From: an uncultured Gemmatimonadales bacterium
Lineage (GTDB): Bacteria > Gemmatimonadota > Gemmatimonadetes > Gemmatimonadales > GWC2-71-9
Reading direction: 5' to 3'
Length of the DNA stretch: 64,000 nt
NCBI GenBank assembly: GCA_963821525.1
Contig: CAWGED010000019.1
Coordinates: forward strand, 352,001-416,000
In this document: positions 1 through 64,000 of the stretch, piece by piece
Position numbering within the stretch: the first letter of the stretch is position 1
Layout: every line of letters begins with the position of its first letter
Translations under genes and position numbers: made by a program
Notes under the pieces: model-generated
Database searches by the model: none
Seen by the model: the letters and a program-made list of their open reading frames with translations, nothing else
What the model was told of the DNA's origin: nothing

Positions 1-478
1 CCGCGTGACCCCGCCAGAGCACCGCGTTGCTCTTGGCGTCCCGGAGCTCGATGATGACCGCGCCATATTCCCACTCGGCCGGGCTGGCGTCCTCGGCTCC
101 CGGTCCCCAATCACGCCACCAACTCGGCCGCCACAGATAGTCGAAATCCCAATCGGTCACATCGTCACGATCCGGCACCGCCAGATAGAAGGCGACGACC
201 GCGTCCGGATTCGCGTCGGAGACGGAGTAGCCGGCATGTTTCAAGCCTGAGACGAGCTCGCGACGAATGGTCTGGCTGGCTGCCGCGTCGTTCAGCAGCG
301 GATTCACCTCGAATGGTGACAGGCCTCCCAGAAATTCGGCGGACCGCTTAACACTTACCGTCCGCATTACAGTGTGACTCTCCCCGACGCCGGTCATTGT
401 GTGCACCTGGACACTGTGTCCGTGCACCGGGAGGGACAACGCGGCGGCGGTGAGTGCTGCGAGTGCGTGGGTCGACAT
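1..478 (-). CDS. DUF4136-like exported protein (runs off window start)
   Basis: My translation of the minus strand from ATG 478: MSTHALAALTAAAL...IRRELVSGLKHAGY...PDAVVAFY...GAVIIELRDAKSNAVLWRGHA, matching the DUF4136 pattern. Not in the ORF track because the stop lies outside the window. Confidence 0.65.
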   Translation of the reverse strand, partial: MSTHALAALTAAALSLPVHGHSVQVHTMTGVGESHTVMRTVSVKRSAEFLGGLSPFEVNPLLNDAAASQTIRRELVSGLKHAGYSVSDANPDAVVAFYLAVPDRDDVTDWDFDYLWRPSWWRDWGPGAEDASPAEWEYGAVIIELRDAKSNAVLWRGHA

Positions 479-660
479 AAATTCGCCCGTAATGAAGTCA
501 GCCTTGTATCCGGTGAGCCGGTCGTCACGGCTGCGGTGATCGACTGCTGCACAATCGCGACTCGACTCGATCGTGCGCCTAGTAGTACGCTGTCTGGAGA
601 GAGTTCGTTGCAGGGTTTCGGTGAGACAAGCTGTCGCGACCTGCGGAAGGGACATGATCG

Positions 661-1848
661 ATGCCGGCACTGTCAGTCGTACAGCGCATTGAACGATACA
701 ACGCGGGTCGCGAGCCCGAACGGCTGGCTTTGAAGTACGAGGCGATGCGCAAGGATGCCTTCGCGTTCATGCGCGGAACCTGCCACCTCTTCCACGAGGA
801 CTGGCATCGCGAGCCGGTACTCGACCGGACACCACTGGCCTGGATCACCGGCGATCTCCACCTGGAGAACCTCGGGAGTTACAAGGGAGACAATCGTCTC
901 GCCTACTTCGACCTCAATGATTTCGATGAGGCTACCCTGGCGCCGGTGGCCCACGATCTTGCCCGCTTCCTCACGAGCGTCTTCGTCGGAGCGAAGTGTC
1001 TGGGTCTCAAGCAGCGCGAGGCACAGGAACTCGCGAGCGACTTTCTCGGTTCCTATACCACCGCACTGCACGACGGCAAGGCCCGATGGGTCGAGCGGCA
1101 GACCGCGAACGGCATGGTGCAGGCCCTGCTGGAAGAGGCAACCATGCTCACTCGCAAGCGCCTTCTCTCGATCCGAACCAAAATGGCGGGAGCCTCACGT
1201 CGTCTTCGTCTCGGCCGGCGTGCCCTTCCGGTCTCCGCTTCCGACCGGAAGAAGGTGATCCGAATCATTCGGCAGTTCGCGAAGCACCAGTCCAATCCCC
1301 AGTTCTATGACGTGATGGACGTGGCCCGACGAGTCGCCGGCAGCGCCAGTCTCGGGCTCGAGCGCTATGTGCTGCTGGTACGGGGCCGGGGTCTCCCGGA
1401 CAAGCTTGCGCTCCTCGATCTCAAACAGGCAATTCCTTCCAGCCTGGTGACGAGGGCCGGTTCCCGAGCCGAGTGGTCGAGCGAAGCCACCCGGATCACC
1501 TCTATTCAGCGCTGGGCTCAAGCGGTCTCGCCGGCACTGCTGCATCCGGTGCGATCGGGCGGGCGGTCTTACGTTCTCCGTGAGTTGCAGCCGACCCAGA
1601 ACCGGCTGAGCCTGGAGTCGTGGAACCGGACTCGCGCCGAACTGGAAGGCCTTATGATTACGCTCGGCCAGGTCGTCGCCTGGAGCCATCTCCGAAGCGG
1701 CGGCCGAAAGGGCTCGGCCATCGCCGACCAATGGATGGCCTTCGCCGCGGAGAAGCGGTGGCGCCCCGCGCTGCTCGCCTACGCGTCGAGCTACAGCCGC
1801 CAGGTCGAGCGTGACTGGAGGGAATTCGTGGAGGCAACGACGCCGTGA
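661..1848 (+). CDS. DUF2252 family protein (kinase-like)
   Basis: Motifs FAFMRGT, GDLHLENLG, FDLNDFDEA, RRVAGSASLG, LDLKQA, YVLRELQP; 395 aa. Confidence 0.85.
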   Translation: MPALSVVQRIERYNAGREPERLALKYEAMRKDAFAFMRGTCHLFHEDWHREPVLDRTPLAWITGDLHLENLGSYKGDNRLAYFDLNDFDEATLAPVAHDLARFLTSVFVGAKCLGLKQREAQELASDFLGSYTTALHDGKARWVERQTANGMVQALLEEATMLTRKRLLSIRTKMAGASRRLRLGRRALPVSASDRKKVIRIIRQFAKHQSNPQFYDVMDVARRVAGSASLGLERYVLLVRGRGLPDKLALLDLKQAIPSSLVTRAGSRAEWSSEATRITSIQRWAQAVSPALLHPVRSGGRSYVLRELQPTQNRLSLESWNRTRAELEGLMITLGQVVAWSHLRSGGRKGSAIADQWMAFAAEKRWRPALLAYASSYSRQVERDWREFVEATTP

Positions 1849-3488
1849 CCGCCGGAGAGACCGCGTCTCCGGCCCACTCCACCTCGGCCTGGGCACCACT
1901 CGCCTTTCGCATCTACCGGCTGATCTGGCTGGCGGTACTGGCCAGCAACATCGGCACCTGGATGCAGACGGTCGGCGCCCAGTGGCTCCTCGTCAGCCTG
2001 CCCAACGCCGCCACACTCGTGGCACTGGTTCAGACCGCAGATACACTACCCGATCTCCTGCTCGCGCTTCCCGGTGGCGCGCTGGCCGACATCTTCGACC
2101 GGCGCCGGTTCCTGATCGTCCTCCAGGTCCTTCAGATCATCGCCGGCATCGGGCTCACCTGGCTGACGTTCGCCGACCAGATGACACCGCCGTTGCTCCT
2201 CGGCTTCACCTTCCTCCTAGGTGCCGGGTCGGCGCTACAGACGCCAGCCTACGAGGCGCTCATTCCCGAGCTGGTTCCCCGGAGCGAGCTGCATGCGGCG
2301 GTGGCACTGGGCAGCGTCAATGTGAACCTCGCGCGCGCCGTCGGCCCCGCATTCGCGGGTTTGCTCATCGCGAGGCTGGGCGTGGGGGCGGTGTTTGCCC
2401 TCAATACCCTCACCTTCGTGTTTCTCCCCATCGTGCTGCTCCTGTGGCGCCCGCCCGCAGACGCAACCGCTCCCTCTCCCGAGCGATTCGTCGCCGCCCT
2501 CCGGGCAGGAGGCCGCTACGTCCGCTACTCGCCGGTAACTCAGCGGATCCTGCTCCGCTTGGGTCTCTTCGTGTTCCCGGCCACGGTTCTCTGGGCGCTC
2601 CTGCCGCTCATCGCGAGCCACCGGCTTGGAATGGGAGCCGATGGCTATGGGCTCCTCCTCGCTGCGCTCGGCGCGGGTGCGGTTGCCGGTGCATTCTTGC
2701 TGCCTTGGCTCCGCAGAAGGCTTCCGCCTAATGGGCTGCTCGCAGCCGCATGCGTGGTGTACGCCTGGGCGACGCTGCTCCTGGTCGCGATCCCTCACCC
2801 CGTCGTCGCCTTCCTTGTACTGCTCCCTGCGGGAGCCGCCTGGATCGTGGTGCTCGCATGGAGCAACGCCGAGATCCAGCTCTTTCTGCCGGTGTGGGTC
2901 AGGGCTCGCGGGCTGGCGACATATCAGATGGTGCTGTTCGGCTCGCAGGCAGTGGGTGCCCTCGCCTGGGGGCTGATGGCCGAACGTATCGGGCTGGTCC
3001 CAGCGTTCCTCATCGCAGCGGTCGTGCTGCTCCTCGGCACCGCCACCATCCTGTTCTGGCCGATGTACGATCTCTCCCGCCTCCCCACCGACCCATCAGA
3101 GAGGTGGGAGGAGCCGAGTCTGGTGCGGCATTACGAGCACGAGGAGGGACCGATCGTTGTGACCACCGCCTACACTGTGACTCCAGAGAATGAGGAGGCG
3201 TTCCTCAAGGCGATGGTTGCGGTGCGCCTCTCCCGGCTCCGCACCGGCGCCATCAGCTGGGAGCTCTACCGGGAGGGAGAGACGGCTCAGCGGTTCATCG
3301 AGCTTTTCACCGTGACCACCTGGGGCGAGCACCTGCAACAACATGGCGGACGGCAAACCGCTGCGGACACCGCCATTGACCGGCGGGCCCGCGAGCTGGC
3401 GAGTTCCAAACCGGTGACGCGGCACTTCTTCCCGGCGGAGCTGGTGGGGGACGACTGGGGATGGGTGGAGAGGGGACGGAAGACGTAG
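1845..3488 (+). CDS. MFS transporter (MFS_3 type) with C-terminal soluble domain
   Basis: SNIGTWMQTVGAQW, GALADIFDRRR, about 12 hydrophobic segments, C-terminal ...RLRTGAISW...FIELF...W.EHLQQH; GTG start overlaps the DUF2252 stop. Confidence 0.9.
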   Translation: MTAGETASPAHSTSAWAPLAFRIYRLIWLAVLASNIGTWMQTVGAQWLLVSLPNAATLVALVQTADTLPDLLLALPGGALADIFDRRRFLIVLQVLQIIAGIGLTWLTFADQMTPPLLLGFTFLLGAGSALQTPAYEALIPELVPRSELHAAVALGSVNVNLARAVGPAFAGLLIARLGVGAVFALNTLTFVFLPIVLLLWRPPADATAPSPERFVAALRAGGRYVRYSPVTQRILLRLGLFVFPATVLWALLPLIASHRLGMGADGYGLLLAALGAGAVAGAFLLPWLRRRLPPNGLLAAACVVYAWATLLLVAIPHPVVAFLVLLPAGAAWIVVLAWSNAEIQLFLPVWVRARGLATYQMVLFGSQAVGALAWGLMAERIGLVPAFLIAAVVLLLGTATILFWPMYDLSRLPTDPSERWEEPSLVRHYEHEEGPIVVTTAYTVTPENEEAFLKAMVAVRLSRLRTGAISWELYREGETAQRFIELFTVTTWGEHLQQHGGRQTAADTAIDRRARELASSKPVTRHFFPAELVGDDWGWVERGRKT

Positions 3489-3531
3489 GGCGGAGTACAT
3501 CCGAAATCGTTGCCTCACTCTGGAGCTGCTC

Positions 3532-4882
3532 ATGAACCGCTCGCTCATCTGGGCGCCGTGCGTGCCGGCACTCGTCCTCGCCTGTCAGCCGCAGACTGTT
3601 CCCGTTCCCCAAACCGATCCGACCCCGCCGACCGCGCTCTGGCTCCAGGCCAATCCGCCCGCGGCACCGCTCGCCAACGTAACCCTCGGCGGGACGCCGC
3701 TGACTGCCGAGGTGGGCGATTCTGGCGTGGTGCAGCTGACCGCTAATGGAAGCGATCCCGAGGGCCTCCATGCGATCCGGCTCTGGATGACGGTCAAACG
3801 CGCGCGCCCCGGTCAGGTCGAAGGCCCGGGTCTCGCCGGGGCACCGGTTGCGGAACAGAGCACGCCAGCCACTGCCGGAGGCACCGCGACGACCTCGCTA
3901 TCGGTGTCGTACGGGTTGTCGCCCTCGACCGAGATCGGCGCCTTCGACGACCTGTGGGTTGACCTCTGGGCCGAGGCGGAGAATTTCGGCGGTGGCATCG
4001 TGAAGACGGCCGTGCTCACCCTGCATCTCCGGTGGGAAGGGCTTCGCCTCCATGTCATCGCCCTCAGCGACGATGACGGAAGTAATGCGTCCACGGTCAG
4101 CGCCACCGATTTCGTGCAGGCGCTCGACAGTCTCAATCGGGTGTATCGGGGGACTCGCATCCGGTTCCGCTACAATCCGGCCACCGACTACCAGATGATG
4201 CAGTCTACCGCGCTCAACCAGAACCTGATGTTCGGCGATGCGACCGGGCGCGCGTCCGGCAACGCGATCGCCCTTACGATGCCGACCGCGATTCCGATCT
4301 TTCTGCGTATGGCCGGTGGTGGCAATGGCAACGCGGCGCCCCCTCCGGGACTGACCGGGATCCCGCCCGGGATTGATCCAGGGGGAGTGGTACAGAACTA
4401 TGTGGCGCTTCCAAACCAGCCTCGATTGGGTCAATTTCATCGCCGCCCACGAAATCGGTCACTACCTGGGTCTCTATCACACTTTCCCGGGCTGGGGCGG
4501 TCCAAGCTGGGCGAATGAGCAGGCGGTGATCGACTGGATGACGACGCACGACGGCACCATCGCCGCCTTCGACGGAGACCTGTTGCCCGATACGCCCCCC
4601 GATCCGGAACAGGCACTGTTTGCGCTCAAGGGCGGGCCTACCTACACCGCAGATCATGGTCACGCTTTCTACTGCGACCAGACCACGGTCGATGCGTCGG
4701 GAACCGTAGCCGGCGCAGCCCAGACGGTGCACTTCGCGCCCGACATGCTGAACGTCATGAGTTACTACTCCCCATGCCCCGCCGGGACCCCGAACTTCGG
4801 CCAACGGCACTTCACCAGGGAGCAGGTGGCCCGGATACATAAGGCGCTGACCGATCCGGCTCGGTCGCAGCTGGTGCAGTAA
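3532..4882 (+). CDS. M43 (pappalysin/ulilysin-like) zinc metalloprotease lipoprotein, frameshifted near 4410-4435
   Basis: Lipobox VLAC in ORF 3532..4518; HEIGHYLGLYHTF, DLLPDTPP, Met-turn LNVMSY and FTREQVARI in overlapping ORF 4373..4882. Confidence 0.75.
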
Positions 4883-4924
4883 AGTGGTGAGTGGAGGCTT
4901 AGGGCCGACGGCTGTCGCCTCACG

Positions 4925-4955
4925 GCTAAACGCTAACAGCTAACCGCTAACAGCT
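4925..4955. repeat. heptamer tandem array (GCTAACA/GCTAACC x4)
   Basis: gctaaac gctaaca gctaacc gctaaca gct, immediately before the xth start. Confidence 0.8.
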
Positions 4956-4958
4956 CGA

Positions 4959-5702
4959 GTGAAAATCGCCACCTGGAACGTCAACGGCATCCGGGCTCGC
5001 GCTACCCAGCTGCAGGAGTGGCTGGAGCAGGAGCGGCCGGACGTGGTATGCCTGCAGGAGCTCAAAGCTGAGTTGTCGCAGATCCCCGAGGTGTGCCGGC
5101 ACCCGGACTATCACGCATACTGGCACACACTCAAAGGGTATTCGGGCGTATCACTGCAGGTTCGTAAGGAGTTGTGCCCCACCGATCCGGTCTACAGTCA
5201 TCCCCCTTTCGACATGGAATCACGGATCGTGCAGGTGGACCACGGCGACCTCGTCATCGCCTCGATTTACGTGCCGAATGGCGGGAAGGACTACGCCTCC
5301 AAGCTGAGCTTCCTGACCCAGCTTACCGACTGGACCCGGCGCCTGATGGCCGAGGGACGCGAAGTCTTGTTGTGTGGGGATATGAACATCGCGCGGACCG
5401 ATCTCGACGTGCACCCGCGGGAGCGGAAGCTAAACGCGGTGGGTCAGCGGCCGGATGAGCGCACTTTGTTCGAGGGACTATTCGGCACTGGCCTGGTGGA
5501 TCTCGGACGAACCTTCGATCCGGAAAATCCTGGTCTCTTCACCTGGTGGGCGCCGTGGCGCAACCTACGGGCGCGCAATATCGGCTGGCGATTGGATTAC
5601 CTGCTGGCCTCTCCGACGCTCGCATCACGCACGACGACCTGCCTGGTCAGGGCGGAAGTCGGGACCAGTGATCATGCGCCGGTGGTGATGACAACTAGTT
5701 AA
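4959..5702 (+). CDS. xth: exodeoxyribonuclease III
   Basis: MKIATWNVNGIRAR, LQELK, YSGV, YVPNG, GDMN, FTWW, GWRLDY, SDHAPV. Confidence 0.95.
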   Translation: MKIATWNVNGIRARATQLQEWLEQERPDVVCLQELKAELSQIPEVCRHPDYHAYWHTLKGYSGVSLQVRKELCPTDPVYSHPPFDMESRIVQVDHGDLVIASIYVPNGGKDYASKLSFLTQLTDWTRRLMAEGREVLLCGDMNIARTDLDVHPRERKLNAVGQRPDERTLFEGLFGTGLVDLGRTFDPENPGLFTWWAPWRNLRARNIGWRLDYLLASPTLASRTTTCLVRAEVGTSDHAPVVMTTS

Positions 5703-5773
5703 TAGTACCGAGTACCGGGTGGCTGAGGGGACCAGACGCCCTGCATCAGGCGCCTGGTCCCATGTTGCTCCTG

Positions 5774-7234
5774 CTAAGTGGTTCCAGCCATCTGCGCCGC
5801 CTTGCTGCGAACCAGCGCGTAATTCAGGGCCGGCAGTCCATTCCAGTGAGCCGCCTTGCCGGCGTAGTCGCGTGCCTTCCCCGTGTCGCCCTTGCCCTGA
5901 TAGGCCATCGCCAGTCGATAGAGGTTGTAGGGGTCCTGGAGATTCGACTGCTGCAGTTCAGTGATCGCCGCGTCGTATTGCTTCCCCGCGAGGGCGATCC
6001 TGCCGGCCAACTCATGGGTCAGATTGTTCTGAAACCGGTTCCCATTGCCGGCCGAGCCCTTGGCGAAGGCCTCGGACTCGGTCCGAGCGGTCGCCAGATC
6101 GCCCTTGGCGATCGCCACGCCGGCGACGTTGGCGTGGTGAAACAGTGTCGTCACCCCTTTGACCGCTGGTGAGAGTGCCGAGCTCTCGGTGATGTGGAGC
6201 GCCTTGTCGTACGCGGTCAGGGCCTCATCGTTTCTGCCCATCGCCAGCAACAGGTTGCCCTTGAAGTTCATGTCTGCGGTCATCGCGCCGGCATCTCCCG
6301 CCTTTTCCGCGATTGCAAACTCCCGCTCGGCCTGCTGAATGGCCTGGTCCAGTTTCCCCTGGTCGGTGTAGACCACCGCCTGAACGAAGACCGCCTGGCG
6401 ACGCTCGCCATCATTGCGGGCGTTGGCGTACAGGTCGCCGAGGCGACTGGTCGCCACGTCGGGCTTGCCGAGGTAGAGCGCATTGATGGCGGTACCGATC
6501 CGGGCCGAGATGAAATGGGGATCGAGGGCCAGGGCCTTCTGGTACTGGGTAACCGATTCGTCGAACCGGCCCATCTTCATGAGCAGTTCGGCATAGGAAT
6601 CGTAAGGGTTCGGGTCGTTGGGGATGAGTTCCGCGTACTTCTTGAAAGCCTGCTCCGCCTCGGGATAGCTGCCCACGGTCTTGTACGCATAGCCAAGGTT
6701 GTTGTAGACCGGAGGGAATGATGGTGCGATGGCGGTCGTGGCCTTGAAGGTCTCGATGGCCTTGGCGTCATCCTGCTGGCCCTGATAGAAGACGCCCAGG
6801 GCGAACCGAGCTCGCTCATCATTCGGGAACAAGGTGACGTTTCGCTCCAGACACTCTTTCGACTTGGCGGCATTCCCAACCGCGCCGGCCTCGGCTGCCT
6901 GGATCGCCAGCCGTTCTCCTTCGGAGGCCTTCTCGGCCAGCGCGATGGCCCGGTCCAGATGGAGCCGGAACTCCTTCGCGGTGCCGGAAACATTGGCGCG
7001 GGCCAGCTCTGCGGAGGCAAAGTTCGGGTCGAGCTCCAGCGCCTTGTCGAAGTGAGCGATGGCGTCGGTAGCCTGGAGATTGTCTGCCAGTTCACGGCCG
7101 GTGAGGAATTCCTTCTTCGCAGCTTCGGAGCTGGTTGTGATGGGGATCTTGTCTCCGCCGGGGTCGGCTCGGGTCGCCGGCTGCGCCAGCAAGACGATCA
7201 GCGGGAAAAGCCCTAAGAGCGTTGCTTGTTTCAT
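5774..7234 (-). CDS. exported tetratricopeptide-repeat protein
   Basis: Signal peptide; repeated TPR signatures (ALELDPNFA, YNNLGYAY, PNDPNPYDSYAE, ALALDPHF). Confidence 0.85.
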   Translation of the reverse strand: MKQATLLGLFPLIVLLAQPATRADPGGDKIPITTSSEAAKKEFLTGRELADNLQATDAIAHFDKALELDPNFASAELARANVSGTAKEFRLHLDRAIALAEKASEGERLAIQAAEAGAVGNAAKSKECLERNVTLFPNDERARFALGVFYQGQQDDAKAIETFKATTAIAPSFPPVYNNLGYAYKTVGSYPEAEQAFKKYAELIPNDPNPYDSYAELLMKMGRFDESVTQYQKALALDPHFISARIGTAINALYLGKPDVATSRLGDLYANARNDGERRQAVFVQAVVYTDQGKLDQAIQQAEREFAIAEKAGDAGAMTADMNFKGNLLLAMGRNDEALTAYDKALHITESSALSPAVKGVTTLFHHANVAGVAIAKGDLATARTESEAFAKGSAGNGNRFQNNLTHELAGRIALAGKQYDAAITELQQSNLQDPYNLYRLAMAYQGKGDTGKARDYAGKAAHWNGLPALNYALVRSKAAQMAGTT

Positions 7235-7411
7235 TGCGCGACTCCTCGGTGGATGATGCAGAATGGAAGGAACCGCTTGGCGGAGAGCCAGCGATGGATC
7301 TTCCTACGAGGAGTGCGAGCGAACGGTGTCGGCGCTGCGCGCCAGGTCGGTATTGATGTCGTACTCGGCGAGTTGTGCTGCTGTTGTTTCGATGACGTTG
7401 GTGTAGCCCGA

Positions 7412-8032
7412 CTACTCCGGCCACAACTTGAATGCCCCGCTGGCCGCATCGTACGCCTCCACGCGGCCGGTGTGGATCTCGTAATACCAGCCATGAATTC
7501 CGAGCGTCCCGTTCTTGAAGCGCTCCTCCACGGCCGGATGGGTGTGGAGGTGCGCCATTTGCTCGACCACGTTGAGTCGGGACAGGATCTCCAGGCGCTC
7601 GGACTCAGCCAGCCCCGCGTGATCCCGGCCCAACCGCTCCAGAGCCGGACCGGCGAAGGTCAGCCATCGCGCAGTAGCGGGAATCGCCGCCAGAGTCTCC
7701 GAATGGAGCAAACCATTCATGGCCCCGCAGGTGGAGTGGCCGCAAACGATGATGTCGCGCACGCCGAGGACCGCCACCGAATATTCGATGCTGGCGGAAA
7801 CCCCCACCCGATCCGAGTCATCATAGACCGGAACGATATTGCCGGGAGTCCGTTCCACAAAGATTTCTCCCGGTGCGCTGTCGGTCAGCAGCGACGGGTC
7901 AATCCGGGAGTCTCCGCAGGTGAGAAACAAGGCATCCGGTTTCTGCTTTTCTGCCAGCTCTTCGTAGAGCGCCCGGTTGGCAGGGAAAATTTCGGTACGA
8001 AAGCGCCGCACTCCATCCTGGATACGGTGCAC
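7412..8032 (-). CDS. beta-class carbonic anhydrase
   Basis: CGDSR and HSTCGA zinc ligands, SIEYSV, HGWYYEI; GTG 8032 preceded by GAGGA. Confidence 0.9.
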   Translation of the reverse strand: MHRIQDGVRRFRTEIFPANRALYEELAEKQKPDALFLTCGDSRIDPSLLTDSAPGEIFVERTPGNIVPVYDDSDRVGVSASIEYSVAVLGVRDIIVCGHSTCGAMNGLLHSETLAAIPATARWLTFAGPALERLGRDHAGLAESERLEILSRLNVVEQMAHLHTHPAVEERFKNGTLGIHGWYYEIHTGRVEAYDAASGAFKLWPE

Positions 8033-8194
8033 AGTGGGTTCCTCGAGTGGGTGGCGAGTGCCGCCGAGCACTGGCATACGATGGGATCAAGAAGCCGTGA
8101 GCCTGCCCACGGCTAATCTGCTCGACCCAACACCGCCCGCAAGGCGGCTTGGAGCGCGAGTGTCCGCCTTTCTCGTCCTCTGCCTCGGGCGAAT

Positions 8195-8404
8195 TCAACC
8201 CCTGACCCTCGGGGTGCACCCCAACAGCCTGAATCGGCCCAGCATCCGTTCCAGCGGGCAGAATCCGGTCAGGCTGGACTGGAACAGGTTGAACCCTACG
8301 AAGGCGGTAAACAGCAGCCAGTAGGGACTTACCCACCACCCGAGGGCAAGGGAGCCCAGAATGAATGTGCCGGCAATTCGGCGAATGACCATCTCGTTGC
8401 ACAT
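8195..8404 (-). CDS. DUF2892 (YgaP-like) small membrane protein
   Basis: RRIAG...two TM segments...FVGFNLFQSSLTGFCP. Confidence 0.85.
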   Translation of the reverse strand: MCNEMVIRRIAGTFILGSLALGWWVSPYWLLFTAFVGFNLFQSSLTGFCPLERMLGRFRLLGCTPRVRG

Positions 8405-8429
8405 ACGAATCTCTCCAGGTTGAAGAACC

Positions 8430-11400
8430 CTACGACTCGCGCCGCCGCAGCTCCCAGTACAAGAGGGGCACGACCACCATCGTGAGCAGCGTCGCCACGA
8501 TGGCGCCGCTCATGAGCGCCACGGCCAGTCCCTGAAAAATCGGATCCAGCACCATGACCAGTCCCCCGACGACCACCGCGGCCGCAGTGAGGGCAATGGG
8601 CCGGAAGCGTACCGCGCCCGCCTCGATCACGGCCTGGCGCAGCGGCACGCCGCGTTCCTCCGCCAGGCGAATGAAGTCGACCAGCAGGATCGAGTTGCGA
8701 ACGATGATTCCGGCCAGGGCGATCATTCCGATCATACTGGTTGCCGTGAAGAAGGCCCCGGTCAGCGCATGCCCCGGCAGGATGCCGATCAGGGTGAGCG
8801 GAATCGGAGCCATGATGACCAGCGGGATGCTGAACGATTCGAACCACCAGACCACCAGCACATAGATCAGGAGCAGGACCGCCGCGAAGGCGAGGCCAAG
8901 GTCGCGGAAGACCTCGATGGTGATCTGCCACTCGCCATCCCACTTGATCGCAGTCTCGTCCAGCCGGTCGGGTTGCACCGCGTTGTAGCGCCGGATCTGC
9001 GTGCCCGCCACCCGGATCGTGTCCAGGGCGCGGTTCATGGCGAGGATCGCGTAGACCGGACTCTCGATGCTTCCCGCCACATCGCCGGTCACGTAGATCA
9101 CCGGGCGGAGGTCGCGGCGGTATCGCGCCGGATCCCGGAGTGTCGAGTCGATCGCGACGAACCGCGCGAGCGGCTCGGGACCAGTCGCCGTCGGAACCGG
9201 GATCGCGAGCAGGGCCTCTGCCGTCGACCGCCGGGCTAAGCGGCAGTCGGGGGACGATCGCGATTCCCTCGCGCGCCGTGCCTGAGGCGATGCGGCCGGC
9301 GGGACTGCCCGACTCGGCGAGATAGACTGTCTGCACGATCTGGTCGACGCTCACCCCCGCCGCCGCGGCCCGCGCCCGATCGATCCGGAATGCGAGTCGG
9401 GCCTGGGGCGACTCGACCGTCCAGTCGACATCGACCACGCCGGGCGTAGTCTCGAACACCTGCTTCACCCGCGTGGCGGCGGCGAGGCGCGCGCTGTCCG
9501 TGCCGGCGTATACCTCCGCGACCAGCGTGGACAGCACCGGCGGACCTGGGGGGATCTCCGCGATCTTGGCGCTTGCCTGGTAGCGCCGGGCGATTGAATC
9601 GATCGCCGGTCGCACCGCGACCGCGATGGCATGGCTCTGCCTGGAACGCTCGGCCTTGCCCACCAGATTCACCTGTACGTCGGCGACGTTGGGGCCGCGA
9701 CGCATGAAGTAATGCCGCACCAGCCCGTTGAAGTTGAAAGGCGCTGCGGTGCCCGCGTACACCTGGGTGTTGCGCACCTCTGGTACCGTGCGCAGGTAGG
9801 CCGACACCTCCGCGCCGAGTGCGGCGCTGCTCTCCAGCGTAGTCCCTTCCGGTGGGTCCAGAATTACCTGGAATTCCGACTTGTTGTCGAACGGCAGCAT
9901 CTTGACCTGCACCACCCGCGCGCCCACCAGCCCCATGGACAGGAGGAGCAGGACTACGACACCGCCATAGAACAGCCTCCGGCGACGCGGCCGGTCCATG
10001 AGGCCGCTCATGAGCCGGGTGTAGAACCGGCTGAAACGGGTGCCCGAAGTCTCCCCCACCTTTTCCGGCATCCCTTGACTCGGCTTGACGTGGCCCTTGA
10101 GCAGCCGGTACGCGAGATAGGGGGTGATGACGAACGCCACCGCGAGGCTCGCCAGCATGGCGACGCTGGCGCCGACCGGAATCGGACGCATGTAGGGACC
10201 CATGAGTCCGCGCACGAACGCCATTGGCAGGATCGCGGCGATCACCGTGAAGGTCGCGAGGATGGTCGGGTTCCCGACCTCGTCCACTCCTTCCACCGCC
10301 GCCTCGGCCGGATCCTTCCCACCCATCGCGATATGCCGGTAGATGTTCTCCACGACCACGATGGCATCATCGACCAGGATGCCGATCGAGAAAATCAGCG
10401 CGAACAGGGTGATGCGGTTGAGCGTATAGCCCAGCGCGTAGTAGCTGAACAGGGTAAGCGCGAGGGTCACCGGCACCGCGACCAGTACCACGACCGCCTC
10501 ACGCCATCCCAGGAAGAGCCCGATCAGGAGTGTCACGGAGATCGTCGCGATCCCGAGGTGCTGGATGAGTTCGCTGGCCTTCTCCCGCGCGGTCTCGCCG
10601 TAATTCCTGGTCTCGGCCACGGTCACATCGCCGGGCAGGAGCCGGCTCCGCGCCTGCTCCACCCGCTCCAGCACCCGGCGGGCGACGTCGGTCGCGTTGG
10701 CGCCCTTTCGCTTGGCGATGCTGATCGTGACCGCGCTGGCGGTACCGGAGTCCGGGGTGGCGTAGGTGACGTAATCAGAACGCTCGCCGAATTCCTCCCG
10801 CACCATCGCGACATTGCGGACATACACTGCGGAGCCGCCCCGCGAGCTCACCACGACGCCCGCTACCTCGGCCGCGTCGGCCAGAGCGGCGCCGATCTGC
10901 ACCCGGTAGACCAAGCCGGCGCTCGTCAACTCGCCCGCCTCGAGTCTCGCATTGGCGCCCTTGAGTGCCAGGGCAACCTCGCCCGGAGTCACGCCGGCGG
11001 CAGCCAGCCGAGCCGGATCGAGATCCACCCGGATCTGCCGGGGCTGGCCCCCGATCACCGAGGTCTCCGCGACGTCGGGCACCGTGCGGATCTCGTCCTC
11101 GAGCTGAGTCGCCATCTGCCGCAGCTGGTCGGAGCCGTACCGGCTGGAGGCAATGGTCAGCGTGAGGATCGGCACATCATCGATCGAGTGCGGTTTCACC
11201 AGCGGCGGCAGCGCACCCGGCGGCATCCGGTCCCAGTCTGCAAACAGCTTCGCGTGGACCCGGGTCACGCTGCGCTCCTGGTCTTCACCCACTTTGAAGC
11301 GCACCGTGACGAGGGTGTAGCCCTCGCCGGCCATGGAGTACACATGCTCGACCGCCGGGATCTCCCACATCCGCTGTTCGATCGGCCTGGTGAGGAGGAG

Positions 11401-11589
11401 GTCGACCTCGGCAGGTGTCGCGCCCGGCAGCGCCGCGATGACATCGATCATCGGTACCGAGATCTGGGGCTCTTCCTCGCGCGGTGTTGCCAGGATGCCC
11501 AGCAACCCTACCGCCAGCGACGCCACCGTCACCAGTGGAGTGAGCTTCGAGTTCAGGAATCGGCTGGCGAGCCGGCCGGCGAAACCCAT
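8430..11589 (-). CDS. RND efflux permease (AcrB family), frameshifted near 9235
   Basis: PREEEPQI, GILVDDAIVVVENI in ORF 8329..11589; C-terminal TMs GIIVRNSILLVDF, RFRPIALT in ORF 8430..9101. Confidence 0.9.
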
Positions 11590-11591
11590 GG

Positions 11592-12620
11592 TCAGCGGCT
11601 CCCGATGAGGATGACGTCGCCGGGCCTGAGTCCCGAGAGAACCTCGATCATGCTGGAGGTCCCAATAACCGAATCCATGGCCTTCACCCAGCGCAGTTCG
11701 CTCCCGGCATCCGTCTTCAGCCGAACGCCGGTGAGGTCTCCTTCGCGAACCAGGGCGCTGACCGGGATCAGAATAGCGCTCCGATTTCCAGTGGGGACCC
11801 GAATAGTCGCGGCGCTGCCGGGGAGGAATTCACCGCTCGGGTTTGGCACGATCGCATTCAGCGTATAGACCGCTCCGTTGGGAGCCGGCACCGTGCCTTC
11901 GAGAACGGCACGCGCCGGTCGACCCTCGATGCTGGCGTCGAGCGGTGCCTCCGGGCGGAGCGCCGCGCTAACCCGCGGAGGCAGCGTTACGCTGATGCGG
12001 AGCCTCGAGGCATCCTGGACTTCGAGGATGGGCGCGCCAGGAGCCACGAAGGCCCCAGGATCGACAAACCGCCGCGTCACCACGCCACTGAATGGGGCAC
12101 GGATCTCGGCATACGCCCCGACCGCATCCAGTTCGGCCCGGGAGGCGTGCGCCGTTTGCAGCCCCGCTTCAGCCCGCGCCAGGCCGGTTTCGACCTGTTC
12201 GAGCTGGTAGCGCGTCGCGGCGCTGTCGGCATACAGGGCCCGGAACCGCTCAGCCTGGGTTCGCGCGTCCTGGTACGAGGCCTCAGCTGCGGCGATCCCT
12301 GCGTCGACCTGAGCGCGCCGCGCCTCCAAGTCGCGGGCATCGATCCGCGCAAGCGGCTGGCCACTCCGCACCCGGTCGCCCTCTCGAACCAGAACTTCGG
12401 TCACGCTCCCCATCAGCTTGGTGCTTAGGGTAGCACGCGTGATCGGCTCCGCCATTCCGGCTGCCTCGAAGCTCGCCGAGATTGTGGTGTCTCGGACAGT
12501 GAAGGTTGGGGTGTCGGACATCGCCGGGGTCGCCGGTGGCGTCGCATCACCCGCTTCGCCGCTGCCACAGCCGGCCATCATGAGAGCCAGCCATGTCACC
12601 CCGCTCAGGATCGGTTTCAT
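11592..12620 (-). CDS. RND periplasmic adaptor (membrane fusion) lipoprotein
   Basis: Lipobox MAGC, V.EGD.V..GQ.L, IRAPFSGVV, GLRPGD. Confidence 0.9.
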   Translation of the reverse strand: MKPILSGVTWLALMMAGCGSGEAGDATPPATPAMSDTPTFTVRDTTISASFEAAGMAEPITRATLSTKLMGSVTEVLVREGDRVRSGQPLARIDARDLEARRAQVDAGIAAAEASYQDARTQAERFRALYADSAATRYQLEQVETGLARAEAGLQTAHASRAELDAVGAYAEIRAPFSGVVTRRFVDPGAFVAPGAPILEVQDASRLRISVTLPPRVSAALRPEAPLDASIEGRPARAVLEGTVPAPNGAVYTLNAIVPNPSGEFLPGSAATIRVPTGNRSAILIPVSALVREGDLTGVRLKTDAGSELRWVKAMDSVIGTSSMIEVLSGLRPGDVILIGSR

Positions 12621-12630
12621 CGTCGTCACC

Positions 12631-13990
12631 TTAACTCTCGAGGTCCTGCAGGGGCGACAGGTCGAGCCCCTGCGCCTTCCGCACTTCCGCCAACGCAATG
12701 AGCACGTCATATCGCGCGGCGACGTCTCGGAGCTGGGAGTCGGTGTCAATCGCCGCCGCATCGAAGAGCTCGGTCACTGTCGCGAGGCCACCGTCGTACT
12801 TCCGGCTCACGATGCGATGGGCCTCCCGGGCCTGAGCGCCGGCAACCTGGGCGATCTCCAGACGAGACAGGGCTACCGCCAGCCCGGCTGTGGCGCGTTC
12901 CAGCTCCAGCGCCGCCTGCGCCTCAGCCGCCTCCCTCCGGGAGCCGGCCGCCATCGCGTTGCCGTCTGCCACCCGCCCCTCCGAGAGTTCCCGGGCGCCG
13001 CTGAACGGCGACCAGCTGAGCATGATGCCGACTGTCCAGGCACTCTTTCCTCCAAACGGCGTCTCGGCCGTGTTCCACTCGAGGCGGCCAAACGAGTTGA
13101 GGCGGGGCAGGTACAGCGCCCTGGCCCGACGGCGGTCGGCGGCCATCGCAGCCGATTCGTGCCCGGCGGCCACCACATCTGCCCGAGCCGTCGGCGGCCG
13201 AAGTGTCCGGCGCCTCCCCCACGACGGCGCTGACGCGTTCCGCGCTCGGCAGTGAATCCGGCAGAGTGAAGGCCGTGTCTCCCGGTTCGCCCATCAGCAT
13301 TGCCAGGCCGAGCTTCGCGACCCGAGCCTCGCTCCGGGCGCCGATCAACGCCGCCTCTACTTCGCCGGCCTTTACCGAGGCGAGCAGGGCATCGGATCGG
13401 GTCACCATGCCGCGCTCCTCCAGCGACTCCGCTTCCCGCTGGTGCGATCGGGCCGCGACCAGTGCCGCTTCGAGGGTGCGCACCCGTTCGGTGGCCAGTA
13501 CCGCGCCCCAGTAGCCGCGGGCTACCTCTACCGCGGTGACGGTCCGGGTCCAGAGTTCCGCTGAGCGGGCCGCTTCGCGGGCCTCGACCGCGGCCTGCCG
13601 CCCCCGCCAAGCGTCGGCATTGAGCAGCGGCAGCTCGACTACAACGCCGGTCATCATGTTGCCGGTGGCGGGCGGGTCGTTGAGGACGGCGGGAGCGAAG
13701 GACGCCGGCGTAACGGCCCGCTGGCGGAGGGTGAACCCGAACGCGCCGAGGGGGTCGGTGGTACGGGCATACCCGCCTTCGAACCGGGCGGTCGGGAGAA
13801 TCCCTTCCAGGGGTGCGAGCGCAGCGCCGCTTCGGGCCTTCGACTCTCCTGCCGCGGCACGGTTGGCATAGGCCCCACTGTCGGCACGTTCCAGAGCCTG
13901 CCGAAGGGTCAGCGGGGCCTGGGCGCCGAGCGGCCGGACCGCGAGGGCGGCGCCGGAAAGAGCGAGAAGAAGAAGAGCCAGGTAGCGCAT
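12631..13990 (-). CDS. TolC-family outer membrane efflux protein, frameshifted near 13195
   Basis: Signal peptide, LTLRQAL, G..TRSDAL; second part ALYLPRL...YDGGLAT.TELFDA in ORF 12631..13176. Confidence 0.85.
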
Positions 13991-14044
13991 CGAACAGGGC
14001 CGGGAGCGGGCCACCTCGGTCTGGGGTCTTGCTTGAATGGTCAT

Positions 14045-14060
14045 ATGACTATATAGTCAT
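14045..14060. promoter_or_regulatory. putative ArsR operator, perfect palindrome ATGACTATATAGTCAT
   Basis: 16-bp perfect palindrome between the divergent tolC and arsR genes; a related copy ATTGTTATATGGTCAT at 14119-14134. Confidence 0.6.
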
Positions 14061-14156
14061 GCGTAACCGAAGTCAAGCAGCCGGAGCGCCGCCGTGGCGC
14101 CGGGCTCCACTCTACTCTATTGTTATATGGTCATCTGCCCAGGAAACGCCGATCCA

Positions 14157-14483
14157 ATGGCCAGGAAGCCCCTGTCCACCGAGCAGTTGGGATTCATCGC
14201 CCACCGGTTTAAGGCGCTCTCCGAGCCCTCCCGGCTGGAGATCCTGAACACCTTGCGGGAGGGTGAGCGGACGGTCTCGGAAATTCTGGAGACCACCGGC
14301 CTGGGCCAAGCCAACGTCTCCAAGCACCTCCAGCTCCTGCACGCGTCCGGCTTCGTCGATCGGCGGAAGGACGGCGCCAGCACCTACTACCGGCTGGCGG
14401 ACGGAGACGTGCTCCGACTCTGCGAATTGATGTGCGGGAGACTGGAGGCGGAAGCCCGGGTGAAGAAGAGGCTATTCGCCTGA
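14157..14483 (+). CDS. ArsR/SmtB family transcriptional regulator
   Basis: FKALSEPSRLEIL, QANVSKHL..L...G.V, YYRL; C-terminal CELMC. Confidence 0.9.
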   Translation: MARKPLSTEQLGFIAHRFKALSEPSRLEILNTLREGERTVSEILETTGLGQANVSKHLQLLHASGFVDRRKDGASTYYRLADGDVLRLCELMCGRLEAEARVKKRLFA

Positions 14484-14658
14484 GGGCGCGAATCAGCTTC
14501 CCCGCAGCGAGCTCCTCCTCAAGGATCCAGATCCCGTTTAGGTAAGATCTTCCCCCTTCGCGACGCTAACCCCCGTAACCAATTCGGGGGCAGCGATCGA
14601 CCGGCCCCAGCCAGCTCCGGGGCCGCTGCCTCCCTGAGGTTCAAGAGGAGGTAACCCG

Positions 14659-15582
14659 ATGTCGCAAGTGAAGAATGCGGCGCCCGCCCGGATGAAACCG
14701 GCTGCTCCGATGCCCTCGGTCCGTCAGGTCTCCTACGGGACACTGAACGTGGACGGACTGTCCATCGCCTACCGGGAGGCCGGACGCCCTGGTAGTCCCA
14801 AGCTGGTGCTCCTGCACGGCTTCCCGGCGAGTTCGCATCAGTACCGCGACCTGGTTCCTGCCCTGGCCGACCGGTTCCACGTCATTGCTCCGGACTATCC
14901 GGGCTTCGGAGCTGAGCGACCGGCCCGATCCGCAAACCTGGGCGTATACCTTCGACCATTTGTCGGAAGTGATCGAGCGATTCCTCCAGCTCAAGGGCTT
15001 CTCGCGCTACGGACTCTACGTGCAGGACTACGGCGGGCCGGTCGGGTTCCGGATCGTCACCCGAAATCCGGACGCGCTGGAGTGGCTGATCATCCAGAAC
15101 TCCAATGCGCTACGAGGTAGGCTTCACCGCCGCATGGGACGGGTTGCGCGGCGCGCTGTGGAAGAACCAGACGCCCGAGACCGAGGCACCGCTCCACGGC
15201 TTTCTCACGCCCGAGACGATCAAGACGATCTATCTCCACGGCGCGGAGCGACCGGAGCTGATCAGCCCGGATAACTGGGAATCGGATTCCGCCTTCATGC
15301 AACGGCAGCACGCGGTGCGGACTCAATCTCGATCTGTTCTACGACTATCGCACCAACGTCCCGCTCTACCCGGCGTGGCAGCGCTTGCTCCGGGAGCGTC
15401 AGCCTCAGACCCTGATCTTCTGGGGCCAGTCCGACATCTTCTTCACCCCGGAAGGCGGCGATGCCTATCTCGCCGATCTGCCGAACGCCGAGCTACACCG
15501 GCTCGCCGCAGGGCACTTCGCGGTGGAGGACCACCTGGACTACATCGCAACCCAAATGAAGAGGTTCCACGCAGCGCTGTGA
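14659..15582 (+). CDS. alpha/beta hydrolase, about 3 frameshifts (near 14910, 15105, 15325)
   Basis: [36 protein letters not shown] and GHFAVEDH spread over consecutive frames; SD GAGGAGG. Confidence 0.8.
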
Positions 15583-15632
15583 TGCCAGGTGCCGGACTGG
15601 CGGTCGAATCCCGGGGCCGCCATTATCGACGC

Positions 15633-16256
15633 ATGGCCTTGAAGCAAGAAGATCGGGATTCAGCGGAGTGGCTCCGCGGCTTGAACGCCGAGGGGCCAGC
15701 TCGCGAAGAGGCGGTAACACGCCTTCACGCGTTGCTCCTCCGGGTTGCCAGATCAGAGGCCGCCCGGCGGAGCGCCGGCCTGCCGGAGCGAGGGCGGGAG
15801 GAAGTGGACGACCTGTGTCACCAGGCCGCGAGCGACGCGGCGATGGTGATCCTCCGAAAGCTTCCGGAATTCCGTGGCGACTCTCGGTTTACCACCTGGG
15901 CCTGCAAGTTCGCGCTCTTCGAGATCTCGACCCGGCTCCGCCGCCATGCCTGGCGGCACCGGCGCATCGACCCCGACGAGCAGGTCTGGGAGCGGCTGGC
16001 GGACTCGGCGCCACCGACCCAGGCACGACTGGAGCACGCCGAGACGCTTGAGTGCCTCAAGCGCGCCATCCGGGACGACCTGACCGACCGGCAACGGCTG
16101 GTCTTCCAGGCCGCCGTGCTCGAAGAAGTGCCGATCGACGTTCTTGCCGAGCGACTGGACAGTACCCGGGGGGCGATCTACAAGATCCTGTACGACTCGC
16201 GCGCGAGGCTCAGGCAGGCAATCGCTCGAAGCGAAGGCCAGGAGGAGCGGGTATGA
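15633..16256 (+). CDS. ECF-type RNA polymerase sigma factor
   Basis: DDLCHQA, FRGDSRFTTWA.KFA (region 2); LTDRQRLVF...LAERL..TRGAIYK.L.D.R.RLR (region 4). Confidence 0.9.
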   Translation: MALKQEDRDSAEWLRGLNAEGPAREEAVTRLHALLLRVARSEAARRSAGLPERGREEVDDLCHQAASDAAMVILRKLPEFRGDSRFTTWACKFALFEISTRLRRHAWRHRRIDPDEQVWERLADSAPPTQARLEHAETLECLKRAIRDDLTDRQRLVFQAAVLEEVPIDVLAERLDSTRGAIYKILYDSRARLRQAIARSEGQEERV

Positions 16257-16474
16257 GCCGTGACCCACTCGAAGGATTGCTGGGCCACACCGGCCGCGAT
16301 CCCGGCTGCGAAGCAGCATTTGAGGAGTTCGACCGCTACTGCGATGCTGCCCTGCGCGGTGAGGACGTGGAGCGCGGGTTCCCCGAGTTCATGAACCACG
16401 TGCGGAATTGCGCGGCGTGCAGAGAGGACGCCGAGGGACTCCTCGCCGCGCTCAGAGGCATGATGGAGGAGTAG
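16253..16474 (+). CDS. small zinc-binding (ZAS-like) anti-sigma factor
   Basis: ATG overlaps the sigma stop (ATGA); GCE...HVRNCAAC fits HxxxCxxC; 73 aa. Confidence 0.75.
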   Translation: MSRDPLEGLLGHTGRDPGCEAAFEEFDRYCDAALRGEDVERGFPEFMNHVRNCAACREDAEGLLAALRGMMEE

Positions 16475-16488
16475 GGCCCCTCAGAAGC

Positions 16489-16559
16489 AAACGCAGAGGC
16501 GCAAAGAACGCAGAGAAAAGCCCTTGAAGATCCTCTGCGTTCTCCGCGTCTCAGCGTTT
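16489..16559. repeat. 27-bp imperfect inverted repeat built from CGCAGAG-like units
   Basis: aaacgcagaggcgcaaagaacgcagag ... ctctgcgttctccgcgtctcagcgttt between convergent genes. Confidence 0.8.
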
Positions 16560-18401
16560 CGTCTTTTTCGGGATTGGCCATCGATAGCCTGCACTGTCTA
16601 GAATCCCCGGCGGATGCTCCCCCATCACGCCCAGCTGCTTCTCCAGCGCCACCCCTACCCTGCCAAGCGTTCCCTCATCAAACAGCCGACCGATCAGGGT
16701 AATCCCATGCGGCACTCGCCGGGGCGGGTTGAACTTGGGCAACGGATTGGCGGGATCGGGCGCCCAATCGCTGCGGGCCTCGGAGATCTGGACGAATCCG
16801 GTTCGCATGGTGAGCGAGGGATGGCCCGTGTTGTTCGAGATCACCAGCATTTCATCCCGCAGGGACGGAACGACGAGGAGATCCACCTCGGCCATCAGCC
16901 GCGCCATCTCCATCGCCACCTTGCGCCGCAACCGGTCGGCCTGCACGAAGTCAACGGCCGAGAGGAAGCGGGCCTCGCGGAACAGATTGGGCCACGCGTC
17001 GGGCACCTGGACCTTGAGCTGATCGGCTTGACCACTGAGCGTCAGCTCCTCGAACGCCGCGGCCGCCTCGGCGAAGAGAACCAGATTGAGCGAATCGTAA
17101 GGCCAGTCGGGGAGAGAGACTTCGGTCGGGACCATTCCGAGTTTCCGGAACTCGTCGAGGGATGCCCGGTCCACATCGGTGGCCGGACTCTCTTTCATCC
17201 ATGAGTCTATGTAACCGACCTTGAGTCCCTTCACCGAGGCGCTGGCATCGAAGTCGAGTTTGCTGGGGACACTGGCGACGTCACCGGCATCGGGGCCAGC
17301 TGATCGCCTGAAGCACGAGCAGAGTGTCTTCCACGCTCCGAGTCATCGGCCCGAGCTTGTCCAGCGACCAGCAGAGCGTCATCGCTCCGGTCCTTGCGCA
17401 CCCGCCCGTAGGTGGGCCGGAGACCGTTGATGCCGCAGCGCATGGTCGGACTCACGATGCTCCCGCCGGTCTCGCTCCCGATGGAGAACCCGACCAGGCC
17501 GGCCGCGGTCGCGGCACCGGGTCCCGCGCTCGACCCCGACGCGCCCTCTTCAAGCACCCAGGGATTCATCGTCTGTCCCCCGAACCAGATGTCGTTGAGG
17601 GCGAGAGCGCCCAGGCTCAGCTTCGCGATTAGCACCCCGCCGGCCGCGTTGAGCCGGGCCACGACCGCAGAGTCCGCGGTGGGGACCCGATTCCTGAACG
17701 GCTCCGCGCCCCAGGTCGTCACTATGCCGGCGGTATCGAGCAGGTCTTTGACGCCGTAGGGAATTCCGTGCAGCGGTCCGCGGTACTTTCCCGCGGCAAT
17801 TTCCTTGTCCGCCTGGCGCGCCGCAGCGAGCGCTCCTTCCTTGTTCAGCGTGATGATGGCGCGAAGCTTGGGATCGAACTTCTCGATCCGGGCGAGATAG
17901 ATCCCCGTCAGCCGTTCGGACGTCAGCTTCTTCGACTGGATCCAGCGAGAGAGTGCGGTGACCGGCGCAAAGGCAATGTCGGCGTCGCTCTGACGGAAGC
18001 GGGCCTGGATCTACGCTGCTCCGAACGAACCGGTCCTGCTTGGGACCAATCGCGATTCCGGGTAGTGCCGGATCCCAGCGCGTCGCCGGCGAGAGCGTCG
18101 GCTCGAGCGCGAGCTTCCGCGGTCCGGTCCGCCGCTCCAGCTGGGCGGCCATCGACCGGCGCCAACTCTTGGCCGCCATATTCCGCTGCTCCGGCGTCAT
18201 CGTCACCTGCATCAGCTTCTCCGCCTCGGCGAATGTCCCGGCGTTGACTTCGGGTCCGGTTTCCGGCGCCGTTCCGAAGGTCGGCGGTGCTCCCGGAGTC
18301 GTCGGCGTTGAGGCGGCAGGCGTCTGCTCCTTCTTGCTGCAGCCGGCGATAGCGCCGAGGATGATCGGCGCCTGGATCAGGAATTGGCGGCGAGTGTTCA
18401 C
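16551..18401 (-). CDS. amidase signature family lipoprotein (Tat signal), several frameshifts; true stop probably near 16598
   Basis: TRRQFL...IAGC; GSSAGPG, GSETGGSI, GLRPTYGR, GITLIGRLFDE across ORFs 17550..18437, 17231..17722 and 16551..17234. Confidence 0.85.
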
Positions 18402-18438
18402 GGGCTCTCCGAGCGGAGGGGCGACGTTGCATAGCACC

Positions 18439-18557
18439 AGTACCGAGTACCGAGTACCGAGTACCGAGGACCGGGGTCTTGCTTATGGCTTACGGCTTAT
18501 GGCTCATGGCTGACAGCTAACAGCTAACGGCTGACGGCTGACGGCTGACGGCTGACT
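18439..18557. repeat. composite heptamer arrays: AGTACCG x4, then 11 GCTNANN units
   Basis: Direct reading; the array abuts the cyclophilin stop codon. Confidence 0.9.
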
Positions 18558-19150
18558 CAGTGCGGCTTGAACCCGTACTTGGCGAGCTCATCCGCCGACA
18601 TCTGGATCACGTCGATGTGCAGGGTGATCGGGGTGAGCGGCTGGTCGGTCGAATCCTTCGGCACCGACACGATCTTTTCGACCACATCCATTCCCTTGAA
18701 CACCTGCCCATAGACCGTGTAGTTGCCGTCCAGTCGCTTGAGGCCGTCCTTGTTGGCCACGATGTAGAACTGGCACCCTGCCGAGAGTTTCTCCGGGTTG
18801 TCATCACGACCCGCACCTACCGCCCCATAGACATGACGCAGGCTGTCGTTGAACTCCGGCGCCAGGTTGTACGGCGATCCCTTGAACCCTGCCGGGGTGT
18901 CGGGACAGCCGCCCTGGGCCACGAAGTTCTTGATCACCCGATTGAACGTCAGGGAATCCCAGTAGTGCGCACTCGCCAGCTTGATGAAGCTGTCGCGGTG
19001 GTGGGGCGTCTCGGGATATAGATAGAAGAGGATCTCGCCTAGCGGGGTCTGGATCCGGCCGACCGGATGGGGCGGGGCGGACTGGGCGGTCAAGGCGGAC
19101 GGGGCGGACAGAGACGCGAGAGCAATAATCGTCAGGACGAATCGACGCAT
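18557..19150 (-). CDS. exported cyclophilin-type peptidyl-prolyl isomerase
   Basis: FNRVIKNFVAQGG, HVYGAVGAGR, SAGCQFYI, LDGNYTVYGQV..GMDVV.KI. Confidence 0.92.
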   Translation of the reverse strand: MRRFVLTIIALASLSAPSALTAQSAPPHPVGRIQTPLGEILFYLYPETPHHRDSFIKLASAHYWDSLTFNRVIKNFVAQGGCPDTPAGFKGSPYNLAPEFNDSLRHVYGAVGAGRDDNPEKLSAGCQFYIVANKDGLKRLDGNYTVYGQVFKGMDVVEKIVSVPKDSTDQPLTPITLHIDVIQMSADELAKYGFKPH

Positions 19151-19236
19151 CGGGTTCCTCGAGGACAGGGGGAGCTCTCCGAGTGGTCAGAAGGTCCACC
19201 CACGAAGGACAGATGGCAAGCGTGACCCGCGAAGAG

Positions 19237-19268
19237 AAAAGCCCCCCGGTCGATTGACCGGGGGGCTT
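19237..19268 (-). terminator. intrinsic terminator
   Basis: aagccccccggtc-gatt-gaccggggggctt hairpin with an A-run (U-tract on the minus strand). Confidence 0.75.
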
Positions 19269-19295
19269 ACGAACCTGAGGCTGAACGTGCGGGTC

Positions 19296-19995
19296 CTACC
19301 AGGCCACTGCGTACCGTGAGAAGTGGTCCAGATCGGTGTAAAGCGCCTTGAGTCCCTTCTTGTCCAGGGTGGCCTTGATCTCGAGAATCTGGTCCCCTTG
19401 GTCGCTCAGGTATACGATGAACAGTTTCAGCCAGCTTGTCGGCTGCAAACAGCGGTCGTAACTGAGCTTGAGCTCGGCCGGCTTGTCGAAGTGAAGTCCT
19501 TCCGGCTGCAGCTCGACTTCGATCAGGTCGGAGACCGGGGCTACCGCGCTGATTACCACCTCATGGTCGAGCGCCCCCTTGGGGATCTTGAGCTCGTGGG
19601 GGCCGACCTTGACCGAGCCGCCGTCGGGGCCGATAAGCTCAACATCGCTGGTGTACTCCTGCGGCTCGCACCGAAGCAATTCCAGCACGTCACCCTGCTT
19701 CCGGCGAGTCTCCCACGCCTTCTTGAACAGCTTCCACTCCTCCCTGGCAGCCTTGAACTCTTCCCGGTGGAGTTCGCGTTCGGCCTTGAGGCTGTCCCTG
19801 GTGTGCTCGAGGAGGTCGTGCAGGCGCTCGTGCTCGGCATGACGATCGTCGCCAAGGGAGTTGGCGCTCGCCTCTATCAAGAGCACGGAGTTGTCCCGAG
19901 ACGCGCTGGTCGGCGACGTCGAGGCCCGTGCAGCTCAAGATGAGGATCAGGACCGCGCTGAAAGCTGGCGTCCAGACCCAGCGGCTTCGTCCCAT
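19296..19995 (-). CDS. lipoprotein with charged helical segment and ZU5-like C-terminal domain, frameshift near 19895
   Basis: SD GGAGG, ILSC lipobox; IGPDGGSV...LKIPKGAL...LQPEGLHFDKPAEL.LSY..C...LDHFSRYAVAW. Confidence 0.65.
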
Positions 19996-20912
19996 TTGAA
20001 TACCTCCTAATGAGTCCGGCAAGATCTTGGCGCGCCGGATTGGACGTGCCTGATCTGCCTCAACTGAGCGCTATGGCTCTCCTCACACAGGAGGGGGCAA
20101 TGGGCATACCCAAGAGGGCTGCAATCGCATTGATTTTATACACCACAAGGCGAATGCCGATCGGCGGAGACATAAGCAACACCATTGCTAATAAGCCATT
20201 TAACGTATCCACTGGATAGGACTTGCAGTGCAGAATCTGGCTTGCAAACGTACAATATGACAACAGCGATACTGGAGTCTGACACCCTCTTTCCGGGGGT
20301 GAACCCGAAGCGGCGTCGCCCCACTGTGGCTCATCCGCTACGCAGCGAACTAGGTCAGTAGTAGGGTGGATCACTAATTCTCGGTGACTGGGGTCACAAA
20401 GAGGTGTTGGCCGTGGTTGCGGGGGGCGGCCGAGAGAGGTCGGGACGAGACGCGGGGTGAAGACACAGGACTAGGCCAGGTGAAATCGGATTCGGCGTGC
20501 TCCGCAAAAGGTCAGAGAGCGTGCCGCCGGCGTGGCGGCGCCATGGTGTTCGACTCGCCGGGATCTGCGAGACCGGAATCTGCGACCTCAGAATTGAGCG
20601 CGGACTCGCTGAATGAAATCCGATTCACCTCCGCCCCTACCACGAGGTACCGCCATCCACATGCTCGAGGATGCCGTAGCCTACCCGCCTGCCCCAAGAA
20701 TGACCGATAGCAAGCGCGGACCTGCGACAAATTGACCATCAGGTGCTGCATGGCGAGAGGTGCTGTAATGCTTCGATAAGCTGCGCTGGTAGTGGTCGAG
20801 TGCCCGCACCGTTGCCTTGTCAGGCATGTCGGTCTCGCGGGTTCCTAGCATGAAGTGTCGGTGTTACGACCGACTCACATGAAATCCGCGAGCCCCGTCA
20901 CGACAACACTCG

Positions 20913-22727
20913 GTGGCTACTCCGTCGCAGGTCTCTTCTTTCGGCCGTGTGGTGATCATCAAACCGATCCGCGATTCGTTCCGCAACCTGGTGATGCACG
21001 GGCGGCGGCGGCTCGCGGCAGGCTCGTCCTGGGTCCATCTCACCTGGCGGCGTGACGAGGATCCGGCGCCCGCCGAACCGTCTCACTTCGAATGGGTCTG
21101 CGCATCCGTTGCCCTGCTGCTCGGGCTTCTGCTGCGGTTGGTCTACGTCATCCGCCAGCCGGTCAATTCCGATGAACCCCAGCACCTGCATGTGGCCTGG
21201 GGCTGGGCCCATGGCCTGATGGAATACCGCGATGTGTATGACAACCACACGCCTCTGTTTCACGTTCTGATGGCGCCACTGGTGTGGATCGTAGGCGACC
21301 GCCCGGAGCTCTTCATGTGGGCTCGGCTGGCAATGATCCCGCTGTGGGCGTTTGACGTTAGTCGCGACGTATCTCGCCGGCCGTTCGCTCTATGGCCGCC
21401 GGGTGGGCCTTTGGGCAATGGTCCTCGCGGGACTCTTGCCGCCGATGTTCGTCAAGAGCGTCGAATTCCGCACTGACGATCTGTGGGCCATGTGCTGGAT
21501 GTGGACAATCGCCGTGCTGGTGGCCGGCACCTTCACGCCCGCGCGCGGGTTCTGGAGCGGCCTTCTCATCGGGCTATGTGCGGGCGTGTCCATAAAGACC
21601 GGGCTCCTGGTGACCGCGCTGGGATGGGGCCGCTCTCGCGAGCGTCGCACTGCCATTGAGCCCAGCGAGCCATTCCCAACGCGCCCGGTACCTCTCCTCG
21701 GTCGCCTCGATGGCGGTGGGGATGACCCTCGTCCCCCTCGGTATCATCCTGTGGTTCAAGGCACACGGGGCCCTGCAACCGATGCTCAACGGGACGATCT
21801 GGTTCAACATGGAGCCGAATACCACGCAGAGGCCTTATCGAGATGTTCGGCATGGTGCCTGCGCTGCTCACTCTGCTGTGGCTCGACTCCCGCATGAAAC
21901 GATGGGCTCCTGCTTCTCCGCTCGCCGGGCGTCGCAGGGTCTTGTTCTTGACGGTAGGTGTTTTCTTGATTCTCGAGCTGACGGTCTGGCCCGTCGACCG
22001 CTGGCAGGATTTTCTCCCGGTCTGGCCCATGCTCACGATCCTCTTCGTCGCGGCAGCGGAGGGGATGGGCCGGGTGCAACCCGCGAAGTGGAGCGGATTG
22101 CGGATTGCGGCCCTGCCCCGTTTCCCCCTGATGGCCGGGTTAGAACTCGCAGTACTGCTCCTGGTACTCCCCCACAGCACTGCCCTGGCGCACCAGGTCA
22201 AGACGTGGCACGCCGTGCTCCGCCTGACCCGTGCCGGCGATTACGTGATGGATGAAAAGGGCGAGCTGCTGTTTCGCCGCCGGGCATACTACTACGAGCT
22301 CGAAACCATCACGCGCGCCCGCATCGCGCAGCATCTGCTTCCCGACGACATCCCCCAGAGCCTGGTGCGGACCAACACGCTGGTTGTGGGACCTGACCTG
22401 CGGCATTTCCCGCCGCGCGATCGCGCATTCATCGAGGCCAACTACATCTCGGTCGGTCCCCTCCGGGTCGCCGGACAAATCCTCAGCCCTTCGACCAGCA
22501 ACGGTTCCGACCCAGCGAATCGAGCCATCAGCTTCGAGATCAGGATTCCTGCGTGGTACAGCATCGTAGACAGCTCGGGACCCGCCCAAGGCTCGCTCGA
22601 TGACGTCCCCCTCTCTGGGCCGCGCTTCCTCGGCGTGGGCAGCCACACCTATCAGCCTGCCTACGACAATGTCCGCACCGCGTTGGTCCTCGCCAAGGCC
22701 ATCGATCTGGGCTTCCGGCCGTTCTGA
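20913..22727 (+). CDS. GT-C (ArnT/PMT-like) membrane glycosyltransferase, several frameshifts; start uncertain
   Basis: NSDEPQHLHVAW, YRDVYDNHTPLFH, EFRTD, many TM segments over ORFs 20913, 21352, 21656 and 21843. Confidence 0.65.
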
Positions 22728-22781
22728 ATCGCTCCGCTCCACCTGTAGGCCCTGGCCAAATGTGAGCGGCGGTTGGATTCG

Positions 22782-22893
22782 GCCATAAGCCATAAGCCAT
22801 AAGCCATAAGCGCCCAGGTAATCCGGAGCTTATGGCTTATGGCTTACGGCTGACGGCTGACGGCTAACGGCTGACGGCTGACGGCTGACGGCT
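22782..22893. repeat. inverted heptamer arrays (GCCATAA x4 / GCTTATG-GCTGACG x9)
   Basis: Direct reading, between convergent genes. Confidence 0.9.
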
Positions 22894-22896
22894 CCC

Positions 22897-24111
22897 TCAA
22901 TACCCGAGCGATACCGGCCCGCCCAGCCAACCGGAAGCGTCCACGGTCCCGCTATTGCCCGACGGGCCAGACGGGTCGCCCCACCAATTGCCGGTCGCGT
23001 CCACCGACCCGTTTGCCAGGTTCATGATGCCGATACCATTGCCGGTGATGTTGCACCCGTTGATGCTCACCGATCCTGCATCGCTCAACACATATATCCC
23101 AGCAGTGCTGTTGGCGATCTCGCACGCCGTGAGCACCGCGCTGGCTCCTTCTATCTGTATGCCGATAGTGTTGGTCACTCGGGCGGAGAAGTCCAGCACC
23201 GCCGACGGTGCCAAGGCGCTGCCGATCTTCGCGCCGAACGAGCCGGGCTGACCGCCGATGTTGGAGATGTTGGTGGTATGCACGAACGATCCTGGAGCGA
23301 TGATCCGCACACCGAGGCCGGTCATCTCGGTGATCGTGGAGTTGTCAATCTGCAGAACGTGCCCGGCACTGAGGCCGATCGCGCCGAGCGATCCGTGGTC
23401 CAACACGGCGTTGCTGATGGTACTCGGCTGACCGGGAGCGCCGTCGAACCGGAGGCTGCCCCAGGGCTGGGCCAGGTCCATTGCGGTGAAGGTCGTCCCG
23501 GTTGCCGACAGCCGCCCACCGAGGTCGAACACGATACTCTGCAGCGGGCCGAGGCAGACCGTGGTCCCGGCCGCGATCGTCAGCAATCCGTTCTGTGGGG
23601 TATTGGCCCCGTTTGGCAGTACAATCGCACCTCCGGAGCTGGTCCAACTTGTCGACCCTACCAATCCACCGTTGACGTATGTCCCGGGAACGCACGCCGG
23701 GTTTTTCACGGCCACCGAAACGATGTCCACTTTGAGTGTCTTGGAGCTGCCGGGCTCGGTGTACTCCGCCTTCAGGCCTTGGACTCCGATTGAGGAACCC
23801 AAGGTCCAGTTTACTGTCCCGATTCCGGTGTTAGAGGTCTGACTGGTCGCTGGCACATTCCCGCCGCCGCCGGTGACGGTCCAGTCGATAGTCTGGTTGT
23901 TGATGTCGGTGGCGCCGGTCAGCTCCACCTGGACCTGCACCACGCCACTGGTGAGACCGGCCTGCTTGTCCTTGCCGGCCACCACGGTCAACGTCGCCGT
24001 CGAGGGGCCAGTACCCCCGCCACCCCCACCGCCACTGCTGGCGCACCGGACTCCGCCGATCACAACGAGGGCGATCGAGATCGCCCGGCCAACGAGCTGT
24101 CGAGGACGCAT
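22897..24111 (-). CDS. secreted/lipoprotein with Ig-like domain and right-handed beta-helix repeats
   Basis: Poly-Gly linker; T..TG.G.V.WTLG; LTIAAGT...; WG.L.F; I..CNITGN; DATGNWWGDPSGP. Confidence 0.75.
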   Translation of the reverse strand: MRPRQLVGRAISIALVVIGGVRCASSGGGGGGGTGPSTATLTVVAGKDKQAGLTSGVVQVQVELTGATDINNQTIDWTVTGGGGNVPATSQTSNTGIGTVNWTLGSSIGVQGLKAEYTEPGSSKTLKVDIVSVAVKNPACVPGTYVNGGLVGSTSWTSSGGAIVLPNGANTPQNGLLTIAAGTTVCLGPLQSIVFDLGGRLSATGTTFTAMDLAQPWGSLRFDGAPGQPSTISNAVLDHGSLGAIGLSAGHVLQIDNSTITEMTGLGVRIIAPGSFVHTTNISNIGGQPGSFGAKIGSALAPSAVLDFSARVTNTIGIQIEGASAVLTACEIANSTAGIYVLSDAGSVSINGCNITGNGIGIMNLANGSVDATGNWWGDPSGPSGNSGTVDASGWLGGPVSLGY

Positions 24112-24225
24112 GGGGAGGCTCCCTATTCCCGGGTGTGCCATAGATACGCGGGCACGGCTCAGGATTCTCACTCAGGCGCCAGGACCGGCAGCTCCAAGCT
24201 TCAGGAGCCCCCTAGTCCTCCCATC

Positions 24226-25432
24226 CTACAAATACGACCACCACCATCCCCGCCCGCCCTGTTTCTTGATTCCGAACCAGCGGCAGAACGGGTAGAGTCC
24301 CACCACCACTGCGATCCAGACCAGGTAGATCACCGGCAACCCGAAGCCGTAGGTGCTGGGTAGCTGGCGGTAGATCTTGGCCATCTCGCCCACCGAGTAT
24401 CCCTGAACTGCGCCTCCGGCGATCGCTGCAAGGTGGATGACGTACAGATGAGCCACATAGTAGAAGAGCGGGACCTGGCCGAAGACCCGGAGCCACTCCG
24501 CGACCGGGCCCCGCAACCGCTCCAGGAAAGCCAACCCCACCAGCGCGGGTCCCAGGGTGATCAGCAGGAACTGAAGCGACGCGGGATACTTGGTCACGTT
24601 GATGAACGAGAACAGCGTCATCAGGCCGTTGCGTTGCGGGCTCCACGGGGCGGGATCGCCGTAGACATTGAGCGTCCTGAGCACCAGGAATCCCGCGATC
24701 ATCGCGAGTCCCAGGCGGACCAGAGTCCGGCGCCGCTGATCACCCGGCAGGTCCAGCACGGGACCGAGGAGGTAGCCGAGCGCCATCACGCCGATCCAGG
24801 GCAGCAGGGGATAGGTCACGAACACGGGCAGCCCAGGGAGCTGGCCCTGGACATGGAGCACGGTCCACAGCGTCGCGAGGCTCCCCTGCATCCTGCGGCG
24901 TGATGCCATCCAGCAGGTTATGTCCGGCGACGATGGCGACCGCAATCGCCAGGATCGTCGAGCGGGGAAGGTAGACCAGCCCGGCCAGAGCGATCATCGA
25001 GACTCCGATCGCCCAGATCACCTGGGCCCGCAAGCCGAGCTCGAAGCGGAAATTGAGGTACCAGGCGAATGACACCAGGGTGAACTCGAGCAGCACCAGC
25101 CAGAGCCCACGCTTGAGCAGGAAGCCGGCGAGTTCACCCCGGCTCCGCCGACGGCCCGCGAGCCAGGCGCTGGTCCCCGCGAGCAGCACGAAGGTGGGGG
25201 CGCAGAAATGGGTGACCCAGCGGGTAAGGAACAGCGCAGCTGTGGTCTGGGTCAGATCCGTCGCATCGAATCTCGCCGACGTGAAATAGTCCCGGACATG
25301 ATCCAGGGTCATGACGACGATGACCAGGCCACGCAGCATGTCCACCGAGGTCAGACGTTTGCTGCCGGCGCCGGGCGTAGAGGGACGCGCCGATGAAGTC
25401 GACGGACGTGGGGCAATCGCGGCGGTGTTCAC
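24226..25432 (-). CDS. DUF1624 / HGSNAT-like membrane protein, frameshift near 24890
   Basis: RLTSVDMLRGL...DHVRD, RWVTHFCAPTF, YPLLPWIG, KYPASL, GQVPLFYYVAH, WWSYL. Confidence 0.85.
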
Positions 25433-25549
25433 GGTCTTCCATGTTAGGGACCGGTTCGTGATGGAGCTATTTCGCCGCCGCGAACTTATCGGTAGGAATT
25501 CGGCCTACACGCTTAGAGGTCTTGCCTCCTTACCCGGCGAGGGCAAAGA

Positions 25550-25588
25550 AAAAGCTCCACAACGAGTGTCGTTGCGGAGCTTCGTTTT
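25550..25588. terminator. terminator downstream of tRNA-Pro
   Basis: aaaagctccacaacga-gtg-tcgttgcggagctt with flanking A/T runs. Confidence 0.65.
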
Positions 25589-25594
25589 CAACCA

Positions 25595-25668
25595 TCGGGA
25601 CGGCGGGATTCGAACCCGCGACCCCCTGAACCCCATTCAGGTGCGCTACCGGGCTGCGCTACGTCCCG
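25595..25668 (-). tRNA. tRNA-Pro(GGG)
   Basis: Reverse complement CGGGACGTAGCGCAGCCCGGTAGCGCACCTGAATGGGGTTCAGG...GGTTCGAATCC...; no encoded CCA. Confidence 0.95.
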
Positions 25669-25705
25669 TCAACAAATACGTCTCTCTGTTTCTGTCCCCC
25701 TCAAA

Positions 25706-25890
25706 GCTACCGGGCGCGCGAAGCCGTCCCAGCGCAGCGAGGGACCGGCGAACAAATCAAGAGGGTTCGACCCGACCCGACCGAGCGATAGCGAGGGAGG
25801 TCAACCCCATTCAGAGCCTGTCCCGAGCATCGCGAGGGATGCGCTACCGGGCTGCGCGGAGCCTGTCCCGAGCGCAGCGAGGGATCCCGT
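25706..25890 (-). pseudogene. degenerate tRNA-Pro copies interrupted by four REP-like palindromes
   Basis: Exact tRNA pieces aaccccattcag, tgcgctaccgggctgcgc and tcccgt, in order, separated by GAGCCTGTCCCGAGCGCAGCGAGGGA-type units. Confidence 0.8.
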
Positions 25891-26120
25891 GACTACAACT
25901 ACCAGCTAACGGTCTCTGCTTCCCTCGAAGCGGACCGGCGGACGGGCGGAGCCGACCACCCGATCGAACGACGAACCAATCTGAATCTTCAATCTGCAGT
26001 CGCCGACCTGCTCACCCGTCTCAGCGGGCCGGTAAGCTAGTCCGGCACTCCAGCGCGGGGAAGCCCTCGGAATCCGCGCCAGTCGAATATCTTCCATAAG
26101 CCCTGCGAGGGTTCGCCCTT

Positions 26121-26519
26121 ATGTCTCGATTCCTGCTTCGCCTCACCGCTTCTCTGACCCTGGTCGCCGCCTGCAGCTCGGGCACTCCGCCGAAAACGCC
26201 CGACCCCGCCGTGGGCAGTATCAGCGCCACCGCATCGGTAGACTCATCCACCGCCGATACGTCGGGCGCAGTTGTCAGGGTGGACAACCGCGCCTTTGAC
26301 GACATGGCGATCTACGTGGTTTACGCCTCGCAGCGCATCCGACTCGGCGTCGCGACGGGGAATAGCGTCACCGACCTGCGCGTCCTTCCCTTCATCGTGG
26401 CCACCGGTCCGGTCTCGGTTCGGTTCGCGGCCGATCCAATAGGAGGGACCACTCCCATTCTGACCGAACCCATCACGGTCCAGCGAGGAGACATGGTGTC
26501 CCTGCTGATTCCCAGATAG
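26121..26519 (+). CDS. hypothetical lipoprotein
   Basis: Lipobox VAAC; VRVDNRAFDDM.IY...RLG. Confidence 0.75.
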   Translation: MSRFLLRLTASLTLVAACSSGTPPKTPDPAVGSISATASVDSSTADTSGAVVRVDNRAFDDMAIYVVYASQRIRLGVATGNSVTDLRVLPFIVATGPVSVRFAADPIGGTTPILTEPITVQRGDMVSLLIPR

Positions 26520-26548
26520 TCGGCCGAAGTCCCGAGAAGGGCGTAGGG

Positions 26549-26630
26549 CATCACTCAATCCCCACATCCAAACATCCCTCACATCCCTACATCCCTCAAT
26601 CCCTCAATCCCTCAATCCCTCAAATCCCCC
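26549..26630. repeat. 8-9-mer tandem array (CAATCCCT/CACATCCCT)
   Basis: Direct reading, between convergent genes. Confidence 0.85.
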
Positions 26631-26844
26631 CACCCATCCCCGCCTCTCCTCCATCCTGCACCGACGCGTTCAACGCCACCGCGAGCGCCGCGTCTCCGGA
26701 GATCAGGTCCTTCCAGGTCAGCTCACGGCCTTTGCGCTTTCCTTTGATGGTGAGCAGCAGGCCCTGGGGAGAAATCGTCAGCACGTAGGCCTGGCCATCA
26801 ATATCGATCTCGCGCTTGAGAGCCTTTTCGAGTTTGGTCATCAT
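26620..26844 (-). CDS. small hypothetical protein
   Basis: MMTKLEKALKREIDIDG..Y.LTISP.GL.LT.KGKRKG..L.W.DL.SGDAALA.ALNAS; coding-like codon use. Confidence 0.7.
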   Translation of the reverse strand: MMTKLEKALKREIDIDGQAYVLTISPQGLLLTIKGKRKGRELTWKDLISGDAALAVALNASVQDGGEAGMGGGI

Positions 26845-27362
26845 CGTGGTCCCGATAGGGGAAGCATTGGTGACGGACCCCGGAAAAGTGGGGCGGTCAC
26901 CCGGCGCCGACAAGACTGCCTTTAGGCCATACGGCCCTTAAAGCCATGGGCCATAAGCCACAAGCTCGAGGCTGGGCCGGTCGGACCGCGCCGGAGGCAA
27001 CTTGACGGCCTGCTGTGGATGGAAGTGGGAATTCGTGAGACGGTCGCGAGTCGTGGTTCGTGAGTCCTGGGTCGCGGGACCCATGACTCATGACACTCGC
27101 CGATCAGAGATTGCTTTTGACGCTAACAGAGTGGCGCGCGGCCAGCCCCGGGTTGAACCACAGAGCGCACCCTTCGAACGACCTGCGATCCCGGAGAAAA
27201 CTCTCCGAGGCCAGCCTCGCGGGCGCAGCAGGAAGCAGGTCGCGGGCCAAGCTCGGACTAATGGTTAAGTTATTCTAATGATTAGACTTACAAATAATTC
27301 AACAGTGTCGAATCAAATCCTCGTCGCGGCGTCTTACCTGCAGCGTGGGCGGGATGAGCATG

Positions 27363-27473
27363 GGCGGGATGGCGGAAAGGCGGTAAGGCGGGAGGGCGGT
27401 CGGGGCGGTCAGGGCGGACGGGGCGGACGGGGCGGACGGGGCGGACGGGGCGGACGGCGGCGGACGGGGCGGA
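27363..27473. repeat. G-rich 8-9-mer array (GGGCGGACG and variants)
   Basis: About 12 units, 5 of them exact GGGCGGACG. Confidence 0.9.
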
Positions 27474-27558
27474 GCGATGGTAGCAAAATGCGCCCTGTGA
27501 TACCTCGTCGCCGCCTGTCGCCAAGGAGCCGTCCATTGTAGACTCCTCCCGCGCCAAT

Positions 27559-27627
27559 CCTGTTCCCTGTTCCCCGTTCCCTGTTCCCGCTTTTCACCGT
27601 TCACCCGTCTCCCTTCTCCCGTCTCCC
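27559..27627. repeat. pyrimidine-rich heptamer array (CCTGTTC / CCGTCTC)
   Basis: Direct reading, just before the DUF885 start. Confidence 0.8.
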
Positions 27628-27636
27628 AAAGACCCC

Positions 27637-29592
27637 ATGCAACGTCGCACCTTCCTGCGGCATACCGGCGAAGCTGCTATGGCGTTCGGCATTCTGCGCC
27701 ATCTCCCGGCCTGCACCGGCACCGGAGCAGCCGGCGCCAGCAAGGCCGACCACGGGTTCCTTTCCCTCAGGGACCGCTATTTCCTGAAGGCGCTCGAGCT
27801 GAATCCGGTGACGGCCACCTATCTCGGCGGGGATGGCTACGACCCGTCGCTCGCGAAGATCAACAGTCGGCTTCGCGACTACCGGCCGCCGGCGCTGGGT
27901 GACGAACGGACCTTCTACCTCGGCATAAGCAAGGAGCTCGAGGCAATCGACGCGACCAAGCTGACCTCGGCGAGCCGGGTAGATCACCAGGTGATGACGG
28001 CCCAGCTCCGCTTCATGCTCCACCAGCTGGAAGACCTGAAGCAGTATCAGCGGGCGATCGACACCTACGTGGCCGAGCCGTTCCGTGGCGTGGACTGGCA
28101 GATCCAGGGGATGTCGGGTGGCGCGGAGGGAAGTCCAGAGCTTGGCACGGAGGACGAATGGGGACTGGTGGTCGAGCGAGTCCGCGCGATCCCTCCCTAT
28201 CTCGAGGTAGCAAAGGCCAATCTCGAGGCCGGGAAGGCAGCGGGGAATCTTCCCGATCACCGCATGGTGGAGCGCGACGGCGTCAACGGTTCGAAGGCCA
28301 ACGCCGAGTATTTCCGTACCACGCTTCAGACTACGGCCAAGAACTTCCTCGGGAGCCGGCCCTTCGCTGGCTCGACCCTGGGTGATCTCGAGTCTTCCGG
28401 CCGACAGGCAGCCGATGCGTGGGAAGACTTCGCTGCGTTCCTGCTCAAGACCTACGATCCTCAGGATGTCACCGACCACTTCAGTGCAGGTGAGAAGGAA
28501 TACCAGTGGCGCCTCGAGAATGTCCTCCAGGAAAAGCGCACCGCGGCGCAACTCTGGGACTACGGGCTCGAGCAGACGACTCTCTACGAGAACAAGATCT
28601 TCGAAGTCGCTCAGGAAGTAGCCAAGGAAGCTGGGCTTTCGCTTCCCTTCGGAACCGACGCGGAGAAGCGCGACGGCATCCGGGCGGCAATGGAGTACCT
28701 CTCCAAAGACTCACCGCGTAACGACGACGAGCTGCTTCAGTGGTACATCGACGCCGGCAAGCGGGCGGTAGAGTACGGGAGGGAACACCGGCTGTTCGAC
28801 ATCCCGCAGGACTACCGGCTCGATGTCACCCCGACTCCGCCGGTTCTCCGCAGCACGATTGACGCGGCCTATTATCCGGCGCCTCCATTCAAGAAGACCG
28901 GCGTGGGCCGCTTCTATCTCACTCCGACCGGCAATGATCCCGCGGCGCTCAAGCTCAACAATCGCGCGTCCGTCGCCGACACCGCAGTGCACGAAGGCTT
29001 CCCGGGCCACGACTGGCACTACAAGTACATGAACCAGCACGCGGCCGAGATTTCCAATGTCCGTTGGTTCACTCCGGGCGCGGTCGAGGATTCCTCCGCG
29101 ATGTGGCTTGACTCCCAGTCAACCGAAGGATGGGCCTTGTACAGCGAGGAGCTGATGGCCGAGCCGGCGGAAGGACGTCCTCACGGCTTTTACACAGCGG
29201 CGGAGCATCTCTACGAGCTGCAGGGGCAGCTGCTGCGCGCGGTGCGGGTCCGGGTGGACACCGGTCTGCACACCGGCCGCATGACCTTCGCCGATGCCGT
29301 GGACTTCTTCACCGAGCACGTGTCGTTCTATCCGAAGGCGGCAGCCGCGGCCGCGCGCGATGCGAAGGCGAAAGCCATCGTTGAGGGAGCGACACGGGCC
29401 ATCTACCGCTACTCCAAGTGGCCCACCCAGGCCATCACCTACAACCTGGGCAAGAATGCGATCCTCGCTTTGCGTGAGCAGGTGCGCCAAAAAGAAGGAG
29501 ACAAGTTCTCCGCCCGGGAATTCCACGAGCGCTTCATGCGCCAGGGCCCCGTCCCCGTGGGATACATGGCTGATGAAGTGCTGAAGGGGTAG
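27637..29592 (+). CDS. DUF885 family Tat lipoprotein (putative metallopeptidase)
   Basis: MQRRTFL...LPAC; AAYYP, HEGFPGH, EGWALYSE, RAVRVRVDTGLH, PTQAITY.LG. Confidence 0.9.
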   Translation: MQRRTFLRHTGEAAMAFGILRHLPACTGTGAAGASKADHGFLSLRDRYFLKALELNPVTATYLGGDGYDPSLAKINSRLRDYRPPALGDERTFYLGISKELEAIDATKLTSASRVDHQVMTAQLRFMLHQLEDLKQYQRAIDTYVAEPFRGVDWQIQGMSGGAEGSPELGTEDEWGLVVERVRAIPPYLEVAKANLEAGKAAGNLPDHRMVERDGVNGSKANAEYFRTTLQTTAKNFLGSRPFAGSTLGDLESSGRQAADAWEDFAAFLLKTYDPQDVTDHFSAGEKEYQWRLENVLQEKRTAAQLWDYGLEQTTLYENKIFEVAQEVAKEAGLSLPFGTDAEKRDGIRAAMEYLSKDSPRNDDELLQWYIDAGKRAVEYGREHRLFDIPQDYRLDVTPTPPVLRSTIDAAYYPAPPFKKTGVGRFYLTPTGNDPAALKLNNRASVADTAVHEGFPGHDWHYKYMNQHAAEISNVRWFTPGAVEDSSAMWLDSQSTEGWALYSEELMAEPAEGRPHGFYTAAEHLYELQGQLLRAVRVRVDTGLHTGRMTFADAVDFFTEHVSFYPKAAAAAARDAKAKAIVEGATRAIYRYSKWPTQAITYNLGKNAILALREQVRQKEGDKFSAREFHERFMRQGPVPVGYMADEVLKG

Positions 29593-29739
29593 CAGGCCAG
29601 TGCATCACTCTTGTACAGTGCTGGGAAACACCGTCAAATAACGCGAAAGGAACAAAACACCGACGTGTGGCATCACTCATGCTTTCTTGGGAAAGCGTGG
29701 GGAAGCGGGGTGGATGGGAGCACCCGCGAGGAGGACAGG

Positions 29740-29985
29740 ATGCCGTACGCGTTTGACGGGGAAGATCGCTCGAATCAGGAGCCTTGGGAAACCACGGAAG
29801 CGTGGCGAGGGGACATGCATCTCCCCGACGAGACTTCATGGCTCGGCGAGGCGACGTCGGATGGGAATATCGAGAAGGAAGAAGTGGAGGAACACAGCGG
29901 CTGGCGCGGGCATCAGCATTTCGCCGACTGGCCCGAAGAACTGGCGGGCCCGGAGTACTGGCTGTACAAGCGGATGGCCGAGTAA
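29740..29985 (+). CDS. small acidic Trp-rich hypothetical protein
   Basis: SD GAGGAGG; 81 aa ending WPEELAGPEYWLYKRMAE. Confidence 0.6.
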   Translation: MPYAFDGEDRSNQEPWETTEAWRGDMHLPDETSWLGEATSDGNIEKEEVEEHSGWRGHQHFADWPEELAGPEYWLYKRMAE

Positions 29986-30007
29986 ACACTGAAAAGTCAG
30001 AAAACAC

Positions 30008-30047
30008 AAACCCCGCGGTCCGGAACCGGACGGCGGGGTTTTTCTTT
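30008..30047. terminator. bidirectional intrinsic terminator
   Basis: aaaccccgc-gtccgg/ccggac-gcggggttttt. Confidence 0.8.
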
Positions 30048-30055
30048 GTGGGTAG

Positions 30056-30127
30056 AGCCACTGGTCGGAATTGAACCGACGACCGCTCGATTACGAATCG
30101 AGAGCTCTACCGCTGAGCTACAGTGGC
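30056..30127 (-). tRNA. tRNA-Thr(CGT)
   Basis: Reverse complement GCCACTGTAGCTCAGCGGTAGAGC, anticodon arm CTCGA-TTCGTAA-TCGAG. Confidence 0.95.
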
Positions 30128-30137
30128 GGAAGACGCA

Positions 30138-30219
30138 TGCCCTGGCGCGGATTCGAACCGCGACGCCTTTCGGCACTACCCCCTCAAGATAGCGTGTCTA
30201 CCAGTTTCACCACCAGGGC
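30138..30219 (-). tRNA. tRNA-Leu(GAG)
   Basis: Reverse complement GCCCTGGTGGTGAAACTGGTAGAC, anticodon arm CTATC-TTGAGGG-GGTAG, long variable arm. Confidence 0.95.
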
Positions 30220-30284
30220 GCGGGGCCAATCTTAGTGAGCGATCAGAGCAGACGCAACCCGATCCACCGCCCGCGCAACCTGCG

Positions 30285-31890
30285 CTATTTCACGTCGCTG
30301 AAGTAGGGGCTGCCGCTGATTGGGGTGCCGTCGAACGTGATATCGAGGCGGTCAGTACCCTTGGAAAACGGCAGGTACTGCGCCGAATAAGTCCCGTCGT
30401 TGTTATCCACGATCGTTGGGGTCGCGCTGTTGGTACCGGTCACTCGGATCAGGAAACGGCTGGCAAAGCCTCCGGTCTTGATGTCGTTGCCGAAAGCATC
30501 CCGGGTGTCGATCTCAATATCGGTGAAGCGGAGCCGCCTGCCCTTGGGGACGTTGGCGTCGGTAGTGGCGGGCGCCGGTATCCCGGAACCACCGTGATAT
30601 CTACTTCGTCGTCCAGCTGCACCGGCCCACCGATGCACCGACTCTCTTGGTTTCGGCAACCGTGGAAGAAAGGCTGCCGGTAGTCTGCCCGTTCGCATCG
30701 GTGACCTGAGTCGGCTGGGTCACCGTGTTACCGGAACCGCTCGCGGTAAGCGTGACGTTGAGACCCTGAACGGGCAGCCGGTCGAGTCTCGGATGGTGAC
30801 GGTGATGACCGAGCTACCGGTGCCCGCCGTGATCGTAAGCGGATTCGCGGAGATGGACGAGAGCGAGGCACTGGGTCCACGCTGCACCAGCCTGATGCTG
30901 TGGGATGTGGTGGTCAGATATCCCGGCGCGGCGAAGAGCAGGACGTAGTCGCCCGGTCGGTCCAAAGAGTGAGAGGTCGGAATAGACCGCGCGCCCCGCG
31001 CGCATCGGTAGTCACCGTCGTATGGCCATTGATCGTACCGCCGCCGCTCGCGACCGCCGCCGTTACCCGAACTCCCGAGATGGCCTGCGGCGCACCCAGT
31101 CCGGATCGGTCAGCTGAACCACTGGCTGCCGGGGGAATGGAATGTTGTGACGCGCTGTATCAGACGGCTGGGTCGTTACCTTGAGGATCGGGGGTGCGCC
31201 AGGAGTGGCCGTCGCCTTGAAGTCGATGGTGACGCCGGGGACAGGATCCAGCGTCGCGACCAGGCTCTGCTGGCCCGCTCCACCACCCAGGGTCCAAGCC
31301 GTCTCCGCTAGACCCGTGCTGTTCGACACCGAGCTGGTCGGGTCGACTCCGCCGGCTCCCGGATTCCAGACGACTGTGATGCCAGATACCGGATTGCCGT
31401 ACTTGTCCGTGACCTTGACGGCAAGCATGTCGGGCAGAAGCTGGCCGGTCTCGCCAACCTGTCCATCTCCCCCGGCGCGTACCAGCGCCTTGGCCGCGGC
31501 GGGAAGTGCGGTCGCGGTGAATACTGCGGGGTGGGAGATCCCGGTCGAATCGCCGACCCCGATTTGTACGGTCTGCGTACCCGACTGAGTTCCGAGAACC
31601 CACCGGAAAGCGAGCCGCCCCCCATCATCGGTCCGGGGGGCGGCAGCCTCTACCAATCCGCCATTGAGCAGATTGGTCCCTATAGGCTGCCCTGTAACCG
31701 GACGGCCTTGGAAGTCTGTGACCTTGATGATCAGGGAATCCTGGACGGTATCGCCGACGATGGCCTGCTGCGCCTGCCCCGAGACGACCGCAACCAATGC
31801 AGGATCCCCCTGCCGAGGCAGGACGAGGTCTTGTCCGCAGCCTGAGGTGAGGAGGATAAGGAAAGCAGGAAGCGCAGTGCGACGATCCAT
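30285..31890 (-). CDS. Ig-like (Big_1/invasin, filamin-like) repeat lipoprotein, several frameshifts
   Basis: Lipobox TSGC; GDGQ.G...V.VTD..GNPV.G..V.W; C-terminal DNNDGTYSA.Y...G.PISGSPY. Confidence 0.75.
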
Positions 31891-31909
31891 GCTGACCGGT
31901 CCTGCCACG

Positions 31910-34900
31910 CTACAACACATTACTGGTAAACGGACTGCCGCTGATCTGGCCACCGTCGAGGGTTATGGTGATCGTATCAGCCCCGGCTTGAGCCGGCAAG
32001 TAGGTAGCCGAATAAGTCCCGTTACCGTTGTCGGTGACCGTGGCATTGGCGGAGTTAGCCCCGGTTACCGTCACCTCCACGTCGGACCCCCCGGAGGTCA
32101 GGGCGTTCCCGAACTGATCCCTCGCCTGAATAGTGATAACCGTCTGAACCGAAATGGTGCCATCGGGAACGTTGGCCGTGGATTGGCCGGCGTTCGCCAC
32201 GTCGGGGGTCCCGGTCGCGGTGAAGGTGACGGGACTGCCAGTGAGGCCGCTGGAGGTGGCGCTCAGTGTGTTGGTTCCGGCCGTGGTACCGAGGGTCCAG
32301 CGCGAGACCCCAGCGAGACCGTTAGGGTCCGTCTTCGGATGTTGCCCGGCGACACTACCTCCGCCCGACTCGACTGCGAAATCTACGGTCACATCCTTGA
32401 CCGGGTTTCCGCTCACGTCGGTAACCAGAACGGTGGGCGGGGTAGTCACGTCCTGATCAACCGTGGCAGACTGGTTGTCCCCGGCCTGTGCCACGATCGA
32501 AGCCGGATCACCAGCAACCAGGGAGACAGTGCTGGACGTCGCCCCCGTGAGACCGGAGGAGGTGAAGCTGAGCGTGTGGTTGCCAACCGTCCCGGTAATC
32601 TCGAGGTCTGGGAAGGTGGCCACCCCATTGAAGTCGGTATTCACCGTCAACGTGCTGCCCCCCAATGATCCACCGCCGCTCGCGATAGTCGCCGTGACCT
32701 GCACGCCGTTCTGGCTCACCGGATTGCCCGCCGCGTCCCGCAGCTGAAGCACCGGCTGCCGCGGGAACGCGATTGCGTTCTGGGCGGTACTCGAGGGCTG
32801 GGTCGTAATGGTGAACTGGGCGGGAGCACCGGTGTTTCCGGTGGCGGTGAATGTCACCGGACTGCCGCTCAAACCACCCGATGTTGCCTTCAGGCTATTG
32901 GGCCCTGGGTTATTCCCGAGGGTCCAGCTCGTCACGGCTGCCAACCCGTTCGCGTCGGTCGCCACCGCCGTAGTCGGCACCACGCTTCCGCCGCCCGAGC
33001 CCACCGCGAAGGTCACATTCACTCCGCTCACGGGATTGCCGCTCACGTCGGCCACCACGACCCTGGGCGGGACCGCGACCGGAGTTCCCGCATCAGCGGA
33101 CTGCCCGTCACCGGCGCTCACGTCGATCGTCGCCGCCGCACCCGCCACGATATTGATGGTGGCGGAGGTCACCGAGTTAAGCGTGCCCGAGGTGAACTGC
33201 AGGGTACGATTCCCGATCGTCCCGTTGATCTCGAGATTGCCGAAGGTGGCCAGGCCGCTTGCATTGGTGTTGACCGTTGCCGTCCCGCCGATCGTCCCTC
33301 CTCCGCTCGCGATGGTCGCCGTGACCTGTACGCCGTTCTGGCTTACCGGGTTGCCGGCCGCATCCCGAAGCTGAATCGTCGGCTGCTGCGGGAACGCGAT
33401 GGAGTTTTGAGCCGTGGCCGAGGGCTGGGTTGTGATGCTCAGGTGATTCGCCTGGCCGGCTGTCACACTCATGGAGCCGGAGGTAACGCTCGAGAGGCCG
33501 CTGGAGCTGAAGGTCAGGGTGTGCGCACCAGGAGTACCTGTGATGGCAAGATCGGTAAACGCGGCCTGGCCACTCGCGTTGGTATTGATCGGGAAGGTCC
33601 CGTCCAGCGTGCCGCCGCCCGTCGCTATTGCGGCGTCCACCGAAACGTTGTTCTGACTGACGTTGTTCCCGCTCTGATCCTTGAGCTGGACCACAGGTTG
33701 CGTCGGGAATACCACCCCGCTCTGGACCGAGCTGGAAGGCTGGGTTGTCAGCGCAAGCTGGGTGGCGGCTCCTGCGGTGAGGGTGATCGCCGCGCTGGTG
33801 GCGCTCACGAAGCCGCTGGCCGAGAAGATGAGCGTCCGCGAGCCCACCACGCCGGTAATCGCGAGATCGTTGAAGCTCGCGACGCCGCTGGCGTTGGTGG
33901 TCGCAGTGGTGGTCCCGTTAAGAGTACCTCCACCCGACAGGATGGATGCGCTGACCACCACTCCGGGCTGGTTCACCGGATTGTTGCTTGCATCACGGAG
34001 CTGGATGACCGGCTGCTGAGCGAAGTCCACCCCGTTCTGTGCCGTGGCGCCGGGCTGAGTCTGAATGAACAGCACGCTCCCGCTCCCGGCACCCAGCGCA
34101 ACGGTGTTCGACACTGCCGCAGTCAGACCGGTGCCGCCGAATCTCAGGGTGAAGTTCCCCGCCGGCCCGCTCAGCGTGAGGCCGCTGAAGGTTGCCTCGC
34201 CAGTTGCGTCGGTCGTCGCGACGGTATTGCTGAGCGAGCCGCCAGTGCCCGAGGCGATGGAGGCCGTAATCGAAGTCCCTCCCTGGGAAACCGCATTTCC
34301 TGCCCCGTCGCGCAGCTGGACGACCGGCTGGGTAGCCAGTGCAACTCCACTCGACGCGGTGGGAGGCGGCTGCACCGTGATGGTCACCTGGTTCGCCGGC
34401 CCTGGATTCAGCGTGATCGGGTTACTGGAGACGCCGGTGAGCCCCCCCGCGTCATATTGCAGTGTGTAGCTGCCGACGGTGCCGGTAATCGCCAGGCCGG
34501 CGAAGGTCGCGAGCCCGGCTCCGCTGGTCGTGGCTGTCGCGTTGGTGAGCGTTCCGGTGCCGGACGCGAAGCTGGCCGTAATCGTTGTGCCGGCCTGACT
34601 CACGCTGTTCCCCGCCGCGTCCTGGATCTGGATTCTCGGCTGTACCACGATCGCGACCCCGCTCTGGGCCGTGCCGGACGGTTGCCGGTTCACGCCCAGC
34701 TTGGCCGCCGTACCCGCTGTCAGCGCGATGGTGGTGGAAGTTGCCCCGGTCAGGCCAGTGGCATCGAAGGACAGCGTGTAGTTCCCCACCACACCGCTGA
34801 TCGCAAGATCGGTGAAGCTGGCAATACCCGAGGCATTGGTGGAAACGGTGAGAGTTCCGGTGATCGTGCCGCCCGTGCTCACCGTCGCGGTGATATCCAC

Positions 34901-37900
34901 ATTGGCCTGCGAGACATTATTTCCGTTGCCATCGCGCAGCCGCACCACGGGCTGGGTGGCGATGTCGATGCCGCTCTGCGCCGTGGCACTGGGCTGGGTC
35001 GTGATCGCAAGCTGGGTCGCCGACCCGGTCGTTCCGGTCGCAGTAAAGGTGAGCGGCGATCCGCTGAGTCCAGCCGACGTTGCTGTCAGGGTATTGGGCC
35101 CGGCAGTCGCTCCCAATGTCCAGCTTCCCACCGTGGCGATTCCGCTCGCGTTCGTGGTGGCATTCCCGCCGGTGATGCTCCCGCCACCTGTGGCGACCGC
35201 GAAGGTGACACTGCGACCCGCAACCGGATTGCCAGCCGCGTCAGTGACCAGTACTGCCGGATCAATCGGAACCGCCGTGCCCACCGGTGCGCTCTGCGCA
35301 TCACCCGCGCTCGTGGCGATCGTGGCGGCGGCACCGGCCGACAGGGCGATGTTCCCGGACGTCACCGATGTGAGCCCGGTCGAATGGAAGGTGAGGGTGT
35401 AGCCGCCGACCAATCCGCTGATCGAAAGTCCGCTGAAGGTGGCGACGCCGCTCGCGTTGGTCGTTGCGCTTGCAGTTCCACCCAGAGTTCCGCCGCTCGC
35501 CGTTACGGTTACCGAGACACCGGCCTGGCTCACCGCGTTGCCATTCGCGTCACGAAGCTGAATCACCGGCTGCGCCGCGAATACCGCTCCGCTCTGGGCG
35601 GTGCTCGACGGCTGAGTCGTAATGGAGAGTTGCGTCGCGCCGGAGGCGGTACCGGTGGCGTTGAAGCTCACCGGATTTCCCGGAGATGCCACTCCCGGTG
35701 GCGGTGGCGGTAACGGTGTTCGTGCCGGCGAGAGGTCCAAGGGTCCAGTCGCTCACCGTGGCAACGCCGGAGGCATTCGTAGTCTGCGTCGGCCCGCTCA
35801 GGCTTCCACCGCCCTGAGTAATGGCGAAGGTGACGGTCACACCGGCGACTGGATTCCCGGCTCCATCCTTGACCACAACCGACGGCGCCGAGGTGACCGG
35901 CGTTCCTACCGGCGCCGATTGACTCACCGGAGAGGCGGCGGCGATCTGGGCGGCGTTCCCGGCAACGACGTTGAAGGTCGAGCTGGTGTCCGACGTGAGG
36001 TTGCTTGCGGCGAAGAGCAGCGTGCGAGGGCCCACCAGCCCGCTGACCGCAAGGTTGGTGAAGGTCACCGAGCTACCGCCACCGGTACTGATACTGGTGG
36101 TGCCACCCAGGGTGCCCCCGCCGCTGCGCAACGTCGCCAGGATCGTCTTGGCAACGGACGCCGGATTACCCGCCGCGTCCTGGATCTGGACCACAGGCTG
36201 CTGCGGGAAGGCGATGCCGCTCTGCACCTGGGTCGAGGGCTGGGTAGTCACGACCAGCTGGGCGGGCGCGCCGGCGCTCAGCGAAATGTTGCTGGAAGTG
36301 ACGCCGGTGAGACTCGCCCCGCTGAAAGTCAGGGTGTAATTCCCGATCGTTCCGGTGATCGAGAGGTTGGTGAACGTGGCTACACCATTCACGGTAGCGA
36401 CCGTCGTGTTGCCGTTAAGCGTGCCGGCGCTCACGTCGGCGCTGATCGCGACACCATTGAGCTGCAGATTATTGCCGTTCTGATCCTGCAACTGGATCGC
36501 CGGCTGCTGCGCGATCCGGGCCCCGCTCTGGGCAGTGCTCGACGGCTGGGTCTTGATGGCAAGCTTGCCGGCGCTGCCCGCCGTGCCGGTGGCGTGGAAC
36601 GTCACAGGCGAACCGGACAAGCCTGCCGACGTAGCAGTCAGCGTATTGGGTCCGGCGATCGAACCCAGAGTCCAGCCGCCCACCTCGGCGATGCCGCTCG
36701 CATCGGTGACCGCGTTGGCACCACCGATTGAGCCGCCACCGGTCGCCACCGCGAAGGTGACCGCCACACCCGCCACTGGATTGCCGCCGCCATCGGTGAC
36801 CAGCACCGCGGGATCCACTGCGACCTGGGAACCGGCGGTCGCGGTCTGGTTGTCACCCGCCTGAATCGCCAGCGTGGCCGCAGCACCCCCGGTGAGCGCG
36901 ACATTGGCGCTGACCTTGGTAAGCCCCGTTGCTGAGAAGTCGAGAACCCGCGGACCCGCGGTTCCGCTGATCGCGAGATCGGTGAAGGTGGCGAGACCCT
37001 GAGCATTGGTCGTCTTGGTCGCAATGCCGGTCAGAGTGCCACCGCCAGTTGCAATGCCTGCGGTGACCGAAACGCCAGTTGAGCTGACGGGATTACCGGC
37101 AACGTCCGCCACCTGAATAGCGGGTTGCTGAGCGAACGGCACCCCGCTCTGCGCCGAGCTGGAGGGCTGCGTCGCGACAATGAGACGAGCCGCCGCTCCC
37201 GCGGATAGTGCGATGGACCCGGATACCGCCGAGGTGAGCCCCGACGCTGTGAAGGTCAGCGTGTAGGAGCCTACCGGGCCCGAGAGAGCGAGGCCGCTGA
37301 AGGTCGCCGTGCCATTCGCGTTGGTGCTTACCGTCAGAGTCCCCGCCAGGGTCGCGCCCCCACCCGTCACCGAGACCGTCACCTGCTTCCCGCCCTGGGC
37401 CACGGGATTCCCCAGCGCATCCTGCAGCTGAATGACCGGCTGAACCGCGAGCACTACTCCGTTCTGCGCCGAGGTCGAAGGCTGGGTGGACATTGCCAGC
37501 TTGCTCGCAGCACCGGCCTGACCAGTGGCATTGAAGAAGACGGGACTGCCGGTGAGCGGGTTGTTGCTTACATCCAGAGCGCTCGCGGCGACGCTGTTGT
37601 TGCCAGCGGTGGGCCCCAGCGTCCAATCGCTCAATGTGGCAAGGCCCGAGGAGTTGGTCGCGATCGTTGTTACGGTACCGCTGGCAGTGCCATCCGACAC
37701 GGTGCCGCCACCGGCGGTGACCGTGAAGGTGACCGTCTCGCCCTGGACCGGGTTGCCGTTCGCATCCGTGACCTTCACTGAGGGAGGTGCGCCCACCGGT
37801 GATCCGGCCGGGCCTGACTGGGTCACAGTGGAGACGGCAACGATCTTGGTTGGCTGAGCAGCCGTTGCGGTGGCCGTGAAGGTGACCGGCGTCAGGTTGG

Positions 37901-38928
37901 CGGAGGCGGCGTTGACGGTGTTGGTGCCGGCGGTCGGCCCGAGCGTCCACCGAGTAAAGGCCTTGCCATCGGTGTCGGTAATGCTGGTGGTCGGATTCAC
38001 CGTGCCGCCACCGGTCGCGATGGTCCAGAGAACCGTCTTGCCTGCAACACCGTTCCCGTTCGCGTCCTTGACGATGACGACGATGGAATCAGTCAGCTCG
38101 AGCCCGACCAGCCCGAACTGTCCGTCGGTGACGGGATCCTTGACCATCGTGGTCGCGGAGCCAGCGGAGGCGGTGTGGGTGAAGACGAGCGGCGATCCGT
38201 TGAGTCCCGCGGCATCGGCCTCGGCGCTTTGGGGACCGGCGGTGTTGCCCAGCACTCGCTGGACCGCGGCCTGTCCGTTGGCGCCGGTGTTCACGGTCGC
38301 CGCGCTGACCGTACCACCGCCAAGCGCACTCCAGCCAACGGAGAAACCGGAGACGGGATTGCCGAACTGGTCGGTGACTTTCGCAACGAGTGAATCGGCC
38401 AGCGCGGTGCCGACCTGGCCGGTCTGCTGATCGCCTTTTACTGCGGTGATGGTTGCAGCTGGACCTGCGAGCGCGGTGGCGTGAAAGGCTGCCTGATTGG
38501 GTTGCCGGCATTAGATCTTACCTCAGCCTCGACGTCCTGATTCCCATGCAGTATGGCCCAGTACCCACCTGGATCGTGCACGGCCATCGTCGTCTGTCTG
38601 AACGGTGTCGGGGATCAGGTCGGCGCCGGCATTAGCGCGCCACGAGCTCGAAACACCACCGGCGTAGTCGCGACGGGACCGCATCGTTTCGAGTTGGTGA
38701 CTACGGACGATCAGCGAATCGGCGAGGGGGGTCCCGACGACGCCCGTCTGATCGATCGCCCCCAATCACATCGATGTTCGCCGGCCCAAGATCGCCAGGC
38801 AGGGAAAGGCTGTCCTTCGTGCATTGGAGCGACGCCACTCCAAGCCCGAGCAGGCCAACCCATCCAAGCAGACGAGCCGATTTGTTCACAGGGGCAGAAT
38901 GGTGACCATGGTCACGAAGGGATGGCAT
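31910..38928 (-). CDS. giant Ig-like repeat surface lipoprotein/adhesin (~2,300 aa), frameshifts near 35675 and 38500-38770
   Basis: ORFs 31910..35740, 35550..38294, 38523..38765 and 38701..38928 continue one repeat series; N-terminal SLQC lipobox-like; C-terminal DNGNGTYSATY...GSPF. Confidence 0.8.
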
Positions 38929-39075
38929 TCCATATGCCGCCCCGGGGAGGACTATCGTAGCCGGAAGTGTCTTTTAACGCTAGGACTTACGAGTTTGGTT
39001 GGGGGCTGACTGTAGCGGAACCGCTACACCGGCCACGAGCCGACGCAGCGGCCCGTGACCGGTCCTCGATCGCGG

Positions 39076-39681
39076 TCAGTGGAAGGTGATGGCAAGGCCC
39101 ATGTTGAGCATCCGTTCTTCCTGGATGTCGTAGTAGTGGTCCACGAAGTCCACACTCGGCGTAATCGAGACGTCCTTCGCGATCCGGACGTCGTACCCTA
39201 TGCCTGCCACAAAGCCCCAGCCATTCCGCTCAGTTTGGATAGGAGTCGGCGGCGAGTAGTAGAGGCGGAGGTCATCTCGGGTCCACCCTGCCCCACCCTT
39301 GAGAAAGAATCCCCCCCGTGCCACGGGATAGAGCTGTCCGATGATCATGATGCTACCGAGCATGCGCCGATACTGAGGGAACTCGTGGATCCAGAGCTGC
39401 CCTTCCCCGCCGATCGTGAGATTCTGGCCCACGGTGAGTCCGGCCTTACCGGACACCACCCCGCCCCAGATGCCGTTGGCCCAGCCGAGACCGTCATAAG
39501 CATTGAATGACTCAACACCCGCGCCGGCGCCAAGGGAGGCCCAGATTCCCGAGCGGCGGTTGGGATTGTTGTCGGACTCCTTCACTTCGCGAAGGCCGCA
39601 TTGGCACTCGTGCTGGGCCGAGAGCGGGGCCGTCATGGTGCCGAACAGGACGGCCATGATGATCAGTCGAAGCCACCGCAT
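39076..39681 (-). CDS. outer membrane beta-barrel protein
   Basis: Signal peptide, alternating beta strands, FFLKGGAG, GIGYDVRI, ends ITFH. Confidence 0.75.
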   Translation of the reverse strand: MRWLRLIIMAVLFGTMTAPLSAQHECQCGLREVKESDNNPNRRSGIWASLGAGAGVESFNAYDGLGWANGIWGGVVSGKAGLTVGQNLTIGGEGQLWIHEFPQYRRMLGSIMIIGQLYPVARGGFFLKGGAGWTRDDLRLYYSPPTPIQTERNGWGFVAGIGYDVRIAKDVSITPSVDFVDHYYDIQEERMLNMGLAITFH

Positions 39682-39683
39682 GA

Positions 39684-40430
39684 CTATTCCTCCGAGAGTA
39701 ATTGGTCGAGATCGCTCTCATGGCCTGACCAGGTGATCATCAGGCCAACGTTCAACAGTTTTCCGTGATAGGTCCGATCGCCGGCGAGGGTGAAGTGTTG
39801 CCATTCGACGATCGGCGAAATCACCAGCTCGCGATTCATCCGAATGTCCCAGCCGGCTCCTACCACGTAGGCCACACCGACATCGAGCGTCGCCAGCTCA
39901 TCGTAGGCCATGTCGTACACGCTATAGGTCGCCAAACCCGCGCCTACTTTGAGAAACGGTCCCACGGCTCCGAGGGGATGGAGCCGCGCAATCGCGAGCA
40001 GAGACTGCAAGGCTCCGATGAAGTCCTCCTGGAAATCACCGAGCCAGCCGACATACTCGAGCCCGAGTCCAGCGTGCTGGTTGAATCGCCGGCCGACCTC
40101 GGCCGTCAGGGTTGCGCCAGTGGAGCCGGGCCCGTACGTCTTGCGCACACCCGGATAGCGGAGGGCCCGGCTCCCGGCTCCCAGTGCGATCGATTCCCAC
40201 CACACCGGCTTCGCTCGATCCCGGATCTCGCGCAGATAGGGATTGGGTCCGGACTCCATTTGCCCGCGGGAGCGGCGCAGCAGCGTGTCAGGGACTTCCT
40301 CCTCCAGGTCGCTCGAGTCCGGCAGCATGGAATCGGCGACCCATTCCGGGTCCTGCGGATCCTGAGCGCGGAGCGCGGTGCTCAGCAGCGGCATCAGCAT
40401 TGTCAGAGCGAGCGCGCATCCATGCCGCAT
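39684..40430 (-). CDS. outer membrane beta-barrel protein
   Basis: Signal peptide, PFLKVGAG, GAGWDIRM, LLNVGLMITW; paralog of the neighbouring gene. Confidence 0.7.
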   Translation of the reverse strand: MRHGCALALTMLMPLLSTALRAQDPQDPEWVADSMLPDSSDLEEEVPDTLLRRSRGQMESGPNPYLREIRDRAKPVWWESIALGAGSRALRYPGVRKTYGPGSTGATLTAEVGRRFNQHAGLGLEYVGWLGDFQEDFIGALQSLLAIARLHPLGAVGPFLKVGAGLATYSVYDMAYDELATLDVGVAYVVGAGWDIRMNRELVISPIVEWQHFTLAGDRTYHGKLLNVGLMITWSGHESDLDQLLSEE

Positions 40431-40603
40431 CGGCTGACTCCGGTCGTGTATCTTTGTCGGCGTTGACTGACGGACCTTCACGACGCCCTCGGGCAAGCGA
40501 TGGGCCTGCCTGAGGGCCTCCAGCTAACTCTTGATCTGTCGTTGCGTTAGCGGCCTCAATCACCAACCGTGGCCGCAATTCATGTCCTCCCGCTCAGACA
40601 CGC

Positions 40604-41311
40604 ATGTCCCTCTCGATGACGCGTCGCTCACGACTTGCCTTCCTCGCGTGCGCTCTGCTCGCGGGGCTCATCTGCGCCCGACTCGGCTTCTGGCAACTGA
40701 GCCGGCTGCGGGAGCGCCGGGCCAGCAACGCGCGGATCCTGGCGAGCCGGGAACTTCCCCCGATTGACCTCGACCATGGTGCGCCCGACAGTGTGGCGAT
40801 CAATCGGATAGTGCGAGCCAGCGGGAGCTACGATTTCAACACGGAATTCGTGATTCGGCGGCAGTCGATGGAGGGGGTGCCTGCGGTGCGAGTGGTGACC
40901 CCGTTGCGACCGGCCTCGGGGGACACGGCGGTGCTGGTGATTCGGGGTATCGTGCCGTCAGCAGATGCGACAACCATAGAGGTGGACAGCCTTCGGGAGC
41001 CGGGACCGCAACGGGTCGAAGGAATAGCCCTCGCGATTACCACGGAGCCCGGCGGCGGAGAGCCTCTGGAAACAAACGGCCGAACCACCTGGAGCCGGCT
41101 GGATCTCGCAGCTATCCGGAAGGCGCTGCCCTACCCTGTCCGCGGCCTGGCGATCCTGCAACGCCCCGACTCGCTCCTTCCCACCTTCCCTCGTCGCATC
41201 GAACCCACTCTACTCGACGACGGGCCGCACCTGAGTTATGCGGTGCAGTGGTTTTCGTTTGGTCTCATTGCAGTTGTAGGCGGGATCGTACTGACGAGTA
41301 GAAAGGACTGA
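40604..41311 (+). CDS. SURF1 family protein
   Basis: LGFWQLSR, VVTPL, VLVIRG.VP, HLSYAVQWF. Confidence 0.92.
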   Translation: MSLSMTRRSRLAFLACALLAGLICARLGFWQLSRLRERRASNARILASRELPPIDLDHGAPDSVAINRIVRASGSYDFNTEFVIRRQSMEGVPAVRVVTPLRPASGDTAVLVIRGIVPSADATTIEVDSLREPGPQRVEGIALAITTEPGGGEPLETNGRTTWSRLDLAAIRKALPYPVRGLAILQRPDSLLPTFPRRIEPTLLDDGPHLSYAVQWFSFGLIAVVGGIVLTSRKD

Positions 41312-41385
41312 GGAGCAAGGAGTAGAAGTAAGAGTCACGACTGGGGGTGAAAGCTAGACCGGAAAAGGGTGCCTGCTCTAGCACC

Positions 41386-41431
41386 TCATCCCGAGGACAC
41401 CCCGAGCGAAGCGAGGGGGTCCGAGGGATCC
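41386..41431. repeat. nested REP-like palindrome
   Basis: tcatcccgag[gacaccccgagcgaagcgagggggtc]cgagggatcc. Confidence 0.75.
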
Positions 41432-41488
41432 AGCCTTCTCATTCACTGTTCGCCCGTTCACCCCACAGTCCTGAGTCCTCTCAACCCC

Positions 41489-42754
41489 TCACTGACTCGT
41501 CCGCGCCCCTCCATCCAACTCTTCGATCGTCTTCGTCGACGGCTCCCTCTCCTTCTGATCCTTCTTCGCCACCGCTTCGGCCTGACGCAGGACCCGGAGA
41601 ACGTTCTCGCCCGCCAGCTTCTTGAGATCCGCGTCGCTCCAGCCCCGGCGAATCAGCTCGGCGAAGAGGGCCGGGAATTTCGAGACGTCTTCGAGTCCGT
41701 CCGGGCCGGCGTCAATGCCGTCGAAATCGCTGCCGATGCCGACGTGATCCACTCCCGCCACCTGCCGCACATGTTCGATGTGGTCGGCCACCTGGGCGAG
41801 CGTCGCATGGGGGACCGGGTGACTGGCGCTGTATTCCCGCGCAATCCGCCGCCGTTCCGTGGTGTCCGTCACGTCCTTGAGCAGGGTGTCGATGGCCTGT
41901 CCATTGGCCGTCTCCCCCTCCCGCACAGCGCTTGAGACGAAGCCAGGCACGAAGGTGACCATCACGACTCCGCCGTTCTGGGGCAATCTCGCGAGAATCG
42001 AATCCGGAACGTTGCGAGGGAAGTCCACCAGCGCACGGCAGGAGGAGTGGGAGAAGATCACCGGAGCTTCCGCAACGTTGAGCGCATCGCTCATCACACC
42101 GGGTGACACGTGGGACAGGTCCACCAGCATGCCCAGTCGGTTCATCTCGTGGACCACTTCCTCGCCGAAGCGAGTTAGGCCATCGTGGCGCGCACTGTCC
42201 AGCGCGGCGTCGGCCCAGTCCAGCGTCACGTTGTGGGTCAGGGTCATGTACCGAGCACCCAGGTCGTAATAGGACCGAAGCGCACCGAGGGAATTCTCGA
42301 TCGCGTGGCCGCCCTCCATGCCGAGCAGGGACGCGATCTTCTTCTGCTTCTTCGCGTTTACGATGTCGTCGGCGGTGAGGGCGAGCATCAGACGATCGGG
42401 ATAGCGGGCAATCATCCGGCGCGCGATGTCGAACTGCTCGAGCTGCACCCGGGCGAACCCGCTGTCCTTGATCTCCCCGGGGATATAGATGGACCAGAAC
42501 TGTGCTCCGACCCGACCCTCGGCGAGGCGCGCGAGATCGGTCATTCCTTTGCGCGGAGTACGGAGGTCATACGCCGCAACGTCGCGGGGAGCGCCTTCGG
42601 CGGTTCGGATTTCCCAGGGGAGGTCGTTATGCCCGTCGATCAGTATGGTCTGCTCGAGCAGTTTCTTCGCATGAGCGAGCTGCGCGTCGGTCTGGGCCAT
42701 GAGGGGAGAGACGAATAGTGAGGTCAGCGTGAGGAACGACAAGCGTAAGCCCAT
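41489..42754 (-). CDS. membrane dipeptidase (peptidase M19)
   Basis: IDGHNDLP, GAQFWS, GMEGGH, YMTLTH, DLSHVS, SHS...RNVPD, GIGSDFDG. Confidence 0.93.
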   Translation of the reverse strand: MGLRLSFLTLTSLFVSPLMAQTDAQLAHAKKLLEQTILIDGHNDLPWEIRTAEGAPRDVAAYDLRTPRKGMTDLARLAEGRVGAQFWSIYIPGEIKDSGFARVQLEQFDIARRMIARYPDRLMLALTADDIVNAKKQKKIASLLGMEGGHAIENSLGALRSYYDLGARYMTLTHNVTLDWADAALDSARHDGLTRFGEEVVHEMNRLGMLVDLSHVSPGVMSDALNVAEAPVIFSHSSCRALVDFPRNVPDSILARLPQNGGVVMVTFVPGFVSSAVREGETANGQAIDTLLKDVTDTTERRRIAREYSASHPVPHATLAQVADHIEHVRQVAGVDHVGIGSDFDGIDAGPDGLEDVSKFPALFAELIRRGWSDADLKKLAGENVLRVLRQAEAVAKKDQKEREPSTKTIEELDGGARTSQ

Positions 42755-42781
42755 GAGTTCTCCTGAAGGATGGACAATCAG

Positions 42782-43204
42782 TCACGTCTGATTTGCCTGC
42801 TCCCTGCTCTCAATTACCTGTTGGCTACCTGCCGCTTCGCCCGGCGTCCGATGCCCTGGATCTGCACCACGCCTCGTGCCGGGGAGGAATTCCGGACAGA
42901 TGCTCTGGTCGAACTCATAGGGCCCGCCGTGCTCCGCATCGATCCAGGGAAATCCCCGGCACACTGCGGGGTAGGAAGGGTCGCCGTGAACGATGCAGAC
43001 GTTGTTCTCGAGGAAGACGCAGCGTCCTCCCCGCACTCGAGTGCGCCACTCACCCCAGCGAGTCTGGTAAAGCCGGTCTGCCCCGAATCGCTCGCTCAGG
43101 TCCTGGGCCTCGTCATCCGTCAGTGTCGTCCCATAGGCGCAGCAGGCCGACCCGTGAGGGCAGGGGTAACAGGGCAGCGGCCGCAGGTCCTCGGTCATGG
43201 TCAA
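42782..43204 (-). CDS. YkgJ-like cysteine-cluster (Zn/Fe-S) protein
   Basis: CYPC....ACC, CVFL...C.VH...P.VC..FP. Confidence 0.75.
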   Translation of the reverse strand: MTMTEDLRPLPCYPCPHGSACCAYGTTLTDDEAQDLSERFGADRLYQTRWGEWRTRVRGGRCVFLENNVCIVHGDPSYPAVCRGFPWIDAEHGGPYEFDQSICPEFLPGTRRGADPGHRTPGEAAGSQQVIESREQANQT

Positions 43205-43206
43205 GG

Positions 43207-44814
43207 TCAGGATCCTTTCCCCACGACCTCGACCACTGCGCGCCCATCCAAAGGCTCAAAGGGTTTAACCCGAAGCAGCGCCGCCAGAGTCGGGGCTATG
43301 TCTACTGTCTCGATCGAGCGGGTGAAGAGTCCCGACCGAACTCCCGGACCCATGAATACGATGGGCACGCTGAGGTCGTCGGGATTGGTCGTCCCATGCG
43401 TCGTCGAGGTTGCGTCGTCCGACCAAATGTAACCTGGACTCAATGAGGCGCAGAGCAGCCAGGGCAGATCATCGGGAAGGCTGCGCCGCCAGAGCGTTGC
43501 GTCTGACTCCGGGGAACCGGGAAGCGTCCGCGCGGTGTAAACCCGGGCGACTCCAGGAACCGCCTTCAAAGACTCGGCGAGCGCCACGGCCACGCTATCG
43601 ACATCCAGTCCGCGAGTCCGCAATTGATCCAGGTCCGCGGTGAGCAACCCGCTGTCGAAATAGAGCCCGGGCGATTTCACCCCAAGGGCCTTAAGGGTGG
43701 AATCGGTGCGTTGCTGAAAGGCGGTGGGCGAGACTCGGCCTGCGGGGCGACCGTTCAACCGCGCGTCTTCGGGATACGAGGTAACACCATGATCCCCGGT
43801 CATGATGACGAGGGGAGCCTGACCTTTGAGCAGCGTGGTCAAGGAATCGAGAAACCATCCGAGGGTTCGATCCAGCCGGAGGAGCTGATCGTGCAGCTCA
43901 CGCGAGTCGGGACCGAATTCGTGGCCTACGTAATCGGTAGTCGAGAGCGAAATCGCCAGCACATCGATGCCTCGGCGGCGTCCCAGCTGCAGGCTCCGAG
44001 TGCCTTCCAGCGCGACATCGAGCGTGAGCGAATCCATCCACGGAAAGCTGAGGGCCTGACGCATGGCCTTATCGGGATCGTCCGGGACCCGGTGAGGGAA
44101 GGTGACGTCGCGGCCGCCCTGCTCGAACGGTAGTGAATCCGGCTCGGCGTACGCCGAATCGGGGAGGAGAAGCGTCCAGCTCCGTCCCGCCAGCCCCGCA
44201 ACCGCCCTGCGATCGTTCCACCCCGTGAGCCACGAGGGCAACGTGTCGGCGTAATACTGGCTGGTGACAAATCGGCCGGAGGCATACCAGAACACCGGAC
44301 CTCGGCTGGACCCGATCGGAAGAATCGCGCCCCGGTCCTTGCCTGAGATGGAGAGAAAGCGAGAGTCGGAATCTTTCGCGCGCAGCCAATCCACCAGGGT
44401 GCTGCCCCGGAAGCGACGGGGGGACGCCCCGTTTCCGGTGTTCACTCCAACCAGCGGAAAGTCACGGTCGGGGACTCCGAAGTAGTTGCTCGGGATCCCC
44501 GTGTGGGCCGGGTTCCGCCCGGATAGCAGCGTCGCGTGCCCCGGAGCAGTCTCGGTAATGGCGTGGGCTTGCCTGGCGTTTGGGAAAACGGCACCGCGGC
44601 TCAGCATCCGGGCGAAAGCACCGCGCCACTGGCCGCGATAGCGCTCCAAGTAGTCCCCTCGGAGCTGATCCACGGTCACAAGGATGACCAGGTGCGGAGG
44701 TGCCGCGTGCAACTGCGGTGGCACCGCCAGCAGACCTGACACGAGACCTACGATCGAGAGGCGCCGAAGAGGCTTGCCGGTGGCAAACGGGAGGGGATTC
44801 TGCGATGTGATCAC
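43207..44814 (-). CDS. alkaline phosphatase family protein (PafA-like)
   Basis: TVDQLR, TETAPGHAT, KDRGAI, DYVGH.FGPDS, TGDHG, THG, DIAPTLA. Confidence 0.92.
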   Translation of the reverse strand: MITSQNPLPFATGKPLRRLSIVGLVSGLLAVPPQLHAAPPHLVILVTVDQLRGDYLERYRGQWRGAFARMLSRGAVFPNARQAHAITETAPGHATLLSGRNPAHTGIPSNYFGVPDRDFPLVGVNTGNGASPRRFRGSTLVDWLRAKDSDSRFLSISGKDRGAILPIGSSRGPVFWYASGRFVTSQYYADTLPSWLTGWNDRRAVAGLAGRSWTLLLPDSAYAEPDSLPFEQGGRDVTFPHRVPDDPDKAMRQALSFPWMDSLTLDVALEGTRSLQLGRRRGIDVLAISLSTTDYVGHEFGPDSRELHDQLLRLDRTLGWFLDSLTTLLKGQAPLVIMTGDHGVTSYPEDARLNGRPAGRVSPTAFQQRTDSTLKALGVKSPGLYFDSGLLTADLDQLRTRGLDVDSVAVALAESLKAVPGVARVYTARTLPGSPESDATLWRRSLPDDLPWLLCASLSPGYIWSDDATSTTHGTTNPDDLSVPIVFMGPGVRSGLFTRSIETVDIAPTLAALLRVKPFEPLDGRAVVEVVGKGS

Positions 44815-44936
44815 TGCAGTATATCCGTACAGTACGATATCATAAATTATTTGTCACCAAGAAGTTACATACATTGGCACCGTTTTGGCTCTAAACAGAT
44901 CCGAAGTCAAAAAGGTGTCGTTCGCGTAAACACGAA

Positions 44937-45029
44937 CCGCCCGATAAGAGCACACCCGGAGCGATCCGGGGCCGCAAAACTAGAGGTCTCCCGTGAAAGC
45001 CGCGAGAGATAGCTCGGTGCCGAAGGTGG
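44937..45029 (+). promoter_or_regulatory. GEMM-I cyclic dinucleotide riboswitch (c-di-GMP-I fold, A20 / cGAMP-type variant)
   Basis: P1 CCGCC/GGTGG; AAGAGCACAC; P2 CCCGGA-GCGA-TCCGGG; GCCGCAAA; P3 ACTAGAG.GTCTC...GAGAT.AG.CTCGGT; GCCGAA. Confidence 0.85.
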
Positions 45030-45113
45030 ATCAGTGCGGAGCGTGATGCGAATTCGAGCCGAAATCCGGCTCCCACGTGTCGCGCTTTTGTGTTCTCGGG
45101 CATGGGAGAACCC

Positions 45114-45581
45114 ATGCCGCAGTCGTCCAGGACCGCCCGCAAGGCGGAGCCCCAAGCTGGTCGCATCCAAGGAGCCCCATTGTTCTGCCTTGGCCTGCTG
45201 GTCTCGATCGCCGCGTGTGAAGCTATGGCGCCGTCTGCGCCGCTCCCGGAGAACGCCCAGTTGATGTCGGCGCCTCCGCAGTTCATGGAGTGGTGGCAGA
45301 AGACCGAGGAGTGCTCCGGTCTCCGGGGCGACGCTTCACAAATCGAGTGGTATGTGGTTCCCAACGTCTCGGTCTTCTCGACGGGCGACGGCGAAAAGGT
45401 CGGCTTGTGGACCCGCTCCAGTGAGGGAACCCGGATTATCCTGGCCGGAAACTATATGCAGAACGAGCTGGTTGTGCGGCACGAGATGCTGCACGCCCTG
45501 CTGGACCACGAAGGACATCCCCGCGAGTATTTCATCGAGCGCTGCGGCCTCACCTGGGATTCCTGGCACGGCGGCAACTAA
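45114..45581 (+). CDS. hypothetical lipoprotein with HEXXH motif
   Basis: SD GGGAG; SIAAC lipobox; WW...EECSG; VRHEMLHALL...HP..YF..C. Confidence 0.75.
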   Translation: MPQSSRTARKAEPQAGRIQGAPLFCLGLLVSIAACEAMAPSAPLPENAQLMSAPPQFMEWWQKTEECSGLRGDASQIEWYVVPNVSVFSTGDGEKVGLWTRSSEGTRIILAGNYMQNELVVRHEMLHALLDHEGHPREYFIERCGLTWDSWHGGN

Positions 45582-45619
45582 ATTAGCTCCGCGCTCTCAG
45601 GGCGGCTGATCACAAGAAC

Positions 45620-45655
45620 AAGAGCACAGAGATTATAACGGTCTCTGTGCTCTTC
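45620..45655. terminator. bidirectional terminator
   Basis: aagagcacagaga ... tctctgtgctctt between convergent genes. Confidence 0.75.
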
Positions 45656-45679
45656 GCTTTCTGAAGCACCGCCTGTTCG

Positions 45680-48387
45680 CTACGGCTGACTGATCGGTGT
45701 TGGAGTCTCTCTCTGGAAGACAGTCCCGTCGCCAAGCTGGCCGAGTGAGTTATCACCCCAGCAGTACGCCTGCCCGCCGATGGTCACTCCGCAGACATGG
45801 TCTGTGCCGGCGGCGATCGAGGCGAAGCTGATCCCGCCGGCGACCAGGGTCGGAGCCGTCGCATTGTCGGTGCTGCCGTTTCCGAGCTGGCCGGAAGCGT
45901 TGTAGCCCCAGCAGTATGCCGTGCCACCGGCGGTGAGGCCACACGTGAAGCTGTTGCCCGATTCCAGTGAGCTGAAGGTGAGGCCGCCGGAGACTGCCAG
46001 CGGCGTCAGGCTTTCAGTGGTCGTGACTGTATCCTGCCCCAACCGTCCGTTGAGGTTGGATCCCCAGCAATAGGCGGCTCCGCCGGTGACCAGTCCGCAG
46101 GTGTGAACCTGGCCGGGGGCCACCAGAGTGAAGAGCAATCCACCGACGACTTTCGAGGGCTGATTGGTATTCGCTTTCGGGGCGTCGTTCCCCAGCTGGC
46201 CGAAGCCGTCAGCACCCCAGCAGAACGCTGCGCCGCTGGTCCGCACGCCGCAACTGTAGAAGGCCGCGGCAGCGATCTGGGTCCAGGTCCCCGAAACCAG
46301 GACCGCACTCGGTGTAGTGACGGGAGCGAGTGGTGCGCCGTTACCTAACTGTCCTGAGCCGTCGGCACCCCAGCAGAAGCCCGTGCCGGTGCTGTTGATG
46401 GCGCAGGTCTGGCGGCCGCCGCTTCCAGTACCGGTCGAGATGGCCTGGAACACCATTCCACCCGAGACGGGATGGGGCACCGAGTCAAGCGCGGTGGTGC
46501 CGTTGCCCAGGGCACCATTTGTGTTGCCACCCCAGCAATACGCGACGCCGGCATTGGTCAAGGCGCAGCTATAGAGCCGTCCGGCCGCGATCCGCGAGAA
46601 GGTCTGCCCGCCAGCGACGGCGGTCGGAGTCGGGCGGTTGGTGAGGCTGTTGTCGCCCAGGGCGCCTTGACTGTTATCACCCCAGCAGAAGCCCACCCCA
46701 TCCACCGTCACGGCGCAGGAGTGCCCGCTGCCGCCTGCGATCCTCGCGACCTGGAAGGTTCCTGTCGCATCGAAGTTCACCGTCGCGGCAACCAGCGCGG
46801 CGCTTACGCTCACGGTGTTGCCGCCGACCGAGGTGCCCAGAGTCCATCCGGCCAGAGTCGCGATGCCGGTCGCATCGGTGGTGACCGGATTGGCCGGACT
46901 CACGGTCCCCGCACCCGCCGTGACATTGAAAGTCACCGCAGCACCCGAAACCGGATTGCCGCTCACGTCAGTAACCTGCACCGAGGGCGGAGTGGCCACG
47001 TTGGCGCCAACTCCGGCGTTCTGATTGAGCGGCGAGAGCGCCAGGATGTTGGCCGCAGGTCCCGCAGTCAAAGTGATCGCCGACGACGTGACGGAGGTGA
47101 GGCCGGTCGAGGCAAAGTCCAGTGCGTAAGCGCCGACGGTGCCAGTCAGGGATAAGTCGGTGAAAGTCGCGACGCCGGTGGCGTCGGTGTTGATGCTCAC
47201 GGTGCCGCCGAGTCCCGCGCTTGTGGGCGAGCGGGAGACGGTCACCGGAGCCCGGCCTGGATCACGTCGTTGCCGAACTCGTCCTGCAGCCGAATCACCG
47301 GCTGTTGCGCCAGAACCGAACCATTCTGGACCGTGGTCGAGGGCGCGGTGCTGATCGCCAGCTTGGCAGGCGGCCCCGCCTGCGCGGCGGCATCGAAAGC
47401 CACCGGTGCCAGTGATCCGACTGATGCGTCGAGGGTGTTAGACCCAGCGACGGTGCCCAAGGTCCAGCTCGTGACCTGTGCAATGCCGCCCAAGCCGGTC
47501 GGACTGCTCCCGCCAGTGACGCTTCCACCGCCCGCGGTCACAGTGAAGGTGACGGTGACCCCAACCACGGGATTTCCGCTCGCATCGGTCACTTGTACGG
47601 TCGGACGGTTGGAGACCGGCTGTCCGACGGTGCCGCCCAGAATTGTCGAGGTGGTCGCCACGATGGTTGCTGGCGTTCCTACCAGTACATCGATTGCCCC
47701 GGAGCCGACCGAAGTAAGTCCTGGGCTGGTAAACGTCAGGGTGCGAGGCCCGACCGTTCCGATGATCTCGAGGTTGGTGAAGACGGCGGCACCCGTCGCA
47801 TCGGTGTTCTCGGTCAGGGTCCCGTTGAGCGTGCCACCCCCGGAGGTGATGGAAACGGTGACGGGGACGCCGGCTTGAGCCCGATCATTCCCATAGGCGT
47901 CATGCAACTGCACGACCGGCTGCTGGGCAAACACACCGCCACTCGGGACGGCGGGGGAGGGTGGCGTGGTCAGGACGAGCGCGGTCGCGGTACCCGCCGT
48001 TCCGGTCGCGTTGATGGTGACCGGAGTGAGTCCGGTGACCGAGCCCTGCAAAGTGTTGGAGCCAGCGGCCGTGCCAAGCGTCCAGGAGCCGACTGCGGCA
48101 ACACCGTTGGCGTCGGTTGTAGCGGTGCCGCCGGTGATCGTGCCACCGCCGGTTTGAACCGTGAAAGTGACGTCTACCCCCGACATCGGGTCGCCGTTCT
48201 GATCCCGCACCAGCACGGCCGGTGCAATCGGAACCGCGGTAGCAACCGCTGCCGTCTGGTTGCTGCCGACGCTGATGCCGATGCTGGTTGGGACCTTGGG
48301 AGCCGGCCCGGTGCTATCGCTGCCGCTGCAGGCGACCAGGTAGGCCAGCGCACTGACGAGTACAACCCGGCGAGGGAGGCGCATCAC
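45680..48387 (-). CDS. lipoprotein with Ig-like repeats and C-terminal RCC1-like beta-propeller, frameshift near 47250
   Basis: LVAC lipobox; Ig repeats; seven H/Y.C.....G.A.CWG.N..GQLG units. Confidence 0.85.
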
Positions 48388-48644
48388 GAATCAGCTTTCA
48401 GGATCGGGGTTGCGCTGCTGGTTCCCTCAGCGGCACAGGAGGACGGGCGCTAGAGGCGAGAACCGTGCCCGTGGTCGGATTCGCGGGCACTGTTTAATCC
48501 TAATGCGTGGTATGTATGTAAGCTATTGAATTACTTGAAGTTACTGGGACTGGCTAAGTGATGAAATATGATACAGAGGCGAGGGTGAGCTCTATTCGAC
48601 TCGCGTTGCGCAAGCAAAGCCTCGGAGCTGCAAAGGCTTGCCGG

Positions 48645-49772
48645 TCAGTTCGGACCGCTCCCCGCCGTGGCCCCGGTGGGGGCGGGCAGGTACAGATCGA
48701 AGACCTTCATGACGACGTCTCGCGGCTTGATGTCGGTCCGGTTTTGCAGGAAGTAGATCGAGAAGTGTTGGCTCCGGCAGCGGAGAATGTAGGAGAGGTA
48801 GCCCTCCCAGCTCCCCGAGTGCCCTTCGTAGTGATAGCCATTCCGGTCGGCGATCCCCCAGGCGAACCCGTAGTCCACCGACTTGCCATCCACCAGGCGC
48901 CCCGGTTCGAACGCGTCCGCGAGAGTGGTCTGCCGCACGAGTTGATCGGTATACAGGGCGGCGTCATAGCGCGCGAGATCCTCCACCGAGCAATAGACCG
49001 AGCCGGAGCCCACCAGGTTGTCGAGCGGGTCCTGGTCGTTGGCGGTGAATTTTTTTCCCGACTTGTCGTAGCCTCGCGCGCGCTGGGGTTCGGCAAAGCG
49101 GGTGGCGTTGGGCATCGAAAAACAGCCGGTCATTCCGGTAGGACCAAACACCCGCTGTCGGAGAAAGCCATCGAGCGATTGTCCGGAGACATGCTCGACC
49201 AAGGTACCGAGCAGGTCGTAGCCGGCGTTGCTGTAGACGAACTCCCTGCCCGCCGGTTTCGGCGTTCCCCAGCGGTGGAGCAACGCCAGGGCGTCGTCGT
49301 TGGTTGGCATCGGACTCGAGGCGAGCAGCAGTTTGTAGCCCGTCGAATCGTCGTAGTAGTCGGGAATGCCGGAGGTATGGTGGAGCACCTGCCGGATGGT
49401 GAGCGAATCGCCGAATCGGGCGACCTCAGGCAGGTGCTTGCCGACTGGATCGTCGTAGTCGAGCCGGCCGTCCTGATGCAGCATCATCAGGGACAGCGCC
49501 GTGAACTGTTTGCCCGTCGATGCCATATGGTATCGAGTGCCGGGGAGATTCGGCTTCCTGGAGTCGAGATCCGCGAGCCCGTATCCCGCGATATGAACCA
49601 CCTTGCCGTCCCGGATCACGACGATGGAGCCGCCCGGCTCGTTGGACTTGATGGCGGCCTGCACGATGGCATCCACCCGAGGGTCGCGCGGTGCGTTAGA
49701 TTGGGCGGCCAGAGCGGGCGCCACAACGAAGAGCAGAGCACCGAGTGCCACCAGGCGGCGCAGGACCGTCAT
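48645..49772 (-). CDS. serine hydrolase, beta-lactamase family
   Basis: ASTGK (SxxK), HTSG, YSN, HSG; signal peptide. Confidence 0.9.
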   Translation of the reverse strand: MTVLRRLVALGALLFVVAPALAAQSNAPRDPRVDAIVQAAIKSNEPGGSIVVIRDGKVVHIAGYGLADLDSRKPNLPGTRYHMASTGKQFTALSLMMLHQDGRLDYDDPVGKHLPEVARFGDSLTIRQVLHHTSGIPDYYDDSTGYKLLLASSPMPTNDDALALLHRWGTPKPAGREFVYSNAGYDLLGTLVEHVSGQSLDGFLRQRVFGPTGMTGCFSMPNATRFAEPQRARGYDKSGKKFTANDQDPLDNLVGSGSVYCSVEDLARYDAALYTDQLVRQTTLADAFEPGRLVDGKSVDYGFAWGIADRNGYHYEGHSGSWEGYLSYILRCRSQHFSIYFLQNRTDIKPRDVVMKVFDLYLPAPTGATAGSGPN

Positions 49773-49882
49773 GCCTGACTCCGATTAGTAAGGATCGCTG
49801 AAAGTATCGGACCCAGAAGCCAAACGAAACCGGTCCGTTGCACGTGCCGTATCCGTTCTGACTCCTTCATTCATAGTTCTAT

Positions 49883-50392
49883 ATGAGACGTTTCTGGCTC
49901 GGCCTGGTCCTTGGTGCGCTCCTGCTCCCGCTCGGTACTCTCGGGGCGGCGGCACTCGGCCTCATGGGGACGGACACGGCGCCCAATCCGCCGCTCTGGG
50001 AAGCCAAGCTTGCCCGACTCGCGTTCACCCGGTCGGTTGCGCGACACGCCGATTCGATTCCAAATCCCGTCTCTCCCAGCGAAGACCAGCTGCGCATCGG
50101 ACTCCGGATCTATTCCGGCAACTGCGGCGGATGCCATGGATTCCCCAATCATCCGAGCAGTTTCGGCCTCTCCTTCTATCCGCGGGCAAAACAATTCGCC
50201 GAGACGCCACCCACGCGTCCCGATTGGCAGAACTACTGGATCATGACTCACGGGATCCGGCGGACGGCGATGGCGGCCTGGGTAAACGAGCTCCCGGAGG
50301 AGAAGCGGTGGCAGGTGGCGACCTTTGTGAGCGAGCTGGGGCATTTGCCGCCGGCGGTGGACAGCGTGTGGAGGCGGGCTGGAGGAGATTGA
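49883..50392 (+). CDS. c-type cytochrome
   Basis: CGGCHG heme motif, HGIRRTAMAAW, N-terminal TM segment. Confidence 0.85.
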   Translation: MRRFWLGLVLGALLLPLGTLGAAALGLMGTDTAPNPPLWEAKLARLAFTRSVARHADSIPNPVSPSEDQLRIGLRIYSGNCGGCHGFPNHPSSFGLSFYPRAKQFAETPPTRPDWQNYWIMTHGIRRTAMAAWVNELPEEKRWQVATFVSELGHLPPAVDSVWRRAGGD

Positions 50393-50475
50393 AAATTGGT
50401 AATTGGTAATTGAAAATTGAGAGCCGAGGACATTCCGGAAACGAAGACGGCTCCGTGAGGAGCCGTTGACGTTGA

Positions 50476-50548
50476 TGCGCCGCGTAGGAATCGAACCTAC
50501 AACCTAGTGATTAAGAGTCACTTGCTCTGCCAATTGAGCTAGCGGCGC
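50476..50548 (-). tRNA. tRNA-Lys(CTT)
   Basis: Anticodon arm AGTGA-CTCTTAA-TCACT on the reverse complement. Confidence 0.95.
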
Positions 50549-50552
50549 TCTA

Positions 50553-50624
50553 TAGCCCCAACGGGAATCGAACCCGTCTTTCGACCTTGAAAGGGTCGCG
50601 TCCTGACCGATAGACGATGGGGCC
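50553..50624 (-). tRNA. tRNA-Glu(TTC)
   Basis: Anticodon arm CGACC-CTTTCAA-GGTCG. Confidence 0.95.
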
Positions 50625-50655
50625 ATGGCCAGAGACGAGTACCGAGTTGAAAGGA

Positions 50656-50728
50656 TAGCGCTAACGGGATTCGAACCCGTGTTTGGGCCTTGAGAGGGCC
50701 CCGTCCTAGTCCCCTAGACGATAGCGCC
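50656..50728 (-). tRNA. tRNA-Glu(CTC)
   Basis: Anticodon arm GGGCC-CTCTCAA-GGCCC. Confidence 0.95.
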
Positions 50729-50737
50729 AATACCTAC

Positions 50738-50845
50738 AGTACCGGGTACCTAGTACCGAGTACCGAGTACAACGCTTTCCCTAGCCACCTTCTCACCTTT
50801 TATCAGCATCTCGTACTCGGTACCCGGTACTAGGTACTCGGTACT
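50738..50845. repeat. 33-bp inverted arms made of AGTACCG heptamers
   Basis: 50738-50770 vs 50813-50845, two differences. Confidence 0.9.
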
Positions 50846-50856
50846 AGATGAAAAAG

Positions 50857-50929
50857 CAGGCCCGGCAGGAATCGAACCTGCAACCCCCGGTTTTGGAGAC
50901 CGGTGCTCTACCAATTGAGCTACGGACCT
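50857..50929 (-). tRNA. tRNA-Trp(CCA)
   Basis: Anticodon arm CCGGT-CTCCAAA-ACCGG. Confidence 0.95.
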
Positions 50930-50930
50930 A

Positions 50931-51044
50931 AGCGGTCAGGCGGGATGGCGGTCAGGCGGAAAGAGAAGCCTGGGTTCGATCCAACACGATCGCATTCGAT
51001 CCGCTTTTTCCTACCGCCCTCCCGCCTTTCCGCCTTCCCACCCT
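50931..51044. repeat. inverted arms of GGCGGNNN octamers
   Basis: agcggtcaggcgggatggcggtcaggcggaaag ... ctaccgccctcccgcctttccgccttcccaccct. Confidence 0.75.
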
Positions 51045-51046
51045 AG

Positions 51047-51121
51047 GGTGGCTGACGGGACTTGAACCCGCAACCTCCGGAGCCACAGTCCGGCGCTCTA
51101 ACCACTTGAGCTACAACCACC
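51047..51121 (-). tRNA. tRNA-His(GTG)
   Basis: Anticodon arm CCGGA-CTGTGGC-TCCGG; encoded G-1 and C73. Confidence 0.95.
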
Positions 51122-51196
51122 ACGGCCCTCGGCCGACGGTCCCGAGCCGGGGGAAACTATCGGACGGCCTAGGGTCGGTCAAGCTTACGCCAGCCC

Positions 51197-51844
51197 TCAG
51201 GATAGGGTGTCCCAGAACCTCCGTTGGAGGAGTGCCGTCCCGGGATGGGAAGGAACCGGTTTGCCGTCCAATCGGGCCACCGGAACGATGCCCCGAGCCG
51301 CATTCGCCAGGATGATCGGGATCCCGTTCAAGGCATCCCGCGGCACGACTCGCTCCGTAACCGGGCCAATTTCGGCGATCCGTGACCGCGAGACGCTGGG
51401 CAGGATCCCCAGCCGCAGGGAAGGTGCGACCAAGGTCGGCCCATCCCACCAGAAGACCGTCCAGATCGTACACTCGGCGACCATTCCCTCCGGCGTGAGC
51501 ATCAGCGCATCGTCCGCCCCGGCACTCTCCGCTTCCGCCGACGCCTCGGCGAACTGGGTTCGATCAGCGGTCTTGTGAGGATAGGGTTGGTGCGCTTGCC
51601 GAGCTGTTATCAGCCGGACCGGCTCGACCGAGCCGACCTCACGCTCGGTGACCTGCTTCCCCTTCATACCTACTACGATCCGTTGTACCCGATCGGTTCC
51701 TCCCGAGGGAACTTCGAACTCGAGAGGAAACGGAATCCCCAGAGTCCTGCAGCTCGCAACCAGCCGGCGGAGATGCAGGTGCCAGAGCGGCGCGCGACCA
51801 TCTCGAACTCGCACGGTCTCGATCAGCGAGGGAGTCTTGAGCAT
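51197..51844 (-). CDS. aminotransferase class IV (PabC/IlvE-like, short)
   Basis: LIETVR, HLRRL, HKT, DDALM...G.VAE, GILPSVSR, NAARG. Confidence 0.8.
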   Translation of the reverse strand: MLKTPSLIETVRVRDGRAPLWHLHLRRLVASCRTLGIPFPLEFEVPSGGTDRVQRIVVGMKGKQVTEREVGSVEPVRLITARQAHQPYPHKTADRTQFAEASAEAESAGADDALMLTPEGMVAECTIWTVFWWDGPTLVAPSLRLGILPSVSRSRIAEIGPVTERVVPRDALNGIPIILANAARGIVPVARLDGKPVPSHPGTALLQRRFWDTLS

Positions 51845-51853
51845 TGGGCTAAT

Positions 51854-52714
51854 CTAGCGGGAGTCCCACCATGCTTTGACCCCGGTCGCACCCATGATCA
51901 GGGCGCCGCCCAAGAGCGCTCCCGGTCCCGGCGCCTCGCCATGAACCAGCCAGGCCCAGAGGGGATTCAGCGCGGGTTCGAGGAAGAGCAATAGTGAAAC
52001 TTCAAGAGCGGGAAGCTGCTGGATCCCTCGGGTGAGCCAGAGGTATGCGAGGCCGATCTGGAACACGCCGAGGTAGAGGATGATGCTCCAGTCGGTCACG
52101 CTGTGGTGGCCCAGCGGAAGGATTGCGGGCAGGGCAATGAGAAAGGCAAAGAGATTGCCCAATCCGACCGCGGACGCAGGTGACCCGCCACGCTTTCCGA
52201 TCCACCGCATGCCGATCAGCATGAGGGCGTAGGTGATGCCGCTCAGCGTCGCCAGGATATTCCCGCGCACCGGATCGGGGGCGGTAACGAACGTCTCCTG
52301 GCGACCCACGAAGAAGAACGCCATGCCGATCCCGATCACCAGCATGAAGCCCAGGTCTCGCCGCCTGATGGGCTCGTTGAGCAGCAGCGGACTCAGGACG
52401 AGGATGTAGACCGGTGCGGTATCCTGAAGGAAAATCGTGCTGGCCGCGGTCGTGAGCTTGTTGGCGAGGACGAACAGGACCAGCGTGGCGGCGTAGGCGA
52501 GTGAGACCAGCACCGTGCGGCCCAGCTCGGCGCCCCTCCCCAGCCGCCTCGCCTCGGGTACCAGCAGGCAAACGGCGATGGTCGCCAACCCCGAGCGGAG
52601 ACCGGCCACCTGCCAGCTGGTGAACTGGGCGGACTTGATGGCCGCACCGCCGGTCGAGAACAGCAGGGCCGCTCCCAGAACGTAAAGCCGGGCACGGGCC
52701 AGCGAGGTGTTCAC
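51854..52714 (-). CDS. DMT/EamA family transporter
   Basis: About 10 TM segments, FSTGGAAIK, LEPALNPLW. Confidence 0.9.
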   Translation of the reverse strand: MNTSLARARLYVLGAALLFSTGGAAIKSAQFTSWQVAGLRSGLATIAVCLLVPEARRLGRGAELGRTVLVSLAYAATLVLFVLANKLTTAASTIFLQDTAPVYILVLSPLLLNEPIRRRDLGFMLVIGIGMAFFFVGRQETFVTAPDPVRGNILATLSGITYALMLIGMRWIGKRGGSPASAVGLGNLFAFLIALPAILPLGHHSVTDWSIILYLGVFQIGLAYLWLTRGIQQLPALEVSLLLFLEPALNPLWAWLVHGEAPGPGALLGGALIMGATGVKAWWDSR

Positions 52715-54630
52715 CGCTGGTCCGTCGCTTCAGCCGCCCTGGTCCACTCCGCGAATGCCTCCTCCAACTCGGCGCGCGTAGCCTCAAGCTCGCGGGACAA
52801 CTCCTCCGCGCGTAACGCGGTGGCAGGGTCGGTGTAGATGGAGGAGTCCGAGAGCTTCGCCTCCAGCTCGGCGGCACGGCGCTCCAGGGTGTGAACTCTG
52901 GCCTCGGCCTGTTCCGCTTTGCGCCGCGCCGTTCGTGCCACCGACTGCTGGGTGCGAGACTGAACCGGCTGCTTGCTGCTTCGCCGAGGCGCAGCTGCTT
53001 TCGCGATTGCCTGCTGCCGCTCGGCCCGATCCGCTTTCGTCTCCTCCCAGTCCTCGAATCCACCCCCAAAGTCCTCGATGCGTCCGTTCTCGAGCGCCCA
53101 GACTCTGGTGGTAAGTGCTCTAAGCAGTGCCCGATCGTGGCTCACGATCAGTACCGTGCCCTCAAACACCTCGATCGCGTCTTCCAACGCTTCGATCGAC
53201 TCGACGTCCAGGTGATTGGTCGGCTCGTCGAAGACGAGCAGATTGGCTCCCTCCAGCATCATCATCGCCAGGGCCACCCGAGCCCGCTCTCCCCCTGAAA
53301 GACTTCCCGCTCTGCGCAGAACTTCGTCTCCCGAGAAATCGAAGCGACCCAGGTGGCCCTGAACCTGTCCGCGAGTCCATGCGGGGCGCATGTCGTTGAT
53401 GATGTCGAACAGGGTCTTCTCGTGAGGAACCTGAGCCAGGTCCTGGCGATAGAACGCGACCTGGACCGAATCGCCGATGCGCGCCGAGCCTTGAGCAGGG
53501 GGACGTTGGCCGAGCAGGGTCGCGAGCAGTGTGCTCTTCCCTGCACCGTTCGGTCCCACGAGTCCGGCGACGTCTCCCCGCCGGATAACGGAGGAGAAGT
53601 CTTCCAGCAGCACCCGGTCTTCCACCGTGACGCGGACGTGGTCCGCCACGAGCGCCTGGTCTCCGCCGCGGGCCCGGATGTCGAAGCGGATCGCCATCGA
53701 TCCCTGGTCTTCGGGTGGGGAGCTGAGTCGCGGGAGTCGGGTGAGACGACGACGGCGGCCCTTCGCCTGACGCGTATCCTGCCCCGCGATGTTGCGGCGG
53801 ATGAAATCCTCTTCCGCCGCGATGACCTTGCTCTGCTTGTCGAACGCGCGCTGCTGGCTGAGGCGACGCTCGGCGCGCTGGCGCACGAAGTCCGTGTAGC
53901 CGCCATCATAGGTCTGCCCGGTCCCACCCTCGAGGTGCAGCACGTGATCCGCGATGCCGTCGAGAAAGGCGCGGTCGTGGCTCACGATCAGCACGCTGCC
54001 GGGCAGAGCGCGCAGGTGCCCCTCGAGCCACTGCGTGGTCTCGAGGTCGAGGTGGTTGGTGGGCTCATCGAGGAGGAGCAGATCAGCCGGTGTCACCAGT
54101 TGGCAGGCGAGACCAAGCCGGCCCCGCTCGCCGCCGCTCAGAGTGCCGATCAGTTGGGTCCGCGCCCGGTCGGGATCGAATCCCAGGCCTTGCAGAACCG
54201 CCGCGACCCGAGCGTCGATCGCGTAGCCATCGGCGCGCTGGAACTGCTCGAGATCACGGTCGTAGCGCTGCAACAGGTCATTCGGTGCGTGCTCCCCCAG
54301 CTCTCCGATTTGAGCGGCATGGGTCAGCATCTGGTGCTCCAACTCCACCAGATGGGCGTAGGGAGAGAGGGCGGCGTCCCACACCGTTTCGACTCCGGGG
54401 AACTCCCGATGCTGGTCCAGCATCGTCACCCGGAGCCCGCTCGCCCGGCTCACGATGCCGCTGGTAGGATCCTGTTCCCCGGTGATGAGCCGAAACAGCG
54501 TGGTCTTGCCGCTCCCATTGCGACCCAAGATTCCCCAACGCTGCCGCTGGTCCACCACCAGGTTCAGGTTTTGGAAGAGGATGTTCCGGCCGTACTGCAC
54601 CGAGGCCGAAGAGATGTTTAGTAGAGACAA
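52711..54630 (-). CDS. ABC-F family ATP-binding protein (Uup-like)
   Basis: Two NBDs (GRNGSGKT, GPNGAGKS; LSGGE; DEPTNHLD x2), C-terminal coiled coil, no TM. Confidence 0.93.
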   Translation of the reverse strand: MSLLNISSASVQYGRNILFQNLNLVVDQRQRWGILGRNGSGKTTLFRLITGEQDPTSGIVSRASGLRVTMLDQHREFPGVETVWDAALSPYAHLVELEHQMLTHAAQIGELGEHAPNDLLQRYDRDLEQFQRADGYAIDARVAAVLQGLGFDPDRARTQLIGTLSGGERGRLGLACQLVTPADLLLLDEPTNHLDLETTQWLEGHLRALPGSVLIVSHDRAFLDGIADHVLHLEGGTGQTYDGGYTDFVRQRAERRLSQQRAFDKQSKVIAAEEDFIRRNIAGQDTRQAKGRRRRLTRLPRLSSPPEDQGSMAIRFDIRARGGDQALVADHVRVTVEDRVLLEDFSSVIRRGDVAGLVGPNGAGKSTLLATLLGQRPPAQGSARIGDSVQVAFYRQDLAQVPHEKTLFDIINDMRPAWTRGQVQGHLGRFDFSGDEVLRRAGSLSGGERARVALAMMMLEGANLLVFDEPTNHLDVESIEALEDAIEVFEGTVLIVSHDRALLRALTTRVWALENGRIEDFGGGFEDWEETKADRAERQQAIAKAAAPRRSSKQPVQSRTQQSVARTARRKAEQAEARVHTLERRAAELEAKLSDSSIYTDPATALRAEELSRELEATRAELEEAFAEWTRAAEATDQR

Positions 54631-54637
54631 GGACGGT

Positions 54638-54694
54638 GCCTTAGGCCATAAGCCTTAAGCCTTAGGCTTTCGGCTTAAGGCTTACGGCATTAGG
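54638..54694. repeat. self-complementary heptamer array (GCCTTAG/GCTTAAG)
   Basis: Eight units overlapping the 3' end of the ArsC-like gene. Confidence 0.8.
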
Positions 54695-55036
54695 GGCGAG
54701 CCAGGAACCCCACTCTTCTACAGCAGAACCGATGGTGAGACGGCTTCCCTCCCGAACCAGCGGAGTGCGCAGCAGGAGAGGTTCGCGGGTCAGCAGATCG
54801 AGCCAGCGGTCATCCGAGTACGCCGCCGACTTGAGGCCAAGCGCGGTGTAGCGTTTGGAGTCCGGGTCCACCAGGGCCTTCACCCCGAATTTCTGCGCGA
54901 AGCGACGCAGCTCGCCGAGTGAGGCGGCGCGCTCTTCCAGGTCCACGAAGTGCACGTTGATCCGTCGCTCCGCGAAGAAGCGGAGCGCCGCCCGCACGTC
55001 GGGATTCTTCCTGGTGCCAAAGATCTGGGGGTTCAT
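54662..55036 (-). CDS. ArsC/Spx-like thioredoxin-fold protein
   Basis: QIFGTRK...R.A.RFF.ER, SLGEL, P.LLRTPLVR; no catalytic Cys. Confidence 0.75.
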   Translation of the reverse strand: MNPQIFGTRKNPDVRAALRFFAERRINVHFVDLEERAASLGELRRFAQKFGVKALVDPDSKRYTALGLKSAAYSDDRWLDLLTREPLLLRTPLVREGSRLTIGSAVEEWGSWLAPNAVSLKPKA

Positions 55037-56799
55037 GCGCGGGAGGAATGTAAGAGGCGCCGGGAGGGCCGGTAGGGGAAGAAGTCGATGACCTCGCCGG
55101 CACGCGCCAGCTCCTGCATGCGGCGCCAGAACTCGACGCTCAGCAGGTCGGCGTGGACCCGCATGAACGCCTCACCCAAGCGCGCCCGGGCAGAGCGAGA
55201 AAGGCGCGAAACTCCTCGGGAAACACGTCGCGCTCGCCGACCGAGAACCAGGGTTCCGCTGAGAGCTCATCCTCGACCGTTCGCGCCCGAGGCATCTCGC
55301 GGAAGTTGCACTCGGTCAGAAGGCACAGTTCGTCGTAGTCGTAAAAGATCACCCGGCCGTGACGGGTCACCCCAAAATTCTTGAGCAGCATGTCGCCGGT
55401 GAAGATGTTTGCGGCGGCGAGATCCTTAATCGCCTGCCCATAGTCCAGTACCGCCTCTACCGCATCCTCGGCACTGGCCTCACGGAGATAGAGGTTGAGC
55501 GGCGTGACCCTGCGCTCGGTGTAGAGATGGCGAACCCGCACCCGCTCACCTTCCACCAGGACGCTGGTCGCCGCGACGTCTTCCAGCTCCTCCAGCAGAC
55601 CCGGAGCAAACCGCTCCCGGGCAAACTCCAGATCCTCGAACTCCTGGGCATCGGCGAGGCGACCTACCCGGTCCCGGAGGAAGACCAAGTGATACTTGTT
55701 CATCACTTCCTGGCGGGTCGTGGTCTTGGGCGCTCCGAAGTGGTCGCGGATCACCTTGAAAACCACATTGAGGGATGGGAGGGCGAAGACGCTCATCACC
55801 AGGCCCTTGTCTCCGGGGGCCAGCTCGAAGCGGCCATCACCCTTCTCCAGATTCCGCAGGAGCGCTCGTACCAACTCGGTCTTGCCATGCTTGTGATAGC
55901 CGAGTGAGGTGTACAGCTCGTCTACAGGCTTCTGCGGCATGAGGGTGCGGAGGAAGTCCACCATCGCGCGGGGGCGCTCCAGCTCTACCTGGAAATACGA
56001 ACGGGTGAAGCTGAATACGATGCTCACTTCATCCGAGGTGGCGAGGACCGCGTCCACTTCGACTCCGTGGTCGCCGTGAACCAGGGGCAGAACGAGGGGC
56101 AGGTAGGTTCCACCGATCCGCAGCCGGCCGATGAGATAGGTTCCCTTGTTGCGATAGAAGGGGACCGGGACGACTTCGATGGCGTCGAGCGACACATCGC
56201 CGCTCTGGCGCTTGAGCTCTTCCGCCAAGGCATCGGCGGTCAGTCGGGCATCGAGCTCCAGGTCGCGGAAGAGCGGAGAGAAGGGGAGGTCTCGAAGAAG
56301 CTGCTCGATCACCGCCTCGATCCGGCCGCGCACCACGTAGGTTCGCAACACCGGCTCGACCAGGAGCCGACGGCAGGGCACGAAAGTCGGCGTCCTCGAA
56401 GTAGACTCCCGACGCTGGTCCCGATACTCGTACCAGCTGGCGGGCCACCGAATTGAAGAAGGTCAACGCCAGCTCGGGATTGGGCTGACCCGACGCGATT
56501 CGAGCGTACTGAGTTCTCAGGGCCTGCCAGAGCTGGAGCTCGCTGTGCCCAGGACCAAGCGATCGCTTCAGGTCCTGAACCACCCAGTTCACGAACTGGC
56601 GGTAGAGCGTGAGCCGCTCCATGGCATCCTGCTGACCTCCACGCCAGTCCCGTTGGATGAAGCGTGCGGCAGCACGGCGGGTCACCAGTCCGAACTGTGC
56701 CTGGTGCGCGTCATAAACCGCGAGGATCGCCTCGGCGGTTTCCACGACCAGGCCGTGGCGGAAGATGCCGTCGGGGACGGGGTCTGAGGATTCTTCCAT
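55033..56799 (-). CDS. aceK: isocitrate dehydrogenase kinase/phosphatase, frameshifts near 56370 and 55190
   Basis: [69 protein letters not shown]-terminal DFFPY. Confidence 0.92.
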
Positions 56800-56869
56800 G
56801 CAGGTATATTGCTGCTACACTGGCAGGAACGGAACGTACCACTCACTCCTCAGTCCTCCTCACTCGACT

Positions 56870-58117
<1,248 letters not shown>

Positions 58118-58146
58118 GTGTTGCCGGACTCGAATAGTTTTCGATC

Positions 58147-58587
58147 ATGGCGGACTTTGACCGGACCATCCAGCGCTTCGCGTCGGCGGACAGCCAGCTC
58201 AGGCTCGAGTTGCTGCTCGACTATGCCAGGAAGCTGCCCGCCCTGCCCGAGCGCTACCGGCTCGCGAAAGAAAAGGGGGAGAACAAGGTGCCGGAGTGCA
58301 TGTCTCCGGTCTTTCTCTTCCTGGAGGCGAACGACGGCAAGCTCACCCTCTTCGCCGATGCCCCGGTTGAAGCGCCAACAGTCCGGGGATTCGTGGCCCT
58401 GCTGGCGCGGGAGATAAAGGACGCGTCTCCCAAAGACGTCGCCGCGATCCCCAGCGACCTGCTCGATCGCCTGAGGCTGACGGAGCTGCTGGGGATGACG
58501 AGGATGCAGGGGCTGACCGCGATCGTGGCGCGGATAAAGACGGATGGCGACGGCGGGGATTGCCGATTGACGATTGCTGATTGCTGA
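58147..58587 (+). CDS. sufE: SufE family sulfur acceptor
   Basis: LLDYARKLP, VPECMSPVF, APTVRGF, L.LTELL...R..G. Confidence 0.85.
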   Translation: MADFDRTIQRFASADSQLRLELLLDYARKLPALPERYRLAKEKGENKVPECMSPVFLFLEANDGKLTLFADAPVEAPTVRGFVALLAREIKDASPKDVAAIPSDLLDRLRLTELLGMTRMQGLTAIVARIKTDGDGGDCRLTIADC

Positions 58588-58643
58588 TTGAAAACATGGA
58601 CGCCTGGCGTTCAATCAGCAATCGACAATCAGCAATCGTCAAT
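58558..58643. repeat. inverted heptamer arms (GATTGCT / AGCAATC)
   Basis: 58558-58591 vs 58611-58643, between convergent genes. Confidence 0.9.
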
Positions 58644-59530
58644 TACTTCTCGATCGGCACCCTCACGCTATTCCCCCACTCGGTCCACGATCCGTCGTAG
58701 TTCCGCACCATCTCGAAGCCAAGCAGGTAGGTAAGGGCGAACCAGCTGTGGCTGGAGCGCTCGCCGATACGGCAGTAGGCAATCACGTCGTCCTTGGGCC
58801 CCAAGCCCTGCTCTTCGACATATAGCCGCTTGAGCTCGCCCGCCGTCCGGAAGACGTGGGTATCGGGATCCACGGCGCGGGCCCACGGGATGCTCCTGGC
58901 GCCGGGAATGTGCCCGCCTCGCACCGCGCCTTCGTTGGGGTAGTCAGGCATGTGCAGCCGCTCTCCCCGATACTCCTCGGGACTCCGCACGTCGACCAGC
59001 TTTCCCTTCTTCGTCACGTGCGCCAGCACATCCTCGCGAAAGGCGCGGATGGCCCGATCGTCCCGCTCGCCTACGGTGATGTTGCCAGCGGGATATGACG
59101 GCACGTCGGTCGTGAGCGGGCGTCCTTCATCTACCCAGCGGGCGCGTCCGCCATCCATCAGTCTGAGCCGTTCCAGACCGAAGAGGCGGAAGACCCAAAA
59201 GGCGTAGGTCGACCACCAGTTGTTCTTGTCTCCGTAGAAGACCACGGTCGTGTCCGCGTTGATCCCCTTGGAGCGGAGGAGGGCCTGGAACCGCGTCCGG
59301 TCGAGATAATCCCGCTGCACCGGATCGTTCAGGTCATTGACCCAGTCGATCTTGACCGCGCCGGGGATGTGCCCGGTGTCATAGAGCAGAAGGTCTTCAT
59401 TGGATTCGATCAGCCGGACCGATCGATCGTTCAGTCTCTCAGCAACCCAATCGGTGGAGACCAGCACCTCGGGGTGGACGTAACCCCGCGTTTCGATCGG
59501 CGTGATGGGCGCCGCTTTTACCTGCGTCAT
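58643..59530 (-). CDS. tandem-domain rhodanese / thiosulfate sulfurtransferase (SseA/CysA type)
   Basis: GHIPGA x2, DGG...[24 protein letters not shown] before ATG 59530. Confidence 0.93.
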
Positions 59531-59779
59531 AGAAACCTCCCGAAATGAAGCGGCCGCAACTCTGAGAGGGAGCCGCGGCCGGCAGACCAGCAAGAAAGGT
59601 CATTTTGCGCGACGGCTTACCCCCGCCACCCGGGCGGCGAGAGGTGACTGCAACACAAACCGTTCGCTTCGCGCTTCATGGGGTACAAATACGACCGCGG
59701 CAGTCGGGATGTCAAGATGGGACATGCGGCTGTAACGGCAAAGATGCGTCCTCCGGGTATTTCGGATACTATATGTAGC

Positions 59780-60169
59780 ATGAGTAATCGATACCGCCGA
59801 TCGGGCGAGACGATCACTGCCGTCGCCTGGGCGCAGGCTGCGCCAGGGTGCGCGGATCTGCTCCGGCGGGGCGCGTGGTATCCTATTGTCAAAGAAGAAG
59901 ATGAAGGCCACGTGGTACTCGACGTGGACCAGCAGCCGGTGCGGGTCAGCCGGGAGGATCTGCGGATCCGTCCCGACCGCCCCGAGACTTGGAGCGTGGT
60001 AGTGCGTACTGGGGTCATGCGACCCACGCTTTCAGGGGTCAAGCTGGTAACGACTTACGCGGTCTGCCCCGATTGCCATGCCCGCCAGGAGTTCGAAGGC
60101 CATCCGGACACTCTGATCTGCGCCCGCTGCCGCCGAGCTGCCAAGGTGGATTGGTCCACGACGCTCTGA
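59780..60169 (+). CDS. hypothetical protein with C-terminal zinc ribbon
   Basis: LRRGAWYP; CPDC...CARC. Confidence 0.65.
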   Translation: MSNRYRRSGETITAVAWAQAAPGCADLLRRGAWYPIVKEEDEGHVVLDVDQQPVRVSREDLRIRPDRPETWSVVVRTGVMRPTLSGVKLVTTYAVCPDCHARQEFEGHPDTLICARCRRAAKVDWSTTL

Positions 60170-60298
60170 GGCGATGAAAAGCGTGGTCTGGGAACGCCAA
60201 CGCTGTCTGGCCGCCATCCGTACATCCCGGTGGCATGGGTCGCCCCATGAGTCGGGGCCGAGGCGCGCGAACCAGACGGCAACGAGGCGAATCTGATC

Positions 60299-61252
60299 AT
60301 GGGGCGTACCGGCCAATGGGCCCAGTTGCGAGTCCGACGGCCGCTGACACCGGCGCGAGATGCGCGTCATCCCCCGATACCGGGACTCAAGGTCCCGAGT
60401 CGAACCCCCCGCCGCGCCAGATGGATATCAGGGCTCGGCAGCCTGCTGCTCCATCTCGCTGTCGCGATCGTGGTGATTGCCAACCTGCGAAAGACCGAGA
60501 CCGCCGCTGAGCAAAAGGCAGCGGAAGACAACAAGGGGCCCAGAGAAGTCCAACTGGTTTACATCCCACCGCCACCGAAGCCGGTAGCCAAACCGCAACC
60601 ACCGCCACCGACCCAGCCTCCTGCGGCGCCACTCACGCCGGGCCAGGACCAGACACCCGGTTCACTGGCCAAGGTGAGCCCGAAGCCGGAAGAAAACCCT
60701 AACGCTCCGCCCGAAGCGAAGCGTTCGGAGGCAACCGCCCCCGAGACCCAGGTTCCCCCAGACGACGGTGGCGCCACGAAGCATGAAGAGCAGCCCGTCT
60801 CGGCCTTCGCGCCTCTGGCGAAGAGGGCGGAGACGCCCAGTATCGAGTCCGAGGCCCAACGGATCTTCGGCCGTCCTCTCACCAGGGCTGGCGAGGAGTC
60901 CGGCGTTCGCGATTCGCGTCCCTGGGAATCGCCGCTGGATTGGACGTCGAATGGGTGCACGGCTCCAAAGCAGGATGACTCCACTGCCGCTGACAGCATG
61001 GGCGTGGTTCAGGGCCGCGTCTTCCGGGAGAACGGCCGGCCGTTGCCCGGAGCACATCTTCAGGTCCTCGGCACCCCCTACTACACCTATTCGGACCCGA
61101 ACGGCGCTTTTCGCCTGGTCTTCGATCGCTCGCTGGTGGACAACTGCCGGACTCAGTCGGTCCGCGTCTGGGCTCCGGGATACCGGGCGCGAGATCTGAT
61201 TCTGTATGTGGGGCCGGCGACGAGCTCGGATGTGGTACTGCATAACCACTAG
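60299..61252 (+). CDS. membrane-anchored Pro-rich (TonB-like) protein with carboxypeptidase-regulatory-like domain
   Basis: SLLLH TM, poly-Pro linker, V.GRV...GRPLPGA.....G....SD.NG.F.L. Confidence 0.7.
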   Translation: MGRTGQWAQLRVRRPLTPARDARHPPIPGLKVPSRTPRRARWISGLGSLLLHLAVAIVVIANLRKTETAAEQKAAEDNKGPREVQLVYIPPPPKPVAKPQPPPPTQPPAAPLTPGQDQTPGSLAKVSPKPEENPNAPPEAKRSEATAPETQVPPDDGGATKHEEQPVSAFAPLAKRAETPSIESEAQRIFGRPLTRAGEESGVRDSRPWESPLDWTSNGCTAPKQDDSTAADSMGVVQGRVFRENGRPLPGAHLQVLGTPYYTYSDPNGAFRLVFDRSLVDNCRTQSVRVWAPGYRARDLILYVGPATSSDVVLHNH

Positions 61253-61390
61253 CCGTCAGCCGTCAGCTATTAGCGGTTAGCGATTAGCTGTTAGCCGATT
61301 AGGGAAGAGACCCTCCGATGGAGTTGCCACCGGAGGGTCTCGTTCTTTCAGCGTCACTGCTAATCGCTAACCGCTAATAGCTAACAGCTA
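61250..61390. repeat. inverted heptamer arms (TTAGCNN / GCTAANN) enclosing an 11-bp hairpin
   Basis: Arms 61250-61302 and 61359-61390; inner gagaccctccg/cggagggtctc. Confidence 0.9.
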
Positions 61391-62662
61391 GTTCGGCGCG
61401 TGCACGGACACATTCCCATAGTCCCGGTTAAACCCGATGCCGGGCCCATGCACGTTGAAGCCGTAGTTGTTGTCGATCTTGGCAATGTACTGGCGCAGTG
61501 AGCCGGGGAACGAGTGGGTGCGCGCGTTCTTGCCGAAGGGGTCGGTGTACCAGGTCGTCGGACCATCCTTGTTGTCGATCTGGTTGCTGTTGATGTCTAC
61601 TCCGCGCCGGACCCCGTCGAACAGCGAGCGCGGGTCGTCATAGGTCAGGTTCAGGACGGCGCCATTCTGGGTCGAGTTGTCGCACAGCGACCCCTGCGCC
61701 CGGTTACCCGAGGCAGTGACTTCGTAGCACACGGAGATCGGCCGACCGGTGATGTCGGTCAGAGACGGGTCGTAGAACCGGCTCGGGAAGAACACCTGAT
61801 AGTAGGGATCGAAGTGGGCCAGGGTGTGGCCGTCCTGCGTCCTGACGCTGTTGGAGGTCTGCCAGCTCTCGTGCAGCGCGGAGAAGAAGTCCGACTGCTG
61901 CCCCGGAGGCACCAGCATGAACTGTTCGACGCAGGTACGGTCCGGGATAACCCGCTGGCCGCCGCCGTTGGGTGAATTGGCCGGCACGGCAGGTCCCACC
62001 TGGACGTGGACATTCCCGTCGCAGGTGCGAGTGAATTCGCCGGGCGTTCCGATCGCCGCCATGAAGACGGTGTGCAGCTCGGTCCCGTCGCTGCACTTCA
62101 GGTGGTAGACCAGCTCGTGCAGGTTGTTGGTAAAGGCATCCTTGGAGTGGGTGCCCTGATGCAGCTTGGTCAGCACGTCGCACTTGACCTTGAAAAGCGA
62201 GCCAGCGACGTCGCTGCCGAGGTCGAACTCGACGTCGTTCTCCCACTCGACCTTATGGCCGAAGTGATCCTCGTGCCGCACGTTCTGCGGGTCGTAGGTG
62301 TCGAGCGCCTCATTAGCCAGCCCGAACGGAATCGGTCCCACGTCCTGATAGAGCTTGGACCCGCGCGGGTCACGCCCGTGATCGTGGCCAAAGCTGCAGC
62401 CGGTCGCCGGGTCCACCGGCGGGTGCCAGGTCGGATAGCGCTTCCCGTCAGGTCCAACCACCGAATAGGCGTCGTGCTGGGCCTTGGTACAGGTGTCGTT
62501 GGGTCCCGGAGTCCACTGTCCGTACTGGAAGCTGGGGCCGATCTCAGACGGCGGATCATATCCCTGGAATCCGTCGCTCCCGCAGGCCACCACCCAGAGC
62601 AGAGCCTGGGGCAGCAGTATCCAGCGAGCGGCGCGGCGCGAAGCTCTCATCGAACGGATCAT
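61388..62662 (-). CDS. hypothetical His/Cys-rich lipoprotein
   Basis: VVAC lipobox; YPTWHPPVD..GC.FGHDHG; RHEDHFGHK; HQGTHS...NNLHE. Confidence 0.8.
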   Translation of the reverse strand: MIRSMRASRRAARWILLPQALLWVVACGSDGFQGYDPPSEIGPSFQYGQWTPGPNDTCTKAQHDAYSVVGPDGKRYPTWHPPVDPATGCSFGHDHGRDPRGSKLYQDVGPIPFGLANEALDTYDPQNVRHEDHFGHKVEWENDVEFDLGSDVAGSLFKVKCDVLTKLHQGTHSKDAFTNNLHELVYHLKCSDGTELHTVFMAAIGTPGEFTRTCDGNVHVQVGPAVPANSPNGGGQRVIPDRTCVEQFMLVPPGQQSDFFSALHESWQTSNSVRTQDGHTLAHFDPYYQVFFPSRFYDPSLTDITGRPISVCYEVTASGNRAQGSLCDNSTQNGAVLNLTYDDPRSLFDGVRRGVDINSNQIDNKDGPTTWYTDPFGKNARTHSFPGSLRQYIAKIDNNYGFNVHGPGIGFNRDYGNVSVHAPN

Positions 62663-62729
62663 CAGGACCTCCTGCCCACGGGCTTGGGAAACGGCTGAAT
62701 CGACTGCGTGACCGGTCGGGACGGGAACA

Positions 62730-63314
62730 TCAATGGAACGTCACCGACAGGCCGACCTGAATCAGACTGCTGTTCGCCGAGCCATCCACGACGGTGTCAT
62801 TGAAATGGAATTCGGAGCTGCTGGTGCCGATGAAATTGGCGTAAGGGCCGATCGCGACACTCTTGGAGATCGCGACATCGTAGCCGACGCCGATTTGCCC
62901 GCTTACCGCGGACGTCTTGAAGTGATCGTCATCCTTCGAGGCGGAGTACTTCGAAAGCCCGCCACCGGCCTTGACGTAGAAACCACTGCTCCGGCTGGGG
63001 TACATCCAGAACGAGAGGCCGAATGAGCCGAGCAGCTTGCTGACGTCCTGCTTGTCGTACCAGGCATCGACCTCGAGACCGAGCAGGAATTGGTCTGTGA
63101 GAGCGAAGCCCATCTTGGCAAAGCCGGAAACGTCGCCCTCGCGACTCTCCTGGCAGAGGTTGCACGACAGCTTGGCCGACCCGTATCCAAACCCGAACCC
63201 AATGAAGGGACCGCGCCGCGAAGGGACATCCTGCGCCTGGAGGCTGACCGCAGCCCCGACCAGGGTCACGATGCTGATTGCCAGACAAAGCAACGTTCTC
63301 GGCTTGCCGTGCAT
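62730..63314 (-). CDS. outer membrane beta-barrel protein
   Basis: Signal peptide, FYVKAGGG, GVGYDVAI, ends VTFH. Confidence 0.75.
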   Translation of the reverse strand: MHGKPRTLLCLAISIVTLVGAAVSLQAQDVPSRRGPFIGFGFGYGSAKLSCNLCQESREGDVSGFAKMGFALTDQFLLGLEVDAWYDKQDVSKLLGSFGLSFWMYPSRSSGFYVKAGGGLSKYSASKDDDHFKTSAVSGQIGVGYDVAISKSVAIGPYANFIGTSSSEFHFNDTVVDGSANSSLIQVGLSVTFH

Positions 63315-63440
63315 AGCGAAGCCCCTCGACACGAGTAATCAGATCACAGGGAATGCAGCGAAAGTGCTTACGACAGCGTTAAAACGACTGTGATTTGGAC
63401 CACAGTGGAAGGGCGTGCGAATGCTTGACGGCTAGAAACG

Positions 63441-63476
63441 AGACGGGAGACGCCCCGGTGGAGCGCCTCCCGTTTG
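63441..63476. terminator. terminator-like hairpin
   Basis: gacgggagacgc-cccggtgga-gcgcctcccgtt. Confidence 0.55.
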
Positions 63477-63488
63477 AGAGCGTCGAGA

Positions 63489-64000
63489 CTAACGAATGAT
63501 CCGCAAGCCTACGATCCGGCCCTGATCATCCACCAGGTAAATGGGTCCCTTGCGGATGTCGTTCTGCAGGTTCATTCCGGCTCTTGAGACCGACGCCATG
63601 AGCGGCGGGGGTGCCGGAATGGTGAATGGGTCGGCTTCCGAAACGTTCACGGTGTAGCCCAGATCCTGAAGCGAGGAGATGGTGGTCCGGCTCATCGGAT
63701 TCGGGGTGCTGCTGATGAAGCCGGTCATCAGCTCGTTATCGAAGATCGCCTCGCGCCAGTGGGAGTCGGCCGTCCCCGGGCCACAGGTATTCTCCACCGG
63801 GACCTTCGCCCCGCTATAGGTGCTCCCACCGTTCTGGGTGTTGAACGCGGAGATGGCGATCGCCCCGCTGAAATGGGTGTCGCAGGTCGGCGGCGGAGGC
63901 GTGCAGGGACTGGCCGGCGGCGGTGGCGGCGGATTGCAGACCGACGAAGGCGTCACGAGAAAGTTCTTGGTCGGATCGTCCCAGATGCTCCCGAATCCGA
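63489..64000 (-). CDS. leishmanolysin-like (M8) zinc metallopeptidase, C-terminal part
   Basis: VPVEN..G.GT..SHWRE..F.NELMTG, P.S..TI.SL.DLGY; start lies outside the window. Confidence 0.8.
   Translation of the reverse strand, partial: GFGSIWDDPTKNFLVTPSSVCNPPPPPPASPCTPPPPTCDTHFSGAIAISAFNTQNGGSTYSGAKVPVENTCGPGTADSHWREAIFDNELMTGFISSTPNPMSRTTISSLQDLGYTVNVSEADPFTIPAPPPLMASVSRAGMNLQNDIRKGPIYLVDDQGRIVGLRIIR

Follow-up and report, generated by a model that had tools for sequence, protein, structure and literature searches.

The window, i.e. the whole stretch of 64,000 nucleotides analysed here, originates from the genome of an uncultured Gemmatimonadales bacterium that is referred to as G000, while other genomes, loci, contigs and sequencing runs bear G-, L-, C- and X- labels. 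A single tRNA-Pro(GGG) gene is located in the window, and in pairwise alignments it was identical at 74/74 positions in G001, G003 and G004. It is preceded by an array of broken tRNA copies and hairpins, the features of which are:

25551..25583, minus strand: terminator-like hairpin 3' of the tRNA from a consensus scan, which is not evidence of function
25595..25668, minus strand: intact tRNA-Pro(GGG) (ARAGORN; Rfam RF00005, 64.6 bits)
25669..25705, minus strand: linker or leader between dead copy 2 and the intact tRNA, with 28/37 matches to the linker that follows the corresponding copy in G004
25706..25748, minus strand: dead copy 2 with acceptor start, decayed 25-nt unit (25722-25744) and D-arm piece (25706-25719); the copy breaks off within the D arm
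25749..25776, minus strand: presumed deleted remnant of the 3' part of the cassette (variable-loop piece, fold-back, leader), deduced from G001, G004 and other spacers
25777..25802, minus strand: first hairpin of an anticodon-loop insert, with the break at standard position 38/39 and the remainder deleted here
25803..25814, minus strand: dead copy 1, 5' stem and loop of the anticodon arm, identical to 25629-25640
25815..25839, plus strand: tagged mini-hairpin unit of 25 nt where the D stem and the anticodon stem meet, motif on the template (plus) strand, identical in G003 and G004
25840..25857, minus strand: dead copy 1, D arm, identical to 25642-25659
25860..25884, plus strand: tagged mini-hairpin unit of 25 nt within the 5' strand of the acceptor stem, a site also filled in G004 and other loci
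25885..25889, minus strand: dead copy 1, first five tRNA bases, by sequence match to the tRNA
26034..26039, minus strand: possible native -10 box of the tRNA transcript, deduced from a block common to G001, G003 and G004

The tRNA was the sole match in the Rfam search, which returned no intron family, and a promoter scan near the tRNA detected no full consensus site. Short heptamer tandem repeats occur in the tRNA leader (25895-26000) and at the ends of neighbouring genes (26555-26630, 27300-27400).

The tRNA pieces of dead copy 1 keep the order of the gene and are separated by the inserts, and a second decayed 5' piece follows them, as the preliminary description of the locus had read it. Exact 9-mer matches to the tRNA cover 40 nt of the 300 nt upstream of it (null mean 1.1), a content reached by one of 20,000 random genome windows. 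The consensus of the 25-nt unit matches 25859-25884 without and 25814-25839 with three mismatches, with no matches expected by chance. Four units had initially been assigned to one family. Based on the alignments this holds for 25860-25884, 25815-25839 and the decayed 25722-25744 only, whereas 25777-25802, which is 26/26 identical to the start of a 76-nt insert in G001, is assigned to an older layer of anticodon-loop inserts. The stretch 25764-25774, formerly taken for a T-loop-like piece, more likely represents what a deletion spared of the variable loop, plus linker, a state also observed in the relatives.

Contigs of three sequencing runs from three studies (X1, X5 and X15) carry 25777-25890 with no listed difference. 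At 25777 loose contig ends in X5 and X15 run on into a longer insert; the long anticodon insert is present in related strains and the version of the window is cut to its first 26 nt. Independent sequence support, as called for in the preliminary description, was thus obtained for this part but not for 25688-25759, which had no contig cover in four runs, an absence that proves nothing by itself. The latter section shows four single-base gaps relative to G004, and a frameshift at approximately 24883 in a neighbouring gene of this assembly is absent in G001 and G003. This gene (24226-25442), a member of the HGSNAT_cat family, is intact in G001 and G003, and its splitting by one base is probably an assembly error; the overlapping ORFs 20913-22727 and 17550-18437 look frameshifted as well. 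Due to the four gaps, the nearby frameshift and the lack of contig cover the fine detail of 25706-25748 is uncertain, and the decay of dead copy 2 may in part be consensus error. The existence of this copy, described earlier as a third partial copy at 25706-25757, is supported by its alignment with the homologous copy in G004 (38/42 matches). The nearby indel errors and the section without cover might also be taken as signs of an assembly artefact or of a one-off decayed duplication. Such a reading is most improbable, and for the array as a whole it is ruled out by the contigs of the three runs, by homologous arrays in G003 and G004 and by the occurrence of the cassette described below in dozens of contigs. 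The array is therefore confirmed to be real, and the comparison with relatives established that the locus is not a solitary case.

Among the best 30 loci in a search of 61 genomes, copies of the 5' half upstream of tRNA-Pro(GGG) were detected in G000, G001, G003, G004, G006, G017, G028 and G050, and they were also found in G011 and G016. The simple form is represented by G001, in which tRNA positions 1-38/39 are followed by the 76-nt hairpin insert, the continuation TCAGGGGGTCG, a linker of approximately 22 nt and the intact gene. As judged from these alignments the basic element is a gene-less cassette composed of a tRNA-Pro(GGG) 5' half, a hairpin insert in the anticodon loop, a short 3' remnant with linker, and the intact tRNA. 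The 25-nt unit is missing from the G001 cassette, and the ghost copies in G003 and G004 contain extra nested units.

A search for the broken anticodon loop returned 135 loci (46 in genomes and 89 in metagenomes), at 76 of which the 5' half is followed by another tRNA-Pro start within 330 nt; the other 59, being chance matches, island ends or contig-end cuts, were left out of the counts. These 76 cassette loci comprise 75 distinct spacers with a median length of 117 nt (range 26-211 nt), and the hairpin inserts of the cassettes are 60-85 nt long. The 3' remnant TCAGGGGG is kept in 55 of the 75 spacers, where the bases preceding it vary (CG in 29, GA in 13 and CA in 6). Tandem cassette arrays occur, some of them with non-identical copies. 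All named records with the cassette layout belong to the Gemmatimonadota, and a shorter diagnostic pattern, which misses variants such as that of G050, was detected in 14 of 301 genomes of the phylum, all of them Gemmatimonadales and some of them inspected. A tRNA intron of the group I or bulge-helix-bulge type was considered and rejected, since the 3' half in the cassette is truncated, the bases before the 3' remnant vary and Rfam gave no intron.

The spacers are 83-89% identical between the genera g1 and g13, compared to a background of 46-50% in the 150 nt upstream, which suggests that the cassette has spread as a unit or is under constraint. Strong matches to the anticodon insert of G001 were restricted to tRNA-Pro loci (5 of 251 genomes of the family), and 23 weak matches were discounted as chance-like. 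Downstream 3' copies contain comparable inserts that interrupt the T loop, likewise in the GGGT^TC context, the ghosts of other genera are occupied by different hairpin families at different positions, and copy number, insert family and insert position differ between close relatives. Pairwise alignments were used for these comparisons, as the repeats were misaligned by MAFFT. Full-length tRNA-Pro copies broken only by hairpin inserts in the anticodon loop and/or the T loop, with island-like DNA adjoining, were observed at three loci (L165, L056 and L095). At the tRNA-Pro(GGG) of G023 (L042-L043; G023:C4:137786-170261) stacked 10-13-kb blocks are bounded by 5'-half/3'-half copies; short direct repeats mark the ends of the blocks, and the contig gave no integrase match.

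The anatomy of the cassette recalls that of Islander elements, which likewise combine an upstream 5' tRNA fragment with a restored downstream gene and a break in the anticodon loop (PMC4383910). It could accordingly represent a miniature integrative element or a decayed att site, at which a tyrosine integrase acting in trans recombined in the anticodon loop and restored the tRNA by supplying a 5' half together with a -10 box of its own, the hairpins being later additions. The anticodon loop is a known crossover subsite, and a 5' fragment was left by 159 of 3,919 islands in the Islander survey (PMC4383910). Moreover, tRNA-Pro(GGG) is an island hot spot in these genomes, as G001, G004 and G023 have half copies of it at distances of 2-23 kb, and a TAnnnT hexamer is present at -21 to -7 in 25 of 75 linkers, which are related to each other (shuffles: mean 12.4, maximum 24). 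However, an att crossover would not give the tRNA 3' continuation found after the insert in 55 of the 75 spacers, nor are the split T loops in the GGGT^TC context accounted for. The displaced tRNA end is present in direct orientation as upstream 5' halves, but cassettes of approximately 120 bp contrast with islands of more than 2 kb (PMC4383910), and they keep part of the 3' half, are marked by hairpins and lack both an integrase and the short direct repeats seen at the G023 island ends. Taking into account that no integrase match was found at the cassette loci in five relatives, an integrative origin seems unlikely, though it retains an appreciable share of probability.

The second layer consists of the 25-nt unit, in which the tag AGCYTG is followed by a Y-C-C-Y / R-G-G-R stem closing GA-GCGNAGC-GA. 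Among 30 copies from relatives, taken from 51 matches, the outer stem pair covaries (T-A 18, C-G 10, T-G 2) and the inner pair is C-G in 20, T-A in 9 and C-A in 1. The 18-nt core has 62 matches in G000 at up to two mismatches, and 77 closed-stem mini-hairpins were counted in the genome, 41 of them free with a CCTC/GTC-type tag and 11 with the AGCYTG tag. A slightly different pattern yielded 12 tagged units, of which two are located in the ghost copy, seven in tagged REP-like hosts and three in heptamer repeats, while none is free-standing. Thus, ten of the 12 copies lie inside other repeats, and tRNA specificity of the unit is not supported. Its copy number amounts to 2 in G001, 2 in G002, 11 in G003, 36 in G004 and 0 in G016; viral contigs contained four copies, none of them near a tRNA. 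A tagged REP containing a nested mini-hairpin is located at 41383-41432 of the window, a GACAC-type unit of which the genome has five.

All units in the window share one orientation. The insertion mostly occurred at AG^G with a net replacement of about one base and without target duplication; in 18 of 32 copies AG forms the end of the left flank, and AG^G is likewise what the template strand shows at the tRNA site at 25814. For 15 of 32 flanked copies the flanks joined without the unit match a sequence present elsewhere at up to one mismatch, six of them exactly, and filled and empty sites lie side by side in one array of G004. These data support the earlier proposal of a palindromic element that repeatedly inserts into duplicated tRNA sequence and replaces a few bases. 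As far as can be judged from sequence comparison, the dead halves behave as a sink for hairpin units.

In the 75 spacers GCGNAGC was found 92 times on the template strand and not once on the tRNA strand, compared to shuffle means of 7.0 and 4.4 and maxima of 21 and 10, the spacers being related so that the count does not equal 75 independent trials. As DNA, GCGNAGC folds into a mini-hairpin of very high stability that contains a sheared G-A pair (PMC13037366). The strand bias points to the recognition of single-stranded DNA rather than to an RNA function and would be consistent with strand-specific cleavage of single-stranded DNA. DNA folding gave no clear strand difference with a model that omits sheared G-A pairs.

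Alternatively, the array could act as a functional RNA leader or decoy, in which the 5' halves tune the maturation of tRNA-Pro, are a source of small RNAs, or serve as a sink for anticodon nucleases or integrating elements. The array is probably located inside the tRNA transcript, the middle unit (25815-25839) is identical in three species, and one metatranscriptome contig, from a single study and possibly of DNA origin, spans 25777-25892 without differences; its end, 2-3 nt upstream of the ghost start, was not counted as a transcript start. An RNA role is nevertheless disfavoured because the conserved motif is biased to the DNA template strand. Furthermore, the pattern is absent from 287 of the 301 genomes searched, and the variation in copy number, inserts and insert positions among close relatives is at odds with such a role. 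A shielding of the real tRNA from mispairing with the ghost was rejected, the acceptor-stem probability being near 0 in the precursors of G000, G001, G003 and G004 versus 0.83 for the tRNA alone, although equilibrium folding is unreliable for such GC-rich RNA; the folding thus showed no protection of the real cloverleaf by the inserts. A leader or decoy function therefore appears quite improbable, and the same strand bias and variability speak against the precursor of functional tRNA fragments that had been considered before. The array is probably inert, and among the three options of the preliminary description the dead target fits best.

The search for enzymes that might move the hairpins revealed four short stand-alone GIY-YIG genes (Pfam PF01541) and four Y1_Tnp genes in G000; the short GIY-YIG proteins had no match in NCBIfam. 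Three of the short GIY-YIG genes (C12:227017, C5:845162 and C8:283051) are flanked by tagged GA-GCGNAGC-GA hairpins, as are their relatives in G001, G003 and G004, and in G004 the 25-nt unit is nested within such flanks; the fourth short gene is at C19:515250. The layout of the flanked genes corresponds to the NTS-ssnA-NTS arrangement, in which SsnA is strand-specific and nicks single-stranded DNA a few bases 5' to its tagged hairpin (PMC11893778). The linked RAYT/TnpA-REP or GIY-YIG gene that had been suggested as a check was not found at the Pro loci: an own-genome HMM detected no linked nuclease gene in the pattern loci examined, and the Pro loci contained no GIY-YIG frame. No tRNA was present at 35 and 73 GIY-YIG/RAYT loci of this order, and at L398 a tRNA-Val lies beside a nuclease gene without broken copies. 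A short stand-alone GIY-YIG gene had no match in the incomplete assemblies of the ghost-bearing genomes G006, G016, G017, G028, G050 and G191. The HMM of tRNA-linked GIY-YIG proteins matched just five known genes in G000, and viral contigs contained two partial relatives of the C12 nuclease and no tRNA.

Several other loci were noted during this search. After the tRNA-Val(CAC) of G000 (C18:10535-12218) come two degraded copies of it and a 3' fragment headed by a hairpin, with small gene blocks between them. The gene at C19:859753 and its orthologues carry the GIY-YIG domain at the N-terminus of a frame of approximately 330-360 aa, occur in many members of the bacterial family and have no hairpin flanks. 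At L390 (G175:C60) a short GIY-YIG gene lies between inverted repeats of a different type and resembles a minimal insertion element. Two contigs of G000 (C12:7145 and C1:35924) carry a near-identical Y1 gene, the flanks of which are near-identical too, owing to a duplication or to strain mixing in the bin.

Outside the window, at G000:C5:984235-984330, a 37-nt 5' copy of tRNA-Ser(CGA) breaks off directly behind the anticodon, and next to it lies a palindrome belonging to the same family as those that flank the Y1/RAYT gene C19:590173; this palindrome type also occurs just after tRNA-Leu(TAA) (C14:2908). The Ser-CGA and Val-CAC remnants, both hairpin-marked, are the further interrupted tRNA remnants that the genome had been expected to contain if the locus was no isolated event. 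Insertion without duplication is typical of IS200/IS605-type chemistry, which together with the four Y1_Tnp genes and the Ser(CGA) ghost was counted in favour of a HUH enzyme (RAYT/TnpA-REP) instead of a GIY-YIG nuclease as the mover of the hairpins. Yet the four Y1 genes are flanked by other palindromes, the GA-GCGNAGC-GA hairpins flank GIY-YIG genes, and none of the 25-nt units flanks a Y1 gene; CGTC-type REPs are reported as never flanking RAYT genes (PMC3733652). For these hairpins a HUH enzyme seems very unlikely, but since the hairpin of the Ser(CGA) ghost belongs to the RAYT-flanking family more than one enzyme class may act.

In other lineages comparable cassettes do carry a nuclease gene. 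Ten unrelated genomes were sampled via chance loci; in five Bacteroidota 8 of 14 short GIY-YIG loci adjoin a tRNA (two of them forming one array), most with hairpin-broken copies, compared to 1 of 7 such loci, without broken copies, in the other five genomes. The locus L359 of the Bacteroidota has the same 5'-ghost layout as the Pro array with the GIY-YIG ORF inside, and hairpin-broken cassettes of the 3' type with GIY-YIG were found in Bacteroidota and in another class of Gemmatimonadota. When 401 genomes of the phylum were searched with the profile of tRNA-linked GIY-YIG proteins, the top scores were obtained for tRNA-Asn cassettes in two genomes of this other class (G061 and G067), and a tRNA or tmRNA was called in 3 of the 30 profile loci examined. 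A broken-copy cassette with nuclease gene was not found in the order studied here. The ORF-bearing cassettes (L359, L358, L353, L355, L387 and L388) thus share with the Pro array a hairpin-broken copy beside an intact tRNA, while the latter lacks an ORF, contains hairpins of another family and in addition was invaded by the 25-nt unit as a second layer; the hairpins of the Bacteroidota cassettes are different, near-perfect palindromes.

The hairpin family itself is, on the basis of its motifs, related to described CGTC-type REPs and Ssn-associated repeats. Short GIY-YIG genes with inverted tagged hairpins, as known from the Ssn/NTS/SRM system (Chenal et al. 2025, PMC11893778), occur in this genus too, and the Ssn repeats resemble the present ones in being oriented, strand-specific and 20-50 nt long. 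Their mobility was suggested by the authors but is only suspected (PMC11893778). Ssn is not known to mobilise anything. Hairpin-flanked short single-domain GIY-YIG genes occur with related tagged hairpins elsewhere in G000 and its relatives, but not at the array locus. Furthermore, the tag of the 25-nt unit differs from that of SRM, and the published SRM pattern has 36 matches in the genome, none of them in the array and none with the GAGCGNAGCGA core. The word "tRNA" is absent from the main text of PMC11893778, and nested insertion or tRNA duplication is not among the parts compared.

The main repeat of G000 (41 free copies with a CCTC/GTC-type tag) fits the superfamily of CGTC-tagged REPs and BIME-like clusters (Di Nocera et al. 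2013, PMC3733652). Imperfect palindromes of 20-40 bp in many dispersed non-coding copies are indeed present (62 core matches; 12 units in G000, 36 in G004). However, the unpaired CGTC/TGTC/CCTC tag before an AT-starting 8-9-bp stem is found in the free relatives and not in the unit, which has AGCYTG and a 4-bp outer stem. In addition, G000 has no free-standing copy of the 25-nt unit, and insertion into tRNA copies is absent from the sections of PMC3733652 compared. Prokaryotic tRNA fragments have been traced to integrative elements, CRISPR spacers and tmRNA in a study that does not contain the word "hairpin" (PMC9897764). The parts of the array thus resemble CGTC-type REPs, Ssn/SRM pairs and island scars, and each of them deviates in a defining property. 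The literature search, which covered few subscription journals and no supplements, yielded no description of hairpin-broken tRNA cassettes, in line with the earlier statement that no such system was known.

We consider it somewhat more probable than its opposite that selfish hairpin DNA left the array behind as a non-coding relic, which arose in two steps with the hairpins moved by a GIY-YIG nuclease in trans. In the first step a gene-less cassette would have entered tRNA-Pro(GGG), its hairpin insert of 60-85 nt breaking the 3' edge of the anticodon loop. As the cassette would bring a linker and a fresh 5' half, an intact tRNA would result downstream and a dead 5' half upstream, and recombination between direct repeats of approximately 39 bp could add or remove copies. 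In the second step the 25-nt unit would have invaded the dead halves, which are presumably free of selection and rich in hairpins when single-stranded. An Ssn-like GIY-YIG single-strand nuclease encoded elsewhere, which we infer to be the best candidate for the mover, would nick beside the hairpins, and repair would copy in the unit or the cassette, with only those outcomes surviving that leave an intact tRNA. The invariance of 25777-25890 in related strains, beside an adjacent flank that differs at approximately 14 sites, could reflect constraint, which would count against the relic.

A wider possibility, which we put forward only tentatively and consider rather doubtful, is that small GIY-YIG single-strand nucleases are transposase-like movers of GCGNAGC mini-hairpin DNA which drive a nested hierarchy of ORF-bearing tRNA cassettes, ORF-less intergenus cassettes and the 25-nt parasite unit. 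No dedicated transposase is known for the CGTC-tagged superfamily, and the spread of REP-like repeats without a transposase is an open question (PMC3733652). If the wider proposal were true, the 25-nt unit would be among the smallest mobile DNAs and the missing mover of CGTC-type REPs would be named. The locus supplies a 25-nt substrate, natural pairs of filled and empty targets and a strand rule, and candidate enzymes are encoded in its own genome; the proposal could thus be tested in vitro, and the value of the locus lies mainly in this ready substrate for testing small GIY-YIG nucleases as repeat movers. It furthermore shows that tRNA fragments can arise otherwise than from integrase islands and thus bears on the annotation of tRNAs and islands.

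Follow-up and report, generated by a model that had tools for sequence, protein, structure and literature searches.

An A20-Type GEMM-I Riboswitch, a Likely 3',3'-cGAMP Sensor, in an Uncultured Family of Gemmatimonadales

Hypr-type 3',3'-cGAMP signaling has been shown in few organisms, for example Geobacter, Myxococcus, and Bdellovibrio. Wright et al. (bioRxiv 10.1101/600031) noted that candidate phosphodiesterases for cGAMP have a wider distribution than its known synthases and riboswitches. Hypr enzymes are defined by a Ser/Thr at the position of GacA residue 348 together with a GGDEF motif (PMC6456294; PMC9140294). A Tyr at the cross-dimer position favors cGAMP and an Arg favors c-di-GMP, and Hypr enzymes that have the Arg yield more c-di-GMP (PMC6456294). 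On the degrading side, an RxxQ motif is the mark of the cGAMP phosphodiesterase PmxA; Rxx(Q/N) makes up 4.69% of HD-GYPs, and among six such enzymes that were tested three were cGAMP-selective, two cut both dinucleotides, and one was inactive (bioRxiv 10.1101/600031).

We analyzed a riboswitch in a stretch of 64,000 nucleotides (the window) from an uncultured bacterium of the Gemmatimonadales family GWC2-71-9. Its class is already known, and it is set apart as a variant by its lineage, by a predicted layout with a sigma-54 promoter and a translational OFF switch, and by an Asn-type Fe-S enzyme. We put at roughly 0.6 the probability that this A20 riboswitch senses 3',3'-cGAMP, with a predicted OFF effect on translation of a lipoprotein gene, and that it is among the outputs of the family's likely cGAMP pathway. 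Our literature search, judged by titles and abstract openings, found no paper on cGAMP or on these switches in Gemmatimonadota; the species lists of the PNAS 2015/2016 papers may include the lineage, and the string "Gemmat" is absent from the eLife supplements. The features are collected in Table 1.

Table 1. Coordinates of the switch locus in the window and of associated loci in the genome and the family
Feature	Position	Strand	Evidence or remark
Sigma-54-type -24/-12 motif, TGGCAC-N7-GC	44875..44889	+	Kept in relatives; rpoN in genome
c-di-GMP-I-fold (GEMM-I) aptamer, A20 subtype	44937..45029	+	RF01051, 46.4 bits; covariation in relatives
A at position 20, reads A/G-alpha half of ligand	44949	+	Alignment column; four DNA runs; role from PMC6140456
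C92, in Watson-Crick pair with ligand G-beta	45020	+	Sequence; roles from PMC6140456, PMC7288161
Long hairpin and U-rich spacer	45036..45095	+	Folds; hairpin formed in both modeled states
Anti-aptamer strand, core TCGGGC 45096-45101	45089..45101	+	Complementary to aptamer 5' strand including A20; predicted ligand-free fold
8-bp hairpin GGCATGGG/CCCATGCC	45099..45118	+	Covers Shine-Dalgarno 45104-45109 and start codon 45114; sequence, folds
Regulated gene, 155-aa predicted lipoprotein, lipobox Cys35	45114..45581	+	VRHEMLH..HP motif
Second A20 switch	C19:931744-931831 (L001:1501-1588)	-	Behind sigma-54 motif
Fe-S GGDEF	C19:821388-823067		Domains 4Fe-4S, Fe-hydrogenase-like, FeS, GGDEF
Ser-type membrane GGDEF	C16, locus L010		GHDVGS and GGDEF; cross-dimer Arg (NRR)
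Receiver-HD-GYP with RxxQ	C4:370392-370889		RPYQ where PmGH has RPYK; HD and GYP motifs intact
Full-signature Hypr membrane group	L047-L061, L065-L067		MASE1 in the one member scanned
A20-G20 tandems	G100 (C1, C176, C246), G109 (C83, C102), G058:C50, G084:C80; e.g., L076, L098		

The aptamer, its specificity position, and its distribution

An earlier note, made from the DNA letters without database searches, had described a GEMM-I fold with helices P1, P2, and P3, a GCGA loop, a CGCAAA junction, and a 3' GCCGAA, and every one of these elements lies where the note had placed it. In P1, CCGCC-CG (44937-44943) pairs with CG (45021-22) and GGTGG (45025-29), with an AA bulge between the two. P2 consists of the pairs G44950-C44975 and C44951-G44974 and a stem (44955-60/44965-70) with the GCGA loop on top; the junction occupies 44973-78, P3 contains GTCTC (44986-90) and GAGAT (45006-10), and the 3' GCCGAA spans 45019-24. 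Further positions are numbered after Vc2 as G14, C44, G83, and C93. The covariance-model search that the note had proposed gives a match to Rfam RF01051 at 44939-45024 with 46.4 bits, above the gathering score of 35 (E 6.4e-6); the clan-mate RF03167, the c-di-GMP-I-GGC variant, scores 47.3 bits, which is under its own cut-off of 59 and leaves the aptamer outside that family. The riboswitch is a certain member of c-di-GMP-I (RF01051), and it has the expression platform that belongs to the class, lying between the sigma-54-type motif and the start codon at 45114 with a conserved anti-aptamer strand; the direction of its control is a prediction. Plain MFE folding by itself yields a weak signal (z -1.69). 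In an alignment of 31 family aptamers, the structure is kept in 96.6% of 682 cells, the pocket pairs are invariant in 31 of 31, the tertiary C-G pair is present, and 14 of 22 pairs are altered on both sides, a value reached by 0 of 500 shuffles, a figure that is not a probability because the aligned sequences are kin.

In the same alignment, A44949 shares its column with the G of the G20 relatives, in agreement with the note's assignment of this base to position 20. A base-call error is excluded, since four DNA runs from four studies hold no alternative letter at 44949 and the second switch of the genome also has an A there; contigs from two of the four runs (X1, X3) span the base. With A44949 and C45020 the aptamer has the A20 and C92 of the GEMM-Ib class, and it may prefer 3',3'-cGAMP over c-di-GMP. 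The note's caution that A20 suggests selectivity without proving it is well founded: bispecific binding is widespread among A20 aptamers by way of A20 protonation, the Vc2 mutant G20A has affinities of 53 nM for c-di-GMP and 120 nM for cGAMP, and the selectivity of Gs1761 is just ∼3-fold by ITC in one buffer (PMC6140456). We rejected c-di-AMP as the ligand. A DAC cyclase is present in the genome, yet position 92 is a C and not the U of the c-di-AMP-binding mutant, G20A/C92U (PMC7288161).

The window's genome, which is 81% complete, has two RF01051 copies with nearly identical aptamers. Both are A20, so the note's proposed search for further A20 copies ended with one more; neither RF01051 nor the G20 pattern finds a G20 switch in the 81% that is covered. 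The second copy heads genes for STAS, receiver, and CcmA proteins, and the next ORFs resemble ccmB and ccmC by eye. Across the family, RF01051 was found in 104 of 121 genomes. The exact A20 pattern has 121 matches in 76 of the 121 and the exact G20 pattern 71 matches in 47, with two matches for each reversed-pattern control; the patterns overlook aptamers with other P2 lengths. A20 and G20 switches co-occur in 36 family genomes, and seven A20-then-G20 tandems, 158-196 nt apart, lie across four genomes, an arrangement that fits two distinct ligands. The A20-G20 pairing does not appear in the table passage of a tandem-riboswitch survey (PMC9481103). The tandems that were read precede secreted Ig-like-looking proteins and are candidate two-input cGAMP/c-di-GMP gates. 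Another genome (G047) has A20-A20 and A20-A20-A20 runs.

The A20 switches of the family fall into two subtypes. For the window's subtype, with 69 loci, the next gene encodes a STAS protein in 39, the HEXXH lipoprotein in 16, and another protein in 11, while three loci have no callable gene. Switches of the other subtype are followed by long secreted proteins whose repeats look Ig-like by eye, and it is this subtype that forms the A20-G20 tandems. We note that the STAS target of the second copy in the window's genome is the commonest target of the window's subtype, which ties the subtype to cytochrome c maturation. A GTDB-wide scan for this subtype gave at least 120 matches; among the 80 listed, 68 are in Gemmatimonadota (including Gemmatimonadaceae and Longimicrobiaceae), nine in Chloroflexota, and three elsewhere, and similar A20 aptamers are present in Gemmatimonadaceae and Chloroflexota records among the matches listed. 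In the Chloroflexota records (L326, L328, L329, L345, L351, L356, L365, L371, L372) the aptamer is a related A20 form whose P1 seems to contain the ribosome site, and most stand before a protein with a W-(D/N)-G-x-R-W-like start.

Promoter, expression platform, and regulated gene

A sigma-54-type motif lies upstream of 49 of 67 same-subtype switches and in 35 of 842 control windows; by target, it precedes 37 of 38 STAS loci and 9 of 15 HEXXH loci. The window's genome contains rpoN, and no sigma-70 promoter was found for the switch. Transcription by the sigma-54 polymerase is predicted from the motif to begin near 44901. The RNA-library contigs of relatives span the leader and the gene; strand, ends, and level are not readable from them.

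We predict from modeling that the platform is a kinetically controlled translational OFF switch. With ligand absent, 45089-45101 would pair with the aptamer 5' strand and the ribosome site would be more open; with ligand bound, P1 would be locked and the freed strand would pair over the Shine-Dalgarno site and the start codon. The sequence allows both arrangements, as the anti-aptamer bases can alternatively form the 8-bp hairpin over the Shine-Dalgarno and ATG. Across 49 leaders the anti-aptamer strand has a mean of 8.2 Watson-Crick pairs, compared with 4.1 in 392 control windows, and it mostly sits 10-17 nt upstream of the start codon. For transcripts ending at the start codon, pairing of the 5' strand with the anti-aptamer strand dominates (P > 0.5) without ligand in 44 of the 49 leaders, and with the aptamer enforced the ribosome site becomes costlier to open in 36 and cheaper to open in two. 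The folding support for an OFF switch depends on the window width and the coding length used: with the narrow window and 36 coding bases, the anti-aptamer pairing is found in 33 of 49 and the opening cost goes up in 28 and down in eight, and equilibrium folding in which the ribosome window is widened to -15..+6, with 36 coding bases, gives no ON/OFF signal (17 up and 25 down of 50). In the window's own leader, enforcing the aptamer shifts the cost by just 1.2-2.2 kcal/mol. The ribosome-site hairpin is only mildly stronger than controls, with 33 of 49 above the control mean, and in four short leaders the ribosome site lies inside P1.

Whatever the ligand, the switch might instead end transcription early, with the hairpin and its U-rich tract in 45036-45095 as the terminator, a proposal that concerns the mechanism only and overlaps with every hypothesis on the ligand. 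The long hairpin is indeed followed by TTTTGTGTT, and similar hairpins occur in many relatives. The same hairpin, however, is present in both modeled states and is not called by the terminator scan, and several relatives lack it and keep the anti-aptamer strand or have the ribosome site in P1. We therefore hold termination to be unlikely as the mode of control; in the models, the hairpin is probably a spacer and possibly a weak terminator.

The regulated gene encodes a protein with 139 homologues, and those named are from Gemmatimonadales. Together with the homologues of the Fe-S GGDEF described below, which are named as Gemmatimonadales/Gemmatimonadota, they bear out the note's guess at the lineage. 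In 48 aligned sequences the RHEMLH..HP motif (HEXXH), H135, C67, and C144 are invariant. No Pfam or NCBIfam family matched the protein, and its structure model (pLDDT 87) has no Foldseek match at E ≤ 0.001; the best structural matches of the model are minimal zincins with weak Z scores of 5.5-6.4 (for the best match, rmsd 3.9 over 85 residues). The lipoprotein is a putative small surface metallopeptidase, likely of the minimal zinc type. Among the neighbors in the window, a gene of the alkaline phosphatase/nucleotide pyrophosphatase family (43207-44814, minus strand) is divergent from the switch, and ORFs for Ig-like (Big_1) and RCC1-repeat surface proteins lie at 45680-48387 and 35550-38294 (both minus strand); within the former, 47242-48387 and 45680-47245 adjoin in two frames and could be a single gene with a frameshift. 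Eight tRNA genes lie on the minus strand of the window (25595-25668, 30056-30219, 50476-51120).

Candidate enzymes of cGAMP turnover

The window's genome has 13 GGDEF matches, several of the canonical Asp type. The earlier note had proposed a search for Hypr-type proteins, which came out in part: GGDEFs with a non-Asp residue are present, but no textbook Hypr enzyme, with Ser348 and a non-Arg cross-dimer residue, is found among the GGDEFs of the 81%-complete genome. The foremost candidate is the Fe-S GGDEF. When aligned to GacA (6D9M, the second-best of 45 PDB matches), it has Tyr411 at the cross-dimer site and Asn455 at the Ser348 site, so it has the GGDE[F/Y] motif and a non-Arg cross-dimer residue of Hypr enzymes and lacks their Ser/Thr. 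The enzyme occurs in 107 of 121 family genomes, nearly always as a single copy. In 107 sequences from 105 genomes (G049 and G061 were excluded, as their matches have no GGDEF part), the residue at the Ser348 site is Asn in 97, Ser in 10, and Asp in none; the cross-dimer residue is Tyr in 49, Phe in 46, another in 12, and Arg in none; and the GGDEF motif is intact in 107 of 107. The best 120 database homologues all have Asn at the Ser348 site. No experimental test of an Asn in this position turned up in our literature search. Its side chain could, we infer, accept either base. Among the mCpol enzymes, which are distant relatives, exchanging Ser and Asn moves the products between c-di-AMP and cGAMP (PMC12657218), at a site that may correspond to GacA 348. 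The gene lies in C19:818795-824591 downstream of a sigma-54 activator-like gene, apparently split across frames, and is itself followed by genes for an uncharacterized protein and an RxxR HD-GYP.

The genome also encodes a Ser-type membrane GGDEF on contig C16, which combines Ser348 and GGDEF with a cross-dimer Arg. It also occurs in one of two congeners and forms a separate long branch in the tree. A copy on contig C15 is broken across frames and 92.8% identical; it may be a strain duplicate. The full Hypr signature appears in a separate membrane GGDEF group, with Ser in 18 translated loci of relatives and a cross-dimer Tyr in 16 and His in two; the Ser pattern does not find this group in the window's genome. 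The GGDEF tree was built without GacA, and the node that unites its Fe-S clade with the MASE1 clade falls short of the support threshold (92/86). Two other candidates were dropped: a GGDDF fragment (C5:1111041) that looked GacA-like at first has Asp at the specificity site, and locus L046, which the Ser pattern had picked up, does not encode a GGDEF.

Among 11 HD_5 matches in the genome, the receiver-HD-GYP has the PmxA-type combination of Rxx(Q/N) with intact HD-GYP motifs, and its sequence suggests that it may hydrolyze cGAMP; the match of RPYQ to PmGH R314/K317 assumes a six-residue tag offset. The RxxQ pattern is present in 84 of 121 family genomes, with no control matches, and 27 of 30 translated loci align over nearly their full length and three in part. 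A copy of the gene on contig C9 is not counted apart, C9 being ∼93% identical to C4 over long stretches; the ∼93% identical contig pairs C9/C4 and C15/C16 are probably a second strain in the assembly. A further HD-GYP-like fragment (C3:64302-64508, L266) has RSYQ.

In the phylum sample, the window's family stands out for A20 (50 of 71 versus 7 of 79 others), the Fe-S GGDEF (65 of 71 versus 4 of 79), the non-Asp GGDEF pattern (56 of 71 versus 8 of 79), and RxxQ (57 of 71 versus 1 of 79), a contrast that counts as one event because a single clade is concerned and also supplied the patterns. The Fe-S GGDEF is found in none of 31 genomes of a sister family. The A20 switch is accompanied by both the Fe-S GGDEF and RxxQ in 47 of the 76 A20 genomes of the family, and within the family its presence shows no association with either enzyme (Fe-S GGDEF, p 0.57; RxxQ, p 1.0). 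The second A20 subtype does go with the MASE1-type Hypr group (p 8e-6, among kin that are non-independent and with three genomes assigned by pattern only).

The likely signal and comparison with known systems

We regard cGAMP as the likeliest signal because three separate marks, in the switch, the Fe-S GGDEF, and the HD-GYP, come together in one genome and family. The earlier note's suggestion that the organism may use cGAMP signaling gains from the RxxQ HD-GYP and the non-Asp GGDEFs; it stays unproven because no GGDEF of the genome carries both GacA marks and A20 aptamers often bind both ligands. The latter property underlies the next reading in order, that the switch responds to c-di-GMP as well as to cGAMP, which we judge unlikely. 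In its favor, A20 aptamers are described as widely bispecific through A20 protonation (PMC6140456), and the aptamer keeps a Vc2-like G21-C46 pair where Gs1761 has a C. The genome, in which no G20 switch was found, also encodes canonical Asp GGDEFs, and c-di-GMP may be what its A20 copies respond to. Yet 36 genomes retain A20 as well as G20 switches, and the two also form ordered tandems; an A20 aptamer equally responsive to both ligands would make this pairing redundant.

More improbable still is a lineage that makes no cGAMP, in which A20 would be a tolerated c-di-GMP variant of lower affinity, the Asn GGDEF would either act as a diguanylate cyclase or be a sensor without activity, and RxxQ would be incidental. 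In favor of this, D344 is reportedly needed for canonical activity (PMC7288161), and D-to-S changes in canonical enzymes gave proteins that were inactive or c-di-GMP-only (PMC6456294). A CBASS/DncV source was considered and dropped, with no match to SMODS, the one family searched, in the 81%-complete genome, and there are lineages with A20 aptamers in which no Fe-S GGDEF turned up. Against this reading, three separate rare marks meet in one family, Ser is present in ten orthologues of the Asn enzyme, and full-signature Hypr enzymes are found in relatives.

With cGAMP as the preferred signal, the near-core Fe-S GGDEF (Tyr411/Asn455/GGDEF) would make the dinucleotide, plausibly under redox control, the Ser-type membrane GGDEF perhaps contributing a part, and the receiver-HD-GYP would degrade it. 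A bolder proposal is that this uncultured soil family of Gemmatimonadales has a complete, family-wide 3',3'-cGAMP pathway, with the redox-sensing Fe-S GGDEF with Asn in place of the Hypr Ser as writer, the RxxQ receiver-HD-GYP as eraser, and sigma-54-driven OFF switches and tandem cGAMP/c-di-GMP switches as readers. We offer it tentatively, as a possibility that we would not bet on at even odds. If it holds, the Hypr definition would widen to Asn-type GGDEFs that the Ser/Thr rule overlooks. The family provides a direct test, with a single-copy, near-core GGDEF that has Asn or Ser and never Asp or Arg at the two sites, an RxxQ enzyme, and A20 switches. Should cGAMP be made, this signaling would extend to a soil phylum and gain another active-site solution and a possible redox input; should c-di-GMP be favored, the riboswitch would be an ordinary one and would warn against relying on A20 by itself.

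The aptamer resembles Vibrio cholerae Vc2 as a member of the same covariance model, with the G21-C22 base of P2 and the CGCAAA junction. It differs from Vc2 and its bispecific G20A mutant in that A20 is natural here and the internal loop of P2 is AC-A rather than AAA. With the GEMM-Ib switches of Geobacter (Gs1761, Gm0970) it shares the fold, the A at position 20, and the C at position 92, but it belongs to another phylum and has G rather than C at position 21. Preceded by a sigma-54 motif, the switch is predicted to turn translation OFF, in contrast to the pgcA switch of Geobacter, which acts as an ON switch by means of a terminator (PMC6456294). The genes controlled here would be those for a zincin-like lipoprotein and a STAS-receiver-ccm run rather than omc/pil genes. 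The Fe-S GGDEF is like the Hypr enzymes GacA (Geobacter, 6D9M) and Bd0367 in its GGDEF motif and cross-dimer Tyr, and in the Ser of 10 of 107 orthologues; unlike them, it has Asn for Ser348, as do 97 of 107, and a 4Fe-4S/Fe-hydrogenase-like input module, and the Ser enzyme of the genome differs from them in its cross-dimer Arg and its separate long branch. The candidate eraser matches PmxA of Myxococcus xanthus in the RxxQ at the PmGH R314/K317 site and in its intact HD and GYP motifs, and it differs in architecture, being a receiver-HD-GYP where PmxA is a Cache-HAMP-HD-GYP.
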